Shown one piece after another: positions 1-64,000 of a stretch of DNA of 64,000 nucleotides. The position numbers and the translations under genes were made by a program. Each line of letters opens with the position of its first letter. Within the stretch, counting starts at the first letter, position 1. The notes below the pieces were generated by a model, which worked only from the letters and a program-made list of their open reading frames with translations, was not told the DNA's origin and did not search any database. This stretch comes from a virus (taxonomy: Duplodnaviria; Caudoviricetes), in IMG/VR virus record IMGVR_UViG_3300032030_002018; one strand, given 5' to 3'.

Positions 1-177
1 TACAATATTCCATATCTATATCATAATCTTTAAATTTCTACATAAAGATATATTCTTTTTCTTCAAAAAACAAACTTTTTAACAAATTTAACATCCGGCA
101 CAAAAACATTATGTATATATCCAGATTATTTTTTAACCCAGAAAAACAAAGAACAGTTTTTTTCTATTTTATCCCCA

Positions 178-235
178 TATTTCACCTCTAATATTTTCTC
201 CTCAATATTTCACCTCTAATATTTCACCTATAATG
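178..235. repeat. Short imperfect tandem repeat (ATATTTCACCTCTA-like, about 4 copies) in AT-rich non-coding DNA
   Basis: atatttcacctcta / atattttctcctca / atatttcacctcta / atatttcacctata. Confidence 0.7.
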
Positions 236-475
236 TTTCTCCTTATATATTATCTTTCTCAATGTTTATCAGTGTTTACATATGAAATATCACACACAGC
301 AATGTTATATGTCGTGTGTGATATCATTCATATATTTAATGTCATAACTACCTGTGTATCAGTTAGATATAACTGTCTGATTATCAACGACTTATGTAAC
401 TGTTTGATAATCAATTAGTTACGTTTGTATATATTTATTAGCGTGTCTAGTAGTTATTAATTTCTTTAAGTTTTT

Positions 476-694
476 TTATGGTTTCAGTTTGTGATAGTAA
501 TTTATTATGATTAATGGAATTGTCTCTGGTGTATATGTTATATTATCGTTATCTTCTATTGAGTTTCCTGTTCTTATATAATATGTGCCTGCGTATATTG
601 GATAAGTAATCAGTGTTATGAAGAATATTATTAGTGATATAAAAAAGAGTGTTATGAGTCCTATTATCCACAGTATTCTATATATGTATATCAT
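476..694 (-). CDS. Small membrane protein
   Basis: ORF with N-terminal hydrophobic helix, last gene of minus-strand array. Confidence 0.6.
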   Translation of the reverse strand: MIYIYRILWIIGLITLFFISLIIFFITLITYPIYAGTYYIRTGNSIEDNDNITYTPETIPLIIINYYHKLKP

Positions 695-697
695 AAT

Positions 698-934
698 TTA
701 TTTTCCTTTAATATAGTTTTCAAATTGTTTATAGTACAAGCGTGATTTATCTTGCTGATTTGAAGATAACATATTATCTTCAATATAATCCCGGGCTTTT
801 TCAATAAATACATCAGTGCGAGTGTATTCAGTCATCCCTATCTGTTTATCCTCAAGAAAACTATATCCTTCGATACTCCAATCATCACAATTATTTTTTA
901 TTAGATGTACTTGTATCTTCTCTGGTGCTTCCAT
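698..934 (-). CDS. Paralog family F2 (MEAPEKI...EYxRTDxFIEKA...F.NY.KG[EK])
   Basis: Shared motifs with 15003..15227 and 20070..20360. Confidence 0.75.
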   Translation of the reverse strand: MEAPEKIQVHLIKNNCDDWSIEGYSFLEDKQIGMTEYTRTDVFIEKARDYIEDNMLSSNQQDKSRLYYKQFENYIKGK

Positions 935-1057
935 AAGTTATTCTCCTTTCTGTGCTTTTAATCCAAGTTCAAAGAAATGTTTAGCAGTGGTTGTAAATCC
1001 TTCGTGATTCATTGATAACAAGGATTTTTCATCCCATCCAAGATTAAAATGAGGATT

Positions 1058-1255
1058 TCAAATATTGTCTATTTCTTTCTCCAAATCCACCGAATCCACT
1101 TTAAGTGTGCTGATTAAAGAAAGTGTGTCATTGAGGGCATCTACTTTACCTTGGTAGTAGTCGAGATTTCTTAAACCAAGCATACACTCTTTGTTTGTCT
1201 TTTTCCTTTTCTCTATCTCCGCTACTAAAGCGGATTTGTCTATATAGTGTTTCAT
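1058..1255 (-). CDS. Paralog family F3 (MKHYIDKSALVAEIE...)
   Basis: N-terminus nearly identical to 17482..17823; start moved to MKHY. Confidence 0.7.
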   Translation of the reverse strand: MKHYIDKSALVAEIEKRKKTNKECMLGLRNLDYYQGKVDALNDTLSLISTLKVDSVDLEKEIDNI

Positions 1256-1257
1256 TT

Positions 1258-3108
1258 CTAACCTCCTAATCTTTGTTTCAGTGATTTCATCCAATTCTTG
1301 TATTCGATGGAATGTTCGTCGCCAATTGCGTTAATACTAACCATTTGGTCTAATAAAACGCATAGACTGTTCATATTTTCATAGTCTTCATCATCCAACT
1401 TGAAGTGTTCTTGTTTATTTAGCCAGTTTATACAATCTTCTTTAGTTAAACCGTTAGAACAATACCATTCCGAACATTGTTCAAATTCATTTATAATTGT
1501 TTGTCTAATTTCCTCATCCTTTTCACTCCAAGCAGGTTTATCATCGCCATAGATACATTCATCTACAATTTTGTTATATTCTTCTGAACTAATACCAAGA
1601 CTTTCCTCTGGGGTTATCATTTTAATGACAGACTTCTGCTCAATCTTTTTCAATTCTTTCTTCTCGAAGTCAAAAGTATATCCCGCATCAACCATTACTT
1701 TCATTAGAGCATCACGCTGTTCTTTGGTTGCGGGATGGACTTTCTCATTTGTCCACCAATGGTTAAATTTACTTCCACCAACGCAAAAATATCCCCCAGT
1801 GCCGATTCCGCAATATGCGACAGGTGAATCTGGGTGGTTAGGGTCAAGGCAACCTTTAAATATGAATGGGCGTTCATCATCTACAGTAAGCACATCACCA
1901 TCTTTTGCATCTTCTAAAGTCCAAAGGTGTAAGTATCTTTCATCACTAAACGATACATCAGTATTATCATTGAACAAATAACGATTCTTACTTTTGTCGA
2001 TTTTTGTTATAAGTAAAGTGTTGGAAAGTTCACACAATTCCCAAACAATCCAATCTCCTTCGTGAAACTTTGGTTCAACCTTATCAGTTGGCTTCTGCTC
2101 AATCGTCTTCAACTCTTTTTTATCAGCATCCCACTCATATCCTGCATCTCTTATTTTTGCAAATAAAAGGTCACGCCGTTCTTTGGTTGCTGGATGTATA
2201 TTATCTACACTATTTGCCCAGTTGTTTTCTAAGCAGTTATCCTTAAAAACGCCAAATTTATCTACTCCACAATACGCATAAGGCTTATTGTATAAAACTT
2301 TAGCATAAATAAAAACACCTTTGTCAGTTGCAAGTATATCACCATCCTTAGCGTCAGCAATAGTCCAAAGATGCCAACATCCATCTACATATTCAATAGA
2401 CATTTTATCGTGATACCCATCTTTACATTGCAAATTATACTTTGTTCCACTAATTGATTCTATATAAGCTACACTATTATAATCACTTACAACCCAATCG
2501 CCAACCTTGAATTTTGGCCTGTTTTTATCAACAAGTTCCCAACTATCTTGTTCTTTGATGGTAATATAACTTCCGTCGTCAAAGATATACTTCCCGTCTT
2601 TGATTTCTCTAATCCTACTACTACCATCCAATCGATAGTATATGTTGATTATAGTATCGCCAACAGTAAACTTTGGCTCGACATTAGCGTCCGACTTACG
2701 CTCACCTTGCTTTTCAAACCCTATCACTTTTGATACTTCTAAATTAGATAATGCCTCAATAGCCTTATTCTTTGCTTCTTCTGTCATCGCAGCATTCATC
2801 GACATTTGATAAATGTTATCAGCCTCTATTAGTTTATCAAATATGCTATATCTTGGGTCAGACATTTTCTTACCTTGCTTTTCAAGCCAAGCAATTATAT
2901 CTTCACCTTTAATTCCATCTATATCGATAGTAGAATTGTGAAATCTTATAAGTGCTTTCCTTATCCTCTCATCATCACTCTCTTTGAGTTCTGGGAAAAG
3001 ATAGTTTAATTCTTTTTCACTAAACATTCGTTTTGCTCTTTCTTTAGCCTCATCATATGCCTTTGCCTTTTGTTCTATTGATAATTCTTTCATAACAATC
3101 TTATTCAC
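1258..3108 (-). CDS. Paralog family F4, 616-aa modular repeat protein (FxVGDW...HLWTxxDAKDGDxL...PATKExRD...GYEWD repeats)
   Basis: Internal repeats; paralogs at 17827, 20709, 28892, 11288. Confidence 0.8.
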   Translation of the reverse strand: MNKIVMKELSIEQKAKAYDEAKERAKRMFSEKELNYLFPELKESDDERIRKALIRFHNSTIDIDGIKGEDIIAWLEKQGKKMSDPRYSIFDKLIEADNIYQMSMNAAMTEEAKNKAIEALSNLEVSKVIGFEKQGERKSDANVEPKFTVGDTIINIYYRLDGSSRIREIKDGKYIFDDGSYITIKEQDSWELVDKNRPKFKVGDWVVSDYNSVAYIESISGTKYNLQCKDGYHDKMSIEYVDGCWHLWTIADAKDGDILATDKGVFIYAKVLYNKPYAYCGVDKFGVFKDNCLENNWANSVDNIHPATKERRDLLFAKIRDAGYEWDADKKELKTIEQKPTDKVEPKFHEGDWIVWELCELSNTLLITKIDKSKNRYLFNDNTDVSFSDERYLHLWTLEDAKDGDVLTVDDERPFIFKGCLDPNHPDSPVAYCGIGTGGYFCVGGSKFNHWWTNEKVHPATKEQRDALMKVMVDAGYTFDFEKKELKKIEQKSVIKMITPEESLGISSEEYNKIVDECIYGDDKPAWSEKDEEIRQTIINEFEQCSEWYCSNGLTKEDCINWLNKQEHFKLDDEDYENMNSLCVLLDQMVSINAIGDEHSIEYKNWMKSLKQRLGG

Positions 3109-3328
3109 TAGTTATATAAATCTTATTATTAGCAGTATCTACCAACCAAGGAGTAATATACTTAATAGTCTCTTCTCTTGTTAAAGCAGATTTATCAATT
3201 TTCCACTTTTTTATCAGCGGACTAAATAAACCGACATCAAAATAAATATCATAAACTTCTGGCTCTTCTCCTTCTGGATATGGACCTTTTGCAAATCGTC
3301 TTACAATCTTAATATTCATCATAATCAC
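3101..3328 (-). CDS. Hypothetical protein, near-duplicate of 12211..12432
   Basis: NIKIVRRFA...DIYFDVG.FSPLIKKWKIDKSALTREETIKYI. Confidence 0.75.
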   Translation of the reverse strand: MIMMNIKIVRRFAKGPYPEGEEPEVYDIYFDVGLFSPLIKKWKIDKSALTREETIKYITPWLVDTANNKIYITSE

Positions 3329-3714
3329 AACAATTTAAGTTCGTGTAATTTCAATATCATTTCAAAACAAGCATCAACAAGATTATTTGTGGTTATATCT
3401 GGCAAAGTTTCATCTACCGTGCCAGAATCTAAATCATCATACCATATAGAAGAATCAATCTCACTAATATCCATTCTAAATATAGCTCGGTTTATGTGCT
3501 TTGGTATAACCTCAAGCAATGCAGTAAGTGACCAACAGGAAATACATTTTTTAGGTTTATTTATTCCGTCTTGTTTAACTTCAATATAATATTCTGTTTC
3601 TTGCCAATTCAGAGCTGTCCACCAACCATCAGCACTTTCAATTGACAATATCTCTGCTAACTTTTTACTTTGTTTTAAATCTGTATAATTTTTCATTTTC
3701 TTTTCTTTTTGCAT
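3325..3714 (-). CDS. Paralog family F6 (YTDLxQSxKLAEIL..ESAD...CWSLxALL...DACxEMI.KL)
   Basis: Shared motifs with 5940, 30015, 53433. Confidence 0.75.
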   Translation of the reverse strand: MQKEKKMKNYTDLKQSKKLAEILSIESADGWWTALNWQETEYYIEVKQDGINKPKKCISCWSLTALLEVIPKHINRAIFRMDISEIDSSIWYDDLDSGTVDETLPDITTNNLVDACFEMILKLHELKLL

Positions 3715-3995
3715 ATTTTATCTCCAATCTTAAATGATAATTTCATAAGAATTATAGTTAATATTGGATAAATTATTATACAATTAATAAGCATCAATAT
3801 AAAATAAACATCTGTACTTATTATACCATTTAATTTAAAATCCAATATAAAAAACATAAGCCATACAAAAATTGCTGATGCTATTATATATCCGCACGCG
3901 CCACAAATACATCCTATTGCTTCCTCATCATCGTGAGGATTTAAATCAGGAATATCATCTTTATCATAAAATGACCAAGGATTGATAAATATCAT
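3693..3995 (-). CDS. Two-TM membrane protein
   Basis: Two hydrophobic segments, coupled to next gene. Confidence 0.65.
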   Translation of the reverse strand: MIFINPWSFYDKDDIPDLNPHDDEEAIGCICGACGYIIASAIFVWLMFFILDFKLNGIISTDVYFILMLINCIIIYPILTIILMKLSFKIGDKICKKKRK

Positions 3996-4014
3996 TTAAT
4001 TTTCCTCCTTAATT

Positions 4015-4170
4015 TTATTTATACATTCCTTCAGGTGCTTCAATAGCAAATCCTTTCTCTTTGAGGTATTTAACATAATCTTCATAAGAAGAAAATTCAC
4101 TAGGAAAATATCCATAAGATAATCTACCACAACGGTCTTTTAACAATAAATCTTTTTCTTCTTGTTTCAT
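4015..4170 (-). CDS. Collapsed 51-aa F1 chimera (MKQEEKDLLLKD...EDYVKYLKEKGFAIEAPEGMYK)
   Basis: Manually translated; F1 N- and C-boxes with almost no middle. Confidence 0.6.
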   Translation of the reverse strand: MKQEEKDLLLKDRCGRLSYGYFPSEFSSYEDYVKYLKEKGFAIEAPEGMYK

Positions 4171-4199
4171 AACTTATTCAATTTTTTAATTTTACGTTA

Positions 4200-4396
4200 T
4201 AAATGTACACAATTTATTTGATATATATGATATGAAATATGTTAAAAAATATTAAAAAACCGTCCAAGAACCAATTATCACTGAACATATAATCGTTGTA
4301 GCACAAATTGCTGTCATAGTATTGTTATTTATACATTCCTTCTGGTGCTTCAATTGCAAGACCCTTTTCAATAAGTCCGTGATAATCAAGATGATG
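4200..4396. repeat. About 200-bp direct repeat copy 1 (F1 3' end + 21-aa micro-ORF + promoter); copy 2 at about 10339-10535
   Basis: Near-identical aaatgtacacaatttatttgatatatatgatatgaaatatgttaaaaaatattaaaaaaccgtccaagaaccaattatcactgaacatata. Confidence 0.85.
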
Positions 4397-4759
4397 TTTA
4401 TATAAATAGTTAAGTATATTATCCATATCTTCCACGGAACAAAATCCATCATCAGCAGCACCTACATATGCAAAATTGTCAAACTTACTAAAATTAAATT
4501 GCCAATTTATTTTTTGTAAATCTGAGATTTCTTCCTCAGTTATACTTGACATTGGACGGAGATATGGTTTAATATAGTTTGCATCTATACTGACGTGAAA
4601 TCTTCCATACCATCCATATTCAAATCTTGCAACATTTTTATCTATACAACCAAGAGTAATATCATCCTCTGCTGAACCATACTTGAAATGGCATTTCACT
4701 CCATAAGGCAATCTTGCACAAAGGTCTTTTAACAACAAATCTTTATCTTCTTGTGTCAT
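4325..4759 (-). CDS. Paralog family F1 (MTQEDKxLLLKDLCARLPYG...PYLRPMSSxTEEE...DYxGLIEKGLAIEAPEGMY)
   Basis: Seven full copies in window. Confidence 0.8.
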   Translation of the reverse strand: MTQEDKDLLLKDLCARLPYGVKCHFKYGSAEDDITLGCIDKNVARFEYGWYGRFHVSIDANYIKPYLRPMSSITEEEISDLQKINWQFNFSKFDNFAYVGAADDGFCSVEDMDNILNYLYKHHLDYHGLIEKGLAIEAPEGMYK

Positions 4760-4912
4760 AATCTTATTGGTTTATTTTTACACATAACCCATCTTTATCA
4801 AGAAATATCCGTTCTACTGAACAATAATTTTCTTCATTATCGTATATATTTATCAAACCTTCTTCATCTGCTTTTTCAAAAAGCCGTAATAATAACTCTT
4901 TTTCTTCTTGCG

Positions 4913-5794
4913 TCATAGTTTATTATATTCCTCAATTAAATCATTATATTTTTCTGGAACAGAATCAAAATCAATATCGTCCATCTTTTCTTTATAATGC
5001 AGGCAATCGAATAATGTTAGAACAGAATAATAAGTTTTTATTGTGTAATGTGTGTCGTTATTGTATATATATCCAAATCTTAATTCATCTTTTTTCCACA
5101 CTTTTTCTAACAATATATTGAAAACTTCATCCTTACTTTTCCCATATAATTCTGATAAATCAATACAGCCGTCTGTTGAGTTAATATCTGCCCAAATAAT
5201 TGGTTCTCCTGTAATGCAATCTGTTTCTATGATTAATTCATTATTATTAGGGTGTTTAAAATCGATTCTTACATTTGAATTACATTTTTGGTGTGTTGTA
5301 TCAAAAAATGAATCGTAATTTACATAATAATCATATTTTTCCAGTATTGGTATCAAGTTATTTGTTGCCCACTCCAGTTGCTCTTTTCTTCTTGACATTA
5401 TAAATAATTCGTGTTCAAGTAGATTTGTTTTTTGGAATTCAATGCACTTTTCAAATAAATCAAGGGTATGATGATTATATTCATTTGGTTCTGATACCAA
5501 TTGAATTTCTTTTGTTTCTCCTGTAAAAAAATCAGAAACGTTGCATATAGGGGATTCAATTCTTGCGTCTACGACTATATAATTATTATAGTCTACTTGA
5601 TATTCTGTTCCTGGTTCAAGAGTATCAAGATAATCTGATAGTTCCTTAGTTTCGACGACGTATAAGTTTATGTAAAACCCATTTTTAATAAAATCGACGA
5701 CTTCGAGACGTCCGTTCAAATATGTCTGTGATAAAGATGTTTCACAATACCCTTTACTAATCAAGAAATCGCCATATTCTTTTAATGTTCGCAT
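4913..5794 (-). CDS. Hypothetical protein
   Basis: Long ORF; ATG downstream of promoter at 5817-5824. Confidence 0.7.
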   Translation of the reverse strand: MRTLKEYGDFLISKGYCETSLSQTYLNGRLEVVDFIKNGFYINLYVVETKELSDYLDTLEPGTEYQVDYNNYIVVDARIESPICNVSDFFTGETKEIQLVSEPNEYNHHTLDLFEKCIEFQKTNLLEHELFIMSRRKEQLEWATNNLIPILEKYDYYVNYDSFFDTTHQKCNSNVRIDFKHPNNNELIIETDCITGEPIIWADINSTDGCIDLSELYGKSKDEVFNILLEKVWKKDELRFGYIYNNDTHYTIKTYYSVLTLFDCLHYKEKMDDIDFDSVPEKYNDLIEEYNKL

Positions 5795-5939
5795 AGTTAT
5801 TTGTTTTATTATAGTGCAAATGTACACAATTTATTTTGATTATGCTATATGAAATATGTTAAAAAATATTAAAAAACCGTCCATTTGCAATATCCTCTAT
5901 TAATCAAGAAGTCGCTATATTCTTTTAATGTTTTCATAA

Positions 5940-6317
5940 TTATAACAAATTTGTTTCTTTAAGTTTAACAATCATTTCATAACAAGCGTCGATAGGATTT
6001 TCTTTTGTTACATCTGGCAGATACTTATTAACCATACCAAGGTTCATATCATCATACCATATAGAAAAATCCTTTTCTCCCATATCCATTCTAAGTATGG
6101 AATAGTCTTTTATTCTCTTTGGTATAACATCAAGCAATGCGACAAGACTCCAACAAGGAATTTCCTGTGACAATAATGGATTGTTGTTTTTCCATTTAAT
6201 ATGTAAAGGATAATTGTCTGGTATATCAACTCTATTGTGATAATACATATCCGCACTTTCAAGTGGCAGAATCTCTGCTAATTTCTCTGATTGTTCTAAA
6301 TCTGTATATGATTTCAG
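5940..6317 (-). CDS. Paralog family F6; start appears to be CTG
   Basis: In-frame KSYTDLEQSEKLAEILPLESADM upstream of the track ORF. Confidence 0.65.
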   Translation of the reverse strand: MKSYTDLEQSEKLAEILPLESADMYYHNRVDIPDNYPLHIKWKNNNPLLSQEIPCWSLVALLDVIPKRIKDYSILRMDMGEKDFSIWYDDMNLGMVNKYLPDVTKENPIDACYEMIVKLKETNLL

Positions 6318-6320
6318 ACT

Positions 6321-6560
6321 TTATTCTCCTTTCATTTCTTCTTTAAGTTCTTCTAGTTGTTCGTCGTCAATTTGTCTAACTAATGGGCCTCCAGGATACT
6401 CTTGGTAAACTAACTTCTTTAAAAATTTACAAACCTTATCAATCATAGTTGTATCAGCCCATTCAGCACCATCAATATAAACATACTCTTTTATAAAACC
6501 ATCAGGAAACTGATTCTTATAATTATTAGCTGCTTGTTCTATTTCTTCTTTCCGTGTCAT
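6321..6560 (-). CDS. Paralog family F2 variant; 3' about 100 nt nearly identical to 9017..9304
   Basis: KKLVYQEYPGGPLVRQIDDEQLEE.KE.MKGE. Confidence 0.75.
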   Translation of the reverse strand: MTRKEEIEQAANNYKNQFPDGFIKEYVYIDGAEWADTTMIDKVCKFLKKLVYQEYPGGPLVRQIDDEQLEELKEEMKGE

Positions 6561-6587
6561 AATACTCTATTTTGAGAATCATTTAAA

Positions 6588-7133
6588 TCAATTTAACTTT
6601 TCCATCGTAAAAGTATATGGAGCAACCGCGACACTATGCCACTTCGGATTGTCAATCTCCCACTTCTTGTCAGACTTGATAACATTCACGACCAATTTAG
6701 TTTCGTTTTCCTCATTCATCTTCTCAACCTCACTCTTGGCAAAATTATCAGTCAGTTCATTGCCAAGAAGAATCTGCTCCGCAAAATGACGGAAACCCAA
6801 ATACCAATTCATTGACAAGTTACAATCAGGAGATACGCCACCATTCATAACGGAAGATTCGTGTTTTCTATGCAAGTCAATAAACTTATATTTCCCACCG
6901 ACAATGAAATACTTCTCAACCTTTTTGGCAGAAGGCTTTTCCCACCTCTCAATCGTATGACGGACAATATCAATGTCCTTGTATTTGCCGCCAATTAGAT
7001 AGGAAGGCGCGGCAACATCAATATTCTCTTTCACTTTCGGATATTGGGATAACTTCTCCTCATATGCAAGACACTTCTCTTCCGACTCAAATAAACGACC
7101 ATTTGAAGCCTTATACGCTATAACCTTTTCCAT
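6588..7133 (-). CDS. Hypothetical protein
   Basis: 181-aa ORF. Confidence 0.7.
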   Translation of the reverse strand: MEKVIAYKASNGRLFESEEKCLAYEEKLSQYPKVKENIDVAAPSYLIGGKYKDIDIVRHTIERWEKPSAKKVEKYFIVGGKYKFIDLHRKHESSVMNGGVSPDCNLSMNWYLGFRHFAEQILLGNELTDNFAKSEVEKMNEENETKLVVNVIKSDKKWEIDNPKWHSVAVAPYTFTMEKLN

Positions 7134-7399
7134 ATTATAATTCTTCTAATTGTTAATAAACTCTGTTCAGCAGTATTAACATCAATCCCAAGTTCAATTA
7201 ATTTATTGGATTGCTATATTGATATGCAAATCTTACTCATAATATTACGTTTATTTTTGTTTTTATTTCACAAATTGGGCGCAAACTTCTCTTTCTATCT
7301 AATTCATATTGAATGTACTGTCTGAACCAACAGTTGTTGCAGTCATTGTTATTATAACAACTCATCCAGCACCCATAGTTTGCTAATAGGCGTTCAACT

Positions 7400-7915
7400 T
7401 CAGTCATATGGATTATTTTCTTCTGTTACTTCAATTGCAAGTCCTTTTTCAATTAATCCACGATAATCGAAATGATTAGCGTTGAGCCAATCTATATAGG
7501 AAGATGTGTTTTTTCCATCAAAATTTATCCAATGAAAAGTAAAATTACTTAATTCTTGAACTGCGTTATCTTTCTGGTCAATACTTCCATCAGACATAAC
7601 TTGAAAATACTTAGTATCTTCTTTATTACTCAGAATTGATATAAGTAATTCTTTCTTTTCTTCCTCGGTCATTGAACTTATTGGACGGAGATAAGGTCTA
7701 CAGTCAATAAGAGGATATGAAATTACGCTACTATAAAAACCATAATCCCAAACAGTAACTTGTTGCCTTAATTCAGAAGTGGCATCATTATCAATTTCTC
7801 TTAAATCATAAACCTTTGTATATTTATCTTTAGAATATTCTATTGCTACTTTTACTCCATAAGGTAACCTCGTACAGAGGTCTTGGAGTAACAATTGTTT
7901 ATCTTGTTCTGTCAT
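7400..7915 (-). CDS. Paralog family F1
   Basis: F1 boxes; C-terminus EVTEENNPY shared with 19436. Confidence 0.8.
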   Translation of the reverse strand: MTEQDKQLLLQDLCTRLPYGVKVAIEYSKDKYTKVYDLREIDNDATSELRQQVTVWDYGFYSSVISYPLIDCRPYLRPISSMTEEEKKELLISILSNKEDTKYFQVMSDGSIDQKDNAVQELSNFTFHWINFDGKNTSSYIDWLNANHFDYRGLIEKGLAIEVTEENNPYD

Positions 7916-8235
7916 AGTTCATCTAATGCTTTGAAAATAAAAGTTAATATATTTTTTGTTGTTACATCTGCAACTGATGGGTAACTGCAATCGCACTCTA
8001 ACTCAGATTTAAATTTTGCAAGTTTAATAGTTTTTTTATCACATTTAGTTGTAATTTCATACAAATTTTAAGCAGTTCTTTATCTTATTTCTTCATATTT
8101 TATTTTAAAGTTATTCCTTTTATATAAAAGTATTTATATGCCATTTTGTCAGGTAAATACATAGCGTCACTTGATATAAAATTGTTGAATAGTTTTTCAA
8201 ACTCAATTTCTTGTTTTTCTGTTAGTTTTATGGTT

Positions 8236-8514
8236 TCAGTTTTTTCCATTTGTTTTTTCTTTAATAAGGTTATTGACGTATAATTCCAATTCTTGGTCGG
8301 AGAAAGTAAGTAATTCTTTTGGGAAGCAATTTTCTTCTTTTTCGAAGGAGTAATAATCGTAAAATGTTCCGTACACGTAATCGCCTTCCAGGTAAAAATA
8401 GTTAAGTTGGTTATATTCGTCGTTATATTTTCCAAGTTCCTTGCAGACTCTTGAACAATCTTTTTTAAATTGATTGTTGATATTACAATAATGAAATAAT
8501 TCTTCTTTTGTCAT
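8236..8514 (-). CDS. Hypothetical protein
   Basis: ORF in array orientation. Confidence 0.6.
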   Translation of the reverse strand: MTKEELFHYCNINNQFKKDCSRVCKELGKYNDEYNQLNYFYLEGDYVYGTFYDYYSFEKEENCFPKELLTFSDQELELYVNNLIKEKTNGKN

Positions 8515-8591
8515 AACTTATTATTTATTACTCCATAAGGCAATCTTGCACTTAAATCCTTTAATAGGATTGTTTTATCTTCTTGTGTCAT
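8511..8591 (-). pseudogene. Truncated F1 N-box (MTQEDKTILLKDLSARLPYGVINNKL*)
   Basis: Manual translation. Confidence 0.65.
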
Positions 8592-8593
8592 AG

Positions 8594-9013
8594 CTATTCT
8601 GTTTTGTACATTCCTTCAGGTGCTTCTATTGCAAGACCTTTTTTGATTAAACCACGATGGTCAAAATGATTAGCATTAAGCCAATCAAATACTGCTTGTA
8701 ATTCAAGAAATGAAAATCTTTTTCTTGAAGAGTCAACAATGTGTATAAAATCATCGGGAATTTCAGCATCTTTGCCTATTATCTCTTGAAGTTCATACCT
8801 TTCTTCCTCAGTCATACTTAACATTGGACGGAGATATGGTTTTACAACAGCTTTGTTTGCTTTAAATTCATCTATACACCAGGTGTTTAGTGTTATACTA
8901 TATCCATAAGTTTTTCCGTCTAAATCGTCTATGTATTCATAAAATACTTTTACCTTATATGGTAACCTTGCACAAAGGTCTTTTAACAATAGTTCTTTAT
9001 CCTCTGGAATCAT
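8594..9013 (-). CDS. Paralog family F1
   Basis: F1 boxes; TAG stop. Confidence 0.8.
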   Translation of the reverse strand: MIPEDKELLLKDLCARLPYKVKVFYEYIDDLDGKTYGYSITLNTWCIDEFKANKAVVKPYLRPMLSMTEEERYELQEIIGKDAEIPDDFIHIVDSSRKRFSFLELQAVFDWLNANHFDHRGLIKKGLAIEAPEGMYKTE

Positions 9014-9016
9014 AGT

Positions 9017-9304
9017 TTATTCTCCTTTCATTGCTTCTTTAAATTCTTCTAGTTGTTCGTCGTCAATTTGTCTAACTAATGGTCCTCCAGGATATTCTTG
9101 GTAAACTAACTTCTTTAACCATTCGCAAGCCTTTTCAATAAAGGCATCGGTAGAATTCATTTCTTTCACTTCAAGGGTGTCAATGAATGAAAGAATCTCA
9201 CTCGCACAATCTCGATACCCCCATTCTGCGTCTTCATTTCTATAACCTTCTTCTCTGTGGGTTTTCTTTTCTACTTCTGCTCTAATTTTGTCTATCAGTT
9301 TCAT
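9017..9304 (-). CDS. F3/F2 chimera
   Basis: F3-type N-terminus joined to TDAFIEKACEWL...KGE. Confidence 0.75.
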   Translation of the reverse strand: MKLIDKIRAEVEKKTHREEGYRNEDAEWGYRDCASEILSFIDTLEVKEMNSTDAFIEKACEWLKKLVYQEYPGGPLVRQIDDEQLEEFKEAMKGE

Positions 9305-9307
9305 AAT

Positions 9308-9496
9308 TTATTCTCCATTTAATTTCTCATACAACATACCCCCAATCATAATTGGGGCGTAAATAGCAAGTACTAAAGATACAATGGCTAAGAATATTCT
9401 AAACCATACATTTTCTTCTTTAATCCATATTGCTAATACAAAGCCATAACAAAACATATAAATTACGGCAAGAACAATAATTTCAAATGGTGTCAT
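9308..9496 (-). CDS. Small two-TM membrane protein
   Basis: Hydrophobic ORF. Confidence 0.65.
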   Translation of the reverse strand: MTPFEIIVLAVIYMFCYGFVLAIWIKEENVWFRIFLAIVSLVLAIYAPIMIGGMLYEKLNGE

Positions 9497-9499
9497 AAT

Positions 9500-9940
9500 T
9501 TATTCAGTTTTATATATTCCTTCAGGTGCTTCTAATGCCAATCCACGTCCTATAAGGTTGCGATAATCAAAATAATGGAAGTTGAGCCAATCAAAAATTT
9601 CAATTGATGAAATCATCTCATCATACCAAATCGTCCTTGTCTCAGTACTACAAAAACCATCGTCAACTATAACTTCTATATATTTGTCTGTTATTTTTAT
9701 TGATAGAATATCTTTAAGACCATACAAAATAGAAAACTCTTTTTCTTCTTCCTCCGTCATACTTGACATTGGACGGAGATATGGTACATCATCCCAATTG
9801 TCGTCATAATATGCTTGCTGATATTCATTTCCATCTAATGGATAATAGGTTTCTGTAAGCACCTTATTTGTCATTATTACTCCATACGGCAACCTTGCGC
9901 AAAGGTCTTGGAGTAACAATTGTTTTTCTTCTTGTGTCAT
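9500..9940 (-). CDS. Paralog family F1
   Basis: F1 boxes. Confidence 0.8.
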   Translation of the reverse strand: MTQEEKQLLLQDLCARLPYGVIMTNKVLTETYYPLDGNEYQQAYYDDNWDDVPYLRPMSSMTEEEEKEFSILYGLKDILSIKITDKYIEVIVDDGFCSTETRTIWYDEMISSIEIFDWLNFHYFDYRNLIGRGLALEAPEGIYKTE

Positions 9941-10311
9941 ATCTTATTCTCCTCAATCTTTTTTGATAATTCTTGAAACAGACTATCGTTTTCCATCTCC
10001 ATTGTCAGGATATTGCACAAACAACGTCTAATATGACTCATTTCCCAAGGAATCCACTCAATTATGTTTCCACGCACATCCAGAGTCATCTTCTGTTCTG
10101 GACCGGGTTTATCATTTGAATCTTGATGTCCGATAATATAGAATCTATCAAGTATAGAAATATCTTTTGTTTCAATTATATATTCAATTACCTTTTCTCT
10201 TATAACGTTAAATTGTTCAGGATTTAAGTCCCCAATATATTCCCCATCTACATAATACTTTACTGTATTATCATTTATAAGCGGAATTTTAAGTGCTTCT
10301 TCTTGTGTCAT
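9937..10311 (-). CDS. Hypothetical protein with MTQEE start box
   Basis: ORF downstream of promoter at 10339-10346. Confidence 0.7.
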   Translation of the reverse strand: MTQEEALKIPLINDNTVKYYVDGEYIGDLNPEQFNVIREKVIEYIIETKDISILDRFYIIGHQDSNDKPGPEQKMTLDVRGNIIEWIPWEMSHIRRCLCNILTMEMENDSLFQELSKKIEENKI

Positions 10312-10338
10312 AGTTATTTGTCTTGTTTTATTACAGTG

Positions 10339-10535
10339 TAAATGTACACAATTTATTTGATATATATGATATGAAATATGTTAAAAAATATTAAAAAACC
10401 GTCCAAGAACCAATTATCACTGAACATATAGTTATTGCAACACAAATTGCTGCCATAATATTGTTATTTATACATTCCATCTGGTGCTTCAATTGCAAGA
10501 CCTTTTTCAATAAGGTAGTGATAATCAAAATGATG
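10339..10535. repeat. About 200-bp direct repeat copy 2
   Basis: Matches 4200-4396. Confidence 0.85.
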
Positions 10536-10844
10536 TGCATTAAGCCAATTTATAAAATTTGCTGCTCCATCAGGACTACCACTAAATGCTACCAGATGCT
10601 TATACTCTTTTACTTCTTCCTCTGTCAATGAACTCATTGGTCGAAGATATGGTTTAATTTCATCAAACTTAAATGGTGTCAAAACACTTTGAAGTTCAAC
10701 CCAATCTTTTTTCAAATTAATTACTTTAAGTGTACCAATAACGCCTCCTTCAAATGTTTTATCTATATCTGCAAGAATCTGTACATTATATTTTAGTCTT
10801 GCACAGAGGTCTTTAAGTAATAGTTCTTTTTCTTCCTGTGTCAT
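10464..10844 (-). CDS. Paralog family F1
   Basis: F1 boxes. Confidence 0.8.
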   Translation of the reverse strand: MTQEEKELLLKDLCARLKYNVQILADIDKTFEGGVIGTLKVINLKKDWVELQSVLTPFKFDEIKPYLRPMSSLTEEEVKEYKHLVAFSGSPDGAANFINWLNAHHFDYHYLIEKGLAIEAPDGMYK

Positions 10845-11056
10845 AGTTCTTTTATATTATAAGATATTACAGAATAGTTTTGTAACGCTCTATCATACTT
10901 ATATTTTCTAACTTGATAATTTTTAGACTTATCAATTGTATTCCACCAATATCGTTTACCATTTTCGTCTATAATAGAACTTACGCCATCGGTATTTAGT
11001 ATGTCTTTAACCAATGACTCACCACTTAATGTTTTAGTAAATAACAATTCTATCAT
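10841..11056 (-). CDS. Hypothetical protein
   Basis: ATGA-coupled ORF. Confidence 0.6.
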   Translation of the reverse strand: MIELLFTKTLSGESLVKDILNTDGVSSIIDENGKRYWWNTIDKSKNYQVRKYKYDRALQNYSVISYNIKEL

Positions 11057-11071
11057 AATTTTTTTACGTTT

Positions 11072-11284
11072 TTATTTCCAGGAATTTTTACACATCAGAT
11101 ATAATTCATATAGATATTCATCTGTATATGTAACATCTTTACTTATGTTATTCCATTTCCAATCGTCAACAAAACCACCGATGTAAGAACCAAGTTCTTT
11201 TGGTATATTATTCATAACAGTATAATTCGGTTTGATTCCGGTTAATAATGAAATTATATCTTCTCTGTCTAAATACGCCTTCAT
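11072..11284 (-). CDS. Hypothetical protein
   Basis: ORF in array. Confidence 0.6.
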   Translation of the reverse strand: MKAYLDREDIISLLTGIKPNYTVMNNIPKELGSYIGGFVDDWKWNNISKDVTYTDEYLYELYLMCKNSWK

Positions 11285-11287
11285 AGT

Positions 11288-11677
11288 TTATTTCTCCATT
11301 TTATCTCTTAAGTCTATTAGCCATTTTTCGCAAGTTACAGAATTTTGCATATCGTTTTCATTTTTGCACCTATTAGACATTTGAAATTCTTTGATAAAGA
11401 AAAGCGTTTCATCAATCATAAGACTATCCACTTCACTCCACGTTGGTTTACGTTGCTTTTCAAGCCAATCAACCCAGGATTTACGATATACCCCAGTCTT
11501 AATATAGTTAAGAATTTCTTGTCTTGTTTTTTCATCAACACTCTCTTTGAGCGATGGAAACATTGATATCAACTCTTCCTTTATGAGTATATTTTCTCCT
11601 TTTGAAACTCTATCAAGCATATCTTTTGCTTTTTCAATGGCATTATCAAATGCTTTTGATTTTTCTTCTTGTGTCAT
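11288..11677 (-). CDS. Paralog family F4, short form lacking the repeat modules
   Basis: FPSLKES.DE...WLEKQ..PTWSE.D...C..WL. Confidence 0.75.
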   Translation of the reverse strand: MTQEEKSKAFDNAIEKAKDMLDRVSKGENILIKEELISMFPSLKESVDEKTRQEILNYIKTGVYRKSWVDWLEKQRKPTWSEVDSLMIDETLFFIKEFQMSNRCKNENDMQNSVTCEKWLIDLRDKMEK

Positions 11678-11688
11678 AGTTTATTTTT

Positions 11689-11961
11689 TTATTGAATACA
11701 ATAATAGTCATTTCCTCCAAGTTTCTCATATAAAGATTCCCAAAACTTTCTTCCTTGTGGTGCGTACGACCACTTGAATAAGTAAATAACATCGTATGAA
11801 AAATCCACTGAATTATAAACATAATCGCAATATTTTCTATAAGAATCCCGTGTTAAAGAATTCATATAAGCCCTAATCGCCAGAATAACATCACCATAAA
11901 TGTTATGTTGCTTTAATTCACGAAGAGACTCACAAATACATTTATTAAACAGTTGTTTCAT
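11689..11961 (-). CDS. Hypothetical protein (PxGRxFW motif, related to 60069..60317)
   Basis: APQGRKFW vs TPEGRDFW. Confidence 0.6.
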   Translation of the reverse strand: MKQLFNKCICESLRELKQHNIYGDVILAIRAYMNSLTRDSYRKYCDYVYNSVDFSYDVIYLFKWSYAPQGRKFWESLYEKLGGNDYYCIQ

Positions 11962-11995
11962 TTTCTTTATGTTCTTTTTCTTCCTGTGTCATAAA

Positions 11996-12208
11996 TCAAT
12001 TCTTTTTTCTAATATTTCTACAATGCGATATGATAGCATCTTGAATAAAAGTACCGGTATCATTAATGACGTACTTAAAACCACTCACTACATCACTTCT
12101 ATATGGTGTACCGTCAATGACAGTGAACCAATAGCCACTCCATCCGCAGATAAATTCCAAATTGATGTTGGCTTGTTTTCTAATCCTGCGTAGTAATTTT
12201 GTTTTCAT
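11996..12208 (-). CDS. Hypothetical protein, near-duplicate of 19219..19431
   Basis: MKTKLLRRIRKQAN... Confidence 0.75.
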   Translation of the reverse strand: MKTKLLRRIRKQANINLEFICGWSGYWFTVIDGTPYRSDVVSGFKYVINDTGTFIQDAIISHCRNIRKKN

Positions 12209-12210
12209 AA

Positions 12211-12432
12211 TTATTCTACTGTTACATAAATCTTATTATTAGCGGTATCTAGCACCCAAGGGCTAATATACTTAATAGTCTCTTCTCTTGTTAATGCAGA
12301 TTTATCAATTTTCCACTTCTTTATCAGTGGACTGAACATACCAACATCAAAGTATATATCATACACTTCTGGGTCCGTACCTTCTTCATATGACCCTCTT
12401 GCAAATCTTCTTACAATTTTAATATTAGTCAC
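12211..12432 (-). CDS. Near-duplicate of 3101..3328
   Basis: Sequence similarity. Confidence 0.75.
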   Translation of the reverse strand: MTNIKIVRRFARGSYEEGTDPEVYDIYFDVGMFSPLIKKWKIDKSALTREETIKYISPWVLDTANNKIYVTVE

Positions 12433-12476
12433 AATTACAATAAATTTAATTCGTGTAGTTTAATAATCATTTCGCT

Positions 12477-12677
12477 TCAATAAAGTTTGCTAATATTTTC
12501 CCAACCTTCAACATCGAAGCCTTTACCACAAGCAGCACACGTAACACAGGGAGAATTACCGCCATCTATATCTTTATGCCACCATATATCGCCTTTTTCA
12601 AGTTCCAACTTACTTCCGCAGTGAGGACAAATGCCAACAACTGATAATTCTTTTCTTTCTAATATTTTCATAATCAA
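12477..12677 (-). CDS. Zn-ribbon protein
   Basis: CPHC...CAAC. Confidence 0.7.
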   Translation of the reverse strand: MIMKILERKELSVVGICPHCGSKLELEKGDIWWHKDIDGGNSPCVTCAACGKGFDVEGWENISKLY

Positions 12678-12700
12678 ATCAAGTTTGGTATTGGAACACT

Positions 12701-12967
12701 TTAAAGAATCATTAATGGTCTTATATCTTCTTTTTTTGAATTAATTTGTTCATATATAGCTTTTGCAACATCATAATCAATAGCCTGTTCATATTTAGCT
12801 TTTGCAACATCATAATCAATTTTTGAACAATATCCGCATAAATAACATATACCGGCTGCATCTTTACTATATGTAAATGGTGGTAAATTATCATAATACC
12901 CACTCATAAGACGCTCATTAATTATATCTAAAGGATGTTTCATATTAAATAAGATTTTCCAATACAT
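12701..12967 (-). CDS. Hypothetical protein with 13-aa internal duplication
   Basis: IDYDVAKAKYEQA-IDYDVAKAIYEQ. Confidence 0.6.
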   Translation of the reverse strand: MYWKILFNMKHPLDIINERLMSGYYDNLPPFTYSKDAAGICYLCGYCSKIDYDVAKAKYEQAIDYDVAKAIYEQINSKKEDIRPLMIL

Positions 12968-13376
12968 ATTTCAATGCTACTTCAACAGCTTCTGAATAAG
13001 AATCAAAGTGTTGTAATGCTGGGATAACGCCCTTGTCGTCCTTATAATATATTCCTCTTTTAATTTGGCGTACTTTTGATGAACCATCTTCAAGTGGTTT
13101 ATATCTACTAATATAAGGGATATAGACTTTGACTCCTAACATACCAACCGCAGCATCAATATCAATATCAATATTATGCATTTCTCTGAACCACTTCCTT
13201 GCCATTTGATGAGTTGGAGCAGCGTATTCAAATAATCCACTATTGCTACATCTCCTTGTGCAATCCAAATGAAATTCCTTAGAACGAACTGAATATCTCC
13301 CACAACATTCCCAATCAAATCCTTTTTCTTTGAGTAACTTGGCTACTTCAAATGAGCAATAATCTTCTGTAATCAT
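12945..13376 (-). CDS. Paralog family F5 (ITEDYCSxE..KLLKEKGF...THQMA.KW.RE...SYxEAVExALKYxLENLI)
   Basis: Three copies in window. Confidence 0.8.
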   Translation of the reverse strand: MITEDYCSFEVAKLLKEKGFDWECCGRYSVRSKEFHLDCTRRCSNSGLFEYAAPTHQMARKWFREMHNIDIDIDAAVGMLGVKVYIPYISRYKPLEDGSSKVRQIKRGIYYKDDKGVIPALQHFDSYSEAVEVALKYVLENLI

Positions 13377-13396
13377 AATTCACTCTCCTTTCATAG

Positions 13397-13762
13397 CTAA
13401 ATCAAGTTTTCTAAACAATACTTTAATGCGACTTCAACTGCTTCTTCATAGGAGTCATAAAAATCCACTGGATAATTCCATCCTGAATTTTCAGAGTAGG
13501 TATTAATATTAAAATAGATGTTTCCACTTAAAGAAATAACAGTATCAATACTCATATAAACACCTTTCTCTTCTCTCAACCACTTCATTGCCATTTGGTG
13601 AGTTATTCTAAAATACCCGTTTTTATCATAAACACCCCAATGAATATTTCCAATTTCATCATACATACAAAATAGCCAATTCTTGCTATCAAGTGATATG
13701 TTAAATCCTTTCTCTTTGAGTAACTTGGATATCTCAAGGGATACATAATCTTCTGTCATCAT
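13397..13762 (-). CDS. Paralog family F5
   Basis: F5 boxes. Confidence 0.8.
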   Translation of the reverse strand: MMTEDYVSLEISKLLKEKGFNISLDSKNWLFCMYDEIGNIHWGVYDKNGYFRITHQMAMKWLREEKGVYMSIDTVISLSGNIYFNINTYSENSGWNYPVDFYDSYEEAVEVALKYCLENLI

Positions 13763-13765
13763 ATT

Positions 13766-13948
13766 CTAATCTATTTCTATTTTATTACCACATTTAGGAC
13801 AAGTAATAGTCTTTGCAAGATATGTTTCACCTGCATACGTTCCTACCCCATACCCTCTTTCTTCTGTGGAAATATCGGAATCTGAATATTCTATATAAGA
13901 ATTACATCTATCGCATTTTGTAATATTACCTTCATATATCTTTGCCAT
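13766..13948 (-). CDS. Zn-ribbon protein
   Basis: CDRC...CPKC. Confidence 0.7.
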   Translation of the reverse strand: MAKIYEGNITKCDRCNSYIEYSDSDISTEERGYGVGTYAGETYLAKTITCPKCGNKIEID

Positions 13949-13951
13949 AAT

Positions 13952-14410
13952 TCATTCAATTTTACTGTTATACATTTCTTCAGGTGCTTCAATTGCAATA
14001 CCTCTTTCAATCAGACCACGGTAGTCAAAATGATGAGCGTTAAGCCAATTTACAAGTAACCAAGAACTATCAAATGATATTAGTATTTCATCAAGTCTGA
14101 GTTTGATAAAATCAAACCAATCAACATCATTTTCAACGAGCCAATCGTAAATTTCTCTTTTTTCATCTTCTGTCATTGAAGAAATTGGTCGGAGATATGG
14201 TCTGACGGAATCAATGTCACAAGAATATGCTTGATAATAATATGAATCAGATATTGGAATAAGAGTTAGGCAGTAAATATGGCTTGGTTTTAGTTCATAA
14301 ATTTTACATACTTTAGTGCGTTGCCTTATATCTTTTACATAAATTCCAAATGGCAACCTTGCACATAGGTCTTTCAATAATAAACCTTTATCTTCTTGTG
14401 TCATATCCAA
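13952..14410 (-). CDS. Paralog family F1
   Basis: F1 boxes. Confidence 0.8.
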   Translation of the reverse strand: MDMTQEDKGLLLKDLCARLPFGIYVKDIRQRTKVCKIYELKPSHIYCLTLIPISDSYYYQAYSCDIDSVRPYLRPISSMTEDEKREIYDWLVENDVDWFDFIKLRLDEILISFDSSWLLVNWLNAHHFDYRGLIERGIAIEAPEEMYNSKIE

Positions 14411-14569
14411 AATATTTTTCCTGTTGGTTTGGGGAGTTTAATCTCTTTAACTTTATTACTTGGTATCGTAAGGTTATAATGAGGGATATCATATGTTTTC
14501 GGCCATTCAATACCGTATAAATGCTCTAATATATGTCCATCCTTAATCATATAAAGGTCCCCTAAAAAC

Positions 14570-15001
14570 TCAACCATTTTCTAATTTTTTTAATTCTTCT
14601 TCTTTCTTTGATAACGCGTCTTTAAGATTTATAATATCTGCTTCAATATTCTTCCTTCTAATTTCATCTAATTTACCATCATAAAGCATCTTATTCCTTT
14701 CAACGGTTTCTTTAAAGTTAAGAAGATTAATGTATCTACCAAATGTTATTCCGCAGTCTGTATAATCATCTATATGTATTTTGATAGATGTATAAGAACC
14801 ATTTATATTGGGGACCTCAAAGTCAATATAATCTTTCCAATCATCAGGATGTTCTTTAATACAGTCAAAAATTTCCTCATTACCTCCTGCTAACGGATTA
14901 AGGAAGTAATATATCCAATCTGGATTTGAATTAATATAAATTTCAATATCTCTTTTTAATTCATTAATTCTTAATACTAAATCTTTTTCTTCCTGTATCA
15001 T
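14570..15001 (-). CDS. Hypothetical protein with coiled-coil C-terminus
   Basis: MIQEEK start box. Confidence 0.7.
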   Translation of the reverse strand: MIQEEKDLVLRINELKRDIEIYINSNPDWIYYFLNPLAGGNEEIFDCIKEHPDDWKDYIDFEVPNINGSYTSIKIHIDDYTDCGITFGRYINLLNFKETVERNKMLYDGKLDEIRRKNIEADIINLKDALSKKEEELKKLENG

Positions 15002-15002
15002 A

Positions 15003-15227
15003 TTATTCTCCTTTCATATAATTTTCAAAATCCTCGTATTTGTATCTTACCTCGTGATAATACGGTCTTATTACGTCTTTTATCCATTCTAATGCCTTTT
15101 CAATAAAGGCATCAGTGCGGATATATTCAACAGAATCTTCATTCAAAGGCTTATCAGCCCACTCTTCATCCCATTCATAACCCGCTCTATCGCTTGGGTA
15201 TAAATAAATCTTCTCTGGTGCTTCCAT
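15003..15227 (-). CDS. Paralog family F2
   Basis: MEAPEKIYL...EYIRTDAFIEKA...KGE. Confidence 0.75.
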   Translation of the reverse strand: MEAPEKIYLYPSDRAGYEWDEEWADKPLNEDSVEYIRTDAFIEKALEWIKDVIRPYYHEVRYKYEDFENYMKGE

Positions 15228-15627
15228 AAGTTTTTCATATTTTAATTATATTGAACATTGTTGCCATAGCTTTTATTTATATGGATTGTTCCTATACTGT
15301 CGTCAAAACGATAACCACTCATTCTATTGCCAAGTTTTCGTAGCAAATCTCCAATTTTATAAATTAACCACGCTATACTTATCCATAACAAAAAGAATGG
15401 AAACAGTAAATATCTTTTCATACGCTATGATTATTTGTTTTCTAAGTTGATAACCGCTTGTGATACCCTATAAGTAAGAGTCTTCTTCCACACTCTAATA
15501 TACTCTTCCTTTTTAATTGTTTTTTTAAATTTTGCCATAATTTATCTATTTAAATTTCACAATCATTTTACGTTACAAATGTACATAATTTATTTGATAT
15601 ATATGATATGAAATATGTTAAATATAG

Positions 15628-15876
15628 TTAAAGTACTGTCCATTCGTAATTTTCTTCGTTCCAATTTATGTTTTCTTTTATTGGTAATGTTTGATATGTT
15701 TCTGACAATAGTTTACATATATCGTTATTTAGTCTTGTTTTCCATTTATTCCTATAGTGTTGTCTGATTTTCACTCTTTTTCTTTTTGATATGAATGGTA
15801 TGTAATATGGTAAGAATTTAGAGCATAAATCTTCGTATTTTGAGCGTCTATATACTTTTACTTTATTCAGATACAT
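15628..15876 (-). CDS. Basic hypothetical protein
   Basis: ORF. Confidence 0.55.
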   Translation of the reverse strand: MYLNKVKVYRRSKYEDLCSKFLPYYIPFISKRKRVKIRQHYRNKWKTRLNNDICKLLSETYQTLPIKENINWNEENYEWTVL

Positions 15877-16128
15877 TTATATTCTATCAAATTTTCTTAT
15901 AAACCAATATAAATCTTCTATTTTTTCATTCAGTTCTTCTATATCATTTTCGTTAATAATATCTAAATCTGATAATTGTGCGCAACATTCCTCGTTAATA
16001 TCAACAATATGCGTAGGTGATGTTATGTCGTTGCTATTTTTCCAGAAAGATGTCTGACTATTTATAACATCGCATATTATTTGCTGTATTTTATTTGCTT
16101 TCATAATCAAATCAAATTTTCTAAACAA
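15877..16128 (-). CDS. Hypothetical protein
   Basis: ORF. Confidence 0.55.
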   Translation of the reverse strand: MFRKFDLIMKANKIQQIICDVINSQTSFWKNSNDITSPTHIVDINEECCAQLSDLDIINENDIEELNEKIEDLYWFIRKFDRI

Positions 16129-16469
16129 TACTTTAATGCTGCTTCAACAGATTCTTCATATGAATCATATTCAGTCATTTCTTCTATATAAATAACGTTG
16201 CCACTATATGAAGAAAGTATCTCAAAAAACCAAAAGATACGTCTATCAACTTCATTCCCATCGGTATCAATTGATATGTCATAAGAAATATTACTAACAA
16301 TATGAAATCCTTTTTCTTCTCTTAACCACTTCATTACTCTTTGATGAGTAACAGTTTTATATAAACCTGTTTTTTCATCATCAGCAAGATGATAATACTC
16401 AAAAAGTTCTTTTGCTTTTTCTTGTAAGGCTTGGGCTAAACCTGGTGAACAATAGTCTTCAGTAATCAT
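16107..16469 (-). CDS. Paralog family F5
   Basis: Start at MITEDYC. Confidence 0.75.
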   Translation of the reverse strand: MITEDYCSPGLAQALQEKAKELFEYYHLADDEKTGLYKTVTHQRVMKWLREEKGFHIVSNISYDISIDTDGNEVDRRIFWFFEILSSYSGNVIYIEEMTEYDSYEESVEAALKYCLENLI

Positions 16470-16506
16470 AATCAAATTTTCTAAACAATATTTTCTTGTG
16501 TCATAA

Positions 16507-16827
16507 CTATTCAAAATTAATTAAATCCTTTTCATATGCCCATCTAAATTCTCTATGAGCATTAAATCCCAGATGCGCAGACCATTGTTCAGGAGTATAT
16601 GTGTGCGCCTCCCCTTCTATATGCCCATAAGCAGAACTAACAATGAAATCAGTAATGCCATTTGAATTATATTTAGGAACGACATTTTCACTATTCCAAA
16701 CAGCATTAGGGTTTAACTTCCTTTTAGCGGCAGCGATAATAACCCAATCAGATGCGGACATATAAGGAAAATCTATTGCCCGACTCTCAATACTTTCAAG
16801 ACCTTGTATTATTTCTTCCTGTGTCAT
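16507..16827 (-). CDS. Hypothetical protein with MTQEE start box
   Basis: ORF. Confidence 0.7.
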   Translation of the reverse strand: MTQEEIIQGLESIESRAIDFPYMSASDWVIIAAAKRKLNPNAVWNSENVVPKYNSNGITDFIVSSAYGHIEGEAHTYTPEQWSAHLGFNAHREFRWAYEKDLINFE

Positions 16828-17072
16828 ATCATTTCGGGTCTTGGATATTCCTCAAAATCACAATTACCTTGAACTCCTATAAAATTATCAGGTACTTCCT
16901 CTGTAATAATATGATTCTTAATATAATACATTGAATTTTTCGCAATAGATTTTATTTCATCTAATGCTGCCCAATCTTCCATAATTTCTCCGTTAAGTGT
17001 TTTTCTATCATCTGCAATCTGAGCAATATGATTAAACCACTGCAAAATAAGTTCTTTATCTTCTTGTGTCAT
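16824..17072 (-). CDS. Hypothetical protein with MTQED start box
   Basis: ORF. Confidence 0.7.
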   Translation of the reverse strand: MTQEDKELILQWFNHIAQIADDRKTLNGEIMEDWAALDEIKSIAKNSMYYIKNHIITEEVPDNFIGVQGNCDFEEYPRPEMI

Positions 17073-17086
17073 AACTTTATTAAATA

Positions 17087-17278
17087 TTAGTTGATTTTAT
17101 TATATAATTTTATTAATGTTTTTTCTCCTAATATAATATCATCACCACATAATCTAATTGGTTTTAGTTTATATATTGGTTCATTTGAATCATAAGATAT
17201 TTCATATATCTCTATAGGTATTGTATCTCGTGTATGTTTTTTAGTGAACACGTCGCCAAGTTTAAATTTGCTTTCCAT
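17087..17278 (-). CDS. Small hypothetical protein (KFKLGD start, SH3-like)
   Basis: ORF. Confidence 0.55.
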   Translation of the reverse strand: MESKFKLGDVFTKKHTRDTIPIEIYEISYDSNEPIYKLKPIRLCGDDIILGEKTLIKLYNKIN

Positions 17279-17481
17279 TATTTCTTATTTCATTATTTTA
17301 GAATCTTATTTTTTTCTTTCTTTGTTATATAATTTTTTCGAATAATGTATACAACCACATTTGCATACAGTATCACTTTCATCATAATAATTTATACAAC
17401 CACTACACGCATAGATACGATTTAATTCACATTCTTTATCAATTTTACCAGTATCAATATTAATTGTCATATCTTTTCAGT

Positions 17482-17823
17482 TTAAATTATAATATCATAA
17501 TATTTTTCGATTTGTTTTAATGATAATACACTACCGTTTGAACACTCAAACTCATCCTCGTGGCAATCGTCAGAAATAATACTTAGAATTAAATCTGGAT
17601 TTGTCTTTGAACGAATTTTAGTTCCAATAGTAATCTTGTGGTTGTTATTTTCATTTTCTAATTCCAAGTCTACCTCTTTCACTTCAAGGGTGTTGAGGAA
17701 AGAAAGAAATTGTTCAAACCAAAATAATTTACATCTACCTTCATAAGTGTCAGTTGGACACTCTTCCTTTTTTATTCTCTCTATCTCAGCTACTACAGCA
17801 GATTTATCTATAAAGTGTTTCAT
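17482..17823 (-). CDS. Paralog family F3
   Basis: MKHFIDKSAVVAEIE...TLEVKEVDLE. Confidence 0.75.
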   Translation of the reverse strand: MKHFIDKSAVVAEIERIKKEECPTDTYEGRCKLFWFEQFLSFLNTLEVKEVDLELENENNNHKITIGTKIRSKTNPDLILSIISDDCHEDEFECSNGSVLSLKQIEKYYDIII

Positions 17824-17826
17824 TTC

Positions 17827-19215
17827 TCATATTAATCTTTGTTTCAATGATTTAATCCAATTGATACAAGCATCAAGTTCTACGGTGCTCGCATAGTGTT
17901 TCTTGGCTGTCTCTATAAAATACACATCATCGTTCATTCTATGTTCATCCTCATCGCTCCAAGTAGGCTTTTGTTCAATCTTTTTCAGTTCCTTTTTATC
18001 AGCATCCCACTCATAGCCTGCTTCTTTCATTTTTTCAAAAAATCTCTCATAATGAGTTTTTTGCAAAGGATACACCAGTTCTACATTGCCTATTGGCATA
18101 TAACCATCTTGTGCAAAATCACGGCATAAATAACAATGAAAGAAGATTGTTTTATCTTTATACTCACGAAAAATTGCTTGGATTCCTTTTACTTCTGTAC
18201 TAACATAAATTAAATCACCATCTTTTGCGTCAGAAATATCCCAATTTCTGAAATAGGTATCAACGCAATAAGTTAGCATAAAAGGAACATTGCTGTTGCA
18301 CGGCGTTAAAAAACCATCTTTTTCACATAGGTACACATCTCCCTCGCAAAAGGCTCTGTTACCATAGTCATCAAGAAGATTTCTTACACACACATACCAT
18401 TTCCCGCTTTCTATCTTTAACTTTGGTTCAACCATATCAGCGGGCTCTTGCTTAATTTCACTTAACTCTTTCTTCTTAGCATCCCACTCGTATCCTGCCT
18501 CTTTCATTTTTTGTAATAACAAGTTACGCTGTTCTTTGGTTGCAGGATAAACATCTTGGTCACATAATTGTTCTTTAAGTTTGGGAAAATAAACTCCACT
18601 ATTTTCAGTGCAAGAAGCGCGAAATGCTATTGTTCCTCCTTCATCTAAATACTTAAATATAAATATAATATTACTATTAGTTACAAGCACATCACCCTCA
18701 TTGGCATCTCGGATAGTCCAAAGATGAATTTTATCATCAGACAAAAACCTACTTGAAGTAAAATCATTCCCATCAATATCAAGTCCAACATAATATTGTT
18801 CTTGTATCTCAAGAATTTGTGCAACAGTTTTACCTCTCACAATCCAATCACCAACCTTGAACTTCTGCTCGACTTTATTAGCACTATCAACCCTTTCTTC
18901 CTTTATGGCTTCAAGTGCTGACTTTCCTTGTGGTTTCTCACCCTGTTTTTCAATCCAAGCAACACACTTCTCTATTTTCATTTTATCCTCATCGAGAGTA
19001 CAATGTTGATATTCCCAATCTAGATATTTTATACAATCTTTCCTTATCTCCTCCTCATTCTCATTTTCTTTGAGTTCGGGGAAGATATTAAACAGTTCTT
19101 TTGCTTCAGAACTATTAGGATGAATTATACATCCAAGACCAATATGTTTTTTTATAAAATGTGCTACTTTATCAATAGCCTCATCATAGGCTTTTGCTTT
19201 ATCTTCTTGTGTCAT
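17827..19215 (-). CDS. Paralog family F4 modular repeat protein (462 aa)
   Basis: Two DAxxGD...GYEWD modules. Confidence 0.8.
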   Translation of the reverse strand: MTQEDKAKAYDEAIDKVAHFIKKHIGLGCIIHPNSSEAKELFNIFPELKENENEEEIRKDCIKYLDWEYQHCTLDEDKMKIEKCVAWIEKQGEKPQGKSALEAIKEERVDSANKVEQKFKVGDWIVRGKTVAQILEIQEQYYVGLDIDGNDFTSSRFLSDDKIHLWTIRDANEGDVLVTNSNIIFIFKYLDEGGTIAFRASCTENSGVYFPKLKEQLCDQDVYPATKEQRNLLLQKMKEAGYEWDAKKKELSEIKQEPADMVEPKLKIESGKWYVCVRNLLDDYGNRAFCEGDVYLCEKDGFLTPCNSNVPFMLTYCVDTYFRNWDISDAKDGDLIYVSTEVKGIQAIFREYKDKTIFFHCYLCRDFAQDGYMPIGNVELVYPLQKTHYERFFEKMKEAGYEWDADKKELKKIEQKPTWSDEDEHRMNDDVYFIETAKKHYASTVELDACINWIKSLKQRLI

Positions 19216-19218
19216 AAA

Positions 19219-19431
19219 TCAATTCTTTTTTCTAATTTTCTTACAATGTGATATGATTGCATCTTGTATAAAAGTACCAGTGTCGTTAATGACGTACTTA
19301 AACCCACTAACAGCATCACTTCGATATGTCGTACCATCAATGACAGTTAACCAATAGCCACTCCATCCACCGATAAAGTCCAAATGACCGTTGGCTTGTT
19401 TTCTAATTCTGCGTAGTAATTTTGTTTTCAT
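19219..19431 (-). CDS. Near-duplicate of 11996..12208
   Basis: Sequence similarity. Confidence 0.75.
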   Translation of the reverse strand: MKTKLLRRIRKQANGHLDFIGGWSGYWLTVIDGTTYRSDAVSGFKYVINDTGTFIQDAIISHCKKIRKKN

Positions 19432-19435
19432 ATCT

Positions 19436-19918
19436 TTATTCTTTATAAGGATTGTTTTCTTCTGTTACTTCAATTGCAAGTCCTTTTTCAATAAGACCTC
19501 TCCAATCTAAATGGTGAGAATGGAAAAAGTCAAAATGCTTTATATTAGCAATTTTCAAAGGAACAGGAGTCTTTACATACTTCCAAGCCTCAACATCATC
19601 ATCAAATGGCCTTATTTTACTTAGTTCCATACATTCTTCCTCAGTCATAGAAGACAAAGGACGGAGATATGGAAGAGGTAAATTATCAATATCTTTTAAG
19701 TCCCATAACCCAATAATTTTGTTTTCGCCTACAGACTTAATCATTACCCCGTAAGGCAACCTAGCGCAAAGGTCTTTTAATAATAAATCTTTATCTTCTT
19801 GTGTCATATTTAGTAAATCTATTATTTCACTTGGGTTTTTACCACTTTCTTTTGCTACGCATAAAGCAAATAAAACACCATATCCATTTAATACTTTCTT
19901 ATCTCCTTCTTGTGTCAT
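19436..19918 (-). CDS. Paralog family F1 with two successive MTQE boxes
   Basis: MTQEGDK...MTQEDKDLLLKDLCARLPYG. Confidence 0.75.
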   Translation of the reverse strand: MTQEGDKKVLNGYGVLFALCVAKESGKNPSEIIDLLNMTQEDKDLLLKDLCARLPYGVMIKSVGENKIIGLWDLKDIDNLPLPYLRPLSSMTEEECMELSKIRPFDDDVEAWKYVKTPVPLKIANIKHFDFFHSHHLDWRGLIEKGLAIEVTEENNPYKE

Positions 19919-20069
19919 TTGTTATAATATTTTTTGTATATATACATTCTTACTTTTCGTGGTATGATAGAAAATAGTATTATTGGTATTCCGTATACAA
20001 TAAACCATAAAATTGGATGTTTATTACCGTTAACATACATACTCCTGCTTATTTTAATTGTACTATATT

Positions 20070-20360
20070 TTATTCTCCTTTTATATAGTTTTTGAAATCT
20101 TCAACAAAGTTGTCAATAACTTCTCCACGATGCAATCTACCTTGAAACATAAGGTTATCGTACATCAACTTCTTTAGTTTCACACAAGCTTTCTCAATTA
20201 AGGCATCAGTACGAGTATATTCAACATCCGTGTCTTTTTCTCTTGACTTATACCACTCACACAAGTATTTATTATGACAATCATTTGTTGTGTTTAAAGC
20301 TGTATTACTAGAAATATTTCTTATTAAAAATATCTTATCTGGTGCTTCATTTGTTTCCAT
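20070..20360 (-). CDS. Paralog family F2
   Basis: EAPDKIFL...EYTRTDALIEKA...KGE. Confidence 0.75.
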   Translation of the reverse strand: METNEAPDKIFLIRNISSNTALNTTNDCHNKYLCEWYKSREKDTDVEYTRTDALIEKACVKLKKLMYDNLMFQGRLHRGEVIDNFVEDFKNYIKGE

Positions 20361-20364
20361 AACT

Positions 20365-20712
20365 TTATTCTCCTTTCTGCGCTTTAAGTCGTTTTAACGC
20401 TTCTTGATAATAACCAATCGTTTCTCCTTGAATATCTGTCTTACAAAATTCTATCTCTGCATCAATTTCTGCAAAGATGATGTATAACTCCCTAATATCT
20501 TTCCAAGTAAGATTTTCTTTCTCCAAACCAACCTCTTTCGCTTCAAGGGTGTCAAGTAAGGAAAGAATGTGATTCAGTAATTCTATTCTTGCGTTATATC
20601 GCTGCAACTCACTTTGATTCTTTCGCCGTTCAAAAGTTCTGATGCTTTCTTCCTCATCGGTAATAATCTGCCGAATTTCATCTATCAATTTATCTTTGTC
20701 TATCAGTTTCAT
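20365..20712 (-). CDS. Paralog family F3
   Basis: MKLIDKDKL..EI...DTLEAKEVGLEKE. Confidence 0.7.
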   Translation of the reverse strand: MKLIDKDKLIDEIRQIITDEEESIRTFERRKNQSELQRYNARIELLNHILSLLDTLEAKEVGLEKENLTWKDIRELYIIFAEIDAEIEFCKTDIQGETIGYYQEALKRLKAQKGE

Positions 20713-21716
20713 TTCTCACCTCCTATTCTTCCTTTAATGGATTTCAGCCAATTAATACATTTTTCTGCAAGTCCGTATGAACAAGTCTTTCTATTCTTTC
20801 CGACATATTTAATATTTGATATTACTTCTTCAAGCATCTCTCCATCCTCTTCACTCCAAGCAGGCTTCTGTTCAATATTATTCAGCTCTTTCTTATTCTC
20901 ATCCCACTCATATCCTGCTTCTCTCATCTTTTGGAATAGAAGGTCACGTTCTTCTTTGGTGGCTGGTTTTGTACTATCTATATCAAAATATAACATTGTA
21001 CCGTCATCAAAATCACCATCATCGTATAGTGTACAATATGTTTTTGCAGCAGTATTATTATCATTCAGCTTTTGAATAATAAAAATACAAGAATCTTCTG
21101 CAAGTACATCACCATCCTTGGCGTCTTCTATATTCCAAAGATGGAAAGTCTTATCAACCCATTCTATAGTAGGTCGTGATTCGCCTCCTTCTACATCTTC
21201 TAAAATGTAAAATTGATTTAGATTTCCTTTTATTTCCCAAATGTTACCACAGTTATCCACAACCCAATCACCAACATTGAATTTTGATTCTCGTGTTAAA
21301 GAATTGTCATTTTCATTATTATCAATACGTTTAACTTTTTGGATTAACAACGATGTGGCTTCAACAAACCAATCATTCAATTGCCATTTTTCTTTGTTTT
21401 CTTTTATAGCATCTTCCCAATTTTCAAGTGTTGCTAAATCATCACTATCTATACTTTTAAATTCTCCTTGTTTTTCAAGCCAAGTAAGAATATTATCAGT
21501 TGGTATTCCATTAAATGTTTCAGCCCCACAAGTGTTTTGTTCTTTGTAATTTTTGAAAAATTCAACCAATACTCTCTTTATCCTCTCGTCCTCTGACTCA
21601 CAGAGTTCTGGGAAGATGTGTTTAACTGCCCAATGACCGCTTTCATCCATATCGGTAGTCAATGCGTATTTTGCTCTTTCAATAGCGTCTTCATAAAGTT
21701 TTTTATAATCTTTCAT
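20709..21716 (-). CDS. Paralog family F4 (335 aa, one module)
   Basis: F4 motifs. Confidence 0.8.
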   Translation of the reverse strand: MKDYKKLYEDAIERAKYALTTDMDESGHWAVKHIFPELCESEDERIKRVLVEFFKNYKEQNTCGAETFNGIPTDNILTWLEKQGEFKSIDSDDLATLENWEDAIKENKEKWQLNDWFVEATSLLIQKVKRIDNNENDNSLTRESKFNVGDWVVDNCGNIWEIKGNLNQFYILEDVEGGESRPTIEWVDKTFHLWNIEDAKDGDVLAEDSCIFIIQKLNDNNTAAKTYCTLYDDGDFDDGTMLYFDIDSTKPATKEERDLLFQKMREAGYEWDENKKELNNIEQKPAWSEEDGEMLEEVISNIKYVGKNRKTCSYGLAEKCINWLKSIKGRIGGEK

Positions 21717-22180
21717 ACTGTGATGTTTTTAATTTCGTTTATTTCCTTTATGTAATTTTTTTCTTGTTCGATAAGGTTGGACAATTCTTTTTTAATAATA
21801 TCCATTCTTGTATCCAAAATGCTTTGTTTATTTGTTCCAATTATTCCCTTATAGAATATTATTGATTTATCCTCTCCATTTTGTACATTCCAACAGTGAT
21901 ATGGTCCGAAATCAATTGCCATTTTCTTCTTATTGACAATTGTGGATATATAGAAACGTCCTCTTGCTTGATGCCAGGGTTTTGTAATAATCAGTTCTTG
22001 AAATTCGTATTGTCCGTCTTTTGTTCTATTAAGTCTGAACAATGTATCTCCTTCTTTACATTCCCCAAATGTCTTGTCTTTAATACAATACTCTGTCTCA
22101 GGATATGTTTCATATGGAGTATAACAATCAAAAAATAAACTTGCACTCATATTATTATACATTTTTCGTTTACATAGCAA
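21713..22180 (-). CDS. Hypothetical protein
   Basis: ORF; true start probably a downstream ATG. Confidence 0.65.
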   Translation of the reverse strand: MLCKRKMYNNMSASLFFDCYTPYETYPETEYCIKDKTFGECKEGDTLFRLNRTKDGQYEFQELIITKPWHQARGRFYISTIVNKKKMAIDFGPYHCWNVQNGEDKSIIFYKGIIGTNKQSILDTRMDIIKKELSNLIEQEKNYIKEINEIKNITV

Positions 22181-22258
22181 ATGTACATAATTTTTTTAAA
22201 ATAAACAACAGATAATACGTTAAAAAATGATAATTATTACGATATTTATATATATATA

Positions 22259-22289
22259 AAAAAGAGTCTCTTTATAGAGGCTCTTTTTT
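22259..22289. terminator. Bidirectional intrinsic terminator
   Basis: AAAAAGAGTCTCT-TTAT-AGAGGCTCTTTTT. Confidence 0.75.
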
Positions 22290-22490
22290 ATTTATATATT
22301 TCTCATTATTTATGTACACTATTAGTGTAATGATTCCAAATCCTATTAGGAATAATATTGTTCCAACCATATCTTCTCAAAGAAATGTTCGTTGATTATT
22401 TGATAATTTTTTTATTGTTTGAGAGACCAATATCTGTGATGATATTACAATCCCTGATAATATTAAAAACATTAAGTTTGGCATATTACT

Positions 22491-22934
22491 TTAAAATAAT
22501 TTTTGAGGGAATAGAAAATAAGGATTTGGCGTATCAAAAATGAAGGTAGATTTCTTCTTATTTTCAATTTTTCTTTCTTCTTCGTTTGACTTTTTTTCCA
22601 ATTTTTCACTTTGTTTGTTTGATTTCTTCTTATTTTCAATTTTTCTTTCTTCTTCGTTTGACTTTTTTTCCAATTTTTCACTTTGTTTGTTTGATTCCGT
22701 ATGATTTGGTTGGTAAACTGTTTTTATTACAAGAAGAGAAATAAACATTGTAAGAAATCCAAATCCTATAATTGTTCCATATTTTCTTTTCTTTTCATCC
22801 TCATCTTTTTTTATTTTTTCTTGCTCTTCTTCTGTAGTATAATCATACAACCTTGGATAGGCGGGTATATTCACACACCCATAAAAGAAGACAATAACTC
22901 CAACCCAAAATATAGTCCAAATGAATGCACTCAT
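22491..22934 (-). CDS. Membrane protein with exact 24-aa tandem duplication
   Basis: 72-nt repeat at 22549-22696. Confidence 0.7.
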   Translation of the reverse strand: MSAFIWTIFWVGVIVFFYGCVNIPAYPRLYDYTTEEEQEKIKKDEDEKKRKYGTIIGFGFLTMFISLLVIKTVYQPNHTESNKQSEKLEKKSNEEERKIENKKKSNKQSEKLEKKSNEEERKIENKKKSTFIFDTPNPYFLFPQKLF

Positions 22935-22938
22935 AATC

Positions 22939-23295
22939 TTATTTCCTATTGCTTTCTGTTACTGAATTAAGATACGCGTCTGCCGCTTCTATTACTCTAT
23001 CTGGCAGTTTTTTTAGGGTTTCATTTGATTTGATATAATCAATAGTTCCGCCAACTCCGAAAATAATTAGCATTTCCTTTTGCGTTGGAATCATTGTTGC
23101 CCCAAGCATTGCAATGATAAAAGCAACAGACCATTTTTTATACAAACTTTTTACAACTGACTTATATTTACCAGTCTTCAACGCAAATATTAGAAGAGCA
23201 ATAAATGGCACAATCATAAATAAGAGTACCCAAAACAGATAAGCGAAAATAATTTGCAATTTGCACAATGTTAAAATCCAGTAAAGTGTTGACAT
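22939..23295 (-). CDS. Membrane protein
   Basis: TM segments; downstream of promoter. Confidence 0.7.
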   Translation of the reverse strand: MSTLYWILTLCKLQIIFAYLFWVLLFMIVPFIALLIFALKTGKYKSVVKSLYKKWSVAFIIAMLGATMIPTQKEMLIIFGVGGTIDYIKSNETLKKLPDRVIEAADAYLNSVTESNRK

Positions 23296-23338
23296 AATTT
23301 TTTTCTTTTTTTAAGTTTGTAATTTAGTTTTTATATTG

Positions 23339-23370
23339 CAAATGTAAGCAATTTATTTGAATAATTCAAA
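23339..23370 (-). promoter_or_regulatory. Bacteroidota-type sigma promoter (TTTG-N20-TACATTTG)
   Basis: -7 box at 23339-23346, -33 box at 23367-23370. Confidence 0.8.
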
Positions 23371-23390
23371 TATTTTATGTTAAAAATATA

Positions 23391-23621
23391 TTAAATGATT
23401 TTGAGTTTTGCTAAAATGAATAATGTCAGATATGAGAATAGTATAAACAATCCAATCAGTATTGTTATTGTGAGTGCAATTGCTGTTGGAATCCATAATG
23501 GTGATAATATCCATATGATATCCCATTCAATGATGTTGAATATCCGACATATAACAAATATCATTGTTATTGCGATGCTCCACCAGGATATAAGAGGTAT
23601 GTTTATCTTTGAATTACTCAT
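23391..23621 (-). CDS. Small membrane protein (WxxxWILSPLWIP motif)
   Basis: Motif common in small phage TM proteins. Confidence 0.7.
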   Translation of the reverse strand: MSNSKINIPLISWWSIAITMIFVICRIFNIIEWDIIWILSPLWIPTAIALTITILIGLFILFSYLTLFILAKLKII

Positions 23622-23979
23622 TTTCCTTTTCTTTTAATACATAAGGTGTTCTGACAAATTCCGACATTGCGTAAACATAATTGTCGATTTTGTCTTTTAT
23701 TTCTTTGACTGTCTTATTGTTGATATACTTACAAACAGCCTCAACAGTTTCAATTGAATTGCACGCATAAATCTTATGCGGGTTTGTCAACCAAGTGTCA
23801 GTAAGGAAATATAATGCTCTGAAATTATACGCTTCATTATCGAATGAGAATTCCAATACATCATTCTTCTGTGCCACAGCCAAAATCTTCTCCTTTGTGA
23901 CTATTGGCGGACGATGTATATCATTTGGGTGAACAATGTAGAGATATTCACCAGGTTTGAACTCTTGTAACAACTTCAT
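23614..23979 (-). CDS. Hypothetical protein
   Basis: ORF. Confidence 0.65.
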   Translation of the reverse strand: MKLLQEFKPGEYLYIVHPNDIHRPPIVTKEKILAVAQKNDVLEFSFDNEAYNFRALYFLTDTWLTNPHKIYACNSIETVEAVCKYINNKTVKEIKDKIDNYVYAMSEFVRTPYVLKEKENE

Positions 23980-23990
23980 AATTAATTTAC

Positions 23991-24029
23991 CAAGGAAACC
24001 AACGAATCTTTAGTTCGTGGGTAGTTGAC
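23991..24029 (+). mobile_element. Collapsed IS200/IS605-type mini-element (single end hairpin)
   Basis: TTTAC|caaggaaaccaacgaatctttagttcgtgggtagttgac resembles both ends of the IS at 51013-53005. Confidence 0.65.
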
Positions 24030-24646
24030 TAATCCCATTTCAAAGGTTTATCTGTGTGATATCTGAATATGACTCTACCTTCGTCATACAATGGTACGGA
24101 AATCTTTATATCCTTCGCTTTTTTTGCTTTGGCGATAAAGTCATTTGTATCATTGATGAACACGGTTTTTGAGTCAAGAGAGGACGATTCGGTGTAATAA
24201 TATTTCTTTACCTTCAATGAATCAAATCTGACTTCAAGATAGTTGTCTCCATAATATTCGTTGCCAAAGATTTGACCGTCACTTACCATAACCATAACAT
24301 CAAGCCCGAATCGTGGAGATTTTCTTACGGTAATTCCTGAAAATGTTTCTCCATAAGGGAAATCCTGCTGAATTGTATTGGTTGCATCAATTGTTGCAAA
24401 ATACGCCACCTTATCAGTCATTTCATCTGTGGTTGTTCTGTATTTCCAACCTTCAACAACTTCTTCCTTTTGTGGTTCTACTGATTCTTTTACTTCAGTA
24501 TTTTGTGTAGGTGATGACGATGATTTCTTTACTTTTACGCAATTAAGAAGCAAAAAGCAGAAAAATACTGTAAAAGCTGTTAATAAAAATTTTTTCATTG
24601 TGTAAATTGTTTTAAGTTTGTGATTTAGTTTTTGATTACATTGCAA
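24029..24646 (-). CDS. Exported or lipoprotein-like protein (WxYxxxxDEMTD)
   Basis: Signal peptide MKKFLLTAF...LLNC. Confidence 0.75.
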   Translation of the reverse strand: MQCNQKLNHKLKTIYTMKKFLLTAFTVFFCFLLLNCVKVKKSSSSPTQNTEVKESVEPQKEEVVEGWKYRTTTDEMTDKVAYFATIDATNTIQQDFPYGETFSGITVRKSPRFGLDVMVMVSDGQIFGNEYYGDNYLEVRFDSLKVKKYYYTESSSLDSKTVFINDTNDFIAKAKKAKDIKISVPLYDEGRVIFRYHTDKPLKWD

Positions 24647-24675
24647 ATGTAGGCAATTTATTTTATTCTACCAAA
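24644..24675 (-). promoter_or_regulatory. Bacteroidota-type promoter
   Basis: TTTG-N20-TACATTTG. Confidence 0.8.
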
Positions 24676-24694
24676 CATTTTGTGTGAAAAGATG

Positions 24695-25009
24695 TTAATC
24701 TTCAAGTTTTTCTTTGTAAGCGTCTTCTTCAAGTTGTATTTCTTCCCGGAGTTCTTCTTTTGTTTTCGCCCGTACAATTCCGCTTACTTTTCGATGCCCT
24801 CCATTTGGAATTTTATGTCCTCCGTATGCTGTTGATTCTTGTAGCCAAGCTGCATTTGGACATCTGGTAGTTATATACTTGGAAGGTCTGTTCTTTGGTG
24901 CTTCGTCGAATCTATGAGGATTATGCCTTCCTGTTTTCTTCATTGCGTGTTGTACTGCTTCAAGCATTTGTTCACGCATCCATTTGTTTTTAATTCTGCT
25001 GTTACTCAT
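24695..25009 (-). CDS. Basic hypothetical protein
   Basis: ORF. Confidence 0.65.
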   Translation of the reverse strand: MSNSRIKNKWMREQMLEAVQHAMKKTGRHNPHRFDEAPKNRPSKYITTRCPNAAWLQESTAYGGHKIPNGGHRKVSGIVRAKTKEELREEIQLEEDAYKEKLED

Positions 25010-25296
25010 CGTCGTTTAATGAATCAAAATAGAAACTGTTTTGTTTTGGGTTTAATTTAAAAGACGCGATAAATAGGGTTGGTATAAAGATGATGATATA
25101 CCAGCCCCATATCAGTATGTTTTTAAGTTTTCTAGTTAATTTCATCGATTAGGCAATGATTGCGATTTCAACTGCAAGTTTTGCAATTTGTTTATGTTCT
25201 GCTCTATCGAATAGTTTTGTCCAGAATGTACTATCTGATGACATAATGCCATTGATTACTTGTCCTGACAGATTGATTAGGTCTTCCTTATCATAT

Positions 25297-25833
25297 TTAC
25301 CTTCCATCTTCAAATCTATATGTATTATCCCAATCTTCTCTTGATATTCCGTATATATCGTTTGGATTGTTTGGGTCTTGAAGAATAAAGCCGCCTGCCA
25401 TAACATTCTCTGTGCTTCCCCAAGGGGTGTTAAATGAGATATTATGTCGTATTGGTCCGTAGGCAATCATTGTTCCTTTTGGTTTGAATACTCCATTTTC
25501 TTCGGCTCTTTCGTATTTTCTATTAAATGTAGTAGTATCAACAGACCACTTATTATCTTTATTGTGAATGTTATTGAGTACGGTTTTATAAGCGTTTACA
25601 ACATTTGTCGTTTCTTCTGTTCCATCAGAAGCGATTGTTGTTAGTGGTATACCATCTGTCAATAATTTCTCAATGGTTTCAGCGTCTGTAATTCCATTCT
25701 GTCTTACATAGTTAAGGATATAGTCCTTTCCGTCTTGTGCGTTTACTCTTTGGAACTTGGAAGCCATTCTTGGCTCAAATCCTTCTTGCCTGACGTAATC
25801 TATAAGATTGTCAATGAAAATAAAATTGTCCAT
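25297..25833 (-). CDS. PGDYG-like phage protein
   Basis: TPWG...AGGFIL...DIYGISREDWDNTY. Confidence 0.55.
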   Translation of the reverse strand: MDNFIFIDNLIDYVRQEGFEPRMASKFQRVNAQDGKDYILNYVRQNGITDAETIEKLLTDGIPLTTIASDGTEETTNVVNAYKTVLNNIHNKDNKWSVDTTTFNRKYERAEENGVFKPKGTMIAYGPIRHNISFNTPWGSTENVMAGGFILQDPNNPNDIYGISREDWDNTYRFEDGR

Positions 25834-25986
25834 ATTGTTATTTTTTGAAAAAATTAAAATCAGCAGATAATTTCCTCTCTTGTATTGATACGTTTTTAAT
25901 ATCCAACCAATCAGAGAATGTAAGTGTTCTAGTTCCTTTTAATTTGGTTGTTTCTTCTTCAAACATTTGTTGTGCTTCTTCCTGTG

Positions 25987-26286
25987 TCATACTTGAATTA
26001 TTGTTAATGTTGATTTGGTAAGTCTATGATTTTCAGCGTCCCATTCGTATCCTTTGTTTTTTATTTCGTTCCAAATAATATTATTTTGTTCTATTGTTGC
26101 CTCAGATATATTGGTGTTATCTGTTTTTTCAGCTGTTGCTCCGTCAGGGAATACATTTAGAACTTCTTCCTTTGGAATGAATGATGCGTACAGATGGAAG
26201 TTATTTCCGTACATTTCATCAATAAGGATAATTTCGTTATCAATGATTGCTGTAATTGGTTTATCAGTATGTATTATGTGTTCCAT
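25987..26286 (-). CDS. Hypothetical protein with F4-like EAT.EQ...GYEWD motif
   Basis: Motif. Confidence 0.65.
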   Translation of the reverse strand: MEHIIHTDKPITAIIDNEIILIDEMYGNNFHLYASFIPKEEVLNVFPDGATAEKTDNTNISEATIEQNNIIWNEIKNKGYEWDAENHRLTKSTLTIIQV

Positions 26287-26506
26287 ATACCAACAAATTG
26301 ATTACAAATGTTATCATTGTAAGTAATGCTGCTAATGTGAATGATGGCGCAATAGTTCGTCGTATAATAAATTGTATTTTATCCCTGGCATCCTTTTCCC
26401 AGGATTTTTGAGACATATATTCCTGTATTGTTAAATAAGCTGTAATCAGGATTGTTGCAACAAACCAAAATATTGTCCAAGTTAATGCTGAATTATTTGT
26501 TATCAT
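26264..26506 (-). CDS. Two-TM membrane protein
   Basis: Hydrophobic ORF. Confidence 0.6.
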   Translation of the reverse strand: MITNNSALTWTIFWFVATILITAYLTIQEYMSQKSWEKDARDKIQFIIRRTIAPSFTLAALLTMITFVINLLVYGTHNTY

Positions 26507-27102
26507 ACTATATCTGTTATTAATCCGTTCAATTTAGCGTCAAAAGAATCAAAGAACCAATCTTGTTTTTTCTCGTAGACATCATTTAATTTATCGTCAG
26601 GGATAGTTGTATTATCCTTATAGATACTCCATATGATATTATGCAAGCGTTTTGTTTCTTCAACATTCTCTTCAAGTTCTTTTATTTTACCAAAATTTAA
26701 TGATGATAATGTATGAATCATAAATGTTGTATTTAGTGCTGCAAACCTATGTTCTTTGTCAACGGCCAGCATAATTATTGTGGCGGCTGACATAACTTTA
26801 CCATAACAATATAGATTGACAACATATGAGTGTTGAATTCTTCTTATCATATCATATATTGACAGCATATCGTATACATTTCCTCCAAAACTGGAAAGAT
26901 ATATATTGATATCAGGATGTTTTGGTACATATTCGATTTGAAGGTTATTCATTGCTTGTTGATTATTGATATCAATTTCATTATCTGATTTCAATATACT
27001 ATCAAAAGCTTCAGCCAATTTTGTGAACATACCTTCATTAACCTCACCGGTTAATTGAATATTATGTATTTTTTTATCGTATGACCTAATAGCGATATCC
27101 AT
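26503..27102 (-). CDS. clpP: ClpP-family serine protease subunit
   Basis: IYLSSFGG.V, GKVMSAA (Ser), FMIH (His), QDWF (Asp), GLITDI. Confidence 0.85.
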   Translation of the reverse strand: MDIAIRSYDKKIHNIQLTGEVNEGMFTKLAEAFDSILKSDNEIDINNQQAMNNLQIEYVPKHPDINIYLSSFGGNVYDMLSIYDMIRRIQHSYVVNLYCYGKVMSAATIIMLAVDKEHRFAALNTTFMIHTLSSLNFGKIKELEENVEETKRLHNIIWSIYKDNTTIPDDKLNDVYEKKQDWFFDSFDAKLNGLITDIV

Positions 27103-27109
27103 AATTTAT

Positions 27110-27697
27110 TTATTCGTTATAATTATTGTTGACACAGGGTATAATAATATCCATATCAGACCCCGAATATTTTGGCGCAATGAACCTAACGTAGCCATAT
27201 TCATTCATAATATAATCGAATATTTTATTTATAATTTCTTGCCGTTTTTCTTTCTGTGATTTTGTAAAATTGTAGTCTCTCACAACCAAACCATCACCTT
27301 TACCAACTACTGAAAAACCAAATAAACCATCTCTCATATATGGAGAAGTTAAAGTTAATACAAGATTATTATTCTCGTCGTAAAATCCACATTTTCCGTT
27401 GACATACTTATCGTCACTAATTCTATCAATCTTATAATCAAATATGCCTTTTTTTGAAGATATAATCATTTCTGTTTCATTAGGTAAAATAACGAATCCA
27501 AAACTATATTCCAAATTTTCTGTTACATACATTAACAATGTACGTTTTTCTAACCCTCTCAGTTCGTCTGCTTCTTCAATAGAATACACCCAAGTTGAAT
27601 GTGTTGCTTCACTCATAGGTGTAAATTTTGATAAATCCTGTCCTAAACAGTTGACAGAAAAAATCCCAAACAAAAATGCGATTAATAAATGTTTCAT
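27110..27697 (-). CDS. Exported protein
   Basis: Signal peptide. Confidence 0.7.
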   Translation of the reverse strand: MKHLLIAFLFGIFSVNCLGQDLSKFTPMSEATHSTWVYSIEEADELRGLEKRTLLMYVTENLEYSFGFVILPNETEMIISSKKGIFDYKIDRISDDKYVNGKCGFYDENNNLVLTLTSPYMRDGLFGFSVVGKGDGLVVRDYNFTKSQKEKRQEIINKIFDYIMNEYGYVRFIAPKYSGSDMDIIIPCVNNNYNE

Positions 27698-27704
27698 AAA
27701 TTAT

Positions 27705-27941
27705 TTATTTTTTTTGATATTGAAATACTAACTCCATTCCTTCTCTTGCGTGCGAATCAAATTTGAATCCTTTTTCTCCTTCGTCACTTGTCTTATTACA
27801 GAACCAATCAATCAGCATAAGTATTTCGCTGTCAGTTAGTTCCCTCCTATCCCCAGTCATCATATCAGGGTGTCTCTTGCTTTGTTTGCCAATGAAAACC
27901 TTGTCCATTGCGCAACAGATTTCGTAATCCTTTGCTGCCAT
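27705..27941 (-). CDS. Hypothetical protein
   Basis: ORF. Confidence 0.65.
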   Translation of the reverse strand: MAAKDYEICCAMDKVFIGKQSKRHPDMMTGDRRELTDSEILMLIDWFCNKTSDEGEKGFKFDSHAREGMELVFQYQKK

Positions 27942-27947
27942 TTGTTT

Positions 27948-28136
27948 TTAATATGTATTTGATTGCATTAATATTTCAAAAGCCCTTTTAAATCCGTCAA
28001 GGTAGGTATCTTCCTCATACATTGTAATTCTTCTTCCGCTTTTGTCAAGTTTTTGCCTGATATAATCTGTCAATTCTTTTTCTGCAAGATTATAAATTCC
28101 TGTTTCAGTTACTGGTAATGTTTTATCGTTTTCCAT
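27948..28136 (-). CDS. Hypothetical protein
   Basis: ORF. Confidence 0.55.
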   Translation of the reverse strand: MENDKTLPVTETGIYNLAEKELTDYIRQKLDKSGRRITMYEEDTYLDGFKRAFEILMQSNTY

Positions 28137-28145
28137 ATGATTAAT

Positions 28146-28337
28146 TTAATTTGTATTTTTTTCAAGAAACATACATATAATTCCTATTGCTATAATTGGA
28201 GCAAATAGTATTGCTAACACATAAAATCTAAATTTATTCTTTATATACACAACACCTTTTTTGAACTCATCATTATAATGAATTGCCGTGAATATAATCA
28301 CTAAACTTATAGCATAAATAATTAAAATGTATAACAT
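28146..28337 (-). CDS. Small membrane protein
   Basis: Hydrophobic ORF. Confidence 0.55.
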   Translation of the reverse strand: MLYILIIYAISLVIIFTAIHYNDEFKKGVVYIKNKFRFYVLAILFAPIIAIGIICMFLEKNTN

Positions 28338-28340
28338 AAA

Positions 28341-28898
28341 TTAGAACAGATATTTAGTTACCTTTGATTGATATATGTCTTCTAAATTTCTTTTCATTTT
28401 TCTTACTGATTTGAAACCTTCTTCCCTTATAGCGTCAAATATATAAGATATGAGAAGTTTTGTTTCATCGTTAATTGCCTTTTCTTCCTTACAGTTGTTC
28501 CACCAATCAATTTCTTGTTCAACAGTGAAGTTCTTTCCATTATAGGTCTTTCCTGCTGCAAGCCAATCTGCAATTAGTTCAAGTACGTATTTATAAGGCA
28601 TTTGTATGTATGTGATACCTGTATCATAATTGTCAGTCCAATACTCGTAATGATGCGGATTTCTACCCTTATGATGCTGCCAAGCTAACGAATATCCTTG
28701 CTCAGATTTTGCTACTGGTATTGGTGATGATTTACCTTGCTGATAGAACCTCAAACTCTCCTTAAATTCAACCAATGAGAATTTGCTCAAATCGTGGGTT
28801 AAACCTTGCCAAGGTATTCCAAGTTTGCAACAATAAAGGAATACCCAATATTTGTGTATTAATATCGTTTTAATGTGACCAAAAAAGTTTTTCAGCAT
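28341..28898 (-). CDS. DUF5662-like HD-superfamily protein
   Basis: HK..V...HDLSK...WQHHKGRNPHHYEYW...MP...E.IADW. Confidence 0.75.
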   Translation of the reverse strand: MLKNFFGHIKTILIHKYWVFLYCCKLGIPWQGLTHDLSKFSLVEFKESLRFYQQGKSSPIPVAKSEQGYSLAWQHHKGRNPHHYEYWTDNYDTGITYIQMPYKYVLELIADWLAAGKTYNGKNFTVEQEIDWWNNCKEEKAINDETKLLISYIFDAIREEGFKSVRKMKRNLEDIYQSKVTKYLF

Positions 28899-29584
28899 AT
28901 TTTCATTCGTATTTTGTTTATATAAGATGTTTTTTCATCTAGTTTTGTAAGTAACAAATCCTTCTCTTCACAAGTTGAAGGGTGAAAGCCTTCTGATTCC
29001 CACCAATCAGGCATTGTTTCCGAGCTTATGTGTAATTCTCCGTTCTCAATGTGACAATAACTATGGAATGTTGTGTCATTGTAGAAATCCTTGAACATCA
29101 CAATGCAATCCCTACAAGTTAATACGTCTCCATCTTCTGTATCTTTAATATCCCAAAGACGATAATTATGTTCAACTTCAAAGTAGATGACTGACTGCGT
29201 TTCTATACCTGATGTCACTATATATTTTCCAATATTTGGCGGTCCCAACACAACATTTATCACCTGATACACGTTATAACCATCTGTAATCCAATTACCA
29301 ATTTTAAATTGTGGTGTGAATTGTTTTTCAAGCCAATCACGATTACATTTATTGTATCCGTCATAATATGCCTTTTTATATTCAGCAGAACAATCTGACA
29401 AATTAGCGTCGCATACTTGACCTTGATATACATCCTTTCCTGTTCTCAAACCAGCATAAAACACATCTGCAACACTGTATTTTTCTTCATCTGTTGAATC
29501 GGCAAAATAATGCATTACTGCCTCATTTAGTTTTTCATCAATATATTTACCGTAACCGTTTGGCGAATTTGTTTCGTTTTCCAT
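28892..29584 (-). CDS. F4-module-containing protein
   Basis: WLEKQ...FKIGNWI...LWDIKDTEDGDVL. Confidence 0.7.
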   Translation of the reverse strand: MENETNSPNGYGKYIDEKLNEAVMHYFADSTDEEKYSVADVFYAGLRTGKDVYQGQVCDANLSDCSAEYKKAYYDGYNKCNRDWLEKQFTPQFKIGNWITDGYNVYQVINVVLGPPNIGKYIVTSGIETQSVIYFEVEHNYRLWDIKDTEDGDVLTCRDCIVMFKDFYNDTTFHSYCHIENGELHISSETMPDWWESEGFHPSTCEEKDLLLTKLDEKTSYINKIRMKIC

Positions 29585-29697
29585 AATATTATATTTTAGT
29601 TAATCATCCATTAAACTGTTAACTAGATACATAATAATAGCCAATATAATTATAAAGGCAATTGCTGAGAATGTTTGAATAACTGATTCCATTATTT

Positions 29698-30018
29698 TTA
29701 TTTTTTTATCTTATTCACCAATATAAGTTCATCTCCGACATTGTATTTTCCAATTTCATCATAGAATGTGACGCGTTCGCAATCCACTGAATTTTGTGTA
29801 TCGTACCAAGATACAGCAGTATATTTTGCCATTCGTGTCATTTCACCTTTACTTTTGGTATACCCAAAAGTAACCTTTTCAATTGTTAGCGTTGGTTCTG
29901 ATACCTTTCCATTCCTGGTGTAGCCTTTATTTATCTTAACTCCTTCATTAGTGAGTTCTAAACAAATAACAATAACAATGGTTATTATCATACAGATTAT
30001 TGAAATAAATACACTCAT
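29698..30018 (-). CDS. Membrane-anchored protein
   Basis: N-terminal TM. Confidence 0.65.
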   Translation of the reverse strand: MSVFISIICMIITIVIVICLELTNEGVKINKGYTRNGKVSEPTLTIEKVTFGYTKSKGEMTRMAKYTAVSWYDTQNSVDCERVTFYDEIGKYNVGDELILVNKIKK

Positions 30019-30431
30019 ATTTTCTTATTTTCTTTTAACCAACAAATCATTCCAAATACAGCATCAAACAAGTTTTCTTCTGAATACTCTGAATGAATGC
30101 AACCATCCCAACAATTTCTATATGTGCAAATATAAAAATCAGAATGACTTTCTGTATCAACATAATTTTCATCATTTTTCTCACCATTTGGCACCAACTC
30201 CAACAATGCAGAAAGACTCCAAGCAGGAATAAAATGGACAAACTTATTTTCTCTATCTTTCAATTCTTCAAATGTATTACATCCCCAAGTAGAAAGAATA
30301 TGAAAATTATATGAATGTGTTTCTTTCTCTTTATCAAAAACATCTGCACAAAAAATATCAGCAGTTTTGGGGTCAATTCCAAGTTCAATAAGTTTATTGG
30401 ATTGTTCTAATGAGGTACAAATTTTACTCAT
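30015..30431 (-). CDS. Paralog family F6
   Basis: CTSLEQS.KL.ELG...TAD...PAWSLSALL. Confidence 0.75.
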   Translation of the reverse strand: MSKICTSLEQSNKLIELGIDPKTADIFCADVFDKEKETHSYNFHILSTWGCNTFEELKDRENKFVHFIPAWSLSALLELVPNGEKNDENYVDTESHSDFYICTYRNCWDGCIHSEYSEENLFDAVFGMICWLKENKKI

Positions 30432-30463
30432 ATTTTTTTAATTTATTTGGTTTAATAACAATC

Positions 30464-30495
30464 CAAATGTAAGCAATTTATTTTGTTATTCCAAA
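30464..30495 (-). promoter_or_regulatory. Bacteroidota-type promoter
   Basis: TTTG-N20-TACATTTG. Confidence 0.8.
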
Positions 30496-30514
30496 TTATT
30501 ATGGTTAAAATATG

Positions 30515-30718
30515 TTAATCAGATGATTTATCATAAATCAAAGCGATATTATCATCAGTATATCCTCCAAGTGTTAGTTTCTCAATACAGTCAATGTCAT
30601 TGTATGGAAATTCATAACTAGTCTTATATATAGAAATTGCCTCTTCAATAGTATCGGCAACAACTATTGATTTATTAACCTTCCATACGTGTGTATATTT
30701 TATGTCTTCCTTTTTCAT
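30515..30718 (-). CDS. Hypothetical protein, paralog of 33213..33395
   Basis: YTxxWKxN..xVV..I..AI. Confidence 0.65.
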   Translation of the reverse strand: MKKEDIKYTHVWKVNKSIVVADTIEEAISIYKTSYEFPYNDIDCIEKLTLGGYTDDNIALIYDKSSD

Positions 30719-30957
30719 AATCTTTCAATTTCGTCATTATATTTTTTGATTTGTCTAAGAACAAATTCATACACAGTGTTATATAGTTCTTGATAGCCGT
30801 CTACAAATTTTCCAATACTGCAAACTATATCTGAAGGTGTGTGACGAAAGGATGCAACTGATATGTTGTTGTTGCTTCTTAAAGAATCCCTGAATTTCTC
30901 CCAGTATTTTCTTTTTTCTTCAATTTCGTGCAGTTTTTCAATTGTTTCCTTTTTCAT
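30715..30957 (-). CDS. Hypothetical protein
   Basis: ORF. Confidence 0.6.
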   Translation of the reverse strand: MKKETIEKLHEIEEKRKYWEKFRDSLRSNNNISVASFRHTPSDIVCSIGKFVDGYQELYNTVYEFVLRQIKKYNDEIERL

Positions 30958-31297
30958 TTGTATATTCCTCGTTTTAATAAGTTTTCTCTTTCCCTTTCAA
31001 AATATTCCATTTGTAACGGTGTAACATTTTCAATCCATTCACTAATATATTTATAATATTTTGGATGCCAATTCATCCTGCATCTCCATTCCAAATATGT
31101 TTTCATTATAGTGGATTACTTTGAATTAAATAATATATATCCTCAACAGTAACCCCCAATGGTGCGTCACTGCCTCTCAATCCATACTTGATGATTACCA
31201 ATAAATCATCTGTTGTTAACTTATCAAGATATTCTTGTATCTTGTCTTTATCAATATTATTTTTAGACATATACATATATTTTTTTGGTTTTCATCG

Positions 31298-31355
31298 CAA
31301 ATGTACATAATTTTTTTTGAATAAGCAAATTTTTTGCCAAGAACTTGATATTTAT
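31298..31355. promoter_or_regulatory. Divergent pair: minus-strand Bacteroidota promoter and plus-strand ATATTTAT motif
   Basis: -7 box 31298-31305, -33 box 31326-31329; ATATTTAT 31348-31355. Confidence 0.7.
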
Positions 31356-31371
31356 ATAAAAAAAAATCACA

Positions 31372-32067
31372 ATGAGAATACAAGAAAATAAGATTAGAAG
31401 GATAGTGTCAGAATCCGTCAGAAAAGTACTCAGGGAATGGGGAAATGAAGGATACGACGAACAATGGGAAGAAGAAATAGAAATGTTCCTTGACGGGTTG
31501 AAAAATGGAAGCGCAATATGTGGCGAAAATGCTGTTTATGTTAATTATGAGGATGATGAAGACAGATACATATATCTTAGACGAGGTGATAGAAGATTAT
31601 GCGACGACAACTATTATATTCAGCACAGTAGAACATTGGACAATGAGGAAATGAAAACCATATTAAATGCATTGAGTAGGTATTATGGAGAAGATTGGTC
31701 TGATGAATATTATGATATTTATGAAGATGAATATTATGAGGAAGGAAGAAGAATATCGCGTCAGCCTTTAAGCGAGGCATATGGATATCCTGAAGGAATA
31801 GATGGTTTGGTACTATGTTCAGAAAACGACAGAGAGTGTTATGACATATATTATGGCATTATCAAAATGTTGAAGAAACATTTCCAAAGAGGCGAAGAAT
31901 TGACAGTTGATAGATTGGCGAATTCTTCAATGATGAAGAAATATCAACAGTTTGTATTTAGAAAATTCAGAGGAGAACAGGAAGGTATGAATAAAACAAC
32001 ACCTTACCAGTTTAGACAATACATTGCAGATAGAATGATTTCACAAGTAACAAATGGTGAATATTAA
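31372..32067 (+). CDS. LxE-leader protein (putative capsid-internal or injected protein)
   Basis: IRRIVSESVRKVLRE leader, acidic body. Confidence 0.7.
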   Translation: MRIQENKIRRIVSESVRKVLREWGNEGYDEQWEEEIEMFLDGLKNGSAICGENAVYVNYEDDEDRYIYLRRGDRRLCDDNYYIQHSRTLDNEEMKTILNALSRYYGEDWSDEYYDIYEDEYYEEGRRISRQPLSEAYGYPEGIDGLVLCSENDRECYDIYYGIIKMLKKHFQRGEELTVDRLANSSMMKKYQQFVFRKFRGEQEGMNKTTPYQFRQYIADRMISQVTNGEY

Positions 32068-32069
32068 TT

Positions 32070-32417
32070 ATGAAAAGAGTTCTATTAAATGAAAATGATT
32101 TACGAAGAATGGTAAACTATGCTGTTAAAACCATCTTGTCAGAAGGTAATAATGGCGCGTTGTATCATAATAAGCCTTTTTGGATTGGAAGTGTCAGTCT
32201 GTTAGATGGCGAAATAGAGGAAGTGCATACATTTGAAGAGGCTGAGGATTGTGATTTTCACCATACATTCGTATTCTCATCTCCGCAAGTAGAGAAAATC
32301 AACAACGAAGAAAACGCTATATTCTGGATTGATGATGGAAAAATACAAGGAACTTGGAGAGTTAATGTTCCACAACATATAATACAAAGAATAAGAGGCC
32401 AAATTAAAATACTCTGA
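32070..32417 (+). CDS. LxE-leader protein
   Basis: LNENDLRRMVNYAVKTILSE. Confidence 0.7.
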   Translation: MKRVLLNENDLRRMVNYAVKTILSEGNNGALYHNKPFWIGSVSLLDGEIEEVHTFEEAEDCDFHHTFVFSSPQVEKINNEENAIFWIDDGKIQGTWRVNVPQHIIQRIRGQIKIL

Positions 32418-32432
32418 TTTTTATGTTTTTGT

Positions 32433-32461
32433 TGGGCAGTCTATAATGACTGCCCTTTTTT
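32433..32461. terminator. Terminator between convergent genes
   Basis: GGGCAGTC-TATAAT-GACTGCCC-TTTTT. Confidence 0.8.
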
Positions 32462-33209
32462 ATTTTTCTGATAATATGAAATCATTTATTCTTTTATTTG
32501 TCATATCAACATACTGTTGGAATTTGTCAAATCCAATATAGTCAAATCCATTCTTTATTGCTGATACAGCTACGGTTCCGCTGCCCATAAAAGGGTCAAG
32601 AACAACTTTGTCGTGATTGTCGTTTGGTATGCAATGTAATATATTATCAGGTAACTTTATTGGAAATGGCGCAGGATGCTCACTATTTGTAATGAATGGA
32701 AAATCCCATACTTCTTTCTTGAATTCTGTATCCCTGAACCTATAGAAATCTGGTGAATTTGATTTCGCAAGCCAAAATATAAGTTCTGTTGTTGGTAAGT
32801 ATTTACCTATGTTGACATTATGTGTTGACTTCCTATCCCATATTATTTCCTGTCTAATCTTGAAAGGGGTTTTGAACAACCATTGATATGGAGATACAAT
32901 GCATCCGTGTCCTTTCCATATTCTGTTCTTGTGGTTATAGAACATACTACCGTTTTCTTTCAGCACCCGATAACACTCTGATAAGATGTCAATCTGCCAT
33001 TGTTGGTATTCATCCTCAGGCAGGTTATCAACATTAACATCACCATTGTATGCGATGTTATAAATCCATTTGCCTTTGATGTCGCTATCGTGATTCAATC
33101 CCTTCTTATTATAAGGCGGAGATGTTATGATTACATCTATTGAATTATCGTCAAGCATTCTCAATCCTTCAAGGACATCAACGCAATATATTTTATTTCT
33201 GTCTAACAT
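32460..33209 (-). CDS. DNA N4-C/N6-A methyltransferase, beta class
   Basis: TSPPY, HPAPFP, VLDPFMGSGT. Confidence 0.9.
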   Translation of the reverse strand: MLDRNKIYCVDVLEGLRMLDDNSIDVIITSPPYNKKGLNHDSDIKGKWIYNIAYNGDVNVDNLPEDEYQQWQIDILSECYRVLKENGSMFYNHKNRIWKGHGCIVSPYQWLFKTPFKIRQEIIWDRKSTHNVNIGKYLPTTELIFWLAKSNSPDFYRFRDTEFKKEVWDFPFITNSEHPAPFPIKLPDNILHCIPNDNHDKVVLDPFMGSGTVAVSAIKNGFDYIGFDKFQQYVDMTNKRINDFILSEK

Positions 33210-33212
33210 TTC

Positions 33213-33395
33213 TTACGCGTGGTTTGATATAATAGCATCACAATCTCTGCTTATTGAATCAGTGTACACTGATTTGATTTCATCAATTTGAGCGTCCGGA
33301 TAAACCTCGTAAAATAATTCTATTGCCTTTTGAATGTCACTGCTAACAACAAACTTATTGTTAATTTTCCAAATTCTAGTATACAGATACGCCAT
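33213..33395 (-). CDS. Hypothetical protein, paralog of 30515..30718
   Basis: Motif. Confidence 0.6.
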   Translation of the reverse strand: MAYLYTRIWKINNKFVVSSDIQKAIELFYEVYPDAQIDEIKSVYTDSISRDCDAIISNHA

Positions 33396-33399
33396 ATTT

Positions 33400-34074
33400 T
33401 TATAATTTTAGTTCTTTATCAATTTTTGCAAGTTTCAAGAAATGCTGTAATTCGTGTACATATTTAACATCCATTATGAATGTTCCATTTTCCCTGGTAA
33501 TACAGAATCTATCTTCTCTTGCCTCGATATTATATCCAATATGCGTTACCTCCGGTATATGTCCTAAAACATAAGTCTCAAATACATTAAGATATTTGGT
33601 TTTGTCAAAATTCTTATTTATAAATTCCCTTGATAAAGGTATTGGATAAAAAACGCAACTAGATATATTACAACGTAGTTGTAAAACTTCGTTTACTCCG
33701 TTTCTTCTGCTATAAACAAAATCGCCATACATTAAATCATCCTTTGTGAGAATTGGTTCTGTTTGTAATAGTGTTTTTGCACTTTCATCCCATTCAAAAC
33801 CTGCTGCTTTTAACTTATTATAAAAGTCAATATATTCAATATTGTTTGCAAATCTTTTATCTTCCAATTGCAACGCAAGTTTATGGTTGTAAAAATACAT
33901 AAATGAGCTATTTGCAATCATACAATAAGCAGATGTAAATAAAATACCGCGTTCTTCTGTAACAGTTCCGTCACAAAGATATATTTGGTGTGATATTTCG
34001 CTAATCAAAACATCGCCATTCTTCAAGTTCTTAATATCTTTCTTATCCATCGATTTTTTTCTCAAAAAATTCAA
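33400..34074 (-). CDS. Hypothetical protein (YVHELQH motif)
   Basis: ORF. Confidence 0.7.
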   Translation of the reverse strand: MNFLRKKSMDKKDIKNLKNGDVLISEISHQIYLCDGTVTEERGILFTSAYCMIANSSFMYFYNHKLALQLEDKRFANNIEYIDFYNKLKAAGFEWDESAKTLLQTEPILTKDDLMYGDFVYSRRNGVNEVLQLRCNISSCVFYPIPLSREFINKNFDKTKYLNVFETYVLGHIPEVTHIGYNIEAREDRFCITRENGTFIMDVKYVHELQHFLKLAKIDKELKL

Positions 34075-34870
34075 CTATTTTTTTAATTTCAACTATTTTA
34101 CCAACATTTGTTGAATCCTTGTCATTCAATTTCTCATTTATTATTGATAAGACAAACATAATACCAATTTTATTTGCATTGATTAAAAGTTCTTCCCATT
34201 TGTTCAGTTTAATACCACTGTCACAATCGTTGAAAACTTTTTTCATAACGCTTAAAGAATTCGACAAATCCAATTCCTTTCCACACGATTTATATGTAAC
34301 AGAATCATTGTTTGAGTCTTCTTTTTTGGATTGGATTTCTCTTATTTCCTCATAATTCAATTCATCAGCAGGTGTGAAAGGATATACTCCTTTATCTTTT
34401 GAATAGCACAAGTTAGCCTTTTTAAGTTCTTCAATATAATCTGACTCCTGTTTCTCTGACGCAAATACAAACTCATTAATCGGTGCTACGAAAATATCAC
34501 CAGTAATGGCATAGCATACAAGTTCATCACAACCGTTATTACCGTTTGCATCATAACTGAAATATTTTTTATCCTTTACAATATAAACATTTCCGTTGAT
34601 ATTAACAACAAAATCCCCAACTTTGAATAAATACTTTCCCCATTCACTCCAATTTCTACACACGCGTTCTGGCCACAAAGAACAAGGATATGAATCATCG
34701 CCAATAAGCTGTCCAAAATTAGAAAAAGAAAAATACTTGTCACCGTCACTTACAATTACCTTTTCATCTGTTGAAATTTCCCTGTATTCTACATATCCAA
34801 ATGAATCAGACCATAATCTCAATCCAGGTCTCGCATTTCTCAAAACTTCGCAAACATTAAACATTTCCAT
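34043..34870 (-). CDS. Hypothetical protein
   Basis: 275-aa ORF. Confidence 0.7.
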   Translation of the reverse strand: MEMFNVCEVLRNARPGLRLWSDSFGYVEYREISTDEKVIVSDGDKYFSFSNFGQLIGDDSYPCSLWPERVCRNWSEWGKYLFKVGDFVVNINGNVYIVKDKKYFSYDANGNNGCDELVCYAITGDIFVAPINEFVFASEKQESDYIEELKKANLCYSKDKGVYPFTPADELNYEEIREIQSKKEDSNNDSVTYKSCGKELDLSNSLSVMKKVFNDCDSGIKLNKWEELLINANKIGIMFVLSIINEKLNDKDSTNVGKIVEIKKIVEFFEKKIDG

Positions 34871-34885
34871 TTGTTTTTAATAAAT

Positions 34886-35599
34886 TTATCCTTTTATTTC
34901 TTTCATTTTTGCAATCGCTTTCTCATCGTGTTCCCACAGATAATAATCAACTTTTTTCTTTTTGTCTTTCTGAAATACCCAAAACACACTGTTATAATTC
35001 CTTGCGTGTTGCTGCTCTTTTATCTGTCCGCTCAACAACCTTGATTTCGCATTCAGATTGAACTTGTCCAATGTTGTAAAACCAGCCTTTTCAGCCTCCA
35101 ACCAAGTATATTCCTCATTTGCGTAGAACCTTGAACTTGATATGGTATTCTGGCATTTCACGACAAATATTCCACCATCCTTCAATATTCTGTAAGCTTC
35201 ATTTATCCAATGATGATAAGACTCGTGTAGTTCATACATTGGATAATAAGAAGAAAACCTCTTTGATATTATACAGCTTCCGTCCTTGATTGGCTTATCA
35301 GTTCTTGGACCACATACAAAAGGTGGGTCAAACATAATACTTAAAACGGATTCATCCTCTAACGGCAAAGAACCCCAGGGTTCAATCTTAACAACATCTT
35401 CCAATTGTGGGAATACATCAAATTTAAGAATTGGTTCAGGAACTTCTATGTCCTTACTGTTCTTCTTTTTATAAAATCCACCAGTACTGTACGTTATATC
35501 AACATCAAATGGGTTTCCATTATTATGCATATTGATAATATTCATAATAATCTCCTTTTGATTAGTGGACACATTTCTTATAACTTCATTATACTCCAT
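34886..35599 (-). CDS. Phage DNA adenine methyltransferase-like protein
   Basis: DITYSTGGFY (SAM-binding motif), FDPPF, RILKDGG. Confidence 0.8.
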   Translation of the reverse strand: MEYNEVIRNVSTNQKEIIMNIINMHNNGNPFDVDITYSTGGFYKKKNSKDIEVPEPILKFDVFPQLEDVVKIEPWGSLPLEDESVLSIMFDPPFVCGPRTDKPIKDGSCIISKRFSSYYPMYELHESYHHWINEAYRILKDGGIFVVKCQNTISSSRFYANEEYTWLEAEKAGFTTLDKFNLNAKSRLLSGQIKEQQHARNYNSVFWVFQKDKKKKVDYYLWEHDEKAIAKMKEIKG

Positions 35600-35883
35600 T
35601 TAAAAATCGTATTTTTTAATTCTTTTGTTTTTAACGGTATTTTTGTTGTGTCTAATTGTTTAATGTTGTTGAACACGTCAAAAAAAGACAAATAACTGTA
35701 AGTATGTGCAATAGCCTTAACATCCAATAAAGTTCCATCTTTTGAAACAATTGTGGAGTACTCTTTTTGTTTTAAAATATCTAACAAACATTGTAACCAT
35801 TTACTGTTTTCATTACTACATCCATCAATTGCTTTCTGTGCGGACGAAACAATTTCCTCATAATTACGATATCTAGTTACCAT
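35578..35883 (-). CDS. Hypothetical protein
   Basis: ORF after promoter. Confidence 0.55.
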   Translation of the reverse strand: MVTRYRNYEEIVSSAQKAIDGCSNENSKWLQCLLDILKQKEYSTIVSKDGTLLDVKAIAHTYSYLSFFDVFNNIKQLDTTKIPLKTKELKNTIFKWSIMKL

Positions 35884-35900
35884 CTATTTCATTTTTTTAG

Positions 35901-35949
35901 CAAATATATACAAATATTTTAAGAAAAACAAATATATTAAGATATTTAT
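35901..35949. promoter_or_regulatory. Divergent pair: minus-strand Bacteroidota promoter and plus-strand ATATTTAT motif
   Basis: -7 box 35901-35908, -33 box 35929-35932; ATATTTAT 35942-35949. Confidence 0.7.
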
Positions 35950-35982
35950 TAAGAAAAATAAGAATTTTATAATAGATATAAT

Positions 35983-36366
35983 ATGAAAAAGAGAATTAGA
36001 CTAACAGAATCTGACTTGCATAGAATCGTGAATGAGTCAGTGAAAAGAGTGTTGAGAGAAGGTGGACATTTATATTGGACTGATGATGAAGGTAATGCAC
36101 ATACAAATTCAACAGATTTATATAGAGGTGTTGATGGTGCGATATTGGTAAGTCACGGAGAATGGTCAGACCCTGAAATATTGTATAAAAAACATTCTAT
36201 TAACTATTGGGACGCAGAAGAATTACTTTGGAGTCATTATAAAGACTTTTGTGAAGAGAATGGTATAGAACCAACAGAAGACAAATTTGATGAATATGTT
36301 GAAGAATATGAGGATGTTGAAGGTGCCCTTGATGACCTTGTTTGGGCATTAGATGGAAATCCATAA
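35983..36366 (+). CDS. LxE-leader protein
   Basis: MKKRIRLTESDLHRIVNESVKRVLRE. Confidence 0.75.
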   Translation: MKKRIRLTESDLHRIVNESVKRVLREGGHLYWTDDEGNAHTNSTDLYRGVDGAILVSHGEWSDPEILYKKHSINYWDAEELLWSHYKDFCEENGIEPTEDKFDEYVEEYEDVEGALDDLVWALDGNP

Positions 36367-36386
36367 TTGACTATTATTATAACATA

Positions 36387-36426
36387 AAAACGGTGAGTTT
36401 AATTAAAAACTCACCGTTTCTTTTTT
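36387..36426. terminator. Terminator
   Basis: AAACGGTGAGTTT...AAACTCACCGTTT then T run. Confidence 0.8.
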
Positions 36427-36464
36427 AAATTCACACTTACTTAATTTTTCTCAATTAAAAGATA

Positions 36465-36893
36465 TTAGCACATATCGCTAATACCTTTAACATACAGTCT
36501 TGTATTAAGCACAATCAGATACTTTCTGTATTGTTCCCTATCCAATGTGTAATACACATTCCTAAGGTTATACTTAATGAGGTTCTCATATATCCTGCTC
36601 TTAGTGTCAATGAACTCTATATAAGGTACAGAGTCAAACTCCTCAATCAGGATGTTGTGGAACTTCTCAAACGAATCCTTCTGACTGTCATCAATCTCAA
36701 TGAACTCCTCAATCTTGTTCACATCATCAATCATCGTTTCAAGACTGTCAACAGTAATAGTATCTTTTACACTCTTTGAATGTGATGGCGTACTCATCCC
36801 GAGTACGAATACTACCATAAATAATAACATTTTTTTCATTTCGCTCTTACTTTTTACTATAATTTTTATCATTTTACTCCACTGTGTGCGCAC
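36465..36893 (-). CDS. Exported helical protein
   Basis: MKKMLLF signal peptide. Confidence 0.65.
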   Translation of the reverse strand: MRTQWSKMIKIIVKSKSEMKKMLLFMVVFVLGMSTPSHSKSVKDTITVDSLETMIDDVNKIEEFIEIDDSQKDSFEKFHNILIEEFDSVPYIEFIDTKSRIYENLIKYNLRNVYYTLDREQYRKYLIVLNTRLYVKGISDMC

Positions 36894-37023
36894 ACAGCGA
36901 AAGTTTATAAAAAAAACCCGCAGTTTACCCTTGGGAGTTACTTAACTAATATTTTTTCGCACTTCTATAATATAAATATATCGAACTTTCAAAAAGTATC
37001 GATTTTTTTTAATTTCAACAATG

Positions 37024-37071
37024 CAAATATACATAAAATATATGTAAAAACCAAATTTTTTAGATATTTAT
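37024..37071. promoter_or_regulatory. Divergent pair: minus-strand Bacteroidota promoter and plus-strand ATATTTAT motif
   Basis: -7 box 37024-37031, -33 box 37052-37055; ATATTTAT 37064-37071. Confidence 0.7.
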
Positions 37072-37092
37072 TTAATAAAAAATAGCAATGTT

Positions 37093-37629
37093 ATGAGAAA
37101 AAGGATAAGATTAACTGAAAATGAGTTAAATTCTTTAGTGAACAAATCTGTTAAAAGGATATTAAGTGAAACACACTGGCGAACGAGTTTAGATGCATAT
37201 AATAAATCGTCAGAATTGGTAGACGGTGTTTACCACATAATAGATAATCTTAGGGAGGTTGAAAGTTTTTTAAGAGACTATGCTGAATCTGTTAAAGGAG
37301 CAAAACCAATGTATGTTAAATTTGCAGGGTACATAGATGAAATATTCAACTATCTTATGAGAAAACACGACCAAATGTCGAATTTTGAAGAACTTTCTGA
37401 CGAAAATTTTAAAAATCAGCACGATGGAAAAACATTATCTCAATATACGGATGATTTTGAAAATGAAACTATGAGAGATGACTTTGAAGGGTTTAATGAT
37501 ACCAACGACCCAAGTGGTAAAAAAAGAAAATTCCAAGATTATTATGACGGTCCAAGTACTTACCAAAGAAGAACTGGGGAATACATACCAAATCCGGACT
37601 ATTATGAAAAATCAAGAAGGGCTAGGTAA
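37093..37629 (+). CDS. LxE-leader protein
   Basis: MRKRIRLTENELNSLVNKSVKRILSE. Confidence 0.75.
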   Translation: MRKRIRLTENELNSLVNKSVKRILSETHWRTSLDAYNKSSELVDGVYHIIDNLREVESFLRDYAESVKGAKPMYVKFAGYIDEIFNYLMRKHDQMSNFEELSDENFKNQHDGKTLSQYTDDFENETMRDDFEGFNDTNDPSGKKRKFQDYYDGPSTYQRRTGEYIPNPDYYEKSRRAR

Positions 37630-37656
37630 AATCTATTCTAATTACCATATGGTAAA

Positions 37657-37691
37657 AAAAATGAGCAATCTTTAAACGGATTGCTCATTTT
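37657..37691. terminator. Terminator between convergent genes
   Basis: AAAATGAGCAATC...GATTGCTCATTTT. Confidence 0.75.
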
Positions 37692-38607
37692 CTTGTTCTG
37701 ATGATACTTGTTCGACTGTTTCAATGTCTTCTTTATATCTTTCTTTTGCTATTTTCAAAAAATCAGTTGGATTAACATTTATATCATTTACAGTGCTTCC
37801 AAGATTATCGTTCAGGAATATAATTTTTTCTCCATCTACTGTAGCCACTATATATAATATAGATTTATGTTCAAAGTTAGTATAATTAAACTTCAATCCT
37901 TGAATTCTTTGAATAAAATCATCTACTACAGCCTTATCAGCGCCAGAATCAACCAATTGTCTAACTCCGCTAATAGGCGATTTAGGTGGTAGATAATTTG
38001 CGACTTGTTCTTTTGTCAATTCAGCTGTTATGTGCCCTGACTTATCAATGATATAATATCTTGAATTAATATTGGCTCCGTATGTATTTTGAGGGGTATA
38101 AGAATTACCTTTTTTCTCATCGTTTTCACCATTATATGTTTTTACGTGATGACTGTAATCCATATCTTTGGTATAAGCCTTTTTCTTCCCCATCGGGTCA
38201 ATTCCAAATTCTCCTCTTATAGTGTTAACATCGTTTTTGTATTTATCATATAAGGCATTAACTCTATCAGTTTTATTAAATCTGAAATTATAACTTGTTA
38301 ATTTGATTATGCCTCCAATTTCTCCTTCGTATCCCATTTCCTTACCAAATGATTCATAATCGTCATAACCTTTCTTTCTATTAGTCAGAGGATTTATACG
38401 TTGAACCTTTGGCAGAACTAACTTTGCACTATTCACATAACCAATTGTAACGAACTTGTTGTTTCCAATCTTATCCAAAATATCAAATAAAACGTTTGGA
38501 GACTCAACTTTTCTGGCTTCAGTCAACATCTTTGAAGACTTAAAACCATTAATGTTCTCCATTAATGACAATATTCTGTTTAATTCTTTGCAATCTTTTC
38601 TTTCCAT
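37672..38607 (-). CDS. Hypothetical protein, possible LxE-type leader
   Basis: ELNRILSLME...MLTE. Confidence 0.75.
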   Translation of the reverse strand: MERKDCKELNRILSLMENINGFKSSKMLTEARKVESPNVLFDILDKIGNNKFVTIGYVNSAKLVLPKVQRINPLTNRKKGYDDYESFGKEMGYEGEIGGIIKLTSYNFRFNKTDRVNALYDKYKNDVNTIRGEFGIDPMGKKKAYTKDMDYSHHVKTYNGENDEKKGNSYTPQNTYGANINSRYYIIDKSGHITAELTKEQVANYLPPKSPISGVRQLVDSGADKAVVDDFIQRIQGLKFNYTNFEHKSILYIVATVDGEKIIFLNDNLGSTVNDINVNPTDFLKIAKERYKEDIETVEQVSSEQENEQSV

Positions 38608-38648
38608 TGATATGTAATTTATTTTTTTTTATTTAATCATCATCTTCA

Positions 38649-38915
38649 CAGTATGTTAAAACTTGAACAAACTTGTCTGTCCATTATTAACTTCTTGCTT
38701 CAACCTACCACTGCTTTTTAGTGCCTCATCACTGAGTCTGTCATCCACAGTTGGATAGTCCACAAGCATAAATTCTGTAGTACTGCTACCTACTATTCTT
38801 AAACCTTCATCAAGTATGTTTAACGCTGCATTGTAGTCTCGCTCAATCACTTCACCACAAACAGGGCATAACCATTGTCTGTCACTCAACTTCAGTTCTT
38901 TATTGCTCTTAACAT
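38649..38915 (-). pseudogene. tnpB: IS607-type tnpB with large internal deletion, retaining the omegaRNA/right end (about 38649-38790)
   Basis: MLRAIK joined out of frame via AATAAAG microhomology to [27 protein letters not shown]. Confidence 0.8.
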
Positions 38916-38926
38916 AAATTTCCTAT

Positions 38927-39022
38927 TTAATCATCTTCTGTACACCACATACCACCAGGACAACTTGTGTCATTAAACGGACAGTCGGTACATTTATCTT
39001 TATTTTCTTCTTTGTTGTTCAT
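38927..39022 (-). CDS. 31-aa Cys-rich peptide (CTDCPFNDTSCPGGMWC)
   Basis: Manual translation; ATGA-coupled. Confidence 0.5.
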   Translation of the reverse strand: MNNKEENKDKCTDCPFNDTSCPGGMWCTEDD

Positions 39023-39300
39023 TTTCTTCTGTTAAATTCATCTATAATATTTTGTGACGGTTTGCCAACTGATGCCAAATACTTATAGTAAAGTTTTTTG
39101 CAAACAAATGGGTTTCCATTACAACCGTCTGTATCTTTATGCGACCAAGGAAGCATACATTCAGGATAGCCATTATCCCACCACTCACATTCGTTTCCAA
39201 ATTCAAAAAGCAATTTATTCGCCTTTCTATTAACAGATGTTCTTTGTTTATTTTTTCCCATCTTTCTTATTTTTTCTCCTTTCAGCACTTCTGCGTCCAT
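39019..39300 (-). CDS. Small Cys-containing protein (probable start MGKNKQ)
   Basis: ORF. Confidence 0.6.
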   Translation of the reverse strand: MDAEVLKGEKIRKMGKNKQRTSVNRKANKLLFEFGNECEWWDNGYPECMLPWSHKDTDGCNGNPFVCKKLYYKYLASVGKPSQNIIDEFNRRK

Positions 39301-39649
39301 AATACTTCCCTGAGAATGAAGCCAACAGTGACATCATATCAGCAGCCAATTCCTCAGTATCAGATACGTCCATACCATTTATCACAATTACCTCACACCC
39401 ATAACTCTCAAACATCTTCTTGATGAACTTGAATTGGAATCGTGTAAGTCTATCCTTATGTTCTATTACCAACTTATTGACCTTTTGTTTTATTATCAAG
39501 TCAGTCAGTTTAACAAAGCCACTTCTATTGTCATTCAAACCACTACCAACATCTTTTATTATATGTGTGACAAGCATTCCTTTCTTGGCGCAATACTCAG
39601 ATAGTCTCTGTGATTGTCTATCCAAATCACCTTTCTGTTTTTGCTCATC
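39248..39649 (-). pseudogene. tnpA: 5'-truncated IS607 serine-recombinase transposase
   Basis: EQKQKGDLDRQ, DVGSGLN, HKDRLTRF, EELAADMMSLLASFSGKYYGRRS; HTH and catalytic YARVS absent. Confidence 0.85.
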
Positions 39650-39752
39650 TTTCTTTCCAATAACCAGGTCTATGTCTATCAGCCTCCTTTAATACTTTAT
39701 TGGTGGCTTCTTGTACGATGTTATTTATTTCGTATTCTGTTATGGGTTTCAT
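39645..39752 (-). pseudogene. Truncated LxE-leader gene fused to the IS607 remnant
   Basis: MKPITEYEINNIVQEATNKVLKEADRHRPGYWKER*; ATATTTAT at 39772-39779. Confidence 0.6.
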
Positions 39753-39842
39753 TTTTTTGTTATCTTTCTATATAAATATGATTCACAATAAAAAAGTTAC
39801 CAATGGTCATTAAACAATTTCCTTGGTAACTTTAAGCAATCA

Positions 39843-40121
39843 TTACTTCTTCTCTTCTTCCTTCTTTGGTGATAAAATGCCAAACAACTTGTCAAGTTCC
39901 TTAATTTTGTCGTTCAGTTCCTGACCATTTACCTCAACAGTAAAATCATTGTTGTTAACCTTATCACCAATCGAACTAATTGTTGACATTACGTCATTCT
40001 TCAACGAATCAAAATACTTCTTTCCAACAATGGTTTGAGCCTCAGTCTTTGAGTAACCGGCTTCAACCAAATTCTTGAATAATTCTTTTCTGAATTCTGA
40101 ATCTAAAATCCTCATAATCAA
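39843..40121 (-). CDS. Hypothetical protein
   Basis: ORF. Confidence 0.7.
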   Translation of the reverse strand: MIMRILDSEFRKELFKNLVEAGYSKTEAQTIVGKKYFDSLKNDVMSTISSIGDKVNNNDFTVEVNGQELNDKIKELDKLFGILSPKKEEEKK

Positions 40122-40144
40122 TACAATAATAATAAAAAAAAATG

Positions 40145-40218
40145 TACATCCTCTGAGATTCGAACTCAGGACCCACAGTTTAGGAAACTGTTGCTCTATC
40201 CAACTGAGCTAAGGATGC
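40145..40218 (-). tRNA. tRNA-Arg(CCT)
   Basis: Full cloverleaf, loop TTCCTAA. Confidence 0.92.
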
Positions 40219-40242
40219 AACATAATTATTTAAATGACATTG

Positions 40243-40274
40243 CAAATGTATATTATTTTTTTGTAAAAACCAAA
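40243..40274 (-). promoter_or_regulatory. Bacteroidota-type promoter for tRNA-Arg
   Basis: TTTG-N20-TACATTTG. Confidence 0.8.
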
Positions 40275-40290
40275 TATTTTAGAAACTATT

Positions 40291-40596
40291 TCATCTTCTT
40301 CCAATTCTTATCCTTGAATTATTTCTTCCAACTGAATTTCCCTGTGGTCTTCCGTGATTTACATTAGGACGTTCAGATACTCTTGGATATCTTTGTGGCT
40401 CTCTACGATAAATAACTCTTGGTGGAGGAACAGGTCTGCTGTACTCCCTCACAATAACAGTTCTCGGCGGCGTTGTTACAACAACAGTTCCAACATATGG
40501 ATACGGGTCATATATAATGCCATATTCGTCACAAGAACTAAATGCTATTGCGACGAATATAAATGCTAAAATGTATAATATCTTTTTCATAGGCAA
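40291..40596 (-). CDS. Small lipoprotein, Pro/Arg-rich
   Basis: Lipobox FSSC; ATATTTAT at 40612-40619. Confidence 0.7.
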   Translation of the reverse strand: MPMKKILYILAFIFVAIAFSSCDEYGIIYDPYPYVGTVVVTTPPRTVIVREYSRPVPPPRVIYRREPQRYPRVSERPNVNHGRPQGNSVGRNNSRIRIGRR

Positions 40597-40622
40597 TTAT
40601 TATTTTTACCTATAAATATAAG

Positions 40623-41510
40623 TTATTTTTCGTTTTTATCTTCCTGAATCAATTCAAATGGTTCTTCCTTTGTTTCTTCAACTCTTTTCTGCGCAATATC
40701 ACAGTATCGTCTGTCAATATCAATTCCAATATAATGTCTGCCAGTCCTTTTTGCAACAGCACAGGTTGTTCCAACTCCATTGAATATATCCATCACAGTA
40801 TCTCCACGAAAGCTGAATAGTCTAAGGATTCTATCTGCAATTGCTTCTGGAAACATTGCAGGATGTCCCCATTCTTTCATATTCCTTTCACCAGGAATAT
40901 TCCATATATTGCTCTTTACCCATTCAGAGAACTCTAATTTCTGCATATCGTCAGAGTTGTATGGCTGTTTAAAATGCTTTATATCACCTTTTGAATATAT
41001 CTCAATAAATTCAACCATAGATTTCATATATGGACTTGAAGAACTCAAATAACTACCCCAACAGGAATAATGTACATTGCGATTATTCTTATTCCATATA
41101 ATCTCATTTCGCCATATCATTTTATTCTCAATCATCAATGATGTTATCATATGATGTGTTGGAATAAAATCACTCATCAATGGCATTGTGTTTATTGCGA
41201 TTCTACCACCATATTTCGTTACACGTATTACCTCTTTTAATATTGCGAATAATTGATTGAAATATTCCTCATTGGTGGATGTATCGTCATATTCACCATA
41301 TTCCTTGCCAAAATTATATGGTGGGGAAGTAAAGGTCAAATCAATGCAATTGTCAGGCAATGTTTTTAAAAACTCCAAACTATCTGCACATATAATAGCA
41401 TCATTTATTGGAGAATCATTGTTGACCTTTGAAAAGGTATTGCCATTGGCATAATAATGCAATACCCTTTTGTTCTTTCTCTTATTTATTATTTTCTTTG
41501 TTTCAGACAT
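40623..41510 (-). CDS. DNA N4-C/N6-A methyltransferase, beta class
   Basis: TSPPY, HPAMFP, DIFNGVGTT. Confidence 0.9.
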   Translation of the reverse strand: MSETKKIINKRKNKRVLHYYANGNTFSKVNNDSPINDAIICADSLEFLKTLPDNCIDLTFTSPPYNFGKEYGEYDDTSTNEEYFNQLFAILKEVIRVTKYGGRIAINTMPLMSDFIPTHHMITSLMIENKMIWRNEIIWNKNNRNVHYSCWGSYLSSSSPYMKSMVEFIEIYSKGDIKHFKQPYNSDDMQKLEFSEWVKSNIWNIPGERNMKEWGHPAMFPEAIADRILRLFSFRGDTVMDIFNGVGTTCAVAKRTGRHYIGIDIDRRYCDIAQKRVEETKEEPFELIQEDKNEK

Positions 41511-42134
41511 CTTTATATACCTTTATTTTTAAGGTCTTCTACAACATATAATAATATTTTTTTATTTTACCTAAGTTGTATATACCTTTATTTTTAAGGT
41601 CTTCTACAACATACTCCTACCTTTCTTTTCTGATTCTATGTTGTATATACCTTTATTTTTAAGGTCTTCTACAACATTATTGCAAAAGTCTGCTACGATT
41701 CATAGTTGTATATACCTTTATTTTTAAGGTCTTCTACAACATTTTCTAACTATCGAACCATAAGGCATCTGTTGTATATACCTTTATTTTTAAGGTCTTC
41801 TACAACACATTCGCTAACAAATCCTTTGACTTGGCAGTTGTATATACCTTTATTTTTAAGGTCTTCTACAACAGGGGGGGGATGTGTTGATGGTATGTGG
41901 TGTTGTATATACCTTTATTTTTAAGGTCTTCTACAACTTGGTGCTATGCTTTCAAGGATAAGTTTAAGTTGTATATACCTTTATTTTTAAGGTCTTCTAC
42001 AACTCATTTGGAGACATCCTTTTAGAACCTTCGTTGTATATACCTTTATTTTTAAGGTCTTCTACAACCACCAAGACATTATATAAATGGTGCAAAGAGT
42101 TGTATATACCTTTATTTTTAAGGTCTTCTACAAC
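41510..42134. CRISPR. CRISPR array: 10 x 36-nt repeats (+ strand GTTGTATATACCTTTATTTTTAAGGTCTTCTACAAC), 9 spacers of 29-30 nt
   Basis: Repeats start at 41510 (degenerate), 41575, 41640, 41705, 41771, 41837, 41902, 41968, 42033, 42099. Confidence 0.97.
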
Positions 42135-42182
42135 CTATGACGCATAACTCTTTATTTGTCAGTTGTTTATGACCATTTTTGT

Positions 42183-42336
42183 GATGTAAAAGACCATTAT
42201 TTTAAGGTCGTGGCATTCATTTTGCCACAGTTTTTCTGTTTCATTCTACCACTACTTTTTAGCGAATTGTTTCCAATTGGGTCATCCATAGTTGGGTAGT
42301 CCGCAGACTTAACATCCCCGATACACCTGGGTAGGG
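42183..42336 (-). ncRNA. IS607-type omegaRNA scaffold ending in an anti-repeat (tracrRNA-like)
   Basis: GCGGACTACCCAACTATGGATGAC...CTAAAAAGTAGTGGTAGAATGAAACA core shared with 38649-38790 and 46507-46652; GACCTTAAAA complementary to repeat. Confidence 0.75.
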
Positions 42337-42359
42337 TTTTTAATTGTTTTCCTTCAATG

Positions 42360-43604
42360 TTATTTTGTTTCTGTCAGAATTCTATATCCTTCGTTCCTGA
42401 TATTTATCGCTGCATTTATATCCCTATCGTGTTCTATTCCGCATTGTGGGCATTTCCACATTCTTATTTTTAAGTTCTTTAATTCCTTGTTTTGATATCC
42501 ACAATTTGAGCATATCTGAGAACTTGGATAAAATCTGTCTATAACAGATAAGTTCTTTCCGTACCAATCACACTTATATGTAAGTTGTCGTCTCATTTCT
42601 CCCATATTGGCGTTTGTTATTGATTTTGCTATATGGTGATTTTTGACCATTCCCTTGACATTCAAATCCTCAATGCAAATAGTGTTGATGTTATCATTAT
42701 TCTTCGCCACATATGAAGTGATTTGGTGTGTATTGTAATTTCTTTTACCTGCTATTCTATTTTGTAATTTTGCAATCTTGTCTTTAAGTTTAATGTAATT
42801 TTTAGAAGGAACTTTAACCTCAACATCCTTGTTATACTTGTGTGAAAACACTGTCTCACCGGTTTTTATCCATTTTTTCTTGGATAGTTTTCTTTCAAGT
42901 TTTTTAAGTCTTTTTTCAAGTTTGGAATCCTTTTCATTCGTCGGAAATTTTGTGCCGTCAGACGTAATGGCATTTGAGTCTGTCTTAACACCCATATCAA
43001 TTCCAATAGATTTTTCTATTGATGGAGTTTCCTTTTCTTTTGCCTTAAAATCGTCATCGCATAGAATTGATATTTCATAGTAATCAAATGATTTCTTTGA
43101 AATAGTAAATTGGGTGATTCTACCCTGTATTTTTTTATGCAGTATAATTTTCACCCAATGAGGATGTCTTGGATTTTGTGGGTTAACAATTCTTACAAGA
43201 GATTTTTTGAAATTGAAAATCTTTTTGTTATCAGTTTCTTGTATTTGTATTGCAAATGAATTTCCGTATTTTTTACTTTTAAACCTAGGTTCATCCGCAA
43301 GTTTTTTAAACCATCTATCAAAAGCAGAATCAAGGTTTGACGCTGTATATATATAAGATATAGCTGGTGCTACCTTTAAAAATTCTGTATCTTGATTTCT
43401 TTTCAATACAGGAAGGTCTCTTGACACATCATATTGTGCGCTTAAGTGTTTTTTAGCTGTATCATTGTCTTTGTTTTCTTGATAATGTTTTTTTATTTTC
43501 TCTAAACAGTAATTCCACCACCAAACATTTGACTTAAAACATTTGTCAAAATATTCTTTTTGTTCATCGTTAGGATATATCCTGTATTTATATGCTCTTT
43601 TCAT
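42360..43604 (-). CDS. tnpB: CRISPR-adjacent TnpB/Cas12f-like RNA-guided nuclease (414 aa)
   Basis: AYKYRIYP N-terminus; RuvC-I GIDMG, RuvC-II IEDL, Zn finger CSNC/CPQC, RuvC-III DRDINAAINI. Confidence 0.9.
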   Translation of the reverse strand: MKRAYKYRIYPNDEQKEYFDKCFKSNVWWWNYCLEKIKKHYQENKDNDTAKKHLSAQYDVSRDLPVLKRNQDTEFLKVAPAISYIYTASNLDSAFDRWFKKLADEPRFKSKKYGNSFAIQIQETDNKKIFNFKKSLVRIVNPQNPRHPHWVKIILHKKIQGRITQFTISKKSFDYYEISILCDDDFKAKEKETPSIEKSIGIDMGVKTDSNAITSDGTKFPTNEKDSKLEKRLKKLERKLSKKKWIKTGETVFSHKYNKDVEVKVPSKNYIKLKDKIAKLQNRIAGKRNYNTHQITSYVAKNNDNINTICIEDLNVKGMVKNHHIAKSITNANMGEMRRQLTYKCDWYGKNLSVIDRFYPSSQICSNCGYQNKELKNLKIRMWKCPQCGIEHDRDINAAINIRNEGYRILTETK

Positions 43605-44050
43605 TTTCTGTTAAAATGAGGGTGTCTCATAAAACGCTTGAATTGCTTCCTTGATTCATAATATTTTGCGACTTTGAACTCCTTGTCATATACATATCCA
43701 CAGTATATTCCACCGTTATCATACCATAATATTACTCGGCGTTCATCCTCTTTTACATTGAACTCAAAATGTCTTCCAAAACAATAGCTGTTATATAGCA
43801 CAATAGCCATAGAACCATCAGAAGTCTTCTTGATAATCATTTTGTCCTTATGAGGAACTGGTGCCATATAATCACCATTCCCTAATGATATGAACTCATC
43901 ATTATCAATGTCCTTGTCAAAATGAATCATAATACGCTCAATGGGTAATGAATCAACTACCTCATACTTTGAAAAATCAAATGGTTTCATTTGAGCGAAT
44001 ACAAACGAAGATATTGAAAATACAACTAAACTTAAAATGAACTTTTTCAT
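43601..44050 (-). CDS. Exported protein, ATGA-coupled to the TnpB-like gene
   Basis: Signal peptide MKKFILSL...VFAQ. Confidence 0.7.
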   Translation of the reverse strand: MKKFILSLVVFSISSFVFAQMKPFDFSKYEVVDSLPIERIMIHFDKDIDNDEFISLGNGDYMAPVPHKDKMIIKKTSDGSMAIVLYNSYCFGRHFEFNVKEDERRVILWYDNGGIYCGYVYDKEFKVAKYYESRKQFKRFMRHPHFNRK

Positions 44051-44072
44051 AAAAACTATATATTAAAAAGAT

Positions 44073-44202
44073 AACCGCGTGACGGAATCGAACCGTCATC
44101 TTTCGATTACAAGTCGAATGTTAAAACAGGAAAATTGCTGTTAGTCGCTTTAAAATATCATCAAACGGCATTTACAATATTCTACCATTGAACTAACGCG
44201 GT
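44073..44202 (-). tRNA. tRNA-Thr(TGT)-like gene with about 59-nt insertion between D and anticodon arms
   Basis: All four arms pair; insert about 44120-44178. Confidence 0.7.
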
Positions 44203-44219
44203 TATATATTGTTAAACAA

Positions 44220-44444
44220 TCAATTACATTCAAAAATCTCAATGTTCATCCTATACTTACCTTCCTTGTTTGGACATTGTGATTCATCCCTTTCCTCAAT
44301 GAAAGTTTTCAGACTATGTATATTTCTTTCAATGAATGATTCTAAACTATCTTCTTCACAAGAGAATGTCTGTGAACCATATAATAGTTTGTCTTTTAAA
44401 TTGCGCTTTATAAGTTCAGCACCCAATTCCTCAAAAATACCCAT
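44220..44444 (-). CDS. Hypothetical protein
   Basis: ORF. Confidence 0.55.
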   Translation of the reverse strand: MGIFEELGAELIKRNLKDKLLYGSQTFSCEEDSLESFIERNIHSLKTFIEERDESQCPNKEGKYRMNIEIFECN

Positions 44445-44470
44445 ATATAAAGTTAATTAAAAAGTAATTG

Positions 44471-44559
44471 TTGCGGGAGAAGGATTCGAACCTTACGTCC
44501 GGTTTTTGTCCCGGTCCAGTTTATGAGGCTGGCGAGTTTGACCACTACTCTATCCCGCG
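44471..44559 (-). tRNA. tRNA-Met(CAT), initiator-like C1:A72, with long variable arm
   Basis: Loop CTCATAA; V-arm CCGG-GACAAAAA-CCGG. Confidence 0.8.
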
Positions 44560-44572
44560 ATATAACTATTTG

Positions 44573-44656
44573 ACAAGGTTGCAGGAGTCGAACCTGCTAT
44601 CTTCAGATTTGGAAGTCTGATATGGTAAAATGTAATATCCGTTCCACTCAACCTCT
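44573..44656 (-). tRNA. Atypical tRNA-like gene with 8-nt anticodon loop (CTTCCAAA) and enlarged D loop
   Basis: T-arm GCAGG-TTCGACT-CCTGC; anticodon stem TCAGA/TCTGA. Confidence 0.6.
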
Positions 44657-44665
44657 CTTATAAGG

Positions 44666-45000
44666 CAGACAAAACAACCATATGGCAAATCTGTACAGTC
44701 AAGGCAGTTCCACATCTTCATCGCCCTAGGGATGACCATCTACGCTGCTACGTATTATCAGCAGAGTTGTGCCTTATTCACCACTTAGGTTCTTCCATTA
44801 TTTAACAATGCAAGGTTTTTAGAATCGCCTTGAACGGTAACGATGAAACTCCTTTCATCCCTCATTGCACTTAACTTCGATTGTAACGCTAATTTAAGAT
44901 TTTTCTAAATGACTATGAATACAATATTATAAACTCCACGTCGTAATCGATATTAGGAAGACATAGATAAGCGTTTTCACAAACTTACTGGTTTTGTCTG
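44666..45000 (-). ncRNA. Candidate structured ncRNA, about 335 nt
   Basis: 10-bp terminal helix CAGACAAAAC/GTTTTGTCTG plus several internal hairpins; no ORF. Confidence 0.55.
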
Positions 45001-45008
45001 GTATATTG

Positions 45009-45083
45009 TGGAGCCACAGGGACTTGAACCCTGAACCTTCTGCGTGCAAAGCAGATGCTCTAGCCAAACTGAGCTATGACCCC
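45009..45083 (-). tRNA. tRNA-Ala(TGC)
   Basis: Cloverleaf, G3:U70. Confidence 0.92.
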
Positions 45084-45093
45084 AATATAATTA

Positions 45094-45253
45094 AGCATCC
45101 AATATGTGACCTAAACTGCACTCCTATGGAATTACCCAATGGTCTGTTGCCTATGAACGGATTCACTTTGCGTGCGTGAGTTGTCTCTTTCAGTGAGGCT
45201 CAAGGTTTCAGGGCTGTCACACGGTACTATAAACCTTTTTTCCCTTGGATGCT
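45094..45253 (-). ncRNA. Candidate ncRNA, about 160 nt, 6S-like rod
   Basis: AGCATCCAA/TTGGATGCT and GTGTGAC/GTCACAT helices; CCTTGAGCC motif. Confidence 0.45.
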
Positions 45254-45265
45254 AATATATTTGAC

Positions 45266-45324
45266 AGGAGACATTTAACAAAAACCCTGATTTATTTAAT
45301 AAAAAGAATTGCTGTAAGTCTCCT
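45266..45324 (-). ncRNA. ACAGCAA-motif stem RNA 1
   Basis: AGGAGAC-TTACAGCAATT...GTCTCCT. Confidence 0.55.
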
Positions 45325-45351
45325 TATTTATTTCCTATTTAATCACACAAC

Positions 45352-45413
45352 GGGAACTGATTTTTTCTGATGCATTTCAAGTACATTTAATAATAAAATT
45401 GCTGTAAGTTCCC
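45352..45413 (-). ncRNA. ACAGCAA-motif stem RNA 2 with anticodon-like hairpin
   Basis: GGGAACT-TACAGCAATT...ATGTA-CTTGAAA-TGCAT...AGTTCCC. Confidence 0.55.
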
Positions 45414-45429
45414 TAATTTTTTAACATTG

Positions 45430-45461
45430 CAAATGTATATTATTTATTTTAAATATCCAAA
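45430..45461 (-). promoter_or_regulatory. Bacteroidota-type promoter directly upstream of the ACAGCAA RNAs
   Basis: TTTG-N20-TACATTTG. Confidence 0.8.
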
Positions 45462-45500
45462 TTTTTGCAAAGTTTTTTTAGTTTTTTTTTAATAACTTTG

Positions 45501-46143
45501 TACGTGTGCCGGGACTCGAACCCGGAACTTGCAGTTTCATACCACTCTATGTTACCATAGCCAAACACTCTAAAATTCTTGCATTATTATCCCTATAGTT
45601 TTATGCTGCTCTTAGAGGGATTGCCTAAAAACTTGTGTTTGTTGTGGTCTGGGCTGTCTCTGTACCATATTGAAATTCTTGCAAGATATGAGTGTAGTTT
45701 CTATAACTACCAAGAGCAGTCCCTGTACTGCTGCTTTCAACGTCTTAAGGTTTTAACTTTATACTCATAAATTTCAACTTAGGTATCTCCCGTTCAGTCT
45801 CTACACGATTATAGCTTATTCTCTCCCCTTATTACCATCACTTCTGTAGAGAGTTTACCCACCCGATATAAGCCATTTTCGCTCGGTGTTGTCCTTACAC
45901 ATTATTGTTTAGTGTCCTGTTTATTCAATAAGTATTTCTCAGGGGAGGGTTTCCACCTCCAATTATGCAAACCATAAAGGCATTTTACTGCATACGTCAA
46001 TCGTTTCACTTTCGCCACCTGGGGTCCATCATACTTATCTAAAGGATTTCCACCGAATTTAGGAGATTCTACATAGGGATTTCTCGCCTATGCATCCAAT
46101 TTTAATAGAAGACTGCTATTCTATCCAGTTGAATTACACACGT
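45501..46143 (-). tRNA. tRNA-Arg(TCT) split by a group I intron
   Basis: Exons join to GCAGT-CTTCT|AA-ACTGC; acceptor ACGTGTG/CACACGT. Confidence 0.88.
45538..46106 (-). ncRNA. Group I intron (IC3-like), 569 nt, inserted after position 36
   Basis: 5' exon ends in U, intron ends in G; P AAATTCGGTGGAA, Q CAACACCGAGCGAA, R GTGTAGAGACTG, S GAGACAGCCC. Confidence 0.85.
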
Positions 46144-46157
46144 CTGTGTTTTTTTTG

Positions 46158-46228
46158 ATGCCCCAGAACGAGTCGGACGTTCCTAACAAGAGCCAAAATC
46201 TTGTGCATTACCGCTATGCTATAGGGCA
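46158..46228 (-). tRNA. tRNA-Gln(TTG)
   Basis: Cloverleaf; T-loop TCCGACT. Confidence 0.88.
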
Positions 46229-46233
46229 GTATC

Positions 46234-46347
46234 AGGTATCTATAAAACAACTGGAGTTGCAGGATTCGAACCTACGTATCATCATTATTAGTGACGCATC
46301 TTAACCTCTTGATTAAACTTCACGTTTTAGATTGCTGTAAGATACCT
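46234..46347 (-). ncRNA. ACAGCAA-motif stem RNA 3 enclosing a tRNA-like fold (46251-46322, anticodon AAT)
   Basis: AGGTATCT-TACAGCAAT...cloverleaf...AGATACCT. Confidence 0.65.
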
Positions 46348-46351
46348 TTTG

Positions 46352-46424
46352 TAGCCGGCACGGGATTCGAACCCGTATGGGCAGAATGAAAATCTGCAAT
46401 CCTAACCTGTTAGATGAACCGGCC
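46352..46424 (-). tRNA. tRNA-Glu(TTC)
   Basis: Cloverleaf. Confidence 0.92.
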
Positions 46425-46430
46425 ATCAAG

Positions 46431-46503
46431 AGCGGAAGACGAGATTTGAACTCGCAACTTTCAGCTTGGAAGGCTGACGCTCTGCCAATTGAGTTACTTC
46501 CGC
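46431..46503 (-). tRNA. tRNA-Gly(TCC)
   Basis: Cloverleaf. Confidence 0.92.
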
Positions 46504-46506
46504 ATA

Positions 46507-46652
46507 CTGTACGCTAAATTCTGAACAAACTTGTCTGTTCATTATTAACTTCTTGTTTCATCCTACCACTACTTTTTAGTACCTCATAGCTGAGTGTGTC
46601 ATCCATAGGAGGGCAGTCCGCAAGCGTAAATTCGGGTGTACAGCACCCTACG
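46507..46652 (-). ncRNA. Stand-alone IS607-type omegaRNA scaffold without tnpB
   Basis: Homologous to 38649-38790; own promoter at 46688-46719. Confidence 0.75.
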
Positions 46653-46687
46653 TTTAATAGATAAATACTCATTTTTTATTTACAATG

Positions 46688-46719
46688 CAAATGTACACTA
46701 TTTATTTGTAAAAAACAAA
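46688..46719 (-). promoter_or_regulatory. Bacteroidota-type promoter
   Basis: TTTG-N20-TACATTTG. Confidence 0.8.
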
Positions 46720-46736
46720 TTTTCAAACTTGAAATA

Positions 46737-46946
46737 TTATGATTTTAACGTTTTTTGCATTTCCTCATCCTCTAAATCATCAAGTTCAGACATTAAATCA
46801 TATAACTTCTCATTTTCAGCCTCATATATCTTTAAACTTTCATTACGATGATATGGATGGTCTATTCCTAATAAAGAATTCCTTACCTTAATACATTGGT
46901 CAGCAATCTCAATTTTCTTCTTTTCAAGTTCTGTTAATCTCTCCAT
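46737..46946 (-). CDS. Small coiled-coil protein
   Basis: Start moved to MERLTE, downstream of tRNA-His. Confidence 0.6.
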   Translation of the reverse strand: MERLTELEKKKIEIADQCIKVRNSLLGIDHPYHRNESLKIYEAENEKLYDLMSELDDLEDEEMQKTLKS

Positions 46947-46963
46947 CTTCCAAATCATTTGAG

Positions 46964-47037
46964 GGAGTCTGATAGGATTCGAACCTATGTAAACAAGTGC
47001 CACAAACTTGCACCTAAACCTCTCGGCCACAAACTCC
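46964..47037 (-). tRNA. tRNA-His(GTG)
   Basis: G-1:C73, cloverleaf. Confidence 0.92.
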
Positions 47038-47050
47038 ATATATATTTATG

Positions 47051-47123
47051 TGCGCTCTGACAGACTCGGACTGTCAACTCCCAGATTAAAGGTCTGGTAC
47101 TCTGCCAATTGAGTTAAGAACGC
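47051..47123 (-). tRNA. tRNA-Lys(TTT), C33
   Basis: Loop CCTTTAA. Confidence 0.85.
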
Positions 47124-47130
47124 ATATACG

Positions 47131-47204
47131 CGCCCTGGGATGGGTTCGAACCACCGACATTTTGATTAACAGTCAAACGCTCTAACCAACTGAGCTACCA
47201 GGGC
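47131..47204 (-). tRNA. tRNA-Asn(GTT)
   Basis: Cloverleaf. Confidence 0.92.
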
Positions 47205-47279
47205 AGTTGTTGCAACTTAATTTGTTAAACATCAGAGGTTGCAACTTTGAATGTCCAAAACGCAAGGAAACATTCATTG

Positions 47280-47367
47280 TTGGCTTGGAAGGAATTGAAC
47301 CTTCACAGACATTTCTGTCTCTACATCCTAATTGTAGTGCGTCTCAACCATTTGCGCCACAATACCA
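47280..47367 (-). tRNA. tRNA-Leu(TAG), bulged acceptor stem
   Basis: Loop ATTAGGA, long V-arm. Confidence 0.8.
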
Positions 47368-47378
47368 ACATTATCTTT

Positions 47379-47466
<88 letters not shown>

Positions 47467-47476
47467 TGATTGTTTC

Positions 47477-48089
47477 TGGCGGAAGCACTCCGATTCGAAC
47501 GGAGACACCGCTTTGACACGATTACTGGCGGTTTTCCTTACCACTCTATGTTACCATAGCATATTTAACTTGGGTTGGAATTTCACCAACTTGGACAAGG
47601 ACCATTTATCCCTCGCAGCCCCATACATTACTGTCTTACATCGTTAAATATTTGTGGTCTGGACCATCTCTTTACCATATTGAAATTCTTGCAAGAATAT
47701 TGGTGATTCGAACACCTACCTAGTACGATTGCTAGATACCTCATTGCCATTTGAGGAATATAATTTCAACTTAGGTATCTCCCGTTTGGCCTCTACACGA
47801 TTATAAGGCTGTTACCTTCTACATCTATCACCACATAGTATGCTTGTAACATTTTATTGGTTCACCTCATTTTCGTTCGGTATAGTCCTTACACATTATT
47901 GGTTAGTGTGCCTTACGTAAGTTTATCTATGCGTATAGGGATTCAAACCCATCGCCGTTTATAGCATCTGCTTACTTCTCTTGCTAAAAAGGATTTCCAC
48001 CGAATTTAGGAGATTCTACTATGGGATTTCTCGCCATAGCACTCAAATTATATTAAGACCGCTGCCTTACCAATTAGGCTTATGCTTCC
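47477..48089 (-). tRNA. tRNA-Ser(TGA) split by a group I intron; encodes CCA
   Basis: Exons join to GCGGT-CTT|GAAA-ACCGC; acceptor GGAAGCA/TGCTTCC-G-CCA. Confidence 0.88.
47537..48054 (-). ncRNA. Group I intron (IC3-like), 518 nt, inserted after U34
   Basis: Core nearly identical to 45538-46106; P7 GGCCA/TGGTC. Confidence 0.85.
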
Positions 48090-48100
48090 ATTTATATTTG

Positions 48101-48183
48101 TTGGTGGAGACGGATTCGAACCATCGAAGACTAAAGCCAACAGATTTACAGTCTGTCCCATTTGACCACTCTGGAATCCACCA
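48101..48183 (-). tRNA. tRNA-Tyr(GTA)
   Basis: Cloverleaf with V-arm. Confidence 0.9.
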
Positions 48184-48221
48184 ATTTTTTATGTCACAAT
48201 ATGTCAAAGAACTCAACATTG

Positions 48222-48253
48222 CAAATGTACACAATTTATTTGTCATTTCCAAA
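48222..48253 (-). promoter_or_regulatory. Bacteroidota-type promoter
   Basis: TTTG-N20-TACATTTG. Confidence 0.8.
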
Positions 48254-48287
48254 TATTTTAACGTATTTTATAAAAATGAATTATTTG

Positions 48288-48359
48288 AGCCTCAATACGG
48301 AAGCGAGCCGTAATTTCAAGATTACAAATCTAGCGTAATAACCTTTATACTATTGAGGC
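48288..48359 (-). tRNA. tRNA-Thr(TGT), atypical T-loop
   Basis: Loop TTTGTAA; T-loop CTCGCTT. Confidence 0.75.
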
Positions 48360-48364
48360 AAAAA

Positions 48365-48509
48365 AACCACTCTACACGACTGTACTTTCCATACCTTGTC
48401 ACCTACCTAAGCGCATAATGACTTGTAACATAGTCTTCTGCCTTCCTTCTCAAGCATCTCCATAGGATATTGTTACCTTACCTATAGCCTTCTTGAACCT
48501 TGAATGATT
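48365..48509 (-). ncRNA. Candidate purine-rich structured ncRNA
   Basis: Terminal helix AATCATTC/GAGTGGTT; 9 AGG motifs. Confidence 0.4.
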
Positions 48510-48522
48510 TTTAGTTTAAAAG

Positions 48523-48606
48523 TCGGGGCGACACGATTCGAACGTGCGTACCTGTTAAGGTCCTGCTCCCAGGGCAGGTCGGAAACCAACTACCGGTTAC
48601 ACCCCG
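48523..48606 (-). tRNA. tRNA-Pro(TGG), atypical (C33, long variable arm)
   Basis: CGGGGTG/CGCCCCG; loop CCTGGGA; V-arm ACCT-TAAC-AGGT. Confidence 0.8.
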
Positions 48607-48625
48607 TATTTTTTATTTCACAATG

Positions 48626-48657
48626 CAAATGTACACAATTTATTTTACAATTCCAAA
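48626..48657 (-). promoter_or_regulatory. Bacteroidota-type promoter
   Basis: TTTG-N20-TACATTTG. Confidence 0.8.
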
Positions 48658-48685
48658 TATTTTGGTGTTAAAAATTGTTATTTTG

Positions 48686-48760
48686 AGGTAAGACAGAGAT
48701 TCGAACTCTGGATACAACAGTTTTGCAGACTGCGCCGTTAGACCACTTCGGTATCTTACC
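48686..48760 (-). tRNA. tRNA-Cys(GCA)
   Basis: Cloverleaf, U73. Confidence 0.92.
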
Positions 48761-48852
48761 TTTTGTTTCCGTATAGGAAAAATAATATGAATAGTAATCC
48801 AAAACTAATAATCCATAATGCCATATAACCTTACATCTAATTATTATGTGAA

Positions 48853-50052
48853 CTACCCACAAACTAAAGATTTGTGGGCTTCTGACTTCATTGCTGACTG
48901 CCATTGAAATGGTCTTACATCTGCTCCATCAGTGTAATCGACAGTTCCTGCCGATATATTTCTTAATCCTTCTGCAAGGATATTCATTGCTGCATTAACA
49001 TCTCTGTCAAGAACTTCTCCACAATTTGGACAAGTCCATTCCCTATCTTTCAACGATAAGTCTTCTTTAACCCAACTACAACAATGGCAAGTCTTTGAAG
49101 ATGGGTAGTATCTACCTATCTTCACTACTTTCTTATTGTTCATAACTGCCTTGTAAGTAAGCATTGAAAGGAATGCTCCCCAACTTGCATCAGATATACT
49201 CTGAGCAAGTCTATGGTTTCTTTGCATACCCTTTACATTCAAGTCCTCACAACAAATTACATCATAATTCCTGATTAAGTCGGTGCTAATCTTATGTAAT
49301 TTGTCAAACCTACAGTTATGAATTTTCTCTTGTATTCTCGCAACCTTAATTCTTTGTCTGTTCCAAGAATTACTACCTTTCTGCTTTCTTGACAAATGTT
49401 TCTGCGATTTTGCAAGCTCTTTTGAATAACGCTTGATGAATTTGTTACTTGAATATCTCTTACCATCACTTGTGACTACCAAGTCTTTTAACCCCAAGTC
49501 TATACCAACCTTTGCATTGGTTTTCTGCAACGGTTCATATATAACTTGAGTAAGTATGGAAACATAATATTTTCCGCTCGGTGTAACAGAGATTGTCATA
49601 TTTCTGACATCGCCACCTTTGAATGGTCTATACTCCACTATCTTAATCCCATCTTTGAACTTTGGAATATATATCCTACCATTCTCAACAGAACAATGCT
49701 GTGGTATACGAAAACTTCCGCCATTTTTCTTTGCCTTGAATCTTGGAAACCTTGCATTACCACTAAAAAAATTAGTATATGCCGTTTCAAGATTTCTCAG
49801 TGCGAATTGAAGTGTCTGTGAATTGATTTCCTTTAACCACAAGTATTCTTCTTGTCTTTTTAGTTTGGTAAGTGCGCTTGCTTGTACATAGTAATTGTCA
49901 CTTTTACCATTATCAGTGTATTGCTGTTTTCTTTCAGCAAGAAAATGATTATAGACAAAACGTACAGACCCAAAATACCTTGCAAGTATTTGCTCTTGCT
50001 CCTTATTTGGGCACATTCTGTACTTATATGTCTTTAAAATCACTTTCATCAT
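48853..50052 (-). CDS. tnpB: IS605-family TnpB
   Basis: GIDLG, CEDL, CHCC/CPNC, DRDVNAAMNI. Confidence 0.93.
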   Translation of the reverse strand: MMKVILKTYKYRMCPNKEQEQILARYFGSVRFVYNHFLAERKQQYTDNGKSDNYYVQASALTKLKRQEEYLWLKEINSQTLQFALRNLETAYTNFFSGNARFPRFKAKKNGGSFRIPQHCSVENGRIYIPKFKDGIKIVEYRPFKGGDVRNMTISVTPSGKYYVSILTQVIYEPLQKTNAKVGIDLGLKDLVVTSDGKRYSSNKFIKRYSKELAKSQKHLSRKQKGSNSWNRQRIKVARIQEKIHNCRFDKLHKISTDLIRNYDVICCEDLNVKGMQRNHRLAQSISDASWGAFLSMLTYKAVMNNKKVVKIGRYYPSSKTCHCCSWVKEDLSLKDREWTCPNCGEVLDRDVNAAMNILAEGLRNISAGTVDYTDGADVRPFQWQSAMKSEAHKSLVCG

Positions 50053-50143
50053 TTAAAATATAGTTAAAAACTATCTCTTTTCAATAATAAATATTAGATA
50101 ATTTACAAAAAGTTCCTATTTTTTGTAAAAAATATTTTTTATT

Positions 50144-50242
50144 ATGAGTTATTTTTCTAAAAATTGGTCTAACGGATATTTTGTATGCTCCATTAGTGAA
50201 GCAAATCCTGATACTATTAGAAAGTACATTGAGAATTAAGGT
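50144..50242 (+). pseudogene. tnpA: Internally deleted tnpA remnant
   Basis: 5' ATGAGTTATTTTTCTAA joined to W.NGYFVCSISEANPDTIRKYIEN. Confidence 0.8.
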
Positions 50243-50299
50243 TTATGCAATTCATCCCATTAACTAAAGATTAATGGGTTTTCTTGCATTATTTATATA

Positions 50300-50343
50300 A
50301 AAAATAAAAGCTGCTGAAACTTTTTTGGAGGTATCAACAGCTT
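50300..50343 (-). terminator. Terminator or attenuator hairpin after short leader ORF
   Basis: AAGCTGTTGA...TCAGCAGCTT-TTATTTTT. Confidence 0.6.
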
Positions 50344-50375
50344 GGGAAATATATAGTTAAGTAAGTGCGCCAATT

Positions 50376-50495
50376 TTACATCATATATTTTTCAAACTGT
50401 TTTAACCTTTTATTATTGGTATACGCCGGTGTATCACATTCTTGAATTGAATGTGAAAGACAAATGGATGGATATTTCTGACTAAAATTTTTCAT
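50376..50495 (-). CDS. 39-aa putative leader peptide
   Basis: Manual translation MKNFSQKYPSICLSHS...KYMM; ATATTTAT at 50524-50531. Confidence 0.4.
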   Translation of the reverse strand: MKNFSQKYPSICLSHSIQECDTPAYTNNKRLKQFEKYMM

Positions 50496-51054
50496 TATAT
50501 GTTTAAGGTGATAATTTCTTTTTATAAATATATATAAATTTTTGAAAAAAACAAAATTTTTGAAAATATTTTTTAAAAAGTTTCCATAAAATTCACCAAA
50601 TCAATATAATTTTGTTCAGCGACAAAACTAACAATAGTTGATATTGCCTTTTTTATTCTTTCTGCATTTTCAGTATAACATTCCTCGTATGGCTTATATG
50701 GTGTCAGTCTATCGTGTTGTTTTGGTCTATTGGAATAATATTCGGAAACAGTTTTAAAATGATTTTTAATAGCACTATAATCTTGATTTAACACTTCTAC
50801 AACAGCTTCGTTTAAACAATTTAGTCTAAACTCTACCTTGTTTTTACTAAGTGGGTCTATATCTATATCCACAAACCTCTTACAAAGGGCAGGTACTCTC
50901 TCTCTCCAATGATTAACGACTTGACTGTCTGGATAAAGACACAAACATACTAAATTGTCTACAATAGCATCTAAAACCTCACCGAATTTATCAGTCATTT
51001 TATATTTTCTATGCAAGAAAACCCATTAATCTTTAGTTAATGGGATGAATTGCA

Positions 51055-51453
51055 TCAGCCTTGATTCTCAATATACTTTCTAATAGTATCAGGATTCGCT
51101 TCACCAATAGAACATACAAAATATCCATCAGACCAAAAAGTATGTTCCTTCCAAAAATGTTTTCTTAGTATTGGTTGGAACTCTTTCCAAAGTCTGTTTG
51201 TACTTACTTGTTTCAATACTCTGACAATTGAAGTAACTGTAATATTTGGCGGATAACTAATAAGAAGATGTATATGGTCTTTGTCCGTTTCCATTATCTC
51301 AATATCAAAGTCACATCTACTTTCTACTTCCTTAAATACTAAAAGAACACATTCTCTAATTTCAGAAACAAGTAGTTGTTTCCTGTACTTACAGACAAAT
51401 ATTAAGTGACATTTCAAGTAAAACTTGTGTCTATTATTAGAAAAATAACTCAT
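51055..51453 (-). CDS. tnpA: Y1 (HUH) transposase
   Basis: DHIHLL, FWSDGYF, YIENQ. Confidence 0.93.
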   Translation of the reverse strand: MSYFSNNRHKFYLKCHLIFVCKYRKQLLVSEIRECVLLVFKEVESRCDFDIEIMETDKDHIHLLISYPPNITVTSIVRVLKQVSTNRLWKEFQPILRKHFWKEHTFWSDGYFVCSIGEANPDTIRKYIENQG

Positions 51454-51560
51454 ATCAAAATATTTTTTTTACAAAAATAGTAACTTTTTGTAAATTATTT
51501 GATATTTATTATTGAAAAGAGATAGTTTTTAACTATATTTTAAACGTAAACGTAAAGAAT

Positions 51561-51785
51561 ATGGAAGTTATTAAAGGAATAAGTCTAAACGATGTACAAA
51601 AAGCAAAAGATACTTTGATAGAAGATGCAGAGATAATGAAGGCACTAAGAGATAGACTTAAAGAACAAGATGTTCCACTGCAAGAACAGAATGACATAAG
51701 GAAAAAGGTGATAGATATTCTTTCAAAGGATTTGTTGATAACAATGAATCTGTCAAGTTGCGCTGATATTATAAATGTTTGGTAA
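51561..51785 (+). CDS. Passenger ORF inside IS605
   Basis: 74 aa, absent from the other copy. Confidence 0.6.
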   Translation: MEVIKGISLNDVQKAKDTLIEDAEIMKALRDRLKEQDVPLQEQNDIRKKVIDILSKDLLITMNLSSCADIINVW

Positions 51786-51803
51786 ATAAGTAAAGATAAT
51801 TAT

Positions 51804-53000
51804 ATGAAAGTGATTTTAAAGACATATAAGTACAGAATGTACCCAAATAAGGAGCAAGAGCAAATGCTTGCAAAGTATTTTGGGTCCGTACGTTTTGTCT
51901 ATAATCATTTTCTTGCCGAAAGAAAACAACAATACACTGAGAATGGAAAAAGTGATAACTATTATGCACAAGCAAGCACACTTACCAAACTAAAAAAACA
52001 AGAAGAATACTTGTGGCTAAAGGAAATCAATTCGCAAACACTTCAATTCGCACTTAGAAATCTTGAAACTGCATATACTAATTTCTTTAGGGGTAATGCA
52101 AGATTTCCAAGATTCAAGGCAAAGAAAAATGGTGGGAGTTTCCATATACCACAACATTGTTCTGTGGAGAATAGTAGAATTTACATACCAAAGTTCAAAG
52201 ATGGAATTAAAATAGTAGAACACAGACCATTCAAAGGCGGAGATGTCAGAAATATGACAATCTCTGTCACACCAAGCGGAAAATATTATGTTTCCATACT
52301 TACACAAGTTACATACGAGCCTTTACAGAAAACCAATGCAAAGGTTGGTATAGACTTGGGGTTGAAAGACTTGGTAATCACAAGTGATGGTAAAAAGTAT
52401 TCAAGCAATAAGTTCATTAAGCGTTATTCAAAAGAACTTGCAAAAGCACAGAAACACTTGTCAAGAAAGCAGAAAGGTAGCAATTCTTGGAACAGACAAA
52501 GAATTAAGGTTGCAAGAATACAAGAGAAAATTCACAATTGTAGATTTGATAAGTTACATAAAATTAGTACTGACTTAATCAGGAACTATGATGTAATTTG
52601 TTGTGAGGACTTGAATGTTAAAGGTATGCAAAGAAACCATAGACTTGCTCAGTCAATATTAGATGCAAGTTGGGGAGCATTCCTTTCAATGCTTACTTAC
52701 AAGGCAGTTATGAATGATAAACAAGTAGTGAAGATAGGTAGATACTACCCATCTTCAAAAACTTGTCATCATTGTGGTTGGGTTAAAGAAGACTTATCGT
52801 TGAAAGATAGGGAATGGACTTGTCCAAATTGTGGAGAAGTTCTTGACAGAGATGTTAATGCAGCAATGAATATCCTTGCAGAAGGATTAAGAAATATATC
52901 GGCAGGAACTGTCGATTACACTGATGGAGCAGATGTAAGACCCTTTCAAGGGCAATCAGCAAAGAAGTCAGAAGCCCACAAATCTTTAGTTTGTGGGTAG
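51804..53000 (+). CDS. tnpB: IS605-family TnpB, close paralog of 48853..50052
   Basis: RuvC D/E/D and Zn finger. Confidence 0.93.
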   Translation: MKVILKTYKYRMYPNKEQEQMLAKYFGSVRFVYNHFLAERKQQYTENGKSDNYYAQASTLTKLKKQEEYLWLKEINSQTLQFALRNLETAYTNFFRGNARFPRFKAKKNGGSFHIPQHCSVENSRIYIPKFKDGIKIVEHRPFKGGDVRNMTISVTPSGKYYVSILTQVTYEPLQKTNAKVGIDLGLKDLVITSDGKKYSSNKFIKRYSKELAKAQKHLSRKQKGSNSWNRQRIKVARIQEKIHNCRFDKLHKISTDLIRNYDVICCEDLNVKGMQRNHRLAQSILDASWGAFLSMLTYKAVMNDKQVVKIGRYYPSSKTCHHCGWVKEDLSLKDREWTCPNCGEVLDRDVNAAMNILAEGLRNISAGTVDYTDGADVRPFQGQSAKKSEAHKSLVCG

Positions 53001-53094
53001 TTCACTTGGCTTCATTCCAAATTCACAAATCAATTTATGGTGTAATGTTGAATGTATTTCTTCTGTTACTATATCGTCAATATAGTTCATTTTG

Positions 53095-53298
53095 TCATTT
53101 ATTTTGGCAATTATATTGTATATAATACATAAAACAATCGGGCGAAATAAATATTCCGCCCTTGTGTTTTGTCTTTCTTGAATACGTTTTCTTTGACTTA
53201 TGTACCTTGGTAGTTGAATGAAATCCTGGACCAAGTATGTCAAATTGAATGTCTCTATTCGCTTTTTTCAGTGCTTTGTTTAGAATTTTTGATGTCAT
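53095..53298 (-). CDS. ArfA-like basic peptide (possible ribosome-rescue factor)
   Basis: KVHKSKKTYSRKTKHK followed by an intragenic GC hairpin. Confidence 0.5.
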   Translation of the reverse strand: MTSKILNKALKKANRDIQFDILGPGFHSTTKVHKSKKTYSRKTKHKGGIFISPDCFMYYIQYNCQNK

Positions 53299-53432
53299 TG
53301 CTCTCCCAAATCTATATCTCCGTCAATATTGACGTGTGGTGGAACTTCTTTTGCGTGATAAATGCTCCAAATTGTTACTGATAACGATACAACGATTAAC
53401 GTTGCCATAATAATACAAAAAGTACTCATAAT

Positions 53433-53801
53433 TCAACTGTTTTTATTTATAAATATCTTGTTGTTTGATAAAAGCCATACCATAGCATCATATACAGCAT
53501 CAATTAAATGTTCTTTTGATAAGCCGTAATAAGATTCCACGCCAACACACCATTTATTTTCATCATCTGTAAATACTTCAACATCAACACCTTCATTCTT
53601 CATAATGGTAAGTAGACAGTCAGTAGACCAAGCAGGAATATCAAACTCTTCGTCTCTTGCTTTTGGACCGCCTATTCTAAGGTCGCTACCACACCAATAA
53701 TACATATCAGCAGTATCTGTTGGAAGGTCTAACATCTTTAATGTTTTGCTTTGGTCTATATTTGTCTGTCTCATTATCTGTCTTTTTTGTGTAATATACA
53801 A
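53433..53801 (-). CDS. Paralog family F6
   Basis: QS..L...TADM...IPAWS...LIDAVY..MVWL. Confidence 0.7.
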   Translation of the reverse strand: MYITQKRQIMRQTNIDQSKTLKMLDLPTDTADMYYWCGSDLRIGGPKARDEEFDIPAWSTDCLLTIMKNEGVDVEVFTDDENKWCVGVESYYGLSKEHLIDAVYDAMVWLLSNNKIFINKNS

Positions 53802-53836
53802 AATACGTTTTTAATATCCAAACAATTCAACAAAAA

Positions 53837-54571
53837 TTATGATTCCTCTTGAATCTTTTTTAATCCATAACTATCCAATACAAAAGCTGCTCTACAATCA
53901 AGGCAGGCGAATGTTTCGGTGATAATTGGGTCGTACTCCTGTTGTGAATGTCCGAATATCTGATATACACCCTTTAATGATTGTAGTTCACTAACTCCCT
54001 TATTGTATAGATGTTCTCTTACATCTGCCCACACAATGCTTCCACAGTTCGACCATCCACCACGGTAAAAACTTACATCTGACAATATACGTCCGCATCT
54101 GTCAGAATCAAGAATTGCATTAAGGTTATCAACATTAAGTTCTCCAATCTCACGCTGATAATCCTTAAACCAATCTGCTATAATACCAGCGTGTGAGAAC
54201 AGATATTTCTTATCTCCTATTTCGGCTTTATATGCGAGTTTAATTTTATCTCTATGTTTCTCAACAAAGTCGTTCATAGGTTTTTTGCTCATAGCGGACA
54301 ATCTGCATCCTCCACACTCTCTATAGAAATCATTGTTCAGGTAATGCATATCGTGATTTCCAAGTAATAGGACAACCTTATCCTTTCCTTCCAACCACTC
54401 TGAAAGTTCTTTAAGGTTTTCCAAAGCCATTTCAACCGTTATTCTCTCATATGGATAAGGGTCCATATAGTCTCCAAGGAAAATTATCTTATCGTAATCA
54501 TCATAGTTCTCAACTGCCTGTTTCCAGAAAGGTCTTCCGTGTACATCTGGTATAATTAATATCTTATCCAT
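53837..54571 (-). CDS. Calcineurin-like metallophosphoesterase
   Basis: DVHG, GDYMD, GNHD, HAG, GHS. Confidence 0.9.
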   Translation of the reverse strand: MDKILIIPDVHGRPFWKQAVENYDDYDKIIFLGDYMDPYPYERITVEMALENLKELSEWLEGKDKVVLLLGNHDMHYLNNDFYRECGGCRLSAMSKKPMNDFVEKHRDKIKLAYKAEIGDKKYLFSHAGIIADWFKDYQREIGELNVDNLNAILDSDRCGRILSDVSFYRGGWSNCGSIVWADVREHLYNKGVSELQSLKGVYQIFGHSQQEYDPIITETFACLDCRAAFVLDSYGLKKIQEES

Positions 54572-54586
54572 TTTATGTTATTTTTT

Positions 54587-55414
54587 TTATTCATTAAATA
54601 CGTCGTAGAAAGCCTTGTAATTACCTTCTTGTTTTCCGTCAAGTATAGCAAACACTATATACTTGAACTTATCCTTATATTCGTCTGTTTCAAGTATTTC
54701 CTTGAATAGTTTGGCAATCTCCTTTGGCGGGTTATGAAATGCTCCACACCCCAATGCACTTAATACCAATGAATCGTTACCATTGATAAGTGCAACATTC
54801 AATATTGTTTTGATTTTGTTACGTGTGATGTTTTTTATTGCTTCCTCAATATGTCCATTCTCATCTACATATGGGTCACGATATCCGGCAACACTGACCA
54901 CATCAACAAGAAATGGTTCTTCAAGTGGTGCATAATAGTTGTTTTCAGTATCCCTGAACACCGTAACGTTCTTACAATAGACTGCACCGTTGTTCATATT
55001 AAGTGGATATTGATTTCTATCGTCGTATTCCATACCCATTTTTTTTGCCATTCTGTCACAGTATCTGTACATTTGTGTAAATAGATTGGTACGTCTGAAA
55101 AGATTCTCTTCTTGTGCGCCTGAACCACTGAATACACCTCCTCCAGGGTTTGATGCAGAAGCCATATTCAGTACAGCTGGATGATATCCTTGCTCAACTA
55201 ATTTATAAGCAGCTGCAAGGCTATCGCTATCAAGAACCTCAATCTTTGTGTCGTATTTTTCAAGATTGTCAAAGTCGATTGAAATTCTCTTTTTATAAAA
55301 ATTAGAAGAAATAATGTTGTTGTCAATCGTTATTGTCTTATCTCCAATGGTATAACCGTTTTTAACCATATCTATCGTATCAAGATAGATTGATGCACGT
55401 TTTTCTTTTTTCAT
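54587..55414 (-). CDS. TIGR02452/DUF2263-like microbial PARG (macrodomain)
   Basis: LNMASASNPGGG...GAQEENL.RRT; LSALGCGAF.NPP. Confidence 0.85.
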   Translation of the reverse strand: MKKEKRASIYLDTIDMVKNGYTIGDKTITIDNNIISSNFYKKRISIDFDNLEKYDTKIEVLDSDSLAAAYKLVEQGYHPAVLNMASASNPGGGVFSGSGAQEENLFRRTNLFTQMYRYCDRMAKKMGMEYDDRNQYPLNMNNGAVYCKNVTVFRDTENNYYAPLEEPFLVDVVSVAGYRDPYVDENGHIEEAIKNITRNKIKTILNVALINGNDSLVLSALGCGAFHNPPKEIAKLFKEILETDEYKDKFKYIVFAILDGKQEGNYKAFYDVFNE

Positions 55415-55420
55415 TTTATG

Positions 55421-55987
55421 TTATGATTTTTTCTTACATTCTTTTGGCTGTTTATCAACGAATGTAATCATCGCCTCTTTCATTCTTCTGATTACATATT
55501 CCTCACAATGTGTTTTAAGTACATTGAGAAGTCTTTGTGTTGAATGTGTTATTCGTTTATCCTTAATGTTGTTTTTAAGGCTGACTTCCTTTTTATGTTC
55601 ATTTTGTATTTTTATTTCCTTGTTGCCGCTCTTAACAACAAAACTTTCGTTTTTCCTCATCTTCCTGACTTGGCGTGTTGTTTTGTCGTAAATATAGCCT
55701 TTTTTTGCAAGAAACACTGAAATTTTTAATGTTTCAGTATCTGTTGCTTTTCTCCAGTATTGGAGGTTTTTTTTAAGCAATATATACCCACAGTCAACAT
55801 TATTAGTTACATCAATATCCAAAACACCTTCTGATACATCACAGTATGCTGTGAGGGTATATGCGATGCCTTCGTTATCAGCATAAGCGTTCCCTCCCCA
55901 TATTGAGAAAAGTTCGGGTGCTTTATCTTGTACAATTACGTCTCCTTTAGCGAATTTAGCCATTGTGATTCTTGTTAAAATTATCAA
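55421..55987 (-). CDS. Hypothetical protein
   Basis: ORF. Confidence 0.65.
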   Translation of the reverse strand: MIILTRITMAKFAKGDVIVQDKAPELFSIWGGNAYADNEGIAYTLTAYCDVSEGVLDIDVTNNVDCGYILLKKNLQYWRKATDTETLKISVFLAKKGYIYDKTTRQVRKMRKNESFVVKSGNKEIKIQNEHKKEVSLKNNIKDKRITHSTQRLLNVLKTHCEEYVIRRMKEAMITFVDKQPKECKKKS

Positions 55988-56324
55988 TATGTACTTTCAA
56001 TATATCGTCGTGTATAGCGTTTAACACTGTAAGTATTTCATCATCTGAAAAATGCTTTTTGATATCCTTCATAAGGTTATAAGCATCGTTTGTAAGTATT
56101 TTCTTCTTCCATTCCGGAAACTTGTCATTTTTGCACCATTCTTCTGCCCATTCGATTACACCACTTACAAAACCGAGGTATTCTGCAAACAGTATTATAA
56201 CTGGTATTGGTAAATTCTTAAAAGTTATATCCTCCATTTCTTTTTGTTTATTTTCTTTTATATTTGATGTTACAATCCATATTATGCCTGATATTACAGC
56301 AAGTGATATTAATGTTGTTATCAT
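55956..56324 (-). CDS. Membrane-anchored hypothetical protein
   Basis: N-terminal TM. Confidence 0.65.
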   Translation of the reverse strand: MITTLISLAVISGIIWIVTSNIKENKQKEMEDITFKNLPIPVIILFAEYLGFVSGVIEWAEEWCKNDKFPEWKKKILTNDAYNLMKDIKKHFSDDEILTVLNAIHDDILKVHIDNFNKNHNG

Positions 56325-58138
56325 ATAAGTGAAGTGTCTTTATGTTTTTGATACAATCCTTTATGGTTTACGACCTTAATTTTCTTTGATACCTCCACTC
56401 TATATATTAATAACCTATTATTTCCATATACCCTATTGTTACTGTCAACACTTGAATCAAGGACAACGTATATGATTTTTGTTCCAATATCATCCTCTGT
56501 GATATAATCCCTTCCAGTGTTCTCTACGAACCTCTTTACTTTATCAGGTCTGAATATATATGGCGAAGAGTATTCTGAAAATCCTTCAAACCTATTATTT
56601 ATTGTTGATTTACTATATTTGTTTTTACCTTTCAACACAGCTTCTCCAATATAGTCATATTGTATGTCAATATTGTGTTTTCTCAACAGCTCAGGCAATA
56701 TTTTTTCTGCATACCCAACTCTTGTTCTACAAGTATCCTTATCTCTTATAATTTCCCTTACTTCATCGTCTGATAATGGCACTGCTATATTTCCTATTGG
56801 TTTACTGCCAAACTCACAGTCTTTTCCTTGATAGTCACCATCAACCCAATCGTATTTTGTGGAATCGCTTGGTATATTTGCTCTATTTGAGAAATCCTGT
56901 TCCCAAGTTGAGTACATATCAGCGTATTTCTTATTTACATAGAACTTTGTTTTCTCAACTGGTGCGTTTATATCCCTATATCCACACATTCTACCAATAA
57001 GTGCTTGTACTGTGGTATCCGACTTTGTTGAATGGTCATAGACCATATATATAATATCCTTAAGTTCCCTTTTAATTGTTATGCCTGCCCTAAATGCTCC
57101 TTTTATTAGGAATAGTATTGGTTTTGTTTCAATTCTGTCAATATCCTTTATGTCCTTTATAATTCCAATGCTTTTGGACATAAGGTTATTCAGGTTATTT
57201 ATTCTGTAAAGTTTTTCCATTTCACGTTCAATCATTCTGTAATCAATGTTTGAACCATTTGAATAAACATCAACTATTCTGAATTTATCTTTAACATAAT
57301 CATTGTTTTTAAACACCTCAAATCTTTTGCTTCTGACGAATATAACACCATAAATCCCATCAATTTTCATTCTATCATAAGCGTCACATATATAGGAGAA
57401 TATCCTACCGTCATATGTAACGTCGTCCCTTTGTGAATCTTGTATGAGTCCATTGGTTATAAAATCTGTTATCCCAAAATAATTGGAATCTGTTTTCAGG
57501 CTTATTATATCCTTGCACAATGCCGTATCACTAACAATCTCCTTGAATGGTGTGGCTGATACTGATACAATGTATATGTTTCTTGATATTAATTCGTTTC
57601 TGTTTTTCCAATCAATATTGTTTTTCTTGAAAAAGGCTGTAAGTACATTTTTCTCGCCACTTCCATAATGTGATTCATCAATAAAAATCACACTATTGTC
57701 TATTGTTCCTGTATATCTTGGCAAATCACTGTTTTTCAATATGATATACTTACAATCATTACCATTTCTTTTCTTTATGTATATATTATCGTCTGTTGCT
57801 CCTATGACTTGTTTTTTCAAACGTTCTGATGTTTGTCTCTTAAGACCGCAGTCGTTCATTCCAGTTACGAATATGTATCTTTTAACAGCCATTTCAGATT
57901 CTATTTCTGTCTGTGAGATAATGTTTACAACAGAGTTACATACACCTGTTTTTCCACTCTGCATCTTAGCTGTAAGTATGACGTGGTTTCTCCTTGTGTG
58001 TGGTTCATTGAAATCTCTCACAATGTCCTTTGCAGCGTCAATTTGTGTATCAAATACATATTCATCGTTGTGTATATCTAATGTTTTCCTTATACTATCG
58101 TTATTTAACGAATCCAATATAATATTTATATCAATCAT
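56321..58138 (-). CDS. SF2 helicase-like ATPase
   Basis: AKMQSGKT, IDESH, SATP, QALIGRMCGY; start moved to M35. Confidence 0.8.
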   Translation of the reverse strand: MIDINIILDSLNNDSIRKTLDIHNDEYVFDTQIDAAKDIVRDFNEPHTRRNHVILTAKMQSGKTGVCNSVVNIISQTEIESEMAVKRYIFVTGMNDCGLKRQTSERLKKQVIGATDDNIYIKKRNGNDCKYIILKNSDLPRYTGTIDNSVIFIDESHYGSGEKNVLTAFFKKNNIDWKNRNELISRNIYIVSVSATPFKEIVSDTALCKDIISLKTDSNYFGITDFITNGLIQDSQRDDVTYDGRIFSYICDAYDRMKIDGIYGVIFVRSKRFEVFKNNDYVKDKFRIVDVYSNGSNIDYRMIEREMEKLYRINNLNNLMSKSIGIIKDIKDIDRIETKPILFLIKGAFRAGITIKRELKDIIYMVYDHSTKSDTTVQALIGRMCGYRDINAPVEKTKFYVNKKYADMYSTWEQDFSNRANIPSDSTKYDWVDGDYQGKDCEFGSKPIGNIAVPLSDDEVREIIRDKDTCRTRVGYAEKILPELLRKHNIDIQYDYIGEAVLKGKNKYSKSTINNRFEGFSEYSSPYIFRPDKVKRFVENTGRDYITEDDIGTKIIYVVLDSSVDSNNRVYGNNRLLIYRVEVSKKIKVVNHKGLYQKHKDTSLI

Positions 58139-58319
58139 CAATTCTACAAAAATCAGGTCTTGGTACGTTTTGGTCAATATTTGCCATTTTAAATATCTCT
58201 CTGAAATTTCCTTTATTGTCTTTGTACTTTGTACATACAATTCTGCTTAATCCATATCCAAAATACTCATATTCAAGCATATATGGGCAATTATTACATT
58301 GTTTTCTTTTATTATTCAT
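58131..58319 (-). CDS. Small Cys-rich protein
   Basis: CNNCP...C...P.FC, paralog of 58396 N-terminus. Confidence 0.6.
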   Translation of the reverse strand: MNNKRKQCNNCPYMLEYEYFGYGLSRIVCTKYKDNKGNFREIFKMANIDQNVPRPDFCRIDD

Positions 58320-58395
58320 ATTATTTACTTAAATCATTTGTAGCAAATATATACGAAAAAAACTAGATTTCGAAATAAAATCTAGTTAAAAAATG

Positions 58396-58800
58396 TTATT
58401 TTTTTGATATAAATTTACATATAACGTCAGACGACAATAAAGTTCCGTATTTATGTGTTTCATTATCTGTGTAATACAGGATATAATCATACTTATCTGT
58501 TACGGTAACGTTTTTTCTTTCCTTACCTCTATATGGTGGGAAATGCAGTATATCGCCTTTTTTAATGTTGCTGAAATTAATTATTGGCTTAACTTTGGCT
58601 ATCGTAATGTCCGTTGTATGTTCTTCTTCATCGTAGGTACACCAAAATGGTTTTTTTATTTTTGTATCTTCTATATGATACCTTTCTATTTCCTTACACT
58701 CTCCGCTGTCTGATTTATACTTATCGCATTTCAGCGTTGTATATCCTTCATAGAATGCAGCAAATTTTTTCAGGTGTGGGCAATTCTCACAATTTGTCAT
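58396..58800 (-). CDS. Cys-rich hypothetical protein
   Basis: CENCP...C...PFWC. Confidence 0.7.
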   Translation of the reverse strand: MTNCENCPHLKKFAAFYEGYTTLKCDKYKSDSGECKEIERYHIEDTKIKKPFWCTYDEEEHTTDITIAKVKPIINFSNIKKGDILHFPPYRGKERKNVTVTDKYDYILYYTDNETHKYGTLLSSDVICKFISKK

Positions 58801-59477
58801 TTTGTAAAATCTATATAAAATGGTTTGTATGACATAATATAGGATTCATCAAGAAGGCTGACACCATACACATCTGTTTCTCCAAGTATTTCCTTATCGT
58901 GATTTGAGGTATGTAGATGTCCGTGAAGATTCAATTTTGGTTTCTTCTCCAAAATAGAATCCCTTAATCCACGACCTCCGATGTGTCCTCTTTCTTTGTG
59001 TTTGAATATCACATCGCTGCATCCATATGGTGCGTCGTGTGTCAGGAGTATGGAAACATTATCTGGCATTTTATTGTAAATGTCTTTAAGTGCTTCGTCG
59101 GAATAACCCATAAACGCCCAATGTCCGAATTGATGACACCAAGGTGTTCCGTATATTGTTATAACGTTTCCTTCTGAATCAATATAATCATATTTTTCGT
59201 CTTGGAGATATATTATATTTGTATCTTTAATAAGATTTTTGAATTTATCTCCGTGACGATAGAAGTAGAAGTCGTGATTACCACCAACAACAAAAATCTT
59301 ATCCACTGGTTGTTCTTTACACCAGGGGATAAATGTATTGACAATCCACTTTTCGGAGTCTTTAGTGTACCCCTGTATCATTAGTGGCAATATGTCACCG
59401 CAGATACAGAGGATATCACTTTTCTCAATGCTGAAGTCAAATTGACCGTGTGTGTCACTTATTGCGCAAATTCTCAT
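58797..59477 (-). CDS. Metallophosphoesterase
   Basis: SDTHG, CGD, GNHD, TH, GHLH. Confidence 0.9.
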   Translation of the reverse strand: MRICAISDTHGQFDFSIEKSDILCICGDILPLMIQGYTKDSEKWIVNTFIPWCKEQPVDKIFVVGGNHDFYFYRHGDKFKNLIKDTNIIYLQDEKYDYIDSEGNVITIYGTPWCHQFGHWAFMGYSDEALKDIYNKMPDNVSILLTHDAPYGCSDVIFKHKERGHIGGRGLRDSILEKKPKLNLHGHLHTSNHDKEILGETDVYGVSLLDESYIMSYKPFYIDFTK

Positions 59478-60007
59478 TTGTTGCTTTTTATTTTACCTGA
59501 TTTTGTTTTCTTATAACCTGAGAAGAATGGATTAGTCTTAACTGTTTTCTTTTTGAAACATTTCTTCTCTTTCGGAATAGTCACAATGAATTTATTTTTA
59601 TCTTTATCTACCTTTGTAGCAAGTTCTTCATTGTTATATCCTTCTGGAATAGTAGTCGTAACAGTATGTGTACTATTACCATCCTTTGAAGTTACAGTGA
59701 CAATTAAAGAGTCTTTAGTCACCTCAATTTTCGGCTTGTTGTCTTTGTTTCTGTTGTAATCAACAGCAACCTTTAGTTCGTCTTCTCCGTATCCTAGTTC
59801 TTTGAACAGGTCGTTAGCGTCGTTAAAAAGGTCGTCTGCTCTGTTAATCAAATCGTTTCTTCTGTCGTAGAAGTCGTAGAATCCTGGACTGAAAATCATA
59901 TCTGTTGAACTAATATCATCAAAAATGTCGTTCAGTCTTTTCATCATTGAATTAAGGTTTTTGAATTGCCTTGTCATCTCTCCTTGTTTAACTAATTTGT
60001 TTGACAT
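59474..60007 (-). CDS. Hsp20/alpha-crystallin-like protein
   Basis: beta-strand pattern IEV...LIVT...IP...FIVTIPK. Confidence 0.55.
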   Translation of the reverse strand: MSNKLVKQGEMTRQFKNLNSMMKRLNDIFDDISSTDMIFSPGFYDFYDRRNDLINRADDLFNDANDLFKELGYGEDELKVAVDYNRNKDNKPKIEVTKDSLIVTVTSKDGNSTHTVTTTIPEGYNNEELATKVDKDKNKFIVTIPKEKKCFKKKTVKTNPFFSGYKKTKSGKIKSNK

Positions 60008-60032
60008 AATTTTAAAATTTTTAATGATACAA

Positions 60033-60064
60033 CAAATATATACATTTCATTTGTAAAATCCAAA
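60033..60064 (-). promoter_or_regulatory. Bacteroidota-type promoter
   Basis: TTTG-N20-TATATTTG. Confidence 0.75.
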
Positions 60065-60068
60065 TATT

Positions 60069-60317
60069 TCAAATAGTTTTTTTACCGTCGCATATTTTTT
60101 TCCATTCAATATCCATTCTTGACCAAAAATCCCTACCCTCAGGTGTATTGTCAAATGACATAATACCCCCTATTGCATATCTGATATTGGATTCTTCGTT
60201 CAAGTAATTAACAAGTGTTTTAATGTCCTTAAACTTGTATGAACTAATGTGTTTTCTATAAGAATCCAATGCGTTATGTTTCTCTAAGAATTTAACAAGC
60301 GTATCTGCATTATCCAT
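60069..60317 (-). CDS. Hypothetical protein (TPEGRDFW)
   Basis: ORF. Confidence 0.65.
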   Translation of the reverse strand: MDNADTLVKFLEKHNALDSYRKHISSYKFKDIKTLVNYLNEESNIRYAIGGIMSFDNTPEGRDFWSRMDIEWKKICDGKKTI

Positions 60318-60324
60318 ATGTACA

Positions 60325-61728
60325 TTATTTACTTTGAATTACTGATGAGATGTGTTCTCTGACATATTCCATACATTCGTCTTTTGTGACATTTTCTTTA
60401 TCCTTGTATTTCTCGACAAGCATTGATATAATCTTTCCAACAACCTTTCCTGGTTTAAGGCAAAACTCTTTCATAACATCATTACCGTTTACAGGTAACT
60501 TTGCTTTGATATCATCATTTTGTTTTTGTTTTTCCTCGTTCTCAATTTCATTATATGATTTGAGTATAGTAGGAATTTGATTAGCCTTTTTACCGTATTT
60601 ATTGGTAATGTTAATGTAATGTATTATTTGAAGGAGTGTATCAAGGTCGTCACCCATCTTGATTTTTAGTTTCTTAAGTGTCTTATGTGATGGGATTGCG
60701 CCTTTCTTATAGTTTTTGAATACGTTCTGCATAGAGATAATTTTGCATACAGAATTAATTAAACTTTCAGAATACCCCATCTTCTCCATAACGGCTTGTG
60801 TTAGTCTCTCACTGTTTTTCTCTTCTGAAACCCCATAAAACTGTGTAACCTTACCAACTCTATGGAACAGTGCTGATAGTCTTGATTTAAGGTTTTTGTC
60901 TGTCATATCAAGTATGTCCATAGTTCGTTCAAACGCGGTCATTTCTGCGTCTTCATCAACATTTGTTATTTCCTTTAATGCTGGTAAAATATAAGACAAA
61001 AGACCATTACAAAACATCATTCTTCGAATGGCGTTACTAGGTTGGTCTGTGAGTATAATTCTTGATACTTCACTGGTTATATAATCTTGCGGAACTGATA
61101 CAATTTTATCGGCGTTCTTTACCATACCAAGCCACGTGTTTTTCTCTATACCCCATCCAAGTTCGTTTGCAATCCTTATAACTTTAAGTATGTCCAAAGG
61201 GTTGTTTTTGAATTGTGTATCAGGGTCACCAATTGCCCTTATGGTATGCGTTGAGAGGTCTTCAACACCCTTTTCTGATGTATCCAATATATCATCCTTA
61301 CTGATATTGTAATACATTGAATCAATTGTCAGTACACTATTTTGTGCGTCGTCGTCACAAGTTCCAAAACAGGTTATTTTCGTTCCGTTTTCATCATATT
61401 TTATTTTGGTTGTCGCTCTGCAAGTGATGTATGCATCTTCAAAACCTTTTATTGACAGTGAAAACATATCATTATTTGGATGGTACTGTATAGTACATTT
61501 TTCTTCGTCTTTTGTGTTGAGTTTGTCCGTCAAGAAATCAAGAAAATCCTCGTGACTTGAAGCGTATAAATCAACTACAAGTTCAATATCGATTGAAGAA
61601 TAGAAAACAAAATATTCCCTAAGTGTTTTTCCACATATGAACACGTGTCCCTCCCATTCAGTTCCTTCAATAATATTCTTTATGAAGTCGTTGAAATTCA
61701 TTAATATACTATCTTTCATCTTGTACAT
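60325..61728 (-). CDS. CCA-adding/poly(A) polymerase-family homologue with degenerate motifs
   Basis: Fold landmarks TIDSMYY, G.EDL...IRAIGDP..F...PL, LPVNGNDVM..LKPGK.VG. Confidence 0.8.
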   Translation of the reverse strand: MYKMKDSILMNFNDFIKNIIEGTEWEGHVFICGKTLREYFVFYSSIDIELVVDLYASSHEDFLDFLTDKLNTKDEEKCTIQYHPNNDMFSLSIKGFEDAYITCRATTKIKYDENGTKITCFGTCDDDAQNSVLTIDSMYYNISKDDILDTSEKGVEDLSTHTIRAIGDPDTQFKNNPLDILKVIRIANELGWGIEKNTWLGMVKNADKIVSVPQDYITSEVSRIILTDQPSNAIRRMMFCNGLLSYILPALKEITNVDEDAEMTAFERTMDILDMTDKNLKSRLSALFHRVGKVTQFYGVSEEKNSERLTQAVMEKMGYSESLINSVCKIISMQNVFKNYKKGAIPSHKTLKKLKIKMGDDLDTLLQIIHYINITNKYGKKANQIPTILKSYNEIENEEKQKQNDDIKAKLPVNGNDVMKEFCLKPGKVVGKIISMLVEKYKDKENVTKDECMEYVREHISSVIQSK

Positions 61729-62474
61729 TCAAAAATTGTTATTTTTTCTTCTGGTTGAACATTCTTAACAAATCTATCGTAAAAATTCTCTATCCAATCG
61801 AGTTCCTTATTGTCGTCATCTAAACCAACCCATTTATTCTTATCTACAAAGGCGTAGTTCCAATATGCACTATTATATGTTGCATATGATTCCTTGTCCT
61901 TGAATCTACTGAAGTACTTTGTTCTCTCCTTCATATTGTCGTATATCATACGCTCTTCGTCAGTTTCAGGGTCTCTTACATTATGAACAAGGTCCCAGGC
62001 ATCTTCATAAATTTTTCTATCCTTGTTAATCATTGTTTCCCAATCAACATCTTTATTGATAGCTTGATATACTTCCTTTCCATCTTTTAGAATCAACGGC
62101 ATTGAGAAATGTTCTCCAATTGCATATGACTTCCATTTACCAATTGGGTTCTCTTCTGACAATGCATCTCCGTTCTCATCATAATACAATCCATTCGTTA
62201 TTGTTCTGTAATATTCAAATGGAGACAAGTTGTTTATAGCCTTCAGTTGTTCCTGAATATATCCTTCTTGGAATTCGTTAAGCATAAACTTCTTGCTGTC
62301 CTTTATTATATTGGCATAAACCCTTGCTGTACTTTCCTTGATTTTAGCCGCGTCTTTATATCGGAACTTAACATATGGTTTCACTTTCAGAGACATATCA
62401 TATTTAGCCATTATCTCATCGGGTTTATCGCCAACAACCATAACGGAAAAAAATGTGCTTGGTTTAGTATTCAT
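61716..62474 (-). CDS. Hypothetical phage protein
   Basis: 252-aa ORF. Confidence 0.7.
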   Translation of the reverse strand: MNTKPSTFFSVMVVGDKPDEIMAKYDMSLKVKPYVKFRYKDAAKIKESTARVYANIIKDSKKFMLNEFQEGYIQEQLKAINNLSPFEYYRTITNGLYYDENGDALSEENPIGKWKSYAIGEHFSMPLILKDGKEVYQAINKDVDWETMINKDRKIYEDAWDLVHNVRDPETDEERMIYDNMKERTKYFSRFKDKESYATYNSAYWNYAFVDKNKWVGLDDDNKELDWIENFYDRFVKNVQPEEKITIFECTR

Positions 62475-62485
62475 TATTACTTTTT

Positions 62486-63586
62486 TTAGAATGGGTATAA
62501 ATTATCATTTGCAGCAACTGCACGTGGTCCATCGTTTTCGTCCCCATCACGTACAATTCTATTATCAAGCATATCTTGCAGAGCATCATAAAAATCAGGC
62601 GCGTCTCCTATATGTAAGGGAAGAGGTCCTCTATCAACATTAAATCTTATTGCGTATGCATCATCGATTGGCGCATCAATTCTTATTGGTTGAAAGTCGT
62701 CTTCGTCCCTGTGGCGAAGCCTAATCCTTGCATTTTCAATTTGTTCTTCTCTAACTCCTTCGTCGTAATCTTCAGCGTCGTCGCAATCATCTTCTAATCT
62801 GATATGAGGTAATCTGTAATTTGTATTTACTTCTGATAACTTATTAAATCCATAAGAAGCGAACATTATACCCCTCAATATGTTTACCATTCCGGAAGAT
62901 GAATTGTTCAAATAATCAGCAAAAATCCAATGACTTATTTTAACATTATTAATAATAAGCCAATGATAAACCTTGTCCATTTCCATTTGCAAATGGTTTA
63001 TATCACCCAACAACGTATCGTCTTCTTCAACCCATTTGGATATATAATCATTGTTTAACAACATAAATGTAGGCTTCTCATTTGAAATTACAATATTGAA
63101 ATCAATATTATTTGATTTTATTTCATCAAGTTTCTCTGATTCAAAAACAAATTTTTCAGAATTACTGTCGTACAACATATTTGGCTGTTTCTCTATCCAT
63201 TTTCTGTGTGGGGAAATACCGCCACCAATACATAGAATGGAAACTTCTGTGTTTCTTATTATTGTGTAATCTGGAATCAGATGTATATGTGGTGTGCTGA
63301 TTTTGTCATAATCGAACAAAGCCTTATCGTCATTTGCTCCTCTTATTATATAAATTGATATATTCCTACTTGCAATATTTTCTTCTATTTCATTCAATAT
63401 TTTTTGATAATCAATTAACGAATTATTGAAGTTGTTATTGCTTAAACATATAACAGCTGCGTTATTAAAATCATCGTTCCTTCTACTTCTCCTGATACCT
63501 TTAATTTTCAAATAACGTATTATGCTATCTATATTATCTTTTATAGAAATAACATATATTTTCGAATTTACATTAATAATATTCAT
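62486..63586 (-). CDS. Degenerate metallophosphoesterase-like protein with acidic tail
   Basis: IIRGANDD, ILCIGGGISPHR. Confidence 0.6.
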   Translation of the reverse strand: MNIINVNSKIYVISIKDNIDSIIRYLKIKGIRRSRRNDDFNNAAVICLSNNNFNNSLIDYQKILNEIEENIASRNISIYIIRGANDDKALFDYDKISTPHIHLIPDYTIIRNTEVSILCIGGGISPHRKWIEKQPNMLYDSNSEKFVFESEKLDEIKSNNIDFNIVISNEKPTFMLLNNDYISKWVEEDDTLLGDINHLQMEMDKVYHWLIINNVKISHWIFADYLNNSSSGMVNILRGIMFASYGFNKLSEVNTNYRLPHIRLEDDCDDAEDYDEGVREEQIENARIRLRHRDEDDFQPIRIDAPIDDAYAIRFNVDRGPLPLHIGDAPDFYDALQDMLDNRIVRDGDENDGPRAVAANDNLYPF

Positions 63587-63611
63587 AACATTCTAAATTA
63601 TTTTTAAAAAA

Positions 63612-63650
63612 ACGGTGGTGTAATCTTTATGTAATCACACCACCGTGTTT
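63612..63650. terminator. Terminator
   Basis: ACGGTGGTG...CACCACCGT with A/T tails. Confidence 0.75.
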
Positions 63651-63655
63651 ATTAT

Positions 63656-64000
63656 TTACCAAGTTTTACGAGTTGCTTTTGAACTTGTGAAAATCTTGTC
63701 AAAAAGCATATCGCAAGAATCTACGTAATCTTTACTAACAGAGATTGTTACAATATCATCATCCAAAAGTGATATTGCGTTGTCGGCAGCCATCTTTTTA
63801 ATTTTTTCTGTAACAACAATATCTGTTCTTTTTATAAGAGACTTTACTGCATCTTTATTACCGCATTTAACGGCAATCTCCAATGCGTTCATTCCTTCGT
63901 CATTTACAATTGAAATATCAACATTTTTCTCGTTTACAAGTTTTTCTACAACCCAAGCCAATGAGTTTTGTGAACAAGCAATTGTCAATGCAGTATCAAG
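63656..64000 (-). CDS. Ankyrin-repeat protein (5' end outside window)
   Basis: DTALTIAC...VEKLV; GMNALEIAVKCGNKDAVKSLI. Confidence 0.75.
   Translation of the reverse strand, partial: LDTALTIACSQNSLAWVVEKLVNEKNVDISIVNDEGMNALEIAVKCGNKDAVKSLIKRTDIVVTEKIKKMAADNAISLLDDDIVTISVSKDYVDSCDMLFDKIFTSSKATRKTW

Follow-up and report, generated by a model that had tools for sequence, protein, structure and literature searches.

A clade of phage TnpB-like nucleases with linked CRISPR arrays and a putative omegaRNA-derived tracrRNA

Introduction

About 50 independent associations between TnpB and CRISPR arrays have been inferred (PMC12669027), and 40 V-U* branches, V-U6 to V-U45, have been listed (PMC10691335). 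In TranC, as the work of Jin 2025 (10.1016/j.cell.2025.09.004) is cited in two later papers (PMC13565253, PMC13639567), the omegaRNA is split into a tracrRNA and a crRNA; a TranC-like system, in these accounts, has a TnpB-sized RuvC effector of IS605 lineage with an array downstream, a split omegaRNA and no adaptation genes. TranC clade 9, with an average length of 414 aa, includes CauTranC9, an active member from a Caudoviricetes genome whose spacers target phages (10.64898/2026.03.27.714800). The type VI-B systems are also relevant here. Their hallmarks include a 36 + 30 nt geometry and GTTG/CAAC repeat ends, their repeats carry a poly-U loop, and Cas13b requires no tracrRNA (10.1101/092577).

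We analyzed a window of 64,000 nt from a Caudoviricetes record (IMGVR_UViG_3300032030_002018), in which a first-pass annotation had described a minimal CRISPR-TnpB system with a captured type VI-B-like array. Likened by its described features, the system is, as judged from sequence, of TranC type, a kind already described (TranC, V-U*, CauTranC9). It has every TranC feature testable here: a compact RuvC effector derived from TnpB, clade-wide linkage to an array without a transposase and, computationally, a reRNA-derived tracrRNA predicted to pair with the repeat. Like CauTranC9, the protein has 414 aa with no domain expansion over ISDra2 TnpB, and its array is phage-borne and without cas genes. 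The two differ in repeat length (36 nt versus a reported 38 bp), in the number of repeats (10 versus 5) and in the RNA, since a clear tracrRNA is predicted here and no consistent structure was reported there. The phage clade, compared by published description only, may or may not be TranC clade 9. A literature search on TnpB arrays of rumen jumbo phages found no report.

Results and Discussion

The locus and its source phage

The window belongs to a phage genome of 334,687 bp (96% complete by CheckV), and the runs bearing the locus come from the guts of sheep, cattle, and goats. TTTG-N17-22-TAnnTTTG is the promoter pattern of Bacteroidota; it was counted 101 times, compared with about 15 in shuffles, and this excess points to a Bacteroidota host. 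The data point to a large phage that infects Bacteroidota of the rumen as the source. A sigma-70 promoter scan gave a result at chance level, and recoding of TAG or TGA proved unnecessary to read the TnpB-array locus.

The first-pass annotation had described a 414-aa TnpB with an intact D-E-D triad and zinc finger, ATGA-coupled to a phage gene and 225 bp from an array of ten repeats with nine different spacers. All of these features were recovered (Table 1). The tnpB ATG overlaps the stop codon (TGA) of a 149-aa ORF (43601-44050), a neighbor that is not kept across the clade, and the gap between tnpB and the array occupies 42135-42359 (225 nt). The reported absence of cas1 and cas2 extends to the whole genome, as HMMs for Cas1, Cas2, Cas9, and Cas13b found no match in its 334,687 bp; the Cas13b model (NF038190) matched host genomes as a positive control. 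A Cas13b or Cas9 elsewhere in the genome, named in the first pass as what might otherwise explain the array, was looked for and gave no match. The array at 41510-42134 is the sole real CRISPR array of the phage.

Nine of the repeats are perfect 36-nt copies, while the terminal one at 41510 has three mismatches; this degenerate end places the array on the minus strand, to be read after tnpB. The spacers, all different, are 29-30 nt long. The distance from the leader side is also conserved, the first repeat lying 93-97 nt past a GAAAAA motif in 15 of 16 clade loci. A related strain (57 differences over 1,994 nt) has an identical repeat and different spacer content, and locus L018 has one extra spacer at the leader end when compared to L019. 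The strain differences and this leader-end gain indicate that the arrays are being updated without a phage cas1 or cas2.

Table 1. Features of the TnpB-array locus (positions in the window)
Feature	Position	Strand	Remarks
CRISPR array	41510..42134	-	10 repeats of 36 nt, 9 spacers; read in tnpB direction
Leader	42135..42182	-	First repeat spacing kept across the clade
Putative omegaRNA-derived tracrRNA scaffold	42165..42336	-	Colinear with IS605-type omegaRNAs; 3' boundary approximate
Predicted anti-repeat GGUCUUUUACAUC (42195-42183)	42183..42195	-	12/13 pairs with repeat nt 1-13
ACCUU segment (42208-42204)	42204..42208	-	Predicted to pair with repeat AAGGU; would stand in for ancestral terminal-stem base
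Stem-loop 1, loop GUGUA (42326-42322)	42317..42331	-	UGUA in predicted pseudoknot with repeat-end UACA
TnpB-like RNA-guided nuclease, 414 aa	42360..43604	-	RuvC D203/E312/D395; zinc finger C365/C368/C385/C388
149-aa phage ORF, family unassigned	43601..44050	-	ATGA-coupled to tnpB; context only

The TnpB-like protein

The three RuvC acidic residues are invariant in an alignment of 72 sequences, as are the four zinc-finger cysteines in the clade alignment. Three TnpB Pfam domains were found in the 414-aa protein. Among NCBIfam models it clears only the general guided_TnpB cut-off, falling short of those for Cas12f2 (33 vs 450 bits) and C2c8 (70 vs 350 bits), and an ordinary IS605 TnpB outscores it with the PADLOC Cas12f and Cas12u4 models. 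An AlphaFold model (pLDDT 87.8) best matches ISDra2 TnpB (Z 30.4, rmsd 2.7 Å, 331 aligned residues), followed by ISFba1 TnpB (Z 29.1), with Cas12f and LaTranC lower at about 21. The phage Cas12r (Lalka), Cas12l (lambda), Cas12j, and the V-U6 to V-U45 candidates (PMC10691335) resemble the system in being phage-borne, compact RuvC effectors whose arrays depend on host adaptation. However, Cas12r has 564 aa and is tracr-independent, while Cas12l and Cas12j have about 700 aa or more and far lower structural scores (Z ~12).

The first pass had also drawn attention to insertions relative to IS605 TnpBs. One, at about residues 244-266, is real; the AlphaFold model shows it as a beta-hairpin capping the RuvC helical (bridge-helix) hairpin. 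It is not diagnostic, because array-linked 385-aa members lack it and a comparable one is present in the non-array TnpB L196, and the same observations rule it out as the CRISPR adaptation. LaTranC (PDB 9jfo, 478 aa) is the only significant PDB match to this region (E 5.6e-5) and carries its own insertion at that bridge-helix site, but it matches only the C-terminal half of the phage protein, whose N-terminal 190 aa match ISDra2 TnpB instead. The common insertion may reflect shared descent or parallel change.

Conservation of the TnpB-array linkage

A homolog search returned about 88 clusters at 43-61% identity, as well as a 385-aa group near 40%. In the protein tree, 111 sequence clusters, loci-derived TnpBs included, form one clade (FastTree 1.0), which has an SH-aLRT support of 94.9 on 72 sequences (IQ-TREE). 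The phylogeny against other TnpBs that had been proposed as a check gives one monophyletic lineage, with IS605-type loci in its sister group.

A scaffold (described below) and an array are present in all 16 distinct clade loci examined, that of the 414-aa TnpB included, versus 1 of 216 controls (1/151 + 0/65), these being non-clade TnpB loci with enough flank. The supposition that homologs are array-linked is borne out by this comparison. Loci were picked mostly by the length of their contigs and regardless of array status; L085 drew notice because of its array, and its clade membership came from the tree afterwards. The cassette lies 3' of the gene in 15 of the 16 loci. It is found 3.4 kb upstream in L015 and in two copies in L191, and these cassettes apart from the gene indicate that the RNA works in trans. 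The lack of an adjacent tnpA, already reported for the source phage, applies throughout, as no Y1 or serine tnpA occurs near any examined clade locus, while one is present at 50 non-clade loci.

Most clade members have their own Bacteroidota-type promoter, and their neighbors are phage genes that vary between loci. The lineage is widespread and found only in phage-like contigs; a search of GTDB genomes with one peptide pattern, which is weak evidence, found no clade member. The linkage between TnpB and array is real and conserved, but the clade is old and widespread and does not represent a recent event in the source phage.

An omegaRNA-derived tracrRNA in the gap

The 225-nt gap, overlooked in the first pass, appears to hold an omegaRNA-derived tracrRNA with an anti-repeat, as well as the leader. 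The scaffold begins about 24 nt past the tnpB stop, is about 170 nt long and can be aligned across loci. Its best non-clade matches are IS605-type omegaRNAs with G(T/C)TCAC ends, at L112, L148, L137, and L123; all four loci fall in the sister group of the clade in the protein tree, and L112 and L148 have a Y1 tnpA nearby. These omegaRNAs are colinear with the scaffold from the 5' end as far as the terminal hairpin, and by sequence comparison the scaffold is a near-complete IS605-type omegaRNA minus its last ~10 nt (GGTAGTTCAC). The repeat 3' end GGTATATACAAC is predicted to supply this missing end in trans. In the IS605 elements, the terminal GTTC or GCTC that precedes AC and the guide pairs with a 5' loop, (G)GAAC or (G)GAGC; the phage-clade counterpart is a loop (G)TGTA predicted to pair with TACA at the repeat 3' end, with AC and the spacer after it. 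Similarly, the ancestral terminal-stem base GCC/GGT corresponds to scaffold ACC plus repeat GGT, with the anti-repeat next to it. The clade hairpin AAAAGCGATTTT has been lost at the 414-aa TnpB locus.

The system shares its fold, catalytic triad, omegaRNA core, and pseudoknot geometry with the IS200/IS605 TnpB-omegaRNA systems (ISDra2 and the four sister-group loci), but differs in having no tnpA near any clade locus, no TTCAC right end, a guide that the array would supply, and an extra hairpin and anti-repeat, the right end being replaced by anti-repeat and array. An IS607 origin of the scaffold, first suggested by a core common to IS607 remnants in the window, was rejected because the IS605-type loci match the whole scaffold and fall in the sister group. 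Rfam contains no family for the scaffold, and RAGATH-18 gave no match.

In the named scaffold structure, 83% of cells are paired and 23 pairs have double-sided changes, compared to 38-48% paired in slid controls. The four predicted pseudoknot pairs are 100% paired in 14 loci, with one wobble (L188) and one compensatory change (L107), the only one within the clade. Repeats of different loci share 12-31 of 36 positions, and the predicted binding of each scaffold's 3' part favors its own: in 15 of 16 scaffolds the own repeat ranks first or second of 16, at a mean predicted energy of -14.5 vs -8.5 kcal/mol (0/100,000 permutations, p<1e-5). These energies are predictions on AT-rich RNA, and column shuffles ignore relatedness among loci. 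Such comparison suggests that the tracrRNA co-evolves with the repeat across the clade. As the system keeps this ~170-nt tracrRNA, it is more than a protein and an array.

A single contig from a sheep rumen RNA run covers tnpB, the scaffold, and the first repeat; from a bovine RNA run came a 244-nt contig at 42106-42349. Because assembled contigs cannot show ends, strand, or level, these provide a weak hint; the absence of spacer contigs from RNA run X2 is uninformative.

Origin of the repeat

A pattern of repeat ends and spacing, which by design fixes the repeat ends, was searched over 185,579 species. Seven species matched, and six of the matches are true arrays, all in Bacteroidales (Dysgonomonas, Parabacteroides, Prevotellaceae, Tannerella, and Odoribacteraceae). 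A confirmed Cas13b adjoins three of the six, and no other cas type adjoins any. The system has in common with Bacteroidales VI-B its 36-nt GTTGTA...GGTAAATACAAC repeats, 29-30-nt spacers and lack of its own Cas1-Cas2. Unlike VI-B, it has a RuvC DNA nuclease as effector, a putative tracrRNA and a predicted guide formed by the spacer 3' of the repeat. The description of the array as type VI-B-like holds for repeat length, spacer size, and ends, which match Bacteroidales Cas13b arrays, but not for the loop, which is A-rich here rather than poly-U. Reading the array as a VI-B array in reverse was also considered and discarded: the ends of the host repeats align without inversion, and the middle gives no indication.

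Capture of the repeat from a VI-B locus is a plausible candidate origin. Identity to host VI-B repeats reaches 29/36, and 27/36 for the 414-aa TnpB locus, with the ends fixed by the pattern; in the middle 18 nt the sense orientation is no closer to the host repeats than the reverse. It is possible, although we consider it the lesser prospect, that the repeat arose instead by duplication of the omegaRNA's own 3' end, or by convergence on the preferences of host Cas1-Cas2. The behavior of the middle 18 nt fits such an origin, as does the mapping of the last 12 nt of the repeat onto the IS605 right end (GGT...PK...AC), and de novo arrays from omegaRNA duplication have been named as one route (PMC10691335). 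Against it stand the geometry and the GTTG/CAAC ends, both VI-B hallmarks (10.1101/092577), and the composition of the pattern matches, six of seven being Bacteroidales arrays, with a confirmed Cas13b beside three and no other cas type beside any.

Proposed mechanism and alternatives

The locus very probably represents a domesticated, phage-encoded type V-like system of the TranC kind that uses two RNAs. This proposal builds on what comparison among loci shows, namely clade-wide linkage, omegaRNA ancestry, a predicted repeat-specific anti-repeat, intact catalytic residues, and spacer turnover. The tnpB transcript would continue through scaffold, leader, and array. The repeat 3' end would then complete the omegaRNA pseudoknot and the terminal-stem base, while the new anti-repeat pairs with the repeat 5' half; in the resulting tracrRNA:crRNA pair, the spacer after the repeat would serve as the guide. 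Host RNase III, the TnpB RuvC domain, or both may trim the duplex. Given the intact D-E-D triad and TnpB biochemistry, the complex would cut spacer-matching dsDNA beside a 5' motif. Host Bacteroidales Cas1-Cas2, already serving VI-B-type 36-nt repeats, may add spacers at the leader end.

Alternatively, one transcript of scaffold, leader, first repeat, and first spacer (or, at the 414-aa TnpB locus, one using the cis pseudo-end at 42183-42195) could serve as a single guide, the array then storing memories of which only the latest spacer is read. In each of the 16 loci the array directly adjoins the scaffold cassette, the 414-aa TnpB locus has a repeat-like cis segment ending in TACATC, and an RNA contig runs from scaffold to first repeat. 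Nevertheless this arrangement is improbable: a TACAAC or TGCAAC end is kept by most repeats along each array, any repeat could pair with the anti-repeat, and the separated cassettes of L015 and L191 imply an RNA acting in trans. Far less credible still is that the array feeds a host Cas13b, as a hijacked VI-B array beside which TnpB is an unrelated transposon remnant. Repeat length and ends do match Bacteroidales Cas13b arrays, and the phage genome contains no other effector. Yet Cas13b requires no tracrRNA (10.1101/092577), whereas each repeat here is tracked by a predicted scaffold anti-repeat, the linkage is clade-wide with fixed spacing, and the A-rich loop contrasts with the poly-U of VI-B repeats.

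Targets, adaptation, and role

The search for protospacers and a shared TAM/PAM that the first pass had proposed yielded none in the phage, plasmid, viral, and Bacteroidales collections searched. None was found in the phage's own genome, in INPHARED phages and PLSDB plasmids (for the array of the 414-aa TnpB locus and three homologous arrays) or in two sets of large viral records (29 and 21). Two spacers, searched as exact 20-mers, had no target in IMG/VR, and comparison of all spacers to all loci gathered, at up to 5 mismatches, found no protospacer. In 401 genomes of one Bacteroidales family there was no target; four matches were chance matches to the repeat and neither arrays nor targets. 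With no protospacer in these collections, no PAM was derivable from them.

A precedent for the adaptation step is a Flavobacterium VI-B array that gains spacers via II-C Cas1-Cas2 in trans, in which transcription that begins at the leader sets the acquisition motif 5' of the spacer (PMC8092290), the side TnpB needs. By analogy, the phage array may use the same host route. As no protospacer was found, we infer, and go no further than inferring, VI-B capture, host Cas1-Cas2 use, and phage-phage competition.

If the dual-RNA mechanism is correct, the role we favor, with some reserve, is protection of the infected cell from co-infecting phages or mobile elements. A less likely role is the cutting or repression of the host chromosome, resident prophages, or ICEs to aid infection. 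The phage Cas12r aims at host integrative elements (10.64898/2026.04.20.719267), and no phage protospacer appeared in the collections searched, both of which would suit it; on the other hand, the 401 genomes of one Bacteroidales family gave only chance coding matches, and CauTranC9 spacers target phages (10.64898/2026.03.27.714800).

Significance

The transposon-to-CRISPR concept is already published, which makes a further instance less of a surprise; the distinctive points of this one are its clear ancestral mapping and its VI-B-type repeat. Tentatively, and against somewhat adverse odds, the clade could be an unlisted phage-restricted TranC clade (385-420 aa) that kept the IS605 omegaRNA near-whole and had a host VI-B repeat grafted on as its missing 3' end. 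If this is true, a DNA nuclease reads arrays built for an RNA-targeting system and updated by host Cas1-Cas2, and at least 16 co-evolving tracrRNA-repeat pairs, along with close IS605 ancestors, trace the omegaRNA split at base resolution. Fused near ancestors, 16 split versions, and a mappable split point provide a natural series from a transposon guide RNA to tracrRNA plus crRNA. The series makes testable an origin of type V by the borrowing of VI-B arrays and host adaptation in Bacteroidota, as well as the use of such systems by rumen jumbo phages against competitors. Few array-linked nucleases are smaller than these proteins, and their RNAs offer an obvious single-guide design; this small size and design make them candidates for compact editors.

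TnpB loci within and outside the clade

Two members of the array-linked phage TnpB clade, L015 and L191, carry the scaffold and array as a cassette separate from tnpB, located 3.4 kb (L015:2590-2940) and 1.9 kb (L191:3123-3560) upstream of the gene; because these cassettes sit away from the gene, they suggest that the scaffold/array RNA acts in trans. A divergent clade member (34%; L085:5290-6020) has a scaffold about 50 nt longer and a repeat that begins GCTG, yet it retains the predicted pseudoknot and the leader spacing.

A viral TnpB unrelated to the clade (L010:750-1150) has an array of 37-nt repeats about 150 nt downstream, and its tail is omegaRNA-like but different; this is a separate TnpB-CRISPR association. 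Another non-clade TnpB (L196:2832-4200) lacks an array, has an omegaRNA of the IS607 type, and contains a beta-hairpin insertion resembling that of the clade. The conserved motif of the CRISPR scaffold, GAAGCAGAAAAA, is also present in sequence flanking a host Cas13b array (L204:600-650), probably by chance.

Related elements and other features of the window

The IS607 remnant contains a serine tnpA fragment scoring above the NF033518 cut-off and an omegaRNA that shares the central core with the CRISPR scaffold; its TACTG end is predicted to pair with its loop CAGTA. The omegaRNA copy without a gene directly precedes a tRNA-Gly, so the 5' end of this tRNA would be its guide. The two IS605 tnpB genes are very similar, point outward from a single tnpA, and both have the right end GTAGTTCAC.

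Features of the window
Feature	Position	Strand	Remarks
IS607 remnant	38649-39625	-	serine tnpA fragment, truncated tnpB, omegaRNA
Last spacer and degenerate repeat	41510-41574	-	adjoin DNA methyltransferase ATG
tRNA-Thr(UGU)-like gene, interrupted	44075-44201	-	~60-nt insert between D arm and anticodon arm
IS607-type omegaRNA copy without gene	46507-46672	-	loop CTGTA, end TACAG
IS605 tnpB pair and Y1 tnpA	48853-53000		tnpBs divergent around tnpA 51055-51453

The last spacer of the array is AT-rich and similar to promoter regions of the same phage, and may serve as the promoter of the adjoining methyltransferase gene. In L186 a methyltransferase likewise follows the array, but on the opposite strand. 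The tRNA-Thr(UGU)-like gene was not called by ARAGORN, and its Rfam match covers only part of it. Numerous paralogous small ORFs with N-termini MTQEEK or MTQEDK..LLLKDLCARL occupy 1250-22200 (- strand), and an ORF family with the N-terminus MKKRIRLTE lies on the + strand near 31000-37600.

Follow-up and report, generated by a model that had tools for sequence, protein, structure and literature searches.

The locus lies in a window of 64,000 nucleotides, the whole stretch of DNA analysed here, which corresponds to positions 265184-329183 of the 334,687-base (~335-kb) record of a giant phage. A tRNA cluster is located inside the window, and the window's open reading frames are readable under table 11, an alternative genetic code being unnecessary. 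On the minus strand, a 149-aa ORF is followed by a gene for a 414-aa TnpB, a scaffold RNA, 48 nt and then a CRISPR array. A DNA methyltransferase gene is found directly after the array (window 40623-41510), as it is in the related loci L186, L188 and L189, there on the opposite strand. The features considered below are as follows.

42360 to 43604, minus strand: tnpB-type effector gene, 414 aa, RuvC D-E-D and zinc finger intact
42183 to 42336, minus strand: putative omegaRNA-derived tracrRNA, minimum extent with inferred ends
42317 to 42331, minus strand: 5' (nexus) hairpin, loop GTGTA at 42322-42326
42204 to 42208, minus strand: ACCTT, 5' strand of the terminal stem, with its partner AAGGT in the same-strand repeat
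42183 to 42195, minus strand: anti-repeat to nt 1-13 of the same-strand repeat, ending in TACATC
42162 to 42174, minus strand: probable second anti-repeat-like copy, more degenerate, judged from sequence
42145 to 42157, minus strand: IHF-consensus-like leader motif, 7/9 positions matching
41510 to 42134, minus strand: CRISPR array of nine exact 36-nt repeats and one degenerate leader-distal repeat, with nine spacers
38649 to 38793, minus strand: comparison copy, unsplit omegaRNA from an IS607 element with an internal deletion
46507 to 46651, minus strand: stand-alone unsplit omegaRNA of the same type, comparison copy without transposase or tnpB ORF

The 414-aa protein matches the guided_TnpB profile with 268 bits (cut-off 100), and the best structural match of its model is ISDra2 TnpB (Z 30.2, rmsd 2.8, 330 aligned). 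The RuvC residues D203, E312 and D395 show no variation among 53 relatives. A clade-specific beta-hairpin is inserted at about residues 245-266, and the protein stops 19 aa past D395, the model being confident up to the terminus. PADLOC models for Cas12u4 (1e-51) and Cas12f (2e-49) match it, and it scores 33 bits for Cas12f2 and 70 bits for C2c8, below the NCBIfam cut-offs of 450 and 350 bits, respectively. No tnpA adjoins the gene, and the scaffold begins 23 nt beyond its stop codon. Together with a 385-aa sister group, ~85 protein clusters at 43-61% identity form one clade (FastTree support 99) of about 100 protein clusters of 385-433 aa, in which the long contigs are jumbo phages. In some 20 distinct loci of this one TnpB clade the scaffold recurs with an array behind it in the same orientation, the repeats being 36 nt long here and in all relatives. 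Every distinct locus fetched shows this layout, including the deep branches L160, L199 and L246, and arrays were found at 0/123 other TnpBs.

The nine spacers of the window array are all different and 29-30 nt long, and the degenerate repeat (41510-41545) is located at the far end from the scaffold. The leader motif, a match to what we take to be the IHF consensus (WATCARnnnnTTR), ends precisely 10 nt before repeat 1, and over 19 loci the score at this offset averages 7.16/9 vs 2.2-4.1 elsewhere. Neither a cas1 gene nor an HU/IHF gene was found when the phage genome was searched. No spacer target was identified in INPHARED phages, in the phage's own genome, in all fetched loci or in five related phage records, and an exact search of IMG/VR with two spacers gave no target. 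An identical protein is accompanied by differing arrays in L016 and L018, which is consistent with array turnover. Within each of the arrays of L001, L186, L198 and L016 the 5' ends of the repeats are unusually variable and the 3' end is constant, and several arrays among these have short spacers of 15-21 nt.

The first-pass annotation had described three homologous scaffolds in the window and had interpreted the one beside the array as an omegaRNA turned tracrRNA, the loop of which is read by the 3' end of the CRISPR repeat. Scaffold comparison bears out the homology, and none of the scaffolds belongs to an Rfam family at the gathering threshold or at E<=5. All on the minus strand, the motifs TACTG (38649-38653), TACAG (46507-46511), TACATC (42183-42188) and GACCTTAAAA (42200-42209) stand letter for letter at the given positions, and the match between 42183-42195 and the repeat is likewise confirmed at 11/13. 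The letters GGTGTA (42322-42327), given as the loop, are present, although the first G closes the stem and the loop itself is the 5-mer GTGTA. The stem of this nexus hairpin has two-sided changes at 4/5 pairs across the relatives.

The anti-repeat at 42183-42195 forms 11 contiguous pairs, including one G-U, together with one U.U mismatch and one terminal pair (pairing z -4.3, pair probability 0.76 across most of the helix). The tandem arrangement with a second anti-repeat is also seen in L205. ACCTT, the equivalent of the last omegaRNA stem in IS605 elements, pairs with AAGGT of repeat 1, near the repeat 3' end, at a probability of 0.6-0.75, and the terminal TACAAC is left free for the pseudoknot. 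At the position of GACCTTAAAA the relatives carry a conserved ACC and then the arm of an A-rich hairpin, which is missing in the window copy and also in L022, L023 and L205.

The pseudoknot itself is complete in all 17 loci compared, the loop TGTA pairing with TACA, which in the same-strand repeat precedes the final AC (68/68 cells). Compensatory changes occur at 2/4 pairs, a count that rests on two independent changes only: L022 combines a loop GTGCA with the repeat end TGCAAC (TGCA/TGCA), and L205 a loop GTGTC with the repeat end GGCAAC, the next repeat ending in GACAAC (TGTC/GGCA). This pairing upholds the proposal that the loop of a former omegaRNA is read by the repeat 3' end. On the strength of these comparisons, 42183-42336 is very likely the established, omegaRNA-derived tracrRNA of a minimal type V system of TranC type that the phage encodes.

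The strand of the array needs separate consideration, as the annotation had paired the scaffold in trans with the plus-strand repeat and had taken GACCTTAAAA for an anti-repeat. In the window copy alone the two orientations are nearly equal, with duplex energies of -20.5 for the same-strand repeat and -19.8 for the plus-strand repeat, and binding of -5.4 vs -4.7 kcal/mol. The quasi-palindromic repeat makes them pair alike, and this led the annotation astray on strand. The near-equality lends something to a plus-strand transcript in which GACCTTAAAA would be the anti-repeat, a reading that is nevertheless very unlikely in view of the relatives. Over 17 loci the repeat middles are strongly divergent, the same-strand 3' end CAAC is invariant and the opposite-strand end is variable, and use of the latter breaks the pseudoknot in L022, L023, L199 and L205. 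The same-strand duplex averages -19.0 kcal/mol for cognate vs -13.4 for non-cognate repeats, compared to -14.2 vs -12.4 kcal/mol for the antisense duplex; the cognate repeat ranks 1-4 of 17 in 15 loci, and same-strand binding is the better one in 14/17, some individual anti-repeats being short and several without significance alone. The leader motif and the degenerate repeat likewise indicate minus polarity. The array and scaffold are read on the minus strand, a polarity drawn from the relatives and the leader, because the comparison of repeat ends and duplexes, the phased leader motif and the distal degenerate repeat all agree. As the complement of the plus-strand repeat, GACCTTAAAA is identical to, and in the same sense as, the minus-strand repeat; it is rejected as an anti-repeat, the real one being 42183-42195.

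The annotation had further supposed that the RNA can fold as a single omegaRNA with its own cis guide. When the scaffold is folded without a repeat, a GACC/GGTC hairpin forms with a probability of ~1.0, and TACATC can become the partner of the loop in a cis pseudoknot, in the same register (TACA plus 2 nt) as in the repeat. The co-fold that the annotation had proposed favors the duplex once repeat 1 is on the same transcript (0.76), the hairpin keeping 0.24. The scaffold might accordingly also close on itself, the leader serving as a fixed guide, or rest in this state until invaded by a crRNA. This dual use is unlikely, as the cis pairing is not conserved: across the relatives, pairing of the cis-partner column with the loop is at 60%, equal to shuffles, with zero two-sided changes, and stem and partner occur together at the place of TACATC in the window locus only. 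Nowhere else in the genome is there a site for the would-be guide, whose first 10-14 nt occur at the window locus only. Moreover, the repeats start with G(T/A/G)TGTA and end in TACAAC, so that an anti-repeat which reaches the repeat start must resemble the repeat end, and the cis match is an automatic consequence of palindromic repeat ends. From this comparison TACATC is the terminus of the anti-repeat mimicking the repeat end, and its candidacy as a conserved cis omegaRNA end is rejected. A dual mode is physically possible in the window copy, without evolutionary support. That the lost extra hairpin and the palindromic repeat here let one RNA act both as tracrRNA and as self-closed omegaRNA (a fixed guide or a self-inhibited store), in a lineage outside the published TranC clades, is quite unlikely.

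It may also be asked whether the scaffold, the 48-nt leader, repeat 1 and spacer 1 function solely as one long cis omegaRNA, that is, as a natural fused guide, with the later repeats a passive archive until used or lost. The co-oriented transcript does fold with the anti-repeat on repeat 1, and the distance from scaffold to first repeat is near-constant (185-207 nt in 16/17 loci). The phased leader, however, also accounts for this constancy, and all nine full repeats are free of changes, which would be expected were each of them in use. In L019/L020, the scaffold and a two-repeat array (596-900) are situated 3.4 kb upstream of the nuclease gene (4001-5203), behind which there is no scaffold, so the parts can act apart. 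A purely fused guide is for these reasons unlikely.

The window repeat has both ends, with a different middle, in common with Prevotella Cas13b repeats (22-24.5/36), and its ends are shared with an unrelated phage Cas12f-like array as well. A chance neighbourhood, in which a solo TnpB element happens to lie next to an array serving a host Cas13b or Cas9, could be read from this likeness, but is extremely unlikely and was rejected, as linkage, anti-repeat and pseudoknot covary across ~20 loci with quite different repeats. Spacers in Prevotella Cas13b arrays are mostly 32-36 nt long, and the phased motif is absent there. A type VI-B array would differ from the present one in its repeat middle and in its neighbour, which here is TnpB instead of cas13b. 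Very similar repeats are also seen in L245 (1-1724), beside an unrelated 476-aa Cas12f-like phage protein, and in L243 (3700-4010), where an array with an anti-repeat is present without a nuclease in the locus.

Since all examined members of the clade, basal ones included, possess a tracrRNA-type scaffold and an array, the split of the omegaRNA is, judging from these loci, older than the diversification of the clade, and the window copy is not a fresh event. The window RNA had been called an intermediate of RNA splitting, which holds in the sense in which TranC systems are intermediates, but not for an RNA caught in the act of switching. The scaffold of the deep-branching 424-aa member L160 (4290-4560) contains a long core insertion, while its 5' hairpin, phased leader and repeat end are kept.

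The unsplit copies illuminate the ancestry of the scaffold. The 5-bp covariation between loop and 3' end noted in the two copies described as IS607-type is real, and a third type, CCGTA/TACGG, occurs in L171 and elsewhere in the phage genome. The IS607 label fits the copy at 38649, which lies in a remnant (window 38649-39692, minus strand) with a tnpA lacking its N-terminal part, a tnpB reduced to the last ~56 codons and an intact omegaRNA, but the copy at 46507 has no transposase or tnpB ORF beside it. A scaffold near-identical to that of the remnant is present in L322. The stand-alone omegaRNA (46507-46700, minus strand) has a Bacteroidetes-type promoter to itself (-7 box near 46695) and ends 3 nt before a tRNA-Gly; its guide would be the 5' end of the tRNA, or be removed by RNase P to leave a guide-less scaffold, a possible decoy for TnpB. 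Extra scaffolds without an upstream tnpB are also found in L171 and L322.

The CCCTACC 5' hairpin of the tracrRNA recurs in IS605-type elements that carry a Y1 tnpA (L027, L063) and in many relatives (L052, L250, L254), and over the first 34 nt identity to the tracrRNA is 67-72% for the IS605-type vs 50% for the IS607-type copies. The IS605 omegaRNAs finish with stem-A-GTTC-AC or stem-A-GCTC-AC, and their loops, GAAC/GAGC, covary with these ends to give a 4-bp pseudoknot, after which comes a terminal AC. The end GGT-A-GTTC-AC is in the same register as GGT-ATA-TACA-AC of the repeat. The repeats of L199 and L019 end in GGTAGTTACAAC, which differs from the IS605 end GGTAGTTCAC by two insertions. 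In its ends the scaffold is closer to IS605 omegaRNAs than to the IS607-type copies, and a probable IS605 ancestry is drawn from RNA ends only, because the protein trees, unrooted FastTree reconstructions, do not settle the sister group of the clade. By eye, the central core is at least as similar to the IS607-type copies of the phage, and the RNA may be a mosaic of IS605- and IS607-like parts. As to the repeat, its ends are common to Prevotella Cas13b and phage Cas12f-like arrays, so that capture of a host-type repeat and convergence under host Cas1-Cas2 are inseparable from direct descent from an omegaRNA end.

RNA splitting in TranC systems derived from IS605 and IS607 TnpBs has been described by Jin et al. 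(Cell 2025, pmid 41027434), as relayed in PMC13565253 and PMC13639567. Repeated association of TnpB with CRISPR (PMC10691335), including landfill viruses (PMC12607003), and a nexus pseudoknot common to TnpB and Cas12 guides (10.1101/2023.11.20.567912) have also been reported. Like TranC, the window system combines a TnpB-sized nuclease adjoining a CRISPR array with a reRNA/omegaRNA split into tracrRNA and crRNA, without adaptation genes; the RuvC site is intact, the array linkage is clade-wide and the derivation of the tracrRNA from a reRNA is computational. LaTranC (PDB 9jfo/9jfq, 478 aa) is distant, its profile matching the window TnpB only over positions 180-395, and the latter is closer to ISDra2 TnpB (272 vs 177 bits; Z 30.2 vs 21.5). 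CauTranC9, an active 414-aa phage TranC (bioRxiv 10.64898/2026.03.27.714800), and TranC clade 9 are similar when compared by description: 414 aa on average, a Caudoviricetes genome, a TnpB-like fold and no REC/WED expansion. Its reported array has five repeats of 38 bp vs ten of 36 bp here, automated repeat calls being able to vary by 2 bp, and the clade 9 report (bioRxiv 10.64898/2026.03.27.714800) contains no tracrRNA structure.

Compared to IS200/IS605 TnpB-omegaRNA systems (ISDra2; L027, L063, L052, L250), the window system has the same protein fold (Z 30), 5' hairpin, three-stem scaffold and 4-bp pseudoknot followed by a terminal AC, but its last stem-loop stands open until the repeat completes it, and its guides come from spacers. 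In contrast to a mobile IS200/IS605 or IS607 element, there is no adjacent tnpA or transposon right end, and the cis end is not conserved. The IS607-type omegaRNAs of the phage (38649, 46507 and G000 at 231.6 kb) have a central core very similar, by eye, to the tracrRNA, but differ in their 5' hairpin (50% over 34 nt), in a 5-bp pseudoknot that runs up to the very end and in the absence of an anti-repeat. A tracrRNA with an anti-repeat and a pseudoknot to the crRNA is also known from Cas12f and Cas12n (V-U4). Cas12n, however, is ~540 aa long with an unstructured C-terminal tail overlapping the tracrRNA, whereas the window protein has no long tail and its tracrRNA follows the stop codon.

These features suggest the following mode of action. 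Comparison shows that the scaffold retains the 5' hairpin and core of the omegaRNA, whose last stem-loop is opened: ACCTT, its 5' strand, remains on the tracrRNA together with the anti-repeat, and each repeat contributes AAGGT as the 3' strand, TACA for the pseudoknot and the final AC, with the spacer behind them as the guide. Pairing of tracrRNA and crRNA rebuilds the omegaRNA fold. Transcription would proceed from upstream Bacteroidetes-type promoters, host RNases may trim the tracrRNA:crRNA duplex, and TnpB would cut DNA matching the spacer beside a 5' TAM/PAM, the targets probably being competing phages or other mobile elements. Since cas1 and HU/IHF genes are both missing from the phage, spacers would be gained at the leader end by Cas1-Cas2 and an IHF-like protein of the host.

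The promoter-like motif TTTG...TACATTTG occurs in ten copies in the window, 10/10 on the minus strand. We take this motif to be the Bacteroidetes sigma-A consensus, and the host is therefore probably a member of the Bacteroidales, gut bacteria. A sigma-70 promoter scan gave chance level only. ARAGORN also calls a tRNA-Ile with anticodon AAT (window 46251-46322, minus strand), which is unusual for bacteria and their phages. At window 48853-53000, two near-identical, inverted IS605-type tnpB genes flank a Y1 tnpA (51055-51453) and a tnpA fragment; the inverted repeats there are long, at 197, 139 and 91 nt.

The splitting of an omegaRNA into tracrRNA and crRNA is already published, and no new principle is involved here. 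The clade is useful in being large, in comprising some of the smallest CRISPR-linked nucleases and in having close unsplit IS605 omegaRNA relatives. The split point can be located to the base, nature provides compensatory variants (L022, L205), and the arrangement offers a ready single-guide design. Finally, the phased host-factor motif makes spacer gain by the arrays of phages without cas1 directly testable.
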